From an uncultured Nitrososphaerota archaeon (GTDB lineage Archaea > Asgardarchaeota > Njordarchaeia > Njordarchaeales > Panguiarchaeaceae): a stretch of DNA of 34,105 bases. The stretch covers positions 1 to 34,105 of the forward strand of contig CAZWPQ010000024.1 in NCBI GenBank assembly GCA_964636085.1, read 5' to 3'. The notes below the pieces were generated by a model. The model ran no database searches. It was not told the origin of the DNA and saw nothing but the letters and a program-made list of their open reading frames with translations. This document shows positions 1 to 34,105 of this stretch, piece after piece. The position numbers were made by a program, and so were the translations under genes. Every line of letters begins with the position of its first letter. Position 1 is the stretch's first letter.

Positions 1-223
1 GTATATTCTTGGTTGGATTTAAAAATTTTTTCTTTTTCTGTGATTTTTTCTTTTTTGTGTGTCCTTTTTTCTTTGCTCAAGAAGTATTATTCCAATCTGG
101 GCTTATAAGTGTTGTTGTGTAGTTTATTCGTTTGCGATACATCATCATTGTTTTATGAGAAGTTATAGGTGTGGAATTAAAAGGTTTTAATATTTTTTTA
201 TTTGGGATTCGTAGGGGTAATGT

Positions 224-727
224 ATGAGTGAGGACGAATCGTTGGGTTTTTTCGATAAGATCAAAAGATTTTTCGACAAAATATTTAGGATCGGGGAGAA
301 TGATATAGTTATTCTTATTGATGGGCCAAATACTCTTAGAAAAATCGATGGGAAGCGTGTATCCTTGAAGAATATTTTGGAGGAATCCAAGAAATATGGC
401 AGGATTCGTGCCGCCAAGGCCGTTATAACTACTGATGCTCCCTCCTCACTTGTCAAAGCATTGCAAACTAGTGGTTTTGAGATAATACTGGCTAAGGAGG
501 AAAACATATATGTAACTTTAGCTGTCGAAACAATAAAGGCCATATATGAGTATCAGCCCGATATTATTGTTGTTGTTAGTAGAGATAGCAGATGTCTTCC
601 AATAGTTCACAGGATCAAAGAAAGAGGAATAAAAGCTTTCGTTGCTGGATTCCAACCTGGCTTCTCTACTGCACTTAAAAATGCGGCAGATGAAGTAATT
701 ACATTAGAGCTTCAGGGGGAGCAGTGA
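224..727 (+). CDS. NYN/LabA-like (PIN-fold) domain protein, TIGR00288-like
   Basis: ILIDGPN, VVSRDS and FSTALKNAAD motifs typical of archaeal NYN proteins; some acidic catalytic positions are substituted. Confidence 0.8.
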   Translation: MSEDESLGFFDKIKRFFDKIFRIGENDIVILIDGPNTLRKIDGKRVSLKNILEESKKYGRIRAAKAVITTDAPSSLVKALQTSGFEIILAKEENIYVTLAVETIKAIYEYQPDIIVVVSRDSRCLPIVHRIKERGIKAFVAGFQPGFSTALKNAADEVITLELQGEQ

Positions 728-733
728 GTTAAA

Positions 734-1123
734 TTGACAGCGGGAGATAAACTATTTGCATATGGTATCTCTCTAGTTTTGCAGGGATGCATACTCTATG
801 GGTTATCTCCCTGGATATATTTTCCCACGTTAGATGCGATATTTTGTGGCATTATACTATGCCTCGCGGCGTTGAGTCTTGCCTATCCCATTTATACCTT
901 AGCGTCATATATAAGGGATAGAATCGTAATAAGGAGCCCATTGGAACCATTACTGCTCTCTGTTAGTATACTTGTACCATTGTACATGATTATGGTACAT
1001 GGACTTATAAGGGTTCTAATACCCTATGTCTTCGATAAGATAGATATACTAGAGTTATACACACTCGCCACAATAATTCCCACAATCATTATCATTGTTT
1101 CGATTTATATTGTGAGCTCATAA
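734..1123 (+). CDS. Hypothetical membrane protein with about 4 TM helices
   Basis: Four hydrophobic segments; TTG start 6 nt after the NYN gene stop. Confidence 0.7.
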   Translation: MTAGDKLFAYGISLVLQGCILYGLSPWIYFPTLDAIFCGIILCLAALSLAYPIYTLASYIRDRIVIRSPLEPLLLSVSILVPLYMIMVHGLIRVLIPYVFDKIDILELYTLATIIPTIIIIVSIYIVSS

Positions 1124-1151
1124 TAATAAATTAGTACAGTGGTGATGATGA

Positions 1152-1403
1152 ATGAATATACGGAATTATAGGATAACAGCTAAGTATAACATACAACATA
1201 AAGAGATGGTTTTCCAGAAGGACATAAGAGCCTTGGACAAAAAAAGAGCCCTAGAAAAATTCTACAGTATACTCGGATCTCAGAAGATCAAAAGAAGCCA
1301 AATTAGAATTATCGAAATCAAAGAAATCCAACCCGATGAAATCAAAAGCAGAAAACTGCAAAAGATCGCTCTCAGCGACAATCCAGCTTTATACGTTGAG
1401 TAG
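1152..1403 (+). CDS. rpl18a: 50S ribosomal protein eL20 (LX/L18Ae)
   Basis: FQKDIRA...ALEKFYSILGSQKIKRSQIRIIEIKEI signature; GGTGA SD upstream. Confidence 0.9.
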   Translation: MNIRNYRITAKYNIQHKEMVFQKDIRALDKKRALEKFYSILGSQKIKRSQIRIIEIKEIQPDEIKSRKLQKIALSDNPALYVE

Positions 1404-1405
1404 AT

Positions 1406-1855
1406 ATGCAAAGAAAAACACTAAGTAAACAAGAAATAAGAAGAGTACTCCAAGAAAAAATCGCACGATACTTGAATCTACAACAAACAGTAAGGGCCTA
1501 TCAGCTTGTCTATGAGGTTCAGCGGAACCAATTAGAAGAACTTCTAGTCACAAAGGATGCGCTAAAAAACATCAAGAAAAACAACATTCGACGCCTTGAA
1601 GGATTTACTTCACTGGGATCTGGAGTTTTTATATATGTATGCGGAGATATTGGTGAAAAAATATTAGTGAATGTTGGAGCAAACATAGGAGTCTACATGC
1701 CTATAGACGAGGCAATAAGTGTATTAGAAAGTAGAGAAGAAAAACTTAAAAGCAACATCGAGAACACGGCAAGAACACTACATGAGCTCATAACAATTAT
1801 GACAAAACTTGAGCAAGAAATCGCAGCCCTTCAGCAATACCTCTCAACGGTTTAG
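1406..1855 (+). CDS. pfdA: Prefoldin subunit alpha
   Basis: Coiled coil, then beta-hairpins (SLGSGVFI; ILVNVGANI), then coiled coil; conserved adjacency to eL20. Confidence 0.9.
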   Translation: MQRKTLSKQEIRRVLQEKIARYLNLQQTVRAYQLVYEVQRNQLEELLVTKDALKNIKKNNIRRLEGFTSLGSGVFIYVCGDIGEKILVNVGANIGVYMPIDEAISVLESREEKLKSNIENTARTLHELITIMTKLEQEIAALQQYLSTV

Positions 1856-1947
1856 CGGACATAAAATACAACTAAAGATTTAAAAGCACCTAATTGATCT
1901 AATAAGATATTAGAAGGAGGACACCATCTAGTAGCGGGCTCAGACAC

Positions 1948-2041
1948 GCCGGGGTTCACGAGCTAGGTACGTGGCCTGCCTGGAGCATACCAGATAGCAG
2001 GTGGCGGTTCCGCCTCGCGGGTTCAAGTCCCGCCCCCGGCA
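1948..2041 (+). tRNA. tRNA-Ser(GGA) with a 10-nt intron at 37/38 (1986-1995)
   Basis: Acceptor GCCGGGG/CCCCGGC; anticodon stem CCTGC/GCAGG; loop CT-GGA-G|intron|A; long variable arm GGCG-GTTC-CGCC; T-arm GCGGG-TTCAAGT-CCCGC. Confidence 0.9.
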
Positions 2042-2076
2042 CTATTTCTAACAAATTTGCGATGTAGGTGAAGTAA

Positions 2077-4098
2077 ATGGAGAAAATTGCCGATGATAGA
2101 CTATCATCGTTGGATTTGATGGTCCTAGTGGACAATTATAAAAGGCTGTTGGTTGGATCATACATCGCGAATGTATATGGATATAGGGATCTGATAGCTA
2201 TAAAATTGAGGGGCATCTCAGGTAGGAGATTTCTTCTGCTGGAGCCCTCTATTCGTGTTAATCTAACCAACAGGATTTATGAATGGGAACACAGCAACCT
2301 CGTGGGAATTCTTAGAAGACATCTCAAAAATAGGAAAATTATTGACGTTAATCAATACAAGTTTGACAGGATCATTAGGATTGATCTCACAGATGAGTAT
2401 TCGCTCATCTGTGAGGTAATACCCAGGGGCGCACTCATACTCACGAGACAAAACGAAATTATTGCCGCAAGTTCATATAGAAAAATGAGAGACAGAGAGA
2501 TTGCACCTCGTGTGAAATATGTTTATCCGCCAAATCCTCCCGAGCCTATTGTGGATATACCCTTCGACACATTTAGGGTTACGATTTCCAAATGTAAGGA
2601 TTTGCGTAGAGGCTTAATGGCATTGGGTCTTGGGCACAAATATTCCTTGGAAATATGTCTTCGCGCTGGTCTGAGTCCCGGTTCTGATGTGCCTAAGATA
2701 TCCGAATCCGAACTCGAAATTCTCTATAATACCCTAAGGGATTTAATAAGAGAGGCTCTAAAAAGCAAGAGAGGCTACATCTATTATGGCGGTGGAAAGC
2801 CACTATTTTTCTCCCCAATTAGACTAAGGATTGGAGATAAATATAGCCTTAAGGAATTTGATGACTTCGATGAAGCTATTGATGAATTCTTTATGCAGAA
2901 AAAGTCAATAATACAGACTAAGGAGTTACTAGATCTGATGCAACGCCGAGAAAAACTTAGTTTAATGGTGAAGCACCAAGAGAATGCAATAGAAAAACTT
3001 AAGACGAAAATAGCAAAACTTAAAGCCACTATAGAGGCTATCTACAATAATTATCGCTCAATAGAATTTATTTTAGGCACAATCAGAACCGCAAAAGATG
3101 ACCATGGATTATCATGGGAAGAAATAAGAGCTAGGATTCCCATAATCATGAATCAAGTTAAAAATGGGGACATCACCATACAGAACATAGGTAGCGATGG
3201 AACAATAACCCTAAGGCTGGGCGCTTTAACACTATCAACGAACTATAGGGCAACCGTCAACTCCATTGCGGGAGAGATCTTTGAAAAAATTAAGAAGCTA
3301 GAGAGAAAGCTCATAGGCGCAAAAGAAGCTCTTGAAAAAACAAAACATGAATTAGCTCGCTTGGAGAGCACCAAACTAGAGATCATAAGGGATATCTCAT
3401 TCACAATAGTCGAACCCAAGAGAGAGTGGTATCACGGATTTCGATGGTTCATAACACCTAACAATTTTCTTGTCGTTGGAGGAAAAGATGCACAAACTAA
3501 TGATTCCCTACTCAGAAAGTATCTAGACAACAATGACATAATTCTACACGCCGAGGTGATAGGAGGCTCCGTGGTCCTCATTAAAGGTGGCCTAAAAAAA
3601 GTTTCTAGTGATGACCTCAACCAAGCAGCCATCTTTGCCGCGTCGTATTCTAGAGCATGGAACATAGGCCTAAGCGGAGTAGATGTATTTATTACGTATC
3701 CCCAACACATCAGTCTTCATCCACCATCAGGAACTTATCTAAAGAAAGGATCCTTCATTGTTAGGAAAAAAGAGGTCATAAAAAACGTTGAGCTAGAACT
3801 GGCGATAGGGCTAAAATTGCTAAAGAAAGATAGTTCCGTCTCCACAATACTAGTGAGCGCTCCAAAAGGAAGTATCAGGAAAAATGCCGATTTCTATATT
3901 GTTATTAGGCCAGGACGTGGCGACAAAAATATAATCGCTAAAAAAATTAGACAATATTTTATTGAGTGGTTAAGCAAAAGACTTCCAAAAAGAATCGCAG
4001 AAAAACTTGTTAAGTATGAAAAAATCGCAGAATTGCTTCCTGGACCCTCAGAAATCGTTCAGATTTGTCAGGGGGGCATTAGATGCCTAGAATTATAG
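2077..4098 (+). CDS. rqcH: Ribosome quality-control factor Rqc2/NEMF/RqcH (NFACT family)
   Basis: NFACT-N (FDRII), HhH, coiled coils, NFACT-R (WYHGFRWF..GGKDAQTND, HAEVIGGS, KKGSFIV). Confidence 0.92.
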   Translation: MEKIADDRLSSLDLMVLVDNYKRLLVGSYIANVYGYRDLIAIKLRGISGRRFLLLEPSIRVNLTNRIYEWEHSNLVGILRRHLKNRKIIDVNQYKFDRIIRIDLTDEYSLICEVIPRGALILTRQNEIIAASSYRKMRDREIAPRVKYVYPPNPPEPIVDIPFDTFRVTISKCKDLRRGLMALGLGHKYSLEICLRAGLSPGSDVPKISESELEILYNTLRDLIREALKSKRGYIYYGGGKPLFFSPIRLRIGDKYSLKEFDDFDEAIDEFFMQKKSIIQTKELLDLMQRREKLSLMVKHQENAIEKLKTKIAKLKATIEAIYNNYRSIEFILGTIRTAKDDHGLSWEEIRARIPIIMNQVKNGDITIQNIGSDGTITLRLGALTLSTNYRATVNSIAGEIFEKIKKLERKLIGAKEALEKTKHELARLESTKLEIIRDISFTIVEPKREWYHGFRWFITPNNFLVVGGKDAQTNDSLLRKYLDNNDIILHAEVIGGSVVLIKGGLKKVSSDDLNQAAIFAASYSRAWNIGLSGVDVFITYPQHISLHPPSGTYLKKGSFIVRKKEVIKNVELELAIGLKLLKKDSSVSTILVSAPKGSIRKNADFYIVIRPGRGDKNIIAKKIRQYFIEWLSKRLPKRIAEKLVKYEKIAELLPGPSEIVQICQGGIRCLEL

Positions 4099-4742
4099 AA
4101 TTTAATGACAAAGCCACCAGAATATTGGCTAGGGAACTAGCAGAGTACATATTAGATGGCAAGATCGTCATAATACCTACAGATACATGCTATGGTATGG
4201 CCGCTGATGCAACAAACTTTCAGGCCGTCAAAAAAGTATTTAAAATTAAGAGGAGGCCACTAAGCAAACCGATTTCCATATTCCTCGACGACATAGCCAC
4301 TATACCAAAATACGCCCTAATTGATGGCATTGCAAGCCAGTTAATCAACCTGTTTCCTGATAGAATAACAATAATCTTCAGGGCTAAAAAAACAAATGTT
4401 GTCCAAGATCTCATAGTGAAAAATATGACTATTGGAATAAGAATTCCCCCATTTAGTTTTCCAAGGTTAATAGTTAGATCCTTAGGTAGGCCCATAACGG
4501 CCACATCTGCAAACATTCATGGCAAGAAACCGATATATGACATCTCAAAACTATTTTGCCTAGAGGGAGTAGACATCATAGTTGACTATGGAATACTAGA
4601 CGCCGTGAATGTATCTACAGTTATTGATATTACTAGTGATAATAAAATAAGGATACTTAGAGAGGGAGCAATAAGCGTTAATGAGTTGAGGAAAAGAATT
4701 GACATGCTACTTGACAATTACCAGCTCATAATTACCCAATAA
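4083..4742 (+). CDS. tsaC: L-threonylcarbamoyladenylate synthase (TsaC/YrdC domain only)
   Basis: PTDTCYG, KIKRRPLSKP, TATSANIHG, STVID and ILREGAI motifs. Confidence 0.92.
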   Translation: MPRIIEFNDKATRILARELAEYILDGKIVIIPTDTCYGMAADATNFQAVKKVFKIKRRPLSKPISIFLDDIATIPKYALIDGIASQLINLFPDRITIIFRAKKTNVVQDLIVKNMTIGIRIPPFSFPRLIVRSLGRPITATSANIHGKKPIYDISKLFCLEGVDIIVDYGILDAVNVSTVIDITSDNKIRILREGAISVNELRKRIDMLLDNYQLIITQ

Positions 4743-5003
4743 AATTTGGCCTGGAGGGGGCGTCTTGAAGAAAGCCCTAACTGCATTTTTACCATGTCTC
4801 CTATAGATTCTGCCTCTAAATGTTTTATCTCTCCACCTAATCTCAACTACCCTACCAATTAAATCATCAGGCTTGACCCCCTCGGGAAGATCAAATCTGA
4901 GTATTAGCTGCCTCCACCGCGGATTCCTACCCTTTGAGCCTATCCTAAAATTGACCACTACACCTTTCAAACCTATTATTTTGTTAATATTGCCCTCCCC
5001 CAT
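4707..5003 (-). CDS. rpl35ae: 50S ribosomal protein eL33 (L35Ae)
   Basis: KGVVVNFRIG...GRIYRRHGKNAVRAFFKTPPPGQ. Confidence 0.9.
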   Translation of the reverse strand: MGEGNINKIIGLKGVVVNFRIGSKGRNPRWRQLILRFDLPEGVKPDDLIGRVVEIRWRDKTFRGRIYRRHGKNAVRAFFKTPPPGQILLGNYELVIVK

Positions 5004-5399
5004 CTATGACTCCCCTTCTATCAACACGGCATTTACCACACCATCCTGCCCTGGACGTGATGTGACTTTAGCCAAACCTATTTCAGTCTCGATAACAGCC
5101 CCCTTTGTAATTATGCCTCGCCTCTTAAATTCTCTGTTTGCAAGATTTTCTGCAACCCTCAAAACCTTAACTTTCTTGTAAACATTCTGAGATTTAATCA
5201 ACACATTGGCATAAGCAACTTCAAGAAGCCTAATTTTCTTGCCACCACCTTTCACTCTTATTATTTTTCTTCTATCCTCGGCACCTATCGAGGTATATGT
5301 CGGGGGTCTTCCTATATGGCACTTTTTCTTGTGTTTTCTGTGGGGCCTCTTTTTTCCACCAGAAGGCTTGCGTTTTACTGGTTTATGATAAACACTCAT
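5004..5399 (-). CDS. rps8e: 30S ribosomal protein eS8
   Basis: KRKPSGGK...IGRPP...[34 protein letters not shown]; start moved to the ATG after the GGTGA SD. Confidence 0.95.
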
Positions 5400-5411
5400 T
5401 TTATTCACCAA

Positions 5412-5594
5412 CTATTTCTTCCCAACTTTTATCTTCTTGTACCTAAGCCGGGTAGATCTGCAACGTCTACATTGCTTAGCAGCCAAGGAGTTTCTGGCAT
5501 TACATCTCATACATACCTTGTATCCCAAAACTCTCTTCAACACAACCTCGGTGGCGATTGGGTCTTGAAGCCTAATCTTAGAGCTCAAAGCCAA
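5412..5594 (-). CDS. rpl40e: 50S ribosomal protein eL40
   Basis: [10 protein letters not shown]...[10 protein letters not shown] zinc ribbon; no ubiquitin fusion. Confidence 0.93.
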
Positions 5595-5649
5595 ACCCCA
5601 TATAAAACCTATTTTTGATTGACATATTCCATATTAAAAGATATACAAT

Positions 5650-6432
5650 TTACCTAACTACTAGTAACCTTGTAAAATCGGTCTCTGTCACAATTCCCGT
5701 AAGACGTCTATTATGTATAACGGGTGATCCCTTCGCCCTCTTGCGAACTAAAAGTTGGGCAGTTTCTTCCAATGATTGGTTTTCTGAAACGAAATGTGGT
5801 GCCTTCATCGCATCACTTACAGTTGTCTCCTCTAAGAATTTATCGAAATGTTTGATGTCTTTCTTTAGATATGCCCGGACTATGAAAAATGACAATATTC
5901 TTGCATCTAGATAACCCACCAATTCACCCTCATCAACAACTGGCAATGTGGATATTTTTCTGTTTCGCAACATCCACTCTGCATATTTAATAGAGGTTCC
6001 CGGATGGATAACTAGGGGCTTTTGGGACATTATCTCGGCCACTTGCAATTTCTCTGAAAATAGTTTGTCCCAATGTTGCAATATGTCTCTCTTCGTTATT
6101 ATTCTAATCTCCTCGATATCGGTTATGTCTTTTCCAACAATTAGTGAGCTTATCCCCTTATCTATCATTATTGATGCAGCATGACTTATTTTTGTCTCTG
6201 GATCCACAATTAGAGGATTAGGGGTCATAATTGCTGAAACATATAATTTTCCAGCCCTAGGAGTACCCCACCTCATTCTATCCAGGACTATTCTTAATAA
6301 ATCCTTCACAGAGACTATCCCAACAACCTTCCCCTCATCGGTTACAACTACATGAGTATCCTTCTTTCGCTCCAACAATTCAAAGGCCCTCGCTATATTC
6401 TCGTCTTTATCTACGATTTGTGGTTCACGCAT
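5650..6432 (-). CDS. Tandem CBS-domain protein (4 CBS)
   Basis: Repeated CBS motifs (VVGIVSVKDLL, LPVVDEGELVG, LTGIVTETDF); ATG after GTGGGGA. Confidence 0.88.
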   Translation of the reverse strand: MREPQIVDKDENIARAFELLERKKDTHVVVTDEGKVVGIVSVKDLLRIVLDRMRWGTPRAGKLYVSAIMTPNPLIVDPETKISHAASIMIDKGISSLIVGKDITDIEEIRIITKRDILQHWDKLFSEKLQVAEIMSQKPLVIHPGTSIKYAEWMLRNRKISTLPVVDEGELVGYLDARILSFFIVRAYLKKDIKHFDKFLEETTVSDAMKAPHFVSENQSLEETAQLLVRKRAKGSPVIHNRRLTGIVTETDFTRLLVVR

Positions 6433-6486
6433 AATATCCCCACATATCATTATGACTCACCCAGAACCACATAATTGATAACCCTA

Positions 6487-6768
6487 TTAGGAAAATAAAT
6501 TATAAACAAAAGCCCAAAATGCTATTATATTCATAATATAGCTGAATGTGCCATACCACAACACAAGCTTTATTATTGGTTCCCTTAAGTTAAACACTAG
6601 CCTAGACATAATGACTATGCATGCCATCACGGATAATAATATCGCTATTGCCAAGTGTATATGCGGATTAATAAATCCAAAGACAATACCCAAAGCAACC
6701 CCGGATACAACCTTTAAAGTGTAGAACCAAAATACCTTCCTCTCTTTTTTCGTAGCCGATGATTGCAT
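6487..6768 (-). CDS. EMC6/Rab5ip-like 3-TM membrane protein
   Basis: Three TM helices; C-terminal GTFSYIMNIIAFWAFVYNL resembles the EMC6 G..tY..fWt..Y motif. Confidence 0.65.
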   Translation of the reverse strand: MQSSATKKERKVFWFYTLKVVSGVALGIVFGFINPHIHLAIAILLSVMACIVIMSRLVFNLREPIIKLVLWYGTFSYIMNIIAFWAFVYNLFS

Positions 6769-6934
6769 TTTTAACAGCACCGATTATAATGACTCCTACT
6801 TTATCATAAATATCAATTTAAATAGCCTTATCACAATTTGTCAAGACCGATATGCAAAAAAGTGTCTAGCAATGTGTATTTTATAAGGAAAATAAAAAGT
6901 ATGACTATAAGGAATTACATAATTGGTGCACAAG

Positions 6935-7522
6935 ATGAGTGCACAACTTATCAGAATAAAACTAGTGCTGATCGGAGAAGGAGCCGTAGGCAAAACTTCG
7001 ATTGCTAGAGCATACCTAGGAAAGACCTTTATCCACGGATATAAGGCAACTGTTGGAGCCGACTTTTATGTCAAACGAGACGTATTTAATGATCCGGTAC
7101 TTGGTAATGTTTCATGCGAATTCCTAATCTGGGATCTAGCAGGACAACCACAATTCTCCCAGGTTCGCCCTCTATACTATAGGGGAGCGCGGGCCGCCAT
7201 TGCTGTATTCGACTTAACGAGAAAAGAAACTTTCCTAGCACTACCAAACTGGATAAATGAATTCTGGAAAAATGCGGGCGGAGCATGGCCATTAATCCTA
7301 GTGGGAAATAAAGCTGACTTAAGAGGACAGCGACCATGCTTGCCCGCTGAAGTTGGGAGAAAATATGCTGAACGGTTAACATCAGTACTGGGCATACCGA
7401 TTCCCTATGTCGAGACATCAGCATTGACTAGCTACAATATTAGGGAGGCATTTCATCAATTAGTCATAACCCTCCTAGCATTTTATAGAAGAAAATACCT
7501 TAAGAGATTGAGAAGACAATAA
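6935..7522 (+). CDS. Rab-like small GTPase (Ras superfamily)
   Basis: G1 GEGAVGKT, G2 YKATVGADF, G3 WDLAGQ, YYRGA, G4 NKAD, G5 ETSA. Confidence 0.92.
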   Translation: MSAQLIRIKLVLIGEGAVGKTSIARAYLGKTFIHGYKATVGADFYVKRDVFNDPVLGNVSCEFLIWDLAGQPQFSQVRPLYYRGARAAIAVFDLTRKETFLALPNWINEFWKNAGGAWPLILVGNKADLRGQRPCLPAEVGRKYAERLTSVLGIPIPYVETSALTSYNIREAFHQLVITLLAFYRRKYLKRLRRQ

Positions 7523-7584
7523 TTTATTTTGGGGTAAGATAAGCAAAGCTCATTTTTCTTAGCTATTTGAGTCCGAAAAAGTCT

Positions 7585-8316
7585 TCAGAAATATACCCCC
7601 CTCTCTCTAAACATCCTTTTTATGATCGGGTCGCGGTCTTTTAGCTCAATTATTTTCTTCTGGATACTTTCATACGGCGAGAGTTTTATGGATATGTATA
7701 CCCCCGTTCTGCCGATACTATCTCTTTTCATGAGCATAATCTTCCTTTCCTCTATTATTTCTGGACATATCGATAAAATCCTCGCCACCTCCGACTCTCT
7801 CCCTATTACTGAAAACTCTATATGGCCCGTACTTGTTGGTTTTATCAGACATAATCTCTTATCAATCCCGGGGACACGAACTCTGAAATTCTTTGCATTG
7901 GGTAATGCTATTATTCCGCCAAATCTATAGAAATCTAGCTCTAGCTTTGTTAACGGAACTACGGGAACCACAACATCAATGTTATTTTCGATATGAAATA
8001 TGACCTTCATTGCAGCTTTTGGTGTGGCTTGCACGATTTCTTTCTCCTCGACATTATATCTTTGCGACAATAAAACATCAACCAGGGATAATAGATTATA
8101 CTCCAATATCACGATCTCTATGTCCGAATATATATGTACATCGCCTCTCGCAACACTACCAAATATATAACCACGTATGCCTTGGCTATATAGGTATTCT
8201 AAAACAGAGACACCTAACTCTCTTTTATTTTTTAGAATGCCCCATTGATATTCACTATAAACCACCTCTCTCTCGATATATTTCTCAACACGCGTTCTTC
8301 TCACAACCGACACCAT
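7585..8316 (-). CDS. Archaeal Pol-beta-family nucleotidyltransferase (COG2413-like)
   Basis: GSVARGDVHIYSDIE, VQATP, FYRFGG, RVPGIDKRL and GRTGVY motifs. Confidence 0.85.
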   Translation of the reverse strand: MVSVVRRTRVEKYIEREVVYSEYQWGILKNKRELGVSVLEYLYSQGIRGYIFGSVARGDVHIYSDIEIVILEYNLLSLVDVLLSQRYNVEEKEIVQATPKAAMKVIFHIENNIDVVVPVVPLTKLELDFYRFGGIIALPNAKNFRVRVPGIDKRLCLIKPTSTGHIEFSVIGRESEVARILSICPEIIEERKIMLMKRDSIGRTGVYISIKLSPYESIQKKIIELKDRDPIIKRMFRERGVYF

Positions 8317-8376
8317 ATGTCAGAAGGGCTACAGTTCTTCATTATTAAATCCGTAACGCCCAGATTCATCATCCAG
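8317..8376 (-). ncRNA. Box C/D 2'-O-methylation guide sRNA
   Basis: Minus strand reads C ATGATGA (8372-8366), 12-nt guide, D' CGGA, 7-nt loop, C' ATGAAGA, 12-nt guide, D CTGA (8323-8320). Confidence 0.85.
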
Positions 8377-8444
8377 TAGCATCTAAACCTACATATTCTC
8401 TCCATAATATACTATATTATAAAGCTCTCCATAATATTTATATC

Positions 8445-8852
8445 GTGTTCGATATGAAAAACATAGTAAGACTTTATGAAACATGCTATCCTGGCAAGAT
8501 AGTTGGGAAACCAGTGGTGGCAAAGAACTCTAAGTGCTTGGGTGTCTGTGTAGGAGTCATGTTGGATCTAGATAAGAAAGATTTTTTTATATTGGTATCT
8601 AGTAAGAATCATTTATTAAAAGTCTGTCTAGATAGGGTTATTAGGATTACCAACAATGCTATCGAAATTAATGATGTCCCACCAGTCAATGATATTTCCC
8701 ACGATGATATTCGCTCTGAACTTTTAGAATTGCAAGAAGAATTAAAATTGATAGGTACGCTGTTATACATAACATCAAATAACTATGCCCCCAGCAAGAA
8801 AAATGAGCAAAACAAACAGCTAAACATTGCGAAATTATTCCACCTCATCTAA
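8445..8852 (+). CDS. PRC-barrel domain protein with a C-terminal helix
   Basis: IVGKPVVAKNSKCLGVCVGVMLD...VCLDRVIRITNNAIEI fits the PRC-barrel pattern. Confidence 0.65.
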   Translation: MFDMKNIVRLYETCYPGKIVGKPVVAKNSKCLGVCVGVMLDLDKKDFFILVSSKNHLLKVCLDRVIRITNNAIEINDVPPVNDISHDDIRSELLELQEELKLIGTLLYITSNNYAPSKKNEQNKQLNIAKLFHLI

Positions 8853-9016
8853 TTTCCCATCCACAATATTCTTTGAAGAACCATCAACTAGGGGCGAACC
8901 CATTGCGCTCTTTTCTCATTAATTACTCTAGTTTTTATAAATTATGGTTTTATAAGCCCCCAATTATTATCCACTTATCGAATCATAAAAATCCGCTTAG
9001 GTTAATATAGGAGCAG

Positions 9017-10624
9017 ATGACTATGCAGACAGATAGAAAAAAATATGTGATTGATTTAAGTTTGATAGTGTCGGGTGGTTTAACAGACCCTCGAATTGAA
9101 GAACTAACAGACAATGGAATATTCTACGTCCACTCCTTAATAATCCGGAAGCTTAAGAAAATGGCCGAAGAAGGTCTTGATGAAGGACGCATAGGAATTG
9201 AGCTCCTAGAGAAATTTGGTAAAAAAGCACGACTAGAATTCGAATTTTCGGATATTTCGGATAGGGTATCTATTGATGAGGCGCTCATCGAACTCGCAAT
9301 GCGCCTAAATGCAACCTTATTAACAAGCGACGTAAACACATATAAACTGAGTAGAAGTTTTGGAGTTGAGGCTATCCTTATATTAAAAGAGGTTGATCTA
9401 AAATCACTACAAATTTATAGGTTCTTTGACCAAGAAACACTTTCCGTACACCTAAAAGAGAATTGTATTCCGATCAGAAAAAAAGGCATTCCAGGCAATT
9501 GGATCTTCGAGAGAATCGGAGATAAACCCATAAGCCGCGATGTTTTGAGAGATATAATCCGGGAGATAATTGAGGTCTCTAAAGCCGATCCAGAGGGATT
9601 CATAGAAATCGAGCGTCCAGGTAGCACCATCATACAACTTAGAGACATGCGTATCGTTATTACTAGACCACCCTTTTCCGACGGGCTAGAGATTACCGCA
9701 GTGCGACCCATAAAAAAATTAGCATTGAGAGATTATAATCTTCCCAACAAACTTCTCAAACGTTTGGAACTAAAAGCAGAGGGAATCCTAATATCTGGGT
9801 CGCCTGGGGCAGGAAAGACAACATTTGCACAAGCACTCGCAGAATTTTATAGAAATAAAGGAAAAATCGTAAAGACTATTGAGGCTCCCCGCGATATGCA
9901 ACTCAGTGAAGAAATAACTCAGTATTCAAAGAGTTATGGTACCCCCGAGGAACTACACGATATCCTTTTGTTGTCGAGACCAGACTATTGCATCTTTGAC
10001 GAAATTCGCAACATAGAGGATATAGCACTCTTTGCAGATCTCAGATTAGCTGGAATCGGTATGGTCGGTGTAATCCATTCAACAACAGCCATCGACGCTA
10101 TTCAGAGGTTTGTTGGAAAAATAGAGCTGGGCATTATACCAAGCATCATTGATACAGTCATACATATGAAACATGGCGCCATTGAAAAAGTACTTGCCTT
10201 AAGAACAACTGTAAAAGTACCCTATGGACTACGGTCGGAGGATCTAGCTAGGCCCGTAGTCATAGTATATGATTTCCTAAATGGAAAACCATACTTTGAG
10301 ATATATACATTCGGCGAAAGAACATTTGTCGTTCCAGTATCAAGAGAGGCCTCTAAAGAAATCTATGGTACAGAAACTACGGAAGAATTGCCCAGAGAAA
10401 GCATCGTCTATACACTCAAAGTAAGCAGAAGAGCATTTATTTTCGATTTCGGCAGAGACTATGCATCACGCCACGTTGTTGGCTATGCGGGTCAAACAAT
10501 TATTACAAGAGGATTAACATCAAGAAGTGGTAAATTAAGAATATCGAGAAGATCTAGGTCTGGTAAGCTTATTGAAAGCGCACTAGAAAGAGGCGAAGAG
10601 TTAAGATTTTACGTTGAAGAGTAA
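9017..10624 (+). CDS. PIN-domain PilT-like ATPase (PINA, COG1855)
   Basis: N-terminal PIN (VIDLS, LLTSD), RPPFSDGLEITAVRP, Walker A GSPGAGKT, Walker B IFDE, AIDAIQRF. Confidence 0.92.
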   Translation: MTMQTDRKKYVIDLSLIVSGGLTDPRIEELTDNGIFYVHSLIIRKLKKMAEEGLDEGRIGIELLEKFGKKARLEFEFSDISDRVSIDEALIELAMRLNATLLTSDVNTYKLSRSFGVEAILILKEVDLKSLQIYRFFDQETLSVHLKENCIPIRKKGIPGNWIFERIGDKPISRDVLRDIIREIIEVSKADPEGFIEIERPGSTIIQLRDMRIVITRPPFSDGLEITAVRPIKKLALRDYNLPNKLLKRLELKAEGILISGSPGAGKTTFAQALAEFYRNKGKIVKTIEAPRDMQLSEEITQYSKSYGTPEELHDILLLSRPDYCIFDEIRNIEDIALFADLRLAGIGMVGVIHSTTAIDAIQRFVGKIELGIIPSIIDTVIHMKHGAIEKVLALRTTVKVPYGLRSEDLARPVVIVYDFLNGKPYFEIYTFGERTFVVPVSREASKEIYGTETTEELPRESIVYTLKVSRRAFIFDFGRDYASRHVVGYAGQTIITRGLTSRSGKLRISRRSRSGKLIESALERGEELRFYVEE

Positions 10625-10627
10625 TAA

Positions 10628-10712
10628 AGCCCGGGGCGGGATTTGAACCCGCGACCTCGGGATTACAAATCCCGCGCTTTTGCTATAATTCTAGCCGCTG
10701 AGCTACCCGGGC
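10628..10712 (-). tRNA. tRNA-Thr(TGT) with a 12-nt intron in the D-arm (22/23; 10679-10690)
   Basis: GCCCGGG/CCCGGGC with U73; anticodon arm CGGGA-TTTGTAA-TCCCG; removing AATTATAGCAAA restores GCTC-AGCGGCTA-GAGC. Confidence 0.88.
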
Positions 10713-10740
10713 GTGTCAATAATATTTTCTCAGTAGGAAA

Positions 10741-10816
10741 TGGTGGCCCCGGCCGGGATCGAACCGGCGACCTTTCGGTTATCAGCCGAACGCGCTAACC
10801 ACTACGCTACGGGGCC
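10741..10816 (-). tRNA. tRNA-Ile(GAT), CCA encoded
   Basis: GGCCCCG/CGGGGCC-A-CCA; anticodon arm TTCGG-CTGATAA-CCGAA. Confidence 0.96.
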
Positions 10817-10904
10817 TTGAGATAGTCTAATTTTTATATAGTTACCTAAAGATTATTATCTCAAAAACAGTTTAAAAATTTATCGCGATCTTGCAAGGGT
10901 ATTA

Positions 10905-10970
10905 GGCCTCAGTTACTGTAATCTTTGGGATAATCAACCCACAGCAAGTATTAGTTACTATCATCTGGAC
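10905..10970 (-). ncRNA. Candidate box C/D guide sRNA within the tRNA cluster
   Basis: Minus strand reads ATGATAG (C-like), 13 nt, CTGT (D'-like), GGG, TTGATTA (C'-like), 18 nt, CTGA (D); 56 nt from C to D. Confidence 0.5.
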
Positions 10971-10989
10971 TAGTCTTACGGCTCGATAG

Positions 10990-11075
10990 TGGAGGGGGCG
11001 GGACTCGAACCCGCGGCCTCTGCCTTTCTTTGAATTAGATGCAAGGGCAGCGAGCTACCACTACTCTACCCCTCC
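10990..11075 (-). tRNA. tRNA-Ala(TGC) with a 14-nt intron at 37/38 (11026-11039) and atypical A3:U70
   Basis: GGAGGGG/CCCCTCC-A; CTGCC-CT-TGC-A|intron|A-GGCAG; variable loop AGGCC as in archaeal tRNA-Ala. Confidence 0.88.
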
Positions 11076-11088
11076 AGGGGGTATATCA

Positions 11089-11161
11089 TGGGCCGGGCGG
11101 GATTTGAACCCGCGACCTTCAGGTTAAAAGCCTGACGCTCTTCCAGCTGAGCTACCGGCCC
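11089..11161 (-). tRNA. tRNA-Lys(TTT)
   Basis: GGGCCGG/CCGGCCC-A; TCAGG-CTTTTAA-CCTGA; ends 13 nt upstream of tRNA-Ala. Confidence 0.96.
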
Positions 11162-11288
11162 TTCGGTGATTACTAATAGATATATCACAGTTATTCTATT
11201 ATGATTATGTTTTTAAAGGTTTTTATATCTTTTCAATAGTCCATAGTAGCTACAGAAATATTACTAGTAAGCTTGCTCGGGATGAAGT

Positions 11289-11726
11289 ATGAGTACAAAA
11301 AAATCTGGAAAGGAGATAAGGAAAACTACTCAAAGGGATCCATTAAAGATAGGAATAGCATACCTCTTCTGCCATAAGAATAACACCCTACTTACTATCA
11401 CCGATGCTACAGGTGCTGTCACCGTTGCACGTGCTGTTGGCGGAATGTTTGCAGAAACATCAAGGGACGAATCCACTCCATGGGTCGCCATGCTGGTAGG
11501 TCGCCACGCAGCTAGCAGGGCACTGGAGACTGGAATATCTAAAGTGATGGTAAAGCTCCGCGGGAGAGGCGGTAACAGATCTCCCAACATTAACTCTGCA
11601 TCAGCTGCCGCCGCAATAAAGGCAATTGCGAGATCAGGCCTCCAAATAATGAGCATCGATGATGTTACACCAATTCCACATGATTCAATAAGAAGACCAG
11701 GTGGCAGAAGAGGTAGGAGGGTGTAG
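11289..11726 (+). CDS. rps11: 30S ribosomal protein uS11
   Basis: NNTLLTITDATG...DVTPIPHDSIRRPGGRRGRRV. Confidence 0.95.
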   Translation: MSTKKSGKEIRKTTQRDPLKIGIAYLFCHKNNTLLTITDATGAVTVARAVGGMFAETSRDESTPWVAMLVGRHAASRALETGISKVMVKLRGRGGNRSPNINSASAAAAIKAIARSGLQIMSIDDVTPIPHDSIRRPGGRRGRRV

Positions 11727-11791
11727 ATTGTTTTTAGTATTATGTATTATTCCACTCTATAATTTATGCCTATTTCATGAGGTAGTACGGT

Positions 11792-12550
11792 ATGTCGGGA
11801 ACATCAAAGATTAGAATTCGTGCAACATCGACCAAGTCTAGAGTATTAAGGCAATTGATGCTTAAATTTCTGCTAAATGAGTGGCTTAGAGAGAAGCTAA
11901 AGAAAGAGTCACCAATAGCTGGCTTCATTTGTGCAGATATTCAAGCATCATCTCTAGGTTATAGGGTCATAATTACATGTAGAAATCCCCGAATACTAAT
12001 TGGGAGAAGAGGACATAGGAGAAGGAAATTAGAGGAGGAAATTAAAAAGGAGTTTAGAATCGATATATCTAAACTCGAAATTACTGATTTGAAAACGCCT
12101 GTAGAGCTTAATGCCCAATTAGTGGCGGAATCAATAGCAAGAGCTATTGAAAGGGGGGCCAATCCTAGAAGAGTTGCATACTATTACATCAGACAAGCAT
12201 TGGAAAAAGGCGCTGTAGGGGTAGAAATACGAATACGGGGTAGACTTCGACGGAAAAGATCTCAGAAACTTAGATTTGCAGATGGAAAAATTCTATATAC
12301 GGGTGAAATCTCTGAAAAATATGTCTCACAGGGGTATACCCGTTTCCAGCTACGAACTGGAACTGTTGGGGTCAAGGTGAGGATTGTCCTTCCAGAAGCC
12401 TTAGATCACTTGGTTGATAATGTCAATATTAAGGTGCCTGAAGAAGCGGAAGCGGATATTAGAGCCCTTGAGAGCGAAATTGAGACAGAGTACGCCCATA
12501 TTTTGGATAAAATTGGGGAGAAAAAGTTAGAGGAGGCGATGCCGGAGTGA
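11792..12550 (+). CDS. rps3: 30S ribosomal protein uS3
   Basis: KH domain (LIGRRG), ELNAQLVAESIA, GAVGVEIRIRG, GTVGVKVRI. Confidence 0.93.
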   Translation: MSGTSKIRIRATSTKSRVLRQLMLKFLLNEWLREKLKKESPIAGFICADIQASSLGYRVIITCRNPRILIGRRGHRRRKLEEEIKKEFRIDISKLEITDLKTPVELNAQLVAESIARAIERGANPRRVAYYYIRQALEKGAVGVEIRIRGRLRRKRSQKLRFADGKILYTGEISEKYVSQGYTRFQLRTGTVGVKVRIVLPEALDHLVDNVNIKVPEEAEADIRALESEIETEYAHILDKIGEKKLEEAMPE

Positions 12551-12738
12551 GAATACAAGAAATTAGAAAAATGTCTCCAGAGGAACGAGCTAAAAAATTA
12601 AGGGCCCTCAAAATTAAGCTAATTACCCTTAGAACGAGACTAAAGCGAGGTGGCATAACTAACACATCAGGAATTAGAAATGTTAAGAGAGATATCGCCA
12701 GAATACTCACCGTCATGCGCGAGTTGGGTGAAATCTAA
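12547..12738 (+). CDS. rpl29: 50S ribosomal protein uL29
   Basis: EIRKMSPEE...IRNVKRDIARILTV; GTG start overlaps the uS3 stop. Confidence 0.95.
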   Translation: MRIQEIRKMSPEERAKKLRALKIKLITLRTRLKRGGITNTSGIRNVKRDIARILTVMRELGEI

Positions 12739-13010
12739 TAGTCAAGAAATACCCAACCTATGCATTTAAACCTTTTATAGGCGCCACACTTACAGTTCTT
12801 TTATCTAAGAATCATACATTGGAAGGCAAAACAGGAAGGATTGTTTCTGAATCTAGGAATATGTTCTATATAAAAACTCAAAATTCGCTCAAAGGAATTC
12901 CAAAAAAAGGATCTATTTTCCTTATCGAGCTGAATGGTGAACACATAATAGCTTGCGGAGACTTCTTGGCAAGTAGATTTATTCGTCTCCGAAAGATTGC
13001 CAGGAAATAA
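12738..13010 (+). CDS. rnp1: RNase P protein component 1 (Rpp29/POP4), probable ATA start
   Basis: FIGATLTVLLSKNHTLEGKTGRIVSESRNMFYI...IPKKGSIF...GDFLASR matches Rpp29; conserved position after uL29; the frame is open upstream of the TTG at 12819. Confidence 0.8.
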   Translation: MVKKYPTYAFKPFIGATLTVLLSKNHTLEGKTGRIVSESRNMFYIKTQNSLKGIPKKGSIFLIELNGEHIIACGDFLASRFIRLRKIARK

Positions 13011-13077
13011 GAAAGGAAAATTAAAAATAGGAGAATTATAAATATTCATTAGTTATCAACTCCCGAATGTGTTCTCC

Positions 13078-14286
13078 ATGATACGATGTGGCCTTTTGGG
13101 GAAGCCAAACAGTGGGAAATCGACTTTTTTTGTGGCTGCAACAGGGAAAGAAGTTAAAATTGCTAATTATCCATTTACAACAATTGATCCTAATGTTGGA
13201 ATAGGCTATGTGACGCTTAGATGTGTATGCAAGGAATTTGGCGTCAATGATAACCCTAGGAACTCCATATGCATAGATGGTATAAGATACGCACCTATAG
13301 AAATCTGGGATGTTGCTGGACTAGTACCCGGGGCATGGCAAGGACGAGGTTTAGGAAATAAATTTCTAGATGATCTAAGACAAGCCGACATTTTAATTCA
13401 TGTAGTCGATGCATCCGGTAGATATGACGCCGAGGGGAAGGATTTGGGCCGCCCTGGAATGTGGGATCCTCTTCAAGACATAGCCTTTCTGGAGGAAGAA
13501 ATTCATCGATGGTTTTGGCAAATACTCAAGAGAAATTGGCCGAAATTCGCTAGGAAGGTCGAGGTAGAAAAGAAAGATTTCTCATCAAGCCTAGCAGATT
13601 TGCTATCGGGTTTAAAGATAAACAAGGATCATATCATGGCTGCTATTGATGTGACTGAATTAGATCCAGAAAAACCAACTAGTTGGTCTGAGGAGGATTT
13701 ATATGCATTCGCCGTGGCCCTTAGAAAAATATCTAAGCCCATCGTTATTGTTGCCAATAAAATTGATGTCCCGGGCGCAGAGGATAATTATAAAAGGATG
13801 TTAGATTCAGGATTCGATGTCATCCCAGCCTCGGCACTTGCTGAATTGGCGCTCATACGGTATGCTGAGAAGGGAATTATCAAATATGTAAGAGGAAGCT
13901 CAAACTTCGAAATCATCAATAATAATGCATTAAGCCAACGCGAGAGAATCCTATTGGAAAAAATACGAGATCTCATGAACAAATGGGGGTCTACTGGTGT
14001 CCAAAAAGCAATAAACCATGCAATATTTAACGTGAGTAAGATGATAGCCGTATTCCCTGTTGAGGATGAAAATAAATTAACTGATCACAAGGGTAACGTT
14101 CTTCCAGATGTTTTTTTGGTTCCAGAAGGAACCACCGCTAAAGAGTTCGCTGGGCTAATACATAGTGACTTAGCTAGAACATTTATTTATGCCTTGGATA
14201 TAAGAACCAAGAAGAAACTTCCATCCGACTACATACTCAAACATCGAGACGTTATAAAGATATTTGCCGCTGCAAGAAAAAAATAG
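13078..14286 (+). CDS. ychF: YchF/Obg-family ATPase/GTPase with TGS domain
   Basis: GKPNSGKST, NYPFTTIDPN, DVAGLVPGA, GLGNKFLDDLRQAD, NKID, IHSDL. Confidence 0.93.
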   Translation: MIRCGLLGKPNSGKSTFFVAATGKEVKIANYPFTTIDPNVGIGYVTLRCVCKEFGVNDNPRNSICIDGIRYAPIEIWDVAGLVPGAWQGRGLGNKFLDDLRQADILIHVVDASGRYDAEGKDLGRPGMWDPLQDIAFLEEEIHRWFWQILKRNWPKFARKVEVEKKDFSSSLADLLSGLKINKDHIMAAIDVTELDPEKPTSWSEEDLYAFAVALRKISKPIVIVANKIDVPGAEDNYKRMLDSGFDVIPASALAELALIRYAEKGIIKYVRGSSNFEIINNNALSQRERILLEKIRDLMNKWGSTGVQKAINHAIFNVSKMIAVFPVEDENKLTDHKGNVLPDVFLVPEGTTAKEFAGLIHSDLARTFIYALDIRTKKKLPSDYILKHRDVIKIFAAARKK

Positions 14287-14289
14287 CAC

Positions 14290-15435
14290 TCACAGAGTTT
14301 CGGGGGCCATAGCTAGCAAAAACATGTTTCCTACATGAACCTTATTTAGATATTTTTTGGCGATCCTCTCACATTCATACACTATCTTCTTGGGAGTTAT
14401 TGGAAGATCTCTCATCATCCAATCTGGGTGGAATATCAGCAGGGAATATGGGATATCGGGATTTAAATCTGCAATAAATCGCACGATTTCTTCAACATCC
14501 TCCGGCATTATGTATCCTGGAACCAATAATGTTGTAGCGGTTATTATTGGAATTTTAGCTTCATGCCAAAACTCATGATACAACATCTCAAAATTCTTAT
14601 ATACTTGCTCGTTGGGAACACCCGATAAAGCCATTGATAATTTGGATCCCATGGGTGCCTTGAGATCAAACTTTATAATCCCACCTGTTTGAAGCGCTTG
14701 TTCACCAGCCTTTTTGACCAAAGACGCATTACCAGCACCATTCCACTCATAGCAAATTCTTACTACCCGCTTGCCTTTATTTTCTATGATTTCCTTATTT
14801 GCCAATATCGTAAACGGTAGGTGGGGCTCGGGGCTACCGCCAAAATAGCATATACATGTTATCTTGTCATTTTTCAGTACATAATTTACAAATTCCTCTC
14901 TCGATACTATTTTACCTGTTCTAACATTCTTATGCTCGGAGTTCTGGCAAAATAGACAATTAAAGTTACAACCATAGAAAAATACTGCTAGGTTATAATA
15001 CCCTCGCTCGGGACCAAGACGTACGGCATATTCTGGATACCCTAAACCAGTGCCAGCTGGACAAAACCAACTCGCACAACAATTGGTTACGTGTGGGTCT
15101 AGATATGGATGCATTACTGCATATTCATATGTCGCAAGAGAATACATTTTTCCATTCTTAACCCATCTTAAACCACAGAAACTTATCTCTCCATCACTCA
15201 TGGAACACATATTCGAGCAGAGATTACATAGTATCCCTCCTCCTCTAGGAGGGGGGAATGGAAGCCCATACAATTCCCTAGATCTTGCGTGGGCATCGAA
15301 TATATATTTCCTTGATTCGTCAAATCTATTTATTATGCATTCCCTACAGACACCCAAAACATCGGATATGATCTTTTTCTCGCCACATACCAAACATGTC
15401 TTCTTCTGTTCCTTATTGCTAGATGATCTAAACAT
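14290..15435 (-). CDS. Radical SAM protein (PFL-activase-like) with N-terminal Cys clusters
   Basis: GCNFNCLFCQN CxxxCxxC, YFGGSPEP, KFDLK. Confidence 0.88.
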   Translation of the reverse strand: MFRSSSNKEQKKTCLVCGEKKIISDVLGVCRECIINRFDESRKYIFDAHARSRELYGLPFPPPRGGGILCNLCSNMCSMSDGEISFCGLRWVKNGKMYSLATYEYAVMHPYLDPHVTNCCASWFCPAGTGLGYPEYAVRLGPERGYYNLAVFFYGCNFNCLFCQNSEHKNVRTGKIVSREEFVNYVLKNDKITCICYFGGSPEPHLPFTILANKEIIENKGKRVVRICYEWNGAGNASLVKKAGEQALQTGGIIKFDLKAPMGSKLSMALSGVPNEQVYKNFEMLYHEFWHEAKIPIITATTLLVPGYIMPEDVEEIVRFIADLNPDIPYSLLIFHPDWMMRDLPITPKKIVYECERIAKKYLNKVHVGNMFLLAMAPETL

Positions 15436-15489
15436 TGATATCCCTAATAGGATATGTAGATTGATGAGATATAAATAGCCGCGCAGATT

Positions 15490-16941
15490 TTATGTTTCCC
15501 CTTCATCTAATACCTTAGCCAGCAAGTTATGTATATCCCCTCTCCTTATGGCCTTATACGCACTTTTCTCGCAATGATTTTGCTTTATGAAGCTAATGAT
15601 ATCCTGCTCTGACTCTAAGACTTCAAAACTCAAAAATGATGGTCTTGTTTTCACGGATGAAATGAATTCCTTTACATGCTCCACTATCGAGACCTTACCG
15701 TACTGGACTAGTACACACAGCCTATTATTCTCTATCCATGGGCCAGATATTATGTTGTTCTTGTGTTTGTTATAAAATCTAAAAATATGGTCTATTCCCG
15801 CATCTATGGGTGGACCCACTAGCTTTACTACAGAAGGATGCTTTTTATAACATGTTTCCAATAGCATTACTATATACTTATCCGTTTCAAACGCATCAAT
15901 AGAGATCACACGAAATATGCTTCTGGAAAATTCATCATAAACCTTTTTCATTATCCTAAGGGCTTGCCCCCAATACACATCCTGTGTCACATCTAGATCC
16001 TTCTCAAATACTATCAAAACCACATTTCTACCGCGTAGAATTTTTCTGATCTCGCCGAGACTAACATCGATATCCGTTGGATAGAAAAACTCAAATAGTG
16101 GTTTCTCTAGGAACAAGTTAGACATGAGCCTTATTTTATTCCAAACATCGAGCCTCAGGGCGCTTCCTACATTCCTATTTCTATCAGTTGGGTCTACCAG
16201 TATGAAATGATGCTGAAATTTCTTAAATGCATCCTTTTTTCTCCATGTTTTTGTAAGATCCACATAAATTCGCTTATTGTTGGCGAATTCCTCTATAGTT
16301 TTTATAAAGGAGCCGTAGTATATTATCAGGAGTTCGCATGCATATCCAGATAACCCCCCAATCTTTATTTCGGCCCCATATGCATCTATGCCTCTCAGAA
16401 AGGCTTTCAAAAGTCTAACCTCATTGGCTAGGGCGGGAGTAAGCTTCGAGATTACATACTTTGTATGATGCGGTGTCCTATCAAACGAAGAAATTATGTC
16501 CTGTGGAGGAGCTTTATAGGCAGGTGCAATATCAACCTCAAAGCCTTCAATGAGTCCCCGAAGATAAGGGTGCTCGGCATAGCGTAGTTCGAATTGATGG
16601 TCCAGACCGCTACGTATTGTATTTAGTATCTCCAGAAAAAATTCCTCTTTATTAACTCCAGGCCTATAATCAACAATAATAAATATGTCAAAATCGACAT
16701 TGTCTGGTAGCCATGTACCCTTCGCCACCGAGCCCTCAATTGTTACTTCTGCGTCTATACCAGATCTTTCAACTATATGGGTAATCTCCTGCTTTAGTCG
16801 TTTCGCAAATGATAGTACTCTTTCTTCTTCCTCCTTAGATGGTGTTATCCTCTGCAAAACCTTCTCTAAAATATCTACAATATCGCGCCTATTCTTTTCA
16901 AGAGCATATCTTATCGATGGTATTTCGCTACGAATCTGCAT
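15490..16941 (-). CDS. cca: Class I CCA-adding enzyme
   Basis: GSVAKGTWL..DFDIF, YAEHPY, DRTPHH, YGAEIKIGGLSGY. Confidence 0.95.
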   Translation of the reverse strand: MQIRSEIPSIRYALEKNRRDIVDILEKVLQRITPSKEEEERVLSFAKRLKQEITHIVERSGIDAEVTIEGSVAKGTWLPDNVDFDIFIIVDYRPGVNKEEFFLEILNTIRSGLDHQFELRYAEHPYLRGLIEGFEVDIAPAYKAPPQDIISSFDRTPHHTKYVISKLTPALANEVRLLKAFLRGIDAYGAEIKIGGLSGYACELLIIYYGSFIKTIEEFANNKRIYVDLTKTWRKKDAFKKFQHHFILVDPTDRNRNVGSALRLDVWNKIRLMSNLFLEKPLFEFFYPTDIDVSLGEIRKILRGRNVVLIVFEKDLDVTQDVYWGQALRIMKKVYDEFSRSIFRVISIDAFETDKYIVMLLETCYKKHPSVVKLVGPPIDAGIDHIFRFYNKHKNNIISGPWIENNRLCVLVQYGKVSIVEHVKEFISSVKTRPSFLSFEVLESEQDIISFIKQNHCEKSAYKAIRRGDIHNLLAKVLDEGET

Positions 16942-16962
16942 TACTTATAGTCCTTCTACAAG

Positions 16963-17490
16963 CTACCATGGCTTATCCTTAAGACCTGCAAGGTAGGCTG
17001 CTACGTTAGATAGGGGATGAATTATTAGCGTTAGTATAATCACAATCGTTATTTCGGTCGATGTTATCCACGGATATCGTGGCCAAGCCAACAATAGAGC
17101 AAAAATTATAAAACCTATTTGGTCCAATATCGGGGCGGGGGAACCAGGCTTCATGTTCAATCTCCTTTTTATGAATGACCCCAGGAGATCCCCTATGTGT
17201 GTTCCAATACTAAGTAGTAGAGCCCATAAAATTGCTTCCCCTATACTACACTGGAAATCAACACGCGATATGAAAGGAAATATTATAAGCCCAGTTAACG
17301 TTCCAAATAGAATCCCACCAATAAGACCTCTAATAGTCTTATGATCCCCAAATATCCTCCTGCCATCGATGAAGTTCTTTCCCATATCGATAGGCGGTCC
17401 TCCTCCTACAATTACAGGGGAAGAATTAGCAATATAGGCGGGAGCCACGTATATGATCCCACGTATTATCTGCATATACAGAGCCGTCAT
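16963..17490 (-). CDS. carS: CDP-archaeol synthase
   Basis: PAYIANS, PIDMGKNFIDGRRIFGDHKT, GDLLGSFIKRR, LDQ, LKDKPW. Confidence 0.95.
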   Translation of the reverse strand: MTALYMQIIRGIIYVAPAYIANSSPVIVGGGPPIDMGKNFIDGRRIFGDHKTIRGLIGGILFGTLTGLIIFPFISRVDFQCSIGEAILWALLLSIGTHIGDLLGSFIKRRLNMKPGSPAPILDQIGFIIFALLLAWPRYPWITSTEITIVIILTLIIHPLSNVAAYLAGLKDKPW

Positions 17491-17494
17491 TTTT

Positions 17495-17878
17495 CTACCT
17501 CCGCTTCTTTATTTTCTTCAGAACCTTTTTGACTGAGGATTCTGCCTTTTTCGCCTCAGTTCTCACCCGTATCTGTTTCTCTCTTAATTGCTTTATCCTA
17601 TATGCCAACAGTTTAAGGAACTTCCTCTTAGAAATCTTTGTCATTTTGGGTACCCTTATCCTGCCCTTCCTCTCTATCCAGTTCCCAGGATGACATTTAT
17701 CACTCTCTATAACATACGGTATCTTCAGGGATTTGCAAGCATCAGCTATTTCTTCTAACGATGGATCATCCACCGCATAGTCTAGTGATATCTTTCTCCC
17801 CAATCTCCGCGAAAATCTATAATCAATGTGCTCTGGGTATATTGTCCAATACTTATTTCTTTCCTCTACATAACTCAT
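17495..17878 (-). CDS. srp19: Signal recognition particle protein SRP19
   Basis: IYPEHID...SRRLGRKI...AVDDPSLEEI...KCHP..W..GRIRV. Confidence 0.92.
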   Translation of the reverse strand: MSYVEERNKYWTIYPEHIDYRFSRRLGRKISLDYAVDDPSLEEIADACKSLKIPYVIESDKCHPGNWIERKGRIRVPKMTKISKRKFLKLLAYRIKQLREKQIRVRTEAKKAESSVKKVLKKIKKRR

Positions 17879-17891
17879 TCTTAATCACTTT

Positions 17892-19751
17892 TCACCCAGT
17901 CTCGGTACGCATTAGCTCCAAAAAGAATGCATGCGCGGCCACCAAGTCGTCGTTTTCATCAAAACCCTTTACAAGTTCATTATAGATGATTAATTGTACG
18001 TTTAACTCATCAAGCAGAGACCTATACTCGGTAACACTTTTGACTTTTCCAAAATATATTAATGAGCGAATTAACTTAGATGCTGTTTGCGCAAAATCTA
18101 GAGGTATTCCATACTCCTCACTCTTCCTCTTTATTATCTCAGGAGATATAGGTGGTGCACATACCAATATTAACTTGTTTTCTTCACTCAAGACACCAAG
18201 ATTCTCATGACAAATATTGCCAATAAGCATGTTGAGATACCTAACGTTAAATGCTTCAAATAATGGTCTGGGAGTTATTGGCATCTTTATCTTCGGTTCT
18301 TTTCCCTCGATATCTATTAGATCTGTCTCTATTACATAGATATAGTGGGATACTATCTCTGGGAATAACAATGGTATCCCATTCTGAAGACAATATGAGA
18401 AAAGATAGGATGGCCTCAATGCATTACTCTCCGTTATTTTCTTAGAAGTCTTGAGTCCAGCACGCATAATAAGAATTCTTAGTGTCCAATACACATCATC
18501 TAAATTTTTCTTACTTTGAATAAGTTTTAAGGACCTCGCGACATATCTTTGAACCTCAGGATCTAAATCCTTTTTTCTAGCAAGAAATCTGAAGACTTTA
18601 TCAACCAACGATATATGAGGCAAAGGCTCTGCATTCTTATCCTGTTGAAGACATATTAAAACCCTACCGACCAAAGGAAGGAATGTCTGAGATACTATAA
18701 GGTAGAATCTATTTTCCACCTGAATAATCTTTCCAATCACACTCTCAGGTAATGAATTAACAGAGGGGCATCTGATAAGCTTCTTACTGTCTTCAATTAA
18801 GCTTGATTTTTCCGCCTTAAATCCGCCCGCAGCACTCGCAACCTTTGATGCTGAAATAAATCCCACAACCCTATACTTAGGCATAAGTTTCTCCAACGTC
18901 TCTTTACTTAGGGAATTAATTAGTCCTTCCTCCCTCAAAAAGCCTTTTATTTGCGTAGGTCTAAGACTATAATAACCCATCCTAGACTGCATCCTTCTAA
19001 TTAGCTTTTCCCTAAAATCCATCAAGTCTGAGGCCATAAAATCAAATCCTATTTCTCTATACAGGGACTCCAAAGTATCCGTGCTGATTTCCTCTTCTCT
19101 CGAAACTTCGAGATATATCTCTCCTTTTGGATCTATGTATATTTCAGACACTACATATTCCTCATTATCTGGCTCTAGGAATATTGGCTTCCCTAGGTTT
19201 CTCTTGTATTTGAGAATACGGGTTGGATCTATTGACACAAATTGTGCGAGTCTATTCAGATAATCTATTGTTCCATTTATCACTGAAAGCTTCTCTTCTA
19301 GAAACCTTTTGACTTCCTCCGATGCTGTTGATTTTATTCTGAGAATAATTTCACGACTTCTATTTAGACCATCCAACATCTTTGGTATTCTTTCCTTTAT
19401 CACTGATATATTGTCCCAAAAATCCTTCAAGTTTATTTTTCCATGATACATCATTCGCAGTAATTCCCTCAATTTTTCTATATGCCTCTGGACGTCATCA
19501 ACAAATTTAATAAACGGAGGTTCTATACGCTCTATTTTCTTCTGAAGCTCAACCTTTTTCCCATGAAGTTCCCCCATTTTTTGTACAATTACGCTCATAT
19601 AGGGCTGCAACTGTCGAAGCGTATTATAGTCCAACTCTGATTGAGATTTCTCCACCAGCTTAGAGACCATAGAGAGTTCATAATTTATTTCCATTAACTC
19701 CTTAGCCAACTTTAGGTATTCCGCTACGTTTGTCTCCCCCAATCTAACCAC
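17892..19751 (-). CDS. Hypothetical 619-aa protein: N-terminal coiled coil plus repeated beta/alpha modules
   Basis: Long ORF in operon-like context between valS and srp19; no enzyme motif recognised. Confidence 0.8.
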   Translation of the reverse strand: MVRLGETNVAEYLKLAKELMEINYELSMVSKLVEKSQSELDYNTLRQLQPYMSVIVQKMGELHGKKVELQKKIERIEPPFIKFVDDVQRHIEKLRELLRMMYHGKINLKDFWDNISVIKERIPKMLDGLNRSREIILRIKSTASEEVKRFLEEKLSVINGTIDYLNRLAQFVSIDPTRILKYKRNLGKPIFLEPDNEEYVVSEIYIDPKGEIYLEVSREEEISTDTLESLYREIGFDFMASDLMDFREKLIRRMQSRMGYYSLRPTQIKGFLREEGLINSLSKETLEKLMPKYRVVGFISASKVASAAGGFKAEKSSLIEDSKKLIRCPSVNSLPESVIGKIIQVENRFYLIVSQTFLPLVGRVLICLQQDKNAEPLPHISLVDKVFRFLARKKDLDPEVQRYVARSLKLIQSKKNLDDVYWTLRILIMRAGLKTSKKITESNALRPSYLFSYCLQNGIPLLFPEIVSHYIYVIETDLIDIEGKEPKIKMPITPRPLFEAFNVRYLNMLIGNICHENLGVLSEENKLILVCAPPISPEIIKRKSEEYGIPLDFAQTASKLIRSLIYFGKVKSVTEYRSLLDELNVQLIIYNELVKGFDENDDLVAAHAFFLELMRTETG

Positions 19752-19809
19752 CTAACTTTAATGAATGTACTCCACTAATCAATGTTGTACAATCACAGTA
19801 TACAATTCC

Positions 19810-22218
19810 CTATAATTTTACTTTTATTGATTCAATTTTTTCCTCAAAATCGCCTCCTACCTCAACAAAGACTACTTCACTAGCTCCATGAGCAGCTTTG
19901 AAATCCACCAAGAAAGATTCTAATTCGCGTGGTAGAACTATTCTTTTGACTTTGGCATTCAAAGGTAAACCATTATCCTTTTTGATTTTCCATATTTTCG
20001 CATTTGCTGCTTTTATCAAGTCAGTGATATCTAGAAGAGCCTTATCATACTCTTCGATCTCAGGGAATTTCTCTAAATGTATCGTTTTCCCATAAAGCGC
20101 TCTATAGATATAATCAGTTATAAATGGTGTTACTGGGGCCAGCATTTTTAGCACCATCTTAAGCACATGGTGCAATGTCCACCAAGCTGCCTTTTGCTCC
20201 GCATCCGTGCCAACATTCCCGTACGCTCTGGCTTTGACAAGTTCTATATAGTGGTCAGCGAATGTATACCAAGAGAAATTCCTCACATAATTCACCGCAA
20301 AGAAATCAAAGTCTTCGTATAGCTCAAGGACCTCTTGAAGTGTCTTATTTGCCTCTGCTATTATCCACCTATCAGTAGCTAGTAGAGATATTTCCTCCTT
20401 GTTTGGCTCGGGGAATGAGGATACAAACCTTGCTATGCTATATAGCTTCTGTATGTATCTTGATGCCGCAGCAATTCTTTCCTCAGACGCCATTATATCC
20501 GCGCCCAACCTTGTTTCAGCGGCGCCTGCAAATCTTAATGCATCGGCCCCATATTTATTTATTAGAGGCTCTGGGTAGATTACATTTCCTAGACTCTTAG
20601 ACATTTTCCTACCCTTCTCATCCATAACTAGCCCGCTTATCCACACATGCTTAAATGCTGGCTTACCAGTAAGTTGATATACTCTAAGCAATGTATAGAA
20701 GAGCCATGTACGTACTATCTCTTTTCCTTGAGGCCTCAAGCCCACTATAAATGCATTTTTAAATAGCTCCTCATCCCTCATATAACCACTTATATACAAG
20801 GCTGAAATGCTCGAGTCCATCCATGTATCAAATGTCCTCGTTTCAGGTATAAGATTTTTAGAGCCACATGTAGGACATTTCTCGAGTGGAGGCATATCGC
20901 GCCAAGGAACATAATATTTACCCTCTTTTGGGAGAATTACATGACCATTTTCGCAATACCAGAGTGGTATCTCTGTACCGTAATATCTTCTGCGAGAAAT
21001 CGGCCAGTCTCTCTTTATCGATTCAATCCAATTCAATAGCAATTGCTTGTTTTCTTTTGGATGAAAAATTATTTCATCAACGATTTTTTTAAGATCCTCT
21101 AGAAAAGGAATTTGCTTAAGGTAAAATTCCTTCATTGGTATGAATTCTATTGGAGTTTTACATCTCCAACATATCGGAACCCTATGTTTTATAACCTCAA
21201 TTTTTTCGACCAATCCAGCCCTCTTTAGATCATCTATTATACGCCTTCGTGCCTCGCTTACTGGTAGCCCAGCATATTTTCCCGCAGCGTCCGTCATCAG
21301 ACCTTCCTCATTAATAATTATTCTAGGCTCCAATTGCAACTCTCTAAATAGCCTAACATCCACCTGATCACCATAAGAACACAGCATCATTGCGCCTGTT
21401 CCAAACTCCATCCTTGCCTCCTTGTGGAGGATTATTGGAACCTTATGATTATATATTGGGACTATAACATTTTTGTTGTGGATATGTGTATATCTGTCAT
21501 CTTCTGGATTTACTAGTATGGCCTTGCATGCACCCAAAAGCTCGGGCCTAGTTGTCGCTATAATAATGGTCTCGTTTGTTTCTGCAACCTTAAATTTTAT
21601 ATAAACAAAGGGTGTGTCTTCTTCCCTATACTCAACCTCTGCATCGGCTATTGTCGTCCTACAGCGAGGGCACCAGTTGTTGGGCCTGTAGTCTTCGTAA
21701 ACCAACCCCATGCGATATACTTTAAGAAATGTAGCCTGCGTCAATGCTCGATATGATGGAGAGTCTGTTCTATAAACCTCGTTAGGTTTCAATGAATTAT
21801 TGCTAAATCCTAGTCTTCTACACAGGCTAAGTATGTCCTTCTCATACTCATCAAGAAGCTTTTTGCATAGCTCTATAAATTTGTCCCGGGGGTACTCATA
21901 CATTTTTATGTTGTACTTCTTCTCTACTTGAACCTCAATAGGCAACCCATTCCTATCTATCCCCATAGGGAACAATACTTCATACCCCTTCATACGTAGG
22001 TACCGTGCAATCGAGTCGATTGCAGAGTAATGATATGCAAAGCCTATATGAGGTTTTCCAGAAGCGTAGGGAGGGGGCGTATCTATGGAGAATATAGGTT
22101 TATTGGATCTTCTATTAAAAGCATATATTCGTTCTTGCTCCCATGTTTCTACCAATTTTAACTCGTTGGATATGTCCCAGCGTTTTTCTTTTAGCTTCGG
22201 TTTGAATTTCACGATCAC
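19810..22218 (-). CDS. valS: Valine--tRNA ligase (archaeal type)
   Basis: DTPPPYASGKPHIGF, ATTRPELL, DWPISRRRYYG, FDTWMDSS, KMSKS. Confidence 0.96.
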   Translation of the reverse strand: MIVKFKPKLKEKRWDISNELKLVETWEQERIYAFNRRSNKPIFSIDTPPPYASGKPHIGFAYHYSAIDSIARYLRMKGYEVLFPMGIDRNGLPIEVQVEKKYNIKMYEYPRDKFIELCKKLLDEYEKDILSLCRRLGFSNNSLKPNEVYRTDSPSYRALTQATFLKVYRMGLVYEDYRPNNWCPRCRTTIADAEVEYREEDTPFVYIKFKVAETNETIIIATTRPELLGACKAILVNPEDDRYTHIHNKNVIVPIYNHKVPIILHKEARMEFGTGAMMLCSYGDQVDVRLFRELQLEPRIIINEEGLMTDAAGKYAGLPVSEARRRIIDDLKRAGLVEKIEVIKHRVPICWRCKTPIEFIPMKEFYLKQIPFLEDLKKIVDEIIFHPKENKQLLLNWIESIKRDWPISRRRYYGTEIPLWYCENGHVILPKEGKYYVPWRDMPPLEKCPTCGSKNLIPETRTFDTWMDSSISALYISGYMRDEELFKNAFIVGLRPQGKEIVRTWLFYTLLRVYQLTGKPAFKHVWISGLVMDEKGRKMSKSLGNVIYPEPLINKYGADALRFAGAAETRLGADIMASEERIAAASRYIQKLYSIARFVSSFPEPNKEEISLLATDRWIIAEANKTLQEVLELYEDFDFFAVNYVRNFSWYTFADHYIELVKARAYGNVGTDAEQKAAWWTLHHVLKMVLKMLAPVTPFITDYIYRALYGKTIHLEKFPEIEEYDKALLDITDLIKAANAKIWKIKKDNGLPLNAKVKRIVLPRELESFLVDFKAAHGASEVVFVEVGGDFEEKIESIKVKL

Positions 22219-22340
22219 TCACCAAAATATTTTTCGGGAAATGACATAATAAAATTTGGAGATCAATTATCAAGAAAATATAGGGGAGAATAAACCCAAC
22301 AAAAAAGGGCTATTGAGTGAAAAGGAGAATTTATGGCTGA

Positions 22341-24290
22341 TCATACTGGACTTGTTTTCGTTAGGTAAAAGTCTCTTATGTACCCTATAATTCTCTCCCT
22401 ATTGTTTAGATAATCCTTAAGTTCCAGTAACAGAGCCTCGCTCCTAGATCTGAATATTTCGGCCTCTATTTTTCCGGCTATAAAGTCACTTGCGATAGAT
22501 ATCAATATTTGCTTAATCACATTTATTCTCTCCTCGAGTTTTTCTAGCTCCACCAAATAGTCATAAATTTCTGCGTATTCCTTTAGCTTTTTGATTACCG
22601 GAACTAACTTTTCATATTGCCTAACAATGTTAGTACTCTTGGTTCTATAATCATCAATGAAGCTTGCAGTGGGCCTCTTTATCACAAAATTATTGTATGC
22701 ATCCACCCATGTGCTCTTATCATACGCTATTAGTGTCTCATAGGCTCTTATGAATTGTTCCATTATCTTTATTCTTTCCCTCTCGGCAGGGGCTATAAAC
22801 CGTGGAATTAGTACTTTAAGAGCAAGACCTATCTCTGCTATTAATATGGAGATCATCGCGACATATACGGCCAGAAGAGCATAGGTCCTTACAATATACA
22901 AAGGCGAATACCTAAACATAAGAAGCATATAGCCATTTATGCTGGGGCATACATCATTAAGCACCATCGTTACACTTCTATAGGACACCAATAGAAACTT
23001 CTCTAGGCCACTTTCAGAAATAACTTGACTGTAATTCGTCTTAGCTATAAGCCTTATTGTGAGTGGTACATATGTTCTGACTTTTAGAGATACCATCAAC
23101 AGTGAAGTATTAACCACTGGTGCTTGAGGCATTGATATATTAAAGACATTATTTTTCCCTATGAATCTCTCATTGAGTTTTATGGTGTATTTGATTGTTA
23201 CATTTCTTACCTCCCCCGCGATTAATGGTCTTGAAAATAGTACCTTTATCGTCTTTATACTTGACTTTATGTCCTTATCAGTGGCATTGTCATATTTTAT
23301 TTTCCCGACGTTGTCCCTCACTTCATCTATCTTGGACACATTAGGGGCAAGACCAATCCTAAAAGAGTCTAACTTCCATTTGTTTTTATCGACATATTCG
23401 ATCGGCTTTTCTATTGAATACATCGACACCAAGACTGTATCTTCAACCTTTATCTCATATGATTGTGATATTTCTATTATTCTTCTAGCGTAGGTAATGG
23501 ATATCGGAGGCTTATTCGTTGACCAAACCACACTTATGTTTGACCCAAACTTGTAATGATTAAGCTGATCCTTTAGCCCTAGGGAGAAGTTCATTGGGGG
23601 GACATCTCTACATACGAACTTAACATCGGAACCCACAATACCATGCAATCCCTCTGGCTTCGCTTCTTTTTCCTCCAAGCTAGCATCCTCCGGCGTTATA
23701 GCCCTTATATATATCTCCTTCACCGAATATGGAAGAAATGGACAGGGCGTTATGTTTAAGAACAAACCAATCTTATCTCCGAATGGCTTCACCTTTACTA
23801 TACCCACAAACTCGAATAATATGATGACCCTGAATGTGTTTTTTTCGGACGAGTCATACTTTGTCAAATAGTTATAGAAGCCAACGGTTATACCAATATA
23901 GTCACTTGATACATAATGAATATAATACGCTAAGTATCTGGGTTTCTCGTTTTTATACCTACCCATCACCCTAATTGTTAAAGACTTCTCCCAAAAGTTC
24001 CTATCATAATAAATCTGTATCGCACTAAACGGCCTAGATTTTGTGTTGGATACATTTATTTCATCCCTAATTTTCGTGAATAAGTATTCTGACACATATA
24101 TTGTTCTGTTTATCCAAACCTCCGTCTGGTTCTCTGGCAGTATGTACGCGTTTCTATAATCTGCGGGGGCAGGCTTTTCAATAACCGACACGTCAATGTT
24201 GGGGGGCAGTATAATGAAGGGTGTAGCTACTGTGGCCACAAACACAAGTAGAGCTATTGTTGAGAGCAACGCTAGTTTAATTTTTTTCAT
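22341..24290 (-). CDS. Ribophorin I (OST1)-like membrane protein
   Basis: Signal or anchor helix; two beta-rich domains (ARRIIEISQSYEIKVED; VRDNVGKI; RPLIAGE..TIKY); one TM helix; helical cytosolic tail. Confidence 0.7.
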   Translation of the reverse strand: MKKIKLALLSTIALLVFVATVATPFIILPPNIDVSVIEKPAPADYRNAYILPENQTEVWINRTIYVSEYLFTKIRDEINVSNTKSRPFSAIQIYYDRNFWEKSLTIRVMGRYKNEKPRYLAYYIHYVSSDYIGITVGFYNYLTKYDSSEKNTFRVIILFEFVGIVKVKPFGDKIGLFLNITPCPFLPYSVKEIYIRAITPEDASLEEKEAKPEGLHGIVGSDVKFVCRDVPPMNFSLGLKDQLNHYKFGSNISVVWSTNKPPISITYARRIIEISQSYEIKVEDTVLVSMYSIEKPIEYVDKNKWKLDSFRIGLAPNVSKIDEVRDNVGKIKYDNATDKDIKSSIKTIKVLFSRPLIAGEVRNVTIKYTIKLNERFIGKNNVFNISMPQAPVVNTSLLMVSLKVRTYVPLTIRLIAKTNYSQVISESGLEKFLLVSYRSVTMVLNDVCPSINGYMLLMFRYSPLYIVRTYALLAVYVAMISILIAEIGLALKVLIPRFIAPAERERIKIMEQFIRAYETLIAYDKSTWVDAYNNFVIKRPTASFIDDYRTKSTNIVRQYEKLVPVIKKLKEYAEIYDYLVELEKLEERINVIKQILISIASDFIAGKIEAEIFRSRSEALLLELKDYLNNRERIIGYIRDFYLTKTSPV

Positions 24291-24449
24291 AGCCCACACC
24301 ACTTTGCTCGTAGTTAGTCTTATCGATAAGACACCTAACTTATATTTTTTATTGAGTTAAAAATAGAATACACTAGTGCTAAGAAAATGTGGACTACCAA
24401 TCCTCCTCCTTATTATATAAAGTTGATTATGAGCAACATGTGATGTTAT

Positions 24450-25616
24450 ATGGTAACAAATGTACCTTCAAGATGCATACCTTACTGGAATAAATATGAG
24501 GAGGCCAAAACTACTAAAGAAAAAATAAAAGCGCTGGAGGAGTTAATAGCATGCATACCTAAGCATAAGGGCACAGAGAAACTACTTAAAGATTTCAAAA
24601 TGAAACTAGCTAAACTTAGAGCAGAATTAAGTAGGGAAATAGAGAGCAAACCGAGGCCCCGTGTTCTTTTCTCTGTATCTAAAAAAGGTGACGCCCAAAT
24701 TGTTCTCTTAGGAACACCCAGCACAGGAAAAACATCATTAACCAATTATCTCTGCAATGCATCATATGATATAGGTAAGACAACCCTTCGCCCTCAAGAG
24801 GGTATATTCAAATGGGAAGGGTGCGAATTTCAAATCGTAGATATGCCACCCATATTAAGTCCAGACATAGACAAAACCCCAAACGGTCGAGCAATTATGG
24901 GTATCGCCTACAATTCTGACCTAGTTTGCCTCGTTTTAGACCCTACACAAGACATCTCATGGCAAATAGAAACTTTAATATCGGCACTAGAAGAATCCAA
25001 TATCATTCTAAGACAGCCACCACCCATAAAGATAAAAAGATTGTCTAGAGGCGGCATATCAATTATTGGGGCCGATTACTCGCCATTTGATATTAAGGAA
25101 CTGAAAGAAATACTGAGAAACTATCGCATTACTAATTGCATCATAGAGTTCTTAGGCCCATCTACTGACTACGACCTCTACCTAGCCCTTAATCCTAGGA
25201 TTACATATAAAAACGCAATAGTAGTAGTGACAAAAGCAGATATTGTAGATTTTAGAGATAATGTTGGGACTACCTATAAACTGCTAAAATCCCACAATTT
25301 ATCCAATATACCAGTCGTACCTTTTAGTATTAAATGCCCACAATGTGGGCAATATATAGGGCGTTCGATATTTCAACAGCTTGACCTTATCAGAGTATGG
25401 ACCAAGAAAGATGGCATTATCAGCAGGGATAGGGCGATCGTCTTGAGAAAACCTGCAACAGTTAGAGATGTCTGTCTCAAGATTCATAGCCAATTCATAC
25501 GCAAATTTAGATACGCCGTAATAGAGAGAGAAGGAGAGAAGATAAGAAGAAAAAACGTCGGACTTGATTATGAACTTAGGGATGGCGACGTTATCTCGAT
25601 TTACATTCGTGATTGA
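24450..25616 (+). CDS. DRG-family (Obg) GTPase with TGS domain, divergent
   Basis: PKHKGTEKL...KLAKLR, GTPSTGKT, TKAD, LIRVWTK, IHSQF..FRYA, L.DGDVI. Confidence 0.88.
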   Translation: MVTNVPSRCIPYWNKYEEAKTTKEKIKALEELIACIPKHKGTEKLLKDFKMKLAKLRAELSREIESKPRPRVLFSVSKKGDAQIVLLGTPSTGKTSLTNYLCNASYDIGKTTLRPQEGIFKWEGCEFQIVDMPPILSPDIDKTPNGRAIMGIAYNSDLVCLVLDPTQDISWQIETLISALEESNIILRQPPPIKIKRLSRGGISIIGADYSPFDIKELKEILRNYRITNCIIEFLGPSTDYDLYLALNPRITYKNAIVVVTKADIVDFRDNVGTTYKLLKSHNLSNIPVVPFSIKCPQCGQYIGRSIFQQLDLIRVWTKKDGIISRDRAIVLRKPATVRDVCLKIHSQFIRKFRYAVIEREGEKIRRKNVGLDYELRDGDVISIYIRD

Positions 25617-26312
25617 ATGCTCGATATAATCAACTATAAGGAGCCATTTATCAGATCTATACTAGAGGTAAGTAAGCGCTTAGGTTTTGTTGGGTTAATA
25701 ATTTCAAGCGATAGGCCCGATGACTTTGAGAAAATACTTGAGCTAGGAAAACAATTTCTGATCCCAACTTTCCCCCTTCTCTTAACTAATAAAATAGGCT
25801 CCATACCTACTGATAACAAATGGATAGTTGGATATGAGGCATCCAACGAAGCAGAGTTTAGGAGGGCTGTGAGAACCCCAGATATATCACTCGTAAGCGT
25901 CGATATTGGAATAATATCTAAATGCCTAACCAAACAAACATTAAACATAGTATCGCAATACCATAAATTTATCGAAATATCACTCAAGACACTTCTTTTT
26001 TCCTCTCCAAGAGATAGACTAAAGATGCTTTGGATCCTTAAAAGAATGGCAAAAATCCTCGCTAAACCAAAGATTCGTTTGATATTCAGCTCTAGAGCAT
26101 CCACTATATATGAAACCATAAGCATTAGGCAGATAAGAGCAATTCTGACAGAGATAGGATTTAAGGATTATGTTATAAAGAGAATCTTAAAAATTAACCC
26201 CATAGAACTCGCGGTTTCACCATATGAAATACAGGTTATCGGGAATACGCAAATACTTGCAAACATACTAACCTTAATTAAGCAGTATAGAAGAGCACAT
26301 AGAAAAAGGTAG
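25617..26312 (+). CDS. rnp3: RNase P protein component 3 (Rpp30)
   Basis: PHP/TIM-barrel pattern (LGF, FRRAV, IEISL, IFSSRASTIYE, NP). Confidence 0.75.
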   Translation: MLDIINYKEPFIRSILEVSKRLGFVGLIISSDRPDDFEKILELGKQFLIPTFPLLLTNKIGSIPTDNKWIVGYEASNEAEFRRAVRTPDISLVSVDIGIISKCLTKQTLNIVSQYHKFIEISLKTLLFSSPRDRLKMLWILKRMAKILAKPKIRLIFSSRASTIYETISIRQIRAILTEIGFKDYVIKRILKINPIELAVSPYEIQVIGNTQILANILTLIKQYRRAHRKR

Positions 26313-26316
26313 TTTA

Positions 26317-27042
26317 TCAGTCACGTTTTCCCGTTCTTCTTGGGGCAATTATACCTACTTTCTTTCCTGGTGGGGCTGTACGCGGAACAGGTCTTCTTCT
26401 TCGACCGCCACCATGGGGGTGATCCACAGGATTCATCGCCGTTCCTCTTGTTCTTGGCCACTTTCTAGGTTTTTTCCGCCACTTATGATATGCATTCCCA
26501 GCCTTAACTAGGGGTAATTCTTCTCTTCCTCCTCCCGCAATTATACCAATTTGACAACGATTCCTAGAGTCTACTCTTATTACACGTTTGGATGGTAAGA
26601 CTATCTCTGTTACCCCATGCTTATGGTCATGAGATCTTATCACAGCATATGCTCCCGAGGATCTAGCTATCTTTCCACCATCACCGAATGTTTTTTCAAT
26701 ATTGGATACATAGAATCCCTCAGGTACTCTGCCTATGGGGACAACATTCCCTAGTTCAACCTCAGCCTCCATGCCCATCTCTAATCTCTTGCCAACATAA
26801 ATACCTTCGACAGAAGGAAGATATATTCTGTGTACCCTTCCATTTCGCCATATCTTTACCACGGCAAGCGGCACGTATCTACCAGGCTCATGAATAATAT
26901 CCTCAATAACGCCAACTATCTTTCCCTCCTTCATTGTTTCGGGCCAGTCCGGGATCTTAGCTGGAGCTATCTTAATATTCGGTGGCGCTCTGTATGGCCC
27001 TGTACCTCTGCCGTATCTTTGTGCCCTTAGTTTCTTACCCAA
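26317..27042 (-). CDS. rpl2: 50S ribosomal protein uL2
   Basis: MGKKLRAQRYGRG, IIHEPGR, WPRTRGTAMNPVDHPHGGG. Confidence 0.97.
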   Translation of the reverse strand: MGKKLRAQRYGRGTGPYRAPPNIKIAPAKIPDWPETMKEGKIVGVIEDIIHEPGRYVPLAVVKIWRNGRVHRIYLPSVEGIYVGKRLEMGMEAEVELGNVVPIGRVPEGFYVSNIEKTFGDGGKIARSSGAYAVIRSHDHKHGVTEIVLPSKRVIRVDSRNRCQIGIIAGGGREELPLVKAGNAYHKWRKKPRKWPRTRGTAMNPVDHPHGGGRRRRPVPRTAPPGKKVGIIAPRRTGKRD

Positions 27043-27106
27043 TTTGGATCCCCTAAATAACTAAGTGTTAGATTGAAAAAATGCTATTATAAGAGTAAAC
27101 ATTTTT

Positions 27107-27811
27107 TTAGCCTAGAAGAGCATTATATATTCTTGCAAGCTCGATACCGGTGGTTCTATTACCTACAAGGAGTCCCTTATCATTGGCTATGCATCCGCTC
27201 CTAACTATTGGATTACCCATATTTATCGTTGCCACGATCGCTCTACTCTTCGAAAAACCGAAAAACTTCCTGATTTCCTCTATTTCTTCTTCCTTGAAGA
27301 GAGGCGAGAATACTATTCCATTACTATTTACGACTATGTAGCTGGCTAGAGCATCGGTGAATTCAATATTAACAGGACATATTTCGATGCCAAGTGTATC
27401 CTCTATTTTTTCTAGTGTAGCCCTGTTTTGTCGATAAATTTTGCTATGAATAACCCCCCTATCTTCATTAATAAGCAAGATATTGCCTAGGGCATTGCTA
27501 TATATTCCATAGAACCTAACTTTCTCTACGTTAACATCCAATCTCTCCTTTAGAGCCTTAACCTCGTGATCATACGTTTCAAAGGGAACAATAACACCAT
27601 TAGAGCTGGCAACGATCAAACACCCAACAATGTCCTCACCATATATCCGCTGGACTATCACTTCTGTGTTTAATGTCCTTGCTATGTCCTCTTTTACTTG
27701 AGGTCTAAACCCCTCACCAATTATCGTAAACCTATTGGTAGATGCTATAAACGCCCCAATGTTCCATGTTCCCATGTAATCAATCATGGCATATCTTTGA
27801 ATTGCTTGCAT
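27107..27811 (-). CDS. eif6: Translation initiation factor aIF6
   Basis: NIGAF, ALGNILLINE, TINMGNPIVRSGCIANDKGLLVG..TTGIEL. Confidence 0.93.
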   Translation of the reverse strand: MQAIQRYAMIDYMGTWNIGAFIASTNRFTIIGEGFRPQVKEDIARTLNTEVIVQRIYGEDIVGCLIVASSNGVIVPFETYDHEVKALKERLDVNVEKVRFYGIYSNALGNILLINEDRGVIHSKIYRQNRATLEKIEDTLGIEICPVNIEFTDALASYIVVNSNGIVFSPLFKEEEIEEIRKFFGFSKSRAIVATINMGNPIVRSGCIANDKGLLVGNRTTGIELARIYNALLG

Positions 27812-27914
27812 GAATTCACCAAACACTAAACTGCGAGTTCTTTCCTATAGATTAACTATATATCTTTTTATTTTGCATGTTAAAATCCATAGCTTTTGGG
27901 TGCTTGGTGATAAA

Positions 27915-28418
27915 ATGACAAGAGGGCTCTTTATTGGGAGATTCCAACCCTTTCACAATGGACACGAATATGCTCTAAAACTCATATTAGAGGAGTGTGA
28001 TGAGGTAATTGTAGCGATTGGATCCACACAAAAAAATTTTACATTAGACAATCCACTCACGTGTGGGGAGCGTATAGATATGTTATGGAGATATTTCAAG
28101 AGGCGTAAGATACTAGACAGAACGATTATCTGTGCTATTCCTGACATTAATAATAACTTCATATGGCCCAGACATGTTCTATCCCTTGCCCCAAAATTCG
28201 ATATTGTATATTCAGGTAATGAACTCGTTCTCCTCCTTTTTCAACAAGCAGGAATCCCAGTTAAAAGGATTGTGGAAATAAATAAAGAACACTTATCTGG
28301 CACCGTTATAAGACAACTAATACTGGAAAATAAAGAATGGAGACATCTTGTGCCAAGTATTGTGGCATCATTCCTTGATGAGATAGGCTTCGAAGAAAGA
28401 TTGAGATCACTAGCCTAG
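27915..28418 (+). CDS. nadM: Nicotinamide-nucleotide adenylyltransferase
   Basis: FIGRFQPFHNGH, NPLTCGER, SGTVIR; ATG after GGTGA. Confidence 0.93.
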   Translation: MTRGLFIGRFQPFHNGHEYALKLILEECDEVIVAIGSTQKNFTLDNPLTCGERIDMLWRYFKRRKILDRTIICAIPDINNNFIWPRHVLSLAPKFDIVYSGNELVLLLFQQAGIPVKRIVEINKEHLSGTVIRQLILENKEWRHLVPSIVASFLDEIGFEERLRSLA

Positions 28419-28521
28419 GCCTATGGAACTAAGAGCTATTAAATCCGTCTTTTGTATATTTCATAGTTTTAATATCACAATCATATTTTTAGGAATAGTT
28501 AGTTCATTTCCCGTGATCTCG

Positions 28522-29370
28522 ATGCCCGACTGTACACTTATGATCAGATATAACAACCATTATGAGTTCTACATAAAAGGTACCGATGTGCATGTTATGA
28601 ACGCTATAAGGAGGGTTATATTAAGCGAAACTGTTACACTGGCCATCCATGATGTTTTTATCACACAAAACACATCCGTAATGCCAGATGAGGTTCTATC
28701 ACAGAGACTAGGTCTAATTCCTCTAAGAGTGGACCCAGAAGAGATTGATTTGAGGGAGGAAGCAAAGGCCACCAAACCCGATCTGAAACGTCTAACCGGA
28801 ATGACTGCTAGGTTCCGATTGCACGTTATTAACACCAGTGAAAATGACATCATAACAGTATATTCGGGGGATCTAATACCCGTAGATAGAAAAAGTGTGA
28901 GACCCGTATACAACAATATCCCTATCGTTAAACTTGGTCGCAATCAAGAAATTGAATTGGAATGTATAGCTAAGGTTGGAAGAGGGAAGGATCATGCAAA
29001 ATGGTCGCCGGTCTCCACAATTGCCTATAAGATCATGCCCGTAATCGATGTTGCTGACACATGTAACTCCTGTGGCGAATGCATCGATGCTTGTCCATTC
29101 CATTGTCTCAGAATGGAACTTGGAAAACCAGTTCTTAGGGGTATTGGCATATATGACTGTACATTATGCAGAATATGCGTTCGATCCTGCCCACAGAGAG
29201 CCCTGAGTATAGAACCAAGTAATAATAGTTATATCCTCCGCATAGACTTGATAGGACAACTTACAATCCAAGAACTTCTCGAACAAACAAAACTAATATT
29301 TGAGTCCAAGCTAGATGACCTTATAAATAGAATTGAGGAAGCACTCAAGGAAACAACCGCGAATCAGTAG
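28522..29370 (+). CDS. rpoD: DNA-directed RNA polymerase subunit D (Rpo3) with ferredoxin-like domain
   Basis: NAIRR, NTSVMPDEVLSQRLGLIP, IPIVKL, GKDHAKWSP; two CxxCxxCxxxCP motifs. Confidence 0.95.
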   Translation: MPDCTLMIRYNNHYEFYIKGTDVHVMNAIRRVILSETVTLAIHDVFITQNTSVMPDEVLSQRLGLIPLRVDPEEIDLREEAKATKPDLKRLTGMTARFRLHVINTSENDIITVYSGDLIPVDRKSVRPVYNNIPIVKLGRNQEIELECIAKVGRGKDHAKWSPVSTIAYKIMPVIDVADTCNSCGECIDACPFHCLRMELGKPVLRGIGIYDCTLCRICVRSCPQRALSIEPSNNSYILRIDLIGQLTIQELLEQTKLIFESKLDDLINRIEEALKETTANQ

Positions 29371-29375
29371 TGTGC

Positions 29376-30074
29376 CTAGGGCTTGAATATTTTTCTGATT
29401 CTTCTCTCCTCTATGTATCTTCCTCTCCTAAAGATTTCTCTTAGTCTAGAAACAACACTGTCATATCTATAGCAATCTTGGTACCCCTCTAAAAATTTGT
29501 TCATAAAATCATTGTAGTGTGTGTAGTGGAATACTTCAAGTCCTCTACTAAATACTCTCAAATCCATAGCATAATCTTCTGGATCATCAGACTTGTAGAC
29601 GTATCCTAGTCCAAAATCGATAACAAATAAACCGGCATGTCGAGAGAATAAGATGTTTGATGTGGTGAAGTCTCCATGAATTATTCCGCCATTATGCAGT
29701 CTAGCTAATAACGATCCAGCCTTTCTCATTAAACTTAGTGATTCATCTGTTCGTCCTTCCATTTCTAGTTGATGTATGTAATCTCTTAAAAGTACCCCCT
29801 CGATATACTCCATGATTATTGTGCATTGCTTCAAATCCACATCGAAAACAAAGGGGGTTAGAACCCCCACATGTTTAGCCAATACTAAGAGTTTTGCCTC
29901 TCGTCTAGTCCTTAGCATCCTCAATTTCATATCAAGTTTAGGGTGTCTATATGGTTTGGGATGTCGGACTTTTTTAATTGCAGGTAAGGACATATATGTG
30001 CCCACATAAAGAGTCGCCTCTGCACCCTTAGAGAGGAGCTTCCAGTTAGAGTTGCATAGCCTATTATTTGACAT
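29376..30074 (-). CDS. bud32: KEOPS kinase Bud32
   Basis: KGAEA, KPYRHPKLD, RTRREA, IHGDFTTSN, IDFGL, RGRY. Confidence 0.93.
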   Translation of the reverse strand: MSNNRLCNSNWKLLSKGAEATLYVGTYMSLPAIKKVRHPKPYRHPKLDMKLRMLRTRREAKLLVLAKHVGVLTPFVFDVDLKQCTIIMEYIEGVLLRDYIHQLEMEGRTDESLSLMRKAGSLLARLHNGGIIHGDFTTSNILFSRHAGLFVIDFGLGYVYKSDDPEDYAMDLRVFSRGLEVFHYTHYNDFMNKFLEGYQDCYRYDSVVSRLREIFRRGRYIEERRIRKIFKP

Positions 30075-30075
30075 A

Positions 30076-31149
30076 TTACTCGACACCTATTTTGAACCGC
30101 AGGAGTGCAATTATGCCTCCAAAGTTTTTTATCTTATCGTGTAGCGGATGGCTTCTAGATATAATTCTTACGGGACATTTAATACTATCCGCTTTTTCCA
30201 ATATTATTAATGCTCTACCTCTTATCTCATTATCTGGATTGTTGATAATCTCTATATTGACTAATACCTTACGGGCCGCCCCCCATTCTACAGCCTTTTC
30301 TACAGCATCTAACCCGTATGCCACCAATCCATCCCCTTTACCGAGATGCATTAGAAATTCCTCATAGTCTTGCACGTCTTTCGCTATTAGCATATTCTCA
30401 GTTATTTTTAGAGCCGAGCCTCTTCGCAGAATCTCATATATGCCCGATTCTGTACCAGAGCTGGCTTGATCTACAACTATTTGGACGTCTATACGTACTG
30501 TTTTGGCTAAATAATTTGCAAATTCGTTTTTTATTATTCCTGGCCCCGCAATAATTATTCCAGCAATTCTTTCTGTATTTCTAATGACTTCTAAAATAAC
30601 GTCGGTAATTGTTTTAAAGAATGCATTTTTGAGAGCTTTTTCTTGATTTGAGCCCTTATAGGCTATATTCTGGTAAATGGATCTAACGACCCTAAGGCCT
30701 GAACTATATAGTACCGCCACCGTCGCTTCGTCCCTTTCTATGGCTACCAATATTATGGGGTTTATTTTGGATAATAAATCCGCTTCCTTAAGAATTTTCA
30801 TATCGGCTTGAATAAGCCCTTCCTTCTTCTTTACTTTAATCTTCATGTGAGGTTTTATTTGAATAGTATGATACGAGCCTATGGATACATATTTTTCCGG
30901 CCCAGATACAATTCGCCCAGTAACCCTTAGTGCCTCCTGAAACTCATGAAATCCGATTCTCTCTACCTCGATTACCAATCTCATTTTTATCCTTTCGCTC
31001 TCTCCACTCTCGAATTTAACCTTCCTTGTTGTATTGGCCTCTAACAGATCGCCAGGTCTGATAAAGTTTGATAATACAAATAGATCATTTACATTCTCTA
31101 CTTGTAGTTCAATTATGCCATTTTTTTCATCGATATCTATTATGTTCAT
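30076..31149 (-). CDS. pelA: Pelota/Dom34 ribosome rescue factor
   Basis: NDLFVL..IRPGD, TTRKV, LRVTGRI, GSYHT, AGPG, VAYG, FGGIIALLRF. Confidence 0.94.
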   Translation of the reverse strand: MNIIDIDEKNGIIELQVENVNDLFVLSNFIRPGDLLEANTTRKVKFESGESERIKMRLVIEVERIGFHEFQEALRVTGRIVSGPEKYVSIGSYHTIQIKPHMKIKVKKKEGLIQADMKILKEADLLSKINPIILVAIERDEATVAVLYSSGLRVVRSIYQNIAYKGSNQEKALKNAFFKTITDVILEVIRNTERIAGIIIAGPGIIKNEFANYLAKTVRIDVQIVVDQASSGTESGIYEILRRGSALKITENMLIAKDVQDYEEFLMHLGKGDGLVAYGLDAVEKAVEWGAARKVLVNIEIINNPDNEIRGRALIILEKADSIKCPVRIISRSHPLHDKIKNFGGIIALLRFKIGVE

Positions 31150-31152
31150 CTT

Positions 31153-31758
31153 CTACTCAACATATATTCCCTGCCGCCTTATATAACTAACTACTTGATC
31201 CACTATATACTCGCATCTCCTTTTTTCTGTCGCCATTACAAATGCATCTTCTCCATCGGCATAGTAGTGTGGTACTCTTGCTACTATATCATAGTTAAAC
31301 TTGAAGTAAAGGTTCTGAGCGGGTTTGTTGGATACCCTTACCTCAAGAAAAATTTCATCACAACCCATCATGAACATGGCGTCCATCGATAGAGCCAATA
31401 GAGCGGACGCTATTCCCCTCCTCCTATACCCTTTTAGAACACCTAGACTGAATACATGGCCTTTCTTAACATTTCGGTTATAAAAGAATGACCTAGCGTT
31501 TTCTTCAATTTTGTTCATACAATAGCCTATAACTTGTCCAGATGATTTATCTATAGCGACGAAAAATATGTCCCTGAATACTCTAAACATGGAAAGAAAA
31601 AGATACTCACTGTAGTTCTCAGGTAGGGTTTTTCTATTTACGTATATCACCCCCCCAATGTCCTCAAATCTGCATTTCCTTATTAGTAAGTTGTCTAAAT
31701 TGAACTGAAAGCTTGGAATCGATAACCCCATCACGGTCACTATCCCCCTAAAAACCAT
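31153..31758 (-). CDS. N-alpha-acetyltransferase (Ard1/RimI family)
   Basis: TLPENY, KKGHVFSLGV..YRRRGIA, LEVRVSN, YYADGEDA; exact start uncertain. Confidence 0.9.
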   Translation of the reverse strand: MVFRGIVTVMGLSIPSFQFNLDNLLIRKCRFEDIGGVIYVNRKTLPENYSEYLFLSMFRVFRDIFFVAIDKSSGQVIGYCMNKIEENARSFFYNRNVKKGHVFSLGVLKGYRRRGIASALLALSMDAMFMMGCDEIFLEVRVSNKPAQNLYFKFNYDIVARVPHYYADGEDAFVMATEKRRCEYIVDQVVSYIRRQGIYVE

Positions 31759-31830
31759 GGTTATTTGTTATTTATCTCTTCTAATTATTGTATCTATTCT
31801 CTATTATTGTGTGATTAATGAGTGTATAAA

Positions 31831-32127
31831 ATGGATATAGTAGAACTCTTCGCGACAAACCTACAAGTCAGAATATTAAAGCTGTTCCTCGAACATCCAT
31901 CTAAGCTATATTCATGTGCCTTACTAGCCAGAGTCCTCAACTCGTCACCATCAGCTGTTATTTATCGACTAAGACACCTACTAAAACTCGGCATTATCAA
32001 AGTTATAAGCATCAGTAGAATGAAGCTATATAAACTGGACACCGAAAACAAAATAGCACAGATACTCCTAGATTTCTATACAAAGTTAAAGGCCATAGCC
32101 GAGACTAGTCAGGATAGACAACAGTAG
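31831..32127 (+). CDS. Winged helix-turn-helix protein
   Basis: RILKLF...LARVLNSSPSAVIYRLRHLLKLGII..RMKLYKL. Confidence 0.8.
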   Translation: MDIVELFATNLQVRILKLFLEHPSKLYSCALLARVLNSSPSAVIYRLRHLLKLGIIKVISISRMKLYKLDTENKIAQILLDFYTKLKAIAETSQDRQQ

Positions 32128-32842
32128 CCAAATCCTCGATATCGTGGACATTCTCTCTTAACACATACTCGACCACTTTTTTAGCGATCTCAATTTTTCG
32201 GCCATTAAAAACTATACAAATAATCTTGGATCTCTCCAAAATTTTAAGGGATTGCATGTCGAATAATCTATATGTCCCTGCTTTGTGCTTAGACACTTTA
32301 AACTGCTCCATTAATTCTGATATACCTATACTACGGTATCTAATAGCATCGGGAAATTTTTTAGGATCCTTGGAATATATGCCGTCAACATCAGTGGCCA
32401 CAAGCATATACTTAGATCCTACCGCCTCCGCTACCTCTGATGCAACTCCCACAGTAGACTGGCCCGGAATAAACCCGCCACAAACGACTATGTTATAAAG
32501 ACTTATAAGCTCTGCAACCTCAAATGGATTCGTAGGAATGCGCTGAGCCACCTTGAGTGTTTTATTTTTGGTTCTAAGGGCCCCAAGTACTAACATAGCA
32601 TTAAGTCTTGATACATGTATACCGATCGTATCACAAAAGAATTCACTCAAGTTGAGGTCTCTAGCCCAGTCTATATATTTCCTAGCTAGCTTACCTCCCC
32701 CCACAACTATTGCCAACTTACACTTACTTGACGCCCCTAGGATTAAATCTACCCATGTCGACATTAGGGTAATATCCAAGTTTTCATTTTTGAATAATAT
32801 AGAGCCCCCTACCTTTATAACAAGTTTGCCTCGAGCACTCAA
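32105..32842 (-). CDS. pyrH: Uridylate kinase
   Basis: VIKVGGS, VVGGGKLARKYI, PGQST, TDVDGIYSKDPKK. Confidence 0.94.
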   Translation of the reverse strand: MSARGKLVIKVGGSILFKNENLDITLMSTWVDLILGASSKCKLAIVVGGGKLARKYIDWARDLNLSEFFCDTIGIHVSRLNAMLVLGALRTKNKTLKVAQRIPTNPFEVAELISLYNIVVCGGFIPGQSTVGVASEVAEAVGSKYMLVATDVDGIYSKDPKKFPDAIRYRSIGISELMEQFKVSKHKAGTYRLFDMQSLKILERSKIICIVFNGRKIEIAKKVVEYVLRENVHDIEDLATVVYPD

Positions 32843-32879
32843 CTGTAACTCCCAAGAGTTTTAAAGCACATAATAACTT

Positions 32880-33092
32880 CTATTCTTCATATTCTTCTTC
32901 TATCCCATATGCCGCGCGCTGGAGTCTGGTTGCTGGGCCACGTATATCATATAGCTCCATTTCATACCTTTTTAATGCCAATCGTACAGCGTACCTAATA
33001 AATTCAGACCGTGAAATAAATACGCCCTTAGAGCAAAGCTTATCGATAAGATCGAGCATCCAATCAGGGAGCCTGATACTAATAACCTTCAT
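32880..33092 (-). CDS. Ribbon-helix-helix (CopG/CdrS-like) transcriptional regulator
   Basis: MKVISIRLP..LDLIDKL..GVFISRSEFIRYAVR. Confidence 0.88.
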   Translation of the reverse strand: MKVISIRLPDWMLDLIDKLCSKGVFISRSEFIRYAVRLALKRYEMELYDIRGPATRLQRAAYGIEEEYEE

Positions 33093-33110
33093 GACCCACA
33101 CCATATTCTG

Positions 33111-33135
33111 TTACACTCTCGTAATATATGTGTAA
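33111..33135. promoter_or_regulatory. Inverted repeat TTACAC-N13-GTGTAA, candidate RHH operator
   Basis: Lies between a minus-strand TATA-like element (about 33144-33153) and the RHH start. Confidence 0.4.
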
Positions 33136-33306
33136 AACGTTTAATATATAAATCTTGCTATTACTTCAAGCACATCCCGATATATTCACCATATACCAGA
33201 ATAATCGGTCCAAGAATGATACTCGCTACCTACAGACGATACAAAACTTAAAAAAATTTAAATTTTTCCATATTAAATTTAGTAATGATTTCAATACAAA
33301 TCCCAT

Positions 33307-33396
33307 GGCGCCGATGGAGTAGAGGTAGCTCGAGGGACTGTGGACACAACGGCAGCAATCCCTAGGTCGCGGGTTCAAGTCCCGCTCGGCGCCCCA
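33307..33396 (+). tRNA. tRNA-His(GTG) with encoded G-1, C73 and CCA, and a 14-nt intron at 37/38 (33344-33357)
   Basis: G-GCGCCGA/TCGGCGC-C-CCA; AGGGA-CT-GTG-G|intron|A-TCCCT; central helix CTGT/GCAG. Confidence 0.93.
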
Positions 33397-33529
33397 TCTT
33401 CTTTAAACCCCACACATTGTTATATCCAAAGAGTCTTAGCATAGTATTTTGAGGAGCGATATTTGTTTATTACTTTTTAAGGCCAAATTAATAGTGTCTC
33501 TATAGTACTTAATGAGGGGGTGAATTGAT

Positions 33530-33904
33530 TTGTCCTATGTTGATTGGCAAGCCCCTGAATCATTGATGAAGGAGGCAGTTGAATTGGTAGCAAAGATAAC
33601 AGAGGCCGAAGGAAAAATCAGAAAAGGTGTAAACGAGGTCACTAAGGCTGTGGAGAGAGAACTAGCAAAACTTGTTCTAATAGCTATGGATGTCAATCCC
33701 CCTGAAATCGTCATGCATCTACCACCTCTCTGCAAGGAAAAGAATATACCGTATATCTTTACTAAGTCCAAGGATGAACTCGGTAAGGCTGCTGGCATAC
33801 AGAGACCTGCAAGCAGCGTGGCTATTATTGATCCAGGAACGTTGTCTAAGGAGTTGGAGGATCTCATAAAAAAGATCAATGAAGCTAGACTTGGAAAAGG
33901 ATAG
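33530..33904 (+). CDS. rpl7ae: 50S ribosomal protein eL8 (L7Ae)
   Basis: GKIRKGVNEVTKAVER, DVNPPEIVMHLPPLCKEKNIPY; TTG start after GGGGTGA. Confidence 0.97.
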   Translation: MSYVDWQAPESLMKEAVELVAKITEAEGKIRKGVNEVTKAVERELAKLVLIAMDVNPPEIVMHLPPLCKEKNIPYIFTKSKDELGKAAGIQRPASSVAIIDPGTLSKELEDLIKKINEARLGKG

Positions 33905-33914
33905 GTGAATTCAA

Positions 33915-34105
33915 ACGTCATCTGAAGAGGAAAGAAGAAGAATAGCAGAGGCTGAAGCACTCATAGAGAGTTATAGTGAAAAGGAACTTGAAGAGATAGT
34001 CAGAACTATCGGCATGCCTTGTATTGTCGAGTGGATCGATCCTGAGAGGTATGGGCGCGCAGGAGAGGTTATTCGTGTGAGATGCCGTATCATGGCTGGT
34101 AAAGA
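33915..34105 (+). CDS. rps28e: 30S ribosomal protein eS28, truncated by the window end; probable ACG start
   Basis: PCIVEWIDPERYGRAGEVIRVRCRIMAGK matches eS28; conserved L7Ae-S28e order; absent from the ORF track. Confidence 0.8.

Follow-up and report, generated by a model that had tools for sequence, protein, structure and literature searches.

The G3:U70 pair of tRNA-Ala is a textbook tRNA identity element in nearly all life, and the rule is thought to be universal outside mitochondria. The Asn and Asp residues with which alanyl-tRNA synthetase (AlaRS) reads this pair are more than 95% conserved (PMC6055181). In the A. fulgidus enzyme, N359A and D450A both leave the charging of wild-type tRNA-Ala unharmed, and substitutions of D450 allow a variant with a Watson-Crick 3:70 pair to be charged; because they spare the wild type yet admit the Watson-Crick variant, Asp450 acts by exclusion (PMC6055181). 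In human mitochondria, tRNA-Ala has G5:U68 and the mitochondrial AlaRS is independent of G3:U70 (PMC6451123); in Drosophila mitochondria, tRNA-Ala has G2:U71 (reviewed in PMC9976931).

The DNA analyzed here (the window, 34,105 nt) comes from a metagenome-assembled genome (MAG) of the Asgard order Njordarchaeales, labeled G000, with 2.41 Mb in 102 contigs and 83% completeness. It carries a tRNA-Ala(UGC) gene (Table 1) in which position 3:70 is A3 opposite U70, the expected G3.U70 determinant being absent. All seven acceptor-stem pairs are Watson-Crick and none is G:U; a translocated G:U of the mitochondrial type (2:71, 4:69, or 5:68) was looked for in this stem and not found. The alanine hallmarks A73, G1:C72, and G2:C71 are kept, CCA is not encoded, and the RF00005 score is 62.2 bits against a gathering score of 29, with model positions 1–71 of 71 covered. 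Direct reading of the sequence thus bears out two claims of an earlier, sequence-only reading of this DNA: that the gene combines A3:U70 with a fully Watson-Crick stem lacking any shifted G:U, and that its body is otherwise Ala-like, with A73, a high covariance-model score, and, once the intron is removed, a UGC anticodon.

Table 1. Positions in the window of the tRNA-Ala(UGC) gene, its parts, and the other members of its tRNA cluster.
Feature	Position	Strand	Details
tRNA-Ala(UGC) gene	10990..11075	-	86 nt; stem GGAGGGG/CCCCUCC; A73; Rfam RF00005 and sequence
5' exon, tRNA positions 1-37	11040..11075	-	A3 at 11073; anticodon UGC 11043-11041
5' acceptor strand, G1 G2 A3 G4 G5 G6 G7	11075-11069	-	G1 11075, G2 11074, A3 11073
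Intron, 14 nt, canonical 37/38 site	11026..11039	-	Relaxed bulge-helix-bulge; pairing by hand
3' exon, tRNA positions 38-73	10990..11025	-	U70 at 10993, A73 at 10990
3' acceptor strand, C66 C67 C68 C69 U70 C71 C72 A73	10997-10990	-	U70 10993, C71 10992, C72 10991
tRNA-Lys(UUU)	11089..11161	-	Rfam 78.4 bits; 13 nt upstream of tRNA-Ala(UGC)
tRNA-Ile(GAU)	10744..10816	-	Rfam 74.6 bits, ARAGORN; downstream cluster member
tRNA-Thr(UGU)	10628..10712	-	Rfam 60.8 bits, sequence; final cluster member

A canonical bulge-helix-bulge consists of a 4-bp central helix and two flanking 3-nt bulges that contain the splice sites. In the gene studied here, which owes its length to the intron in the anticodon loop, pairing by hand of positions 32–35 (CUUG) with the intron's AAAG gives three of the four central pairs (C32:G, U33:A, and U34:A), the last being a G35.A mismatch. 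The orthologous intron of G004 is 20 nt long, lies at the same site, and forms a perfect CUUG/CAAG helix (4/4). With the intron removed, the G000 gene has a 7-nt loop, CUUGCAA, with U33 and anticodon UGC, and its anticodon arm is as in the intronless tRNA-Ala(UGC) genes of G002 and G003, two species of the same genus; its 5' exon does not differ from the 5' part of these orthologues. Both ARAGORN labels for the gene, tRNA-Pyl(CUA) in the mode without introns and tRNA-Ser(UGA) in the intron mode, are artefacts of the intron and can be set aside: a long variable arm is lacking, and UGC is the anticodon of the orthologues that have no intron. Folded unspliced, the gene has a minimum-free-energy structure that is not a cloverleaf, and such a fold is uninformative for an intron-bearing precursor.

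The same-strand cluster runs in the order Lys-Ala-Ile-Thr. Its first two genes probably form one transcription unit, and a TATA-like, AT-rich stretch at about 11178–11186, some 17–25 nt upstream of tRNA-Lys(UUU), could conceivably be the promoter; a sigma-70 promoter and terminator scan of the window is inapplicable, the host being an archaeon. The tRNA-Thr(UGU) at 10628–10712 (-) has an intervening sequence of about 11–12 nt inside the D arm, a non-canonical intron position. Elsewhere in the window, a tRNA-Ser(GGA) at 1948–2042 (+), whose variable arm is long and whose anticodon is followed by an intron of about 10 nt, goes unreported by Rfam at the gathering threshold and is wrongly labeled Pro(UGG) by ARAGORN at default settings. 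A tRNA at 33308–33393 (+) has C73 and, minus a 14-nt intron at 37/38, the loop CUGUGGA with anticodon GUG; it looks like a tRNA-His, and not the Asp(GUC) named by ARAGORN.

The A3:U70 pair is not confined to one gene. The tRNA-Ala(CGC) on contig C1 of G000 and the tRNA-Ala(GGC) on C9 have acceptor stems identical to that of the UGC gene, and G3:U70 occurs in none of the 38 tRNA genes read out (of 39 Rfam matches). A:U at 3:70 is restricted to the three tRNA-Ala; all other tRNAs read have G:C or C:G there, and outside 3:70 of tRNA-Ala the acceptor stems of the genome are nearly all G:C. A73, G1:C72, and G2:C71 are also found in the tRNAs for Lys, Val, Phe, Arg, and Pro, so of the first three pairs just 3:70 distinguishes tRNA-Ala. 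Two weak tRNA matches in the genome are one of 70 nt with a mismatched acceptor stem (G000:C6:14109-14178, 33.6 bits) and one interrupted by an N run (G000:C6:65404-65476). The genome also has a tRNA with anticodon CCG (G000:C9:14968-15042).

Three DNA metagenomes (hydrothermal vent, sediment) are the sequencing runs that match the locus, with no RNA runs listed. Logan contigs of one of the hydrothermal-vent runs, X1, cover 10989–11528 of the window with no differences, which is weak support because X1 is probably the source sample. The sequence-only reading had named two findings that would overturn it, a G3 in the reads, or a second, canonical tRNA-Ala(UGC) with the present copy uncharged. 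No G3 appears in the Logan contigs (contig-level data, probably from the source sample), and no such second gene was found in the 83%-complete genome.

Fourteen Njordarchaeales genomes were searched with a pattern for intronless tRNA-Ala genes with any 3:70 pair. It returned 26 genes in 12 of the 14 genomes: 19 with A3:U70, one with U3:A70, six with G3:U70, and none with G:C or C:G. As stems are otherwise nearly all G:C, the absence of strong pairs from all 26 indicates a constraint that keeps the 3:70 pair weak. G3:U70 is found in two genomes, G007 (family f4) and G013 (family f3), and in each of them all three isoacceptors have it. The other 12 of the 14 genomes have A3:U70, which is also the state of the intron-bearing tRNA-Ala of G000, G002, G003, and G004 and of two metagenome contigs. 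The other isoacceptors and the related genomes, where the sequence-only reading had proposed to look, thus both carry the trait, the latter in 11 genomes besides G000.

The single U3:A70 gene is a tRNA-Ala(CGC) at G008:C114:961-1033, with stem GGUCGGG/CCCGACC. It is the sole CGC gene found in that genome, adjoins alaS, as do its orthologues in G009, G012, and G013, and represents a compensatory double change relative to the A3:U70 of the genome's UGC gene. In family f3 generally (G009:C1, G012:C173, G008:C114, G013:C39, L110, and L111) the tRNA-Ala(CGC) gene lies 170–260 nt from the alaS start, or about 1.1 kb in G013, in divergent or tandem arrangement; coupled regulation of the two is possible.

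A census of the phylum compared the A3:U70 pattern in 400 Asgard genomes with an identical pattern for G3:U70 as control. The control matched 270 of the 400 but none of the 5 genomes of f1 (G000 and four relatives), not the single genome of f2, and one of the 7 of f3; within the order it found no match in 12 of 14 genomes. Genuine A3:U70 matches are confined to Njordarchaeales families f1–f3 and one genome of another Asgard family, G111; matches in G186, G210, G322, G370, and G395 were not counted, their 5' ends being unpaired with the 3' strand. G111 has A3:U70 in tRNA-Ala genes for GGC and CGC (C322:2905-2978 and C455:1054-1127), and its AlaRS (L105) has the motif FYTNYG, where its family sister G110 has LYDSHG and G3:U70 tRNA-Ala. 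It is a probable second, independent case of A3:U70, and the Asn-Tyr that follows the changed residue in both G111 and G000 looks convergent. The bin is 80% complete and 6% contaminated, and also contains two G3:U70 tRNA-Ala genes of very different sequence, which may be contaminants.

G000 has one AlaRS gene, on contig C10 at about 53.7–55.5 kb, with a frame-shifting 10-N scaffold gap (L033 1402-1489). The apparent split into ORFs of 576 and 305 aa is an artefact of this gap, the frames being contiguous against the G003 protein; in relatives the open frames are 811–987 aa. The protein has the PF01411 catalytic and recognition part and the tRNA_SAD editing domain, and matches 3wqy_A with an E value of 1e-111. 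Pfam finds no DHHA1 (C-Ala) domain in the G003 AlaRS. Residues were mapped by alignment to A. fulgidus chain 2ztg_A, whose numbering we take to be that of 3WQY.

The equivalent of Asn359 is kept in all 32 aligned Asgard AlaRS, as IPAN or IPSN. The Asp450 equivalent, a site picked from PMC6055181 before looking, is Leu in G000, in the motif FYLNYG where A. fulgidus has LYDSHG. In 30 Asgard AlaRS it is L or I in 10 of 10 A3:U70 genomes and V, E, Q, R, or T in the 20 G3:U70 genomes, with V in both G3 genomes of the order (G013 and G007). Of the 892 columns that could be tested, it is one of only 7 in which A3 and G3 genomes have no residue in common. At the Arg345 equivalent, nine of the ten A3 genomes have Lys, and every G3 genome, G013 included, has Arg; at the Ser451 equivalent, most of the clade has Asn. 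Other changes are clade-wide and shared by G013: Ala for G363, a two-residue insertion just before the loop, and C-terminal losses, in which the Gln, Glu, and Gly-rich GGG motif at alignment columns 862, 901, and 1018 (G003 residues 759, 798, and 893), conserved in other Asgard AlaRS, are gone from f1–f3 including G013. In a scan of metagenomes by AlaRS alignment, 80 loci were found, of which only two have a Njordarchaeales-type AlaRS together with tRNA-Ala; on these two contigs an AlaRS with LYINFG adjoins an A3:U70 tRNA-Ala(CGC). A G013-like metagenome contig, L126, ends too near alaS to show a tRNA.

The correspondence between enzyme and tRNA has exceptions. A non-acidic residue (V, T, Q, or R) at the Asp450 site occurs with G3:U70 in G007, G017, G032, and the small f5 genomes G014, G025, and G035, and the Thr of G032 is the residue found in the A3 genome G111. 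Loss of the acidic residue predates the tRNA change and is more widespread, so it is at most permissive; on this distribution it is insufficient for that change. The L/I versus V contrast within the order amounts to just two independent changes, and since G005, an A3:U70 genome, keeps both Ser451 and Arg345, no single AlaRS motif fits every case. The sequence-only reading had pointed to the Asn359 and Asp450 equivalents as the residues to examine: the latter is indeed changed, to Leu, and the former is not. The idea that both were replaced is thus discarded, Asn being conserved everywhere and Asp lost in many G3:U70 Asgard lineages.

In an AlaRS gene tree (IQ-TREE quick search, rooted on two chosen outgroup genomes, G016 and G037), f1, f2, and f3 form one clade (support 100, starred), with G007 (G3) outside it; G013 (G3) is nested in f3 as sister to G006 and G010 (support 89–90, unstarred). 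With G007 outside and G013 nested, the fewest changes are a single G-to-A change on the stem of f1–f3 and one reversal in G013.

Taken together, tRNA-Ala(UGC) is probably a normal, working tRNA whose 3:70 pair has moved to A:U along with a co-evolved AlaRS that reads this weak pair. It would be co-transcribed with tRNA-Lys, its intron cut at the relaxed bulge-helix-bulge, and CCA added afterwards. Loss of Asp in an Asgard ancestor would have relaxed the exclusion of Watson-Crick pairs at 3:70; in Njordarchaeales the loop would then have been remodeled to carry a large hydrophobic residue, with the tRNA pair shifting to A:U. The enzyme would still read 3:70, by a new rule: it would accept A:U, U:A, and, in the revertant, G.U, and reject G:C or C:G, the pairs found at 3:70 in all the cell's other tRNAs. 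The reading element is likely the Mid2 loop, which in A. fulgidus AlaRS (Y-D450-S-H-G) lies in the 3:70 minor groove. Here the loop is Y-L-N-Y-G, and the large hydrophobic side chain in place of the Asp, which excludes Watson-Crick pairs, would suit a minor groove from which the guanine 2-amino group is absent. From the sequence comparisons we infer that this AlaRS charges A3:U70 tRNAs, that 3:70 still discriminates, and that it does so by a minor-groove mechanism. That the pair is still read is suggested by the lack of G:C or C:G among the 26 genes, by its being, of the first three acceptor pairs in G000, the sole one that separates tRNA-Ala from the tRNAs of five other isotypes, and by the U3:A70 variant, which presents the same minor-groove pattern. 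The reversal in G013, with its smaller Val, suggests that G.U is tolerated too. A stricter version, that the enzyme selects Watson-Crick A:U or U:A and no longer G.U, sensing either that the guanine 2-amino group is missing or that the pair is weak within a helix of otherwise all G:C pairs, is put forward tentatively, as slightly less probable than its opposite. Against the proposal count the abolition of alanylation by A3:U70 in model systems (PMC9976931) and the description of A. fulgidus recognition as shape-based and not by direct contacts (PMC6055181). A rewired AlaRS was among the explanations offered in the sequence-only reading, and it fits best, with A3:U70 in all isoacceptors and most of the order and co-variation at the Asp450 site; what does not fit is that Asn359 is unchanged and that the loss of Asp is older and wider.

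The other explanations differ in how much of the evidence they leave standing. An artefact or dead gene (misassembly, misbinning, a pseudogene, or a copy that is never charged), with the true G3:U70 gene in the unassembled 17%, might be suspected in a MAG that is 83% complete and in 102 contigs, and the mismatch in the intron's central helix counts in its favor; it is scarcely credible given a stem common to three isoacceptors on three contigs, the same state in 11 other genomes (separate species representatives) and two metagenome contigs, an empty G3 pattern in 12 of 14 genomes, agreement of the Logan contigs, and the high Rfam score. A specialised non-canonical tRNA, which the sequence-only reading had considered, is rejected: no other UGC isoacceptor was found, and the genes for CGC and GGC have the trait as well. 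The tRNAs might alternatively no longer be alanine tRNAs, being charged by another synthetase with GCN recoded. Nothing supports this directly, but a 2026 preprint (10.64898/2026.04.02.715157) proposes reassignment of CGG from Arg to Trp in two Njordarchaeales assemblies, so the code of the order may not be fully standard. Recoding of GCN is nonetheless exceedingly improbable: the tRNA body is otherwise as in the G3:U70 relatives G013 and G007, AlaRS is present and intact apart from the assembly gap, and G000 has GCN at all five AlaRS columns in which 18 or more of 20 other Asgard sequences have Ala. Two of the five are GCA, so that the earlier claim that this codon is not reassigned holds in a small test.

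We know of no enzyme that edits position 3 inside a helix. A post-transcriptional alteration of A3, for example deamination to inosine, would all the same give an I.U wobble that a classical shape-based AlaRS could read. Nearly all the genes keep U70, with which an I.U pair would bring back wobble geometry, and the AlaRS of archaea and eukaryotes is described as sensing shape more than atomic groups (PMC6055181). The U3:A70 tRNA-Ala(CGC) of G008, which keeps Watson-Crick pairing and makes a purine-3 wobble impossible, disfavors this option of the sequence-only reading; I.U substrates are moreover inactive with E. coli AlaRS (PMC6055181), and the change at the AlaRS reading site would be unnecessary. 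Editing is thus improbable. A serious alternative, though an unlikely one, is that identity has moved off 3:70, with AlaRS using the elbow via C-Ala, other acceptor pairs, or the anticodon, and that A:U drifted in. A:U, U:A, and G.U are all found at 3:70 within one genus-level group, and the C-Ala region lacks otherwise conserved residues clade-wide, including the Gly-rich GGG motif; human mitochondrial AlaRS is independent of G3:U70 (PMC6451123), and N. equitans AlaRS-alpha charges minihelices without G:U (PMC11392972). An unconstrained pair should, however, yield G:C or C:G in genomes whose acceptor stems are otherwise nearly all G:C, and none of the 26 genes has either. A:U is maintained across three families, in G000 no other pair among the first three tells tRNA-Ala from the tRNAs for Lys, Val, Phe, Arg, and Pro, and the residue at the site that reads 3:70 co-varies with the pair.

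If co-evolution of tRNA and AlaRS is the right explanation, the alanine rule seems to have been rewritten in this order. As far as could be found, no archaeal or Njordarchaeales tRNA-Ala without G3:U70 has been described, although the colon in "G3:U70" cannot be searched for and a paper may have been missed. A free-living archaeal order using A3:U70 would show that the rule can evolve in a complete cellular translation system. Along with A3:U70, the order has a variant with U3:A70 and a natural reversion, and elsewhere in the phylum there is a probable second origin. Closely related AlaRS with opposite tRNA states offer a natural experiment from which to learn how AlaRS discriminates at 3:70. 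The annotation of tRNAs is affected, since isotype models expect G3:U70, and there are bearings on the editing factors reported to use G3:U70 and on the search for orthogonal synthetase/tRNA pairs. Were the Watson-Crick-selecting version true, the switch would have occurred at least twice in Asgard archaea, with one reversion; AlaRS and tRNA-Ala would form a pair with natural orthogonality to every canonical alanine system, and the oldest rule of the "second genetic code" would have been rewritten in Njordarchaeales.

Compared with the canonical A. fulgidus-type system, the enzyme family, A73, G1:C72, G2:C71, and U70 are the same; the equivalent of Asn359 is conserved, as are Tyr and Gly in the loop Y-D-x-x-G. 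What differs is A3:U70 in place of G3.U70, in a stem without G:U, and, in the enzyme, Leu or Ile for Asp450, mostly Asn for Ser451, the two-residue insertion, Ala for G363, and loss of the C-Ala Gly-rich motif. Animal mitochondria likewise have natural alanine systems without G3:U70, but these are organellar and fast-evolving, often with a translocated G:U, whereas the Njordarchaeales system is the sole cytoplasmic one of free-living archaea, its stem being free of G:U and the original position a clean A:U. Nanoarchaeum equitans AlaRS-alpha is alike in being an archaeal fragment that alanylates helices with a Watson-Crick 3:70 pair, via A73 and the CCA end; this side activity of a single subunit is weak, however, and was seen in vitro, and the holoenzyme is specific for G3:U70 (PMC11392972), whereas in Njordarchaeales the tRNA genes themselves lack the G:U. 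In E. coli, tRNA-Ala stem variants without G3:U70 support growth of a tRNA-Ala knockout (a genetic selection, as cited in PMC9976931), so acceptance is possible in principle; these are laboratory mutants combined with a canonical AlaRS, and not, as in this order, a lineage-wide natural state with a changed enzyme.
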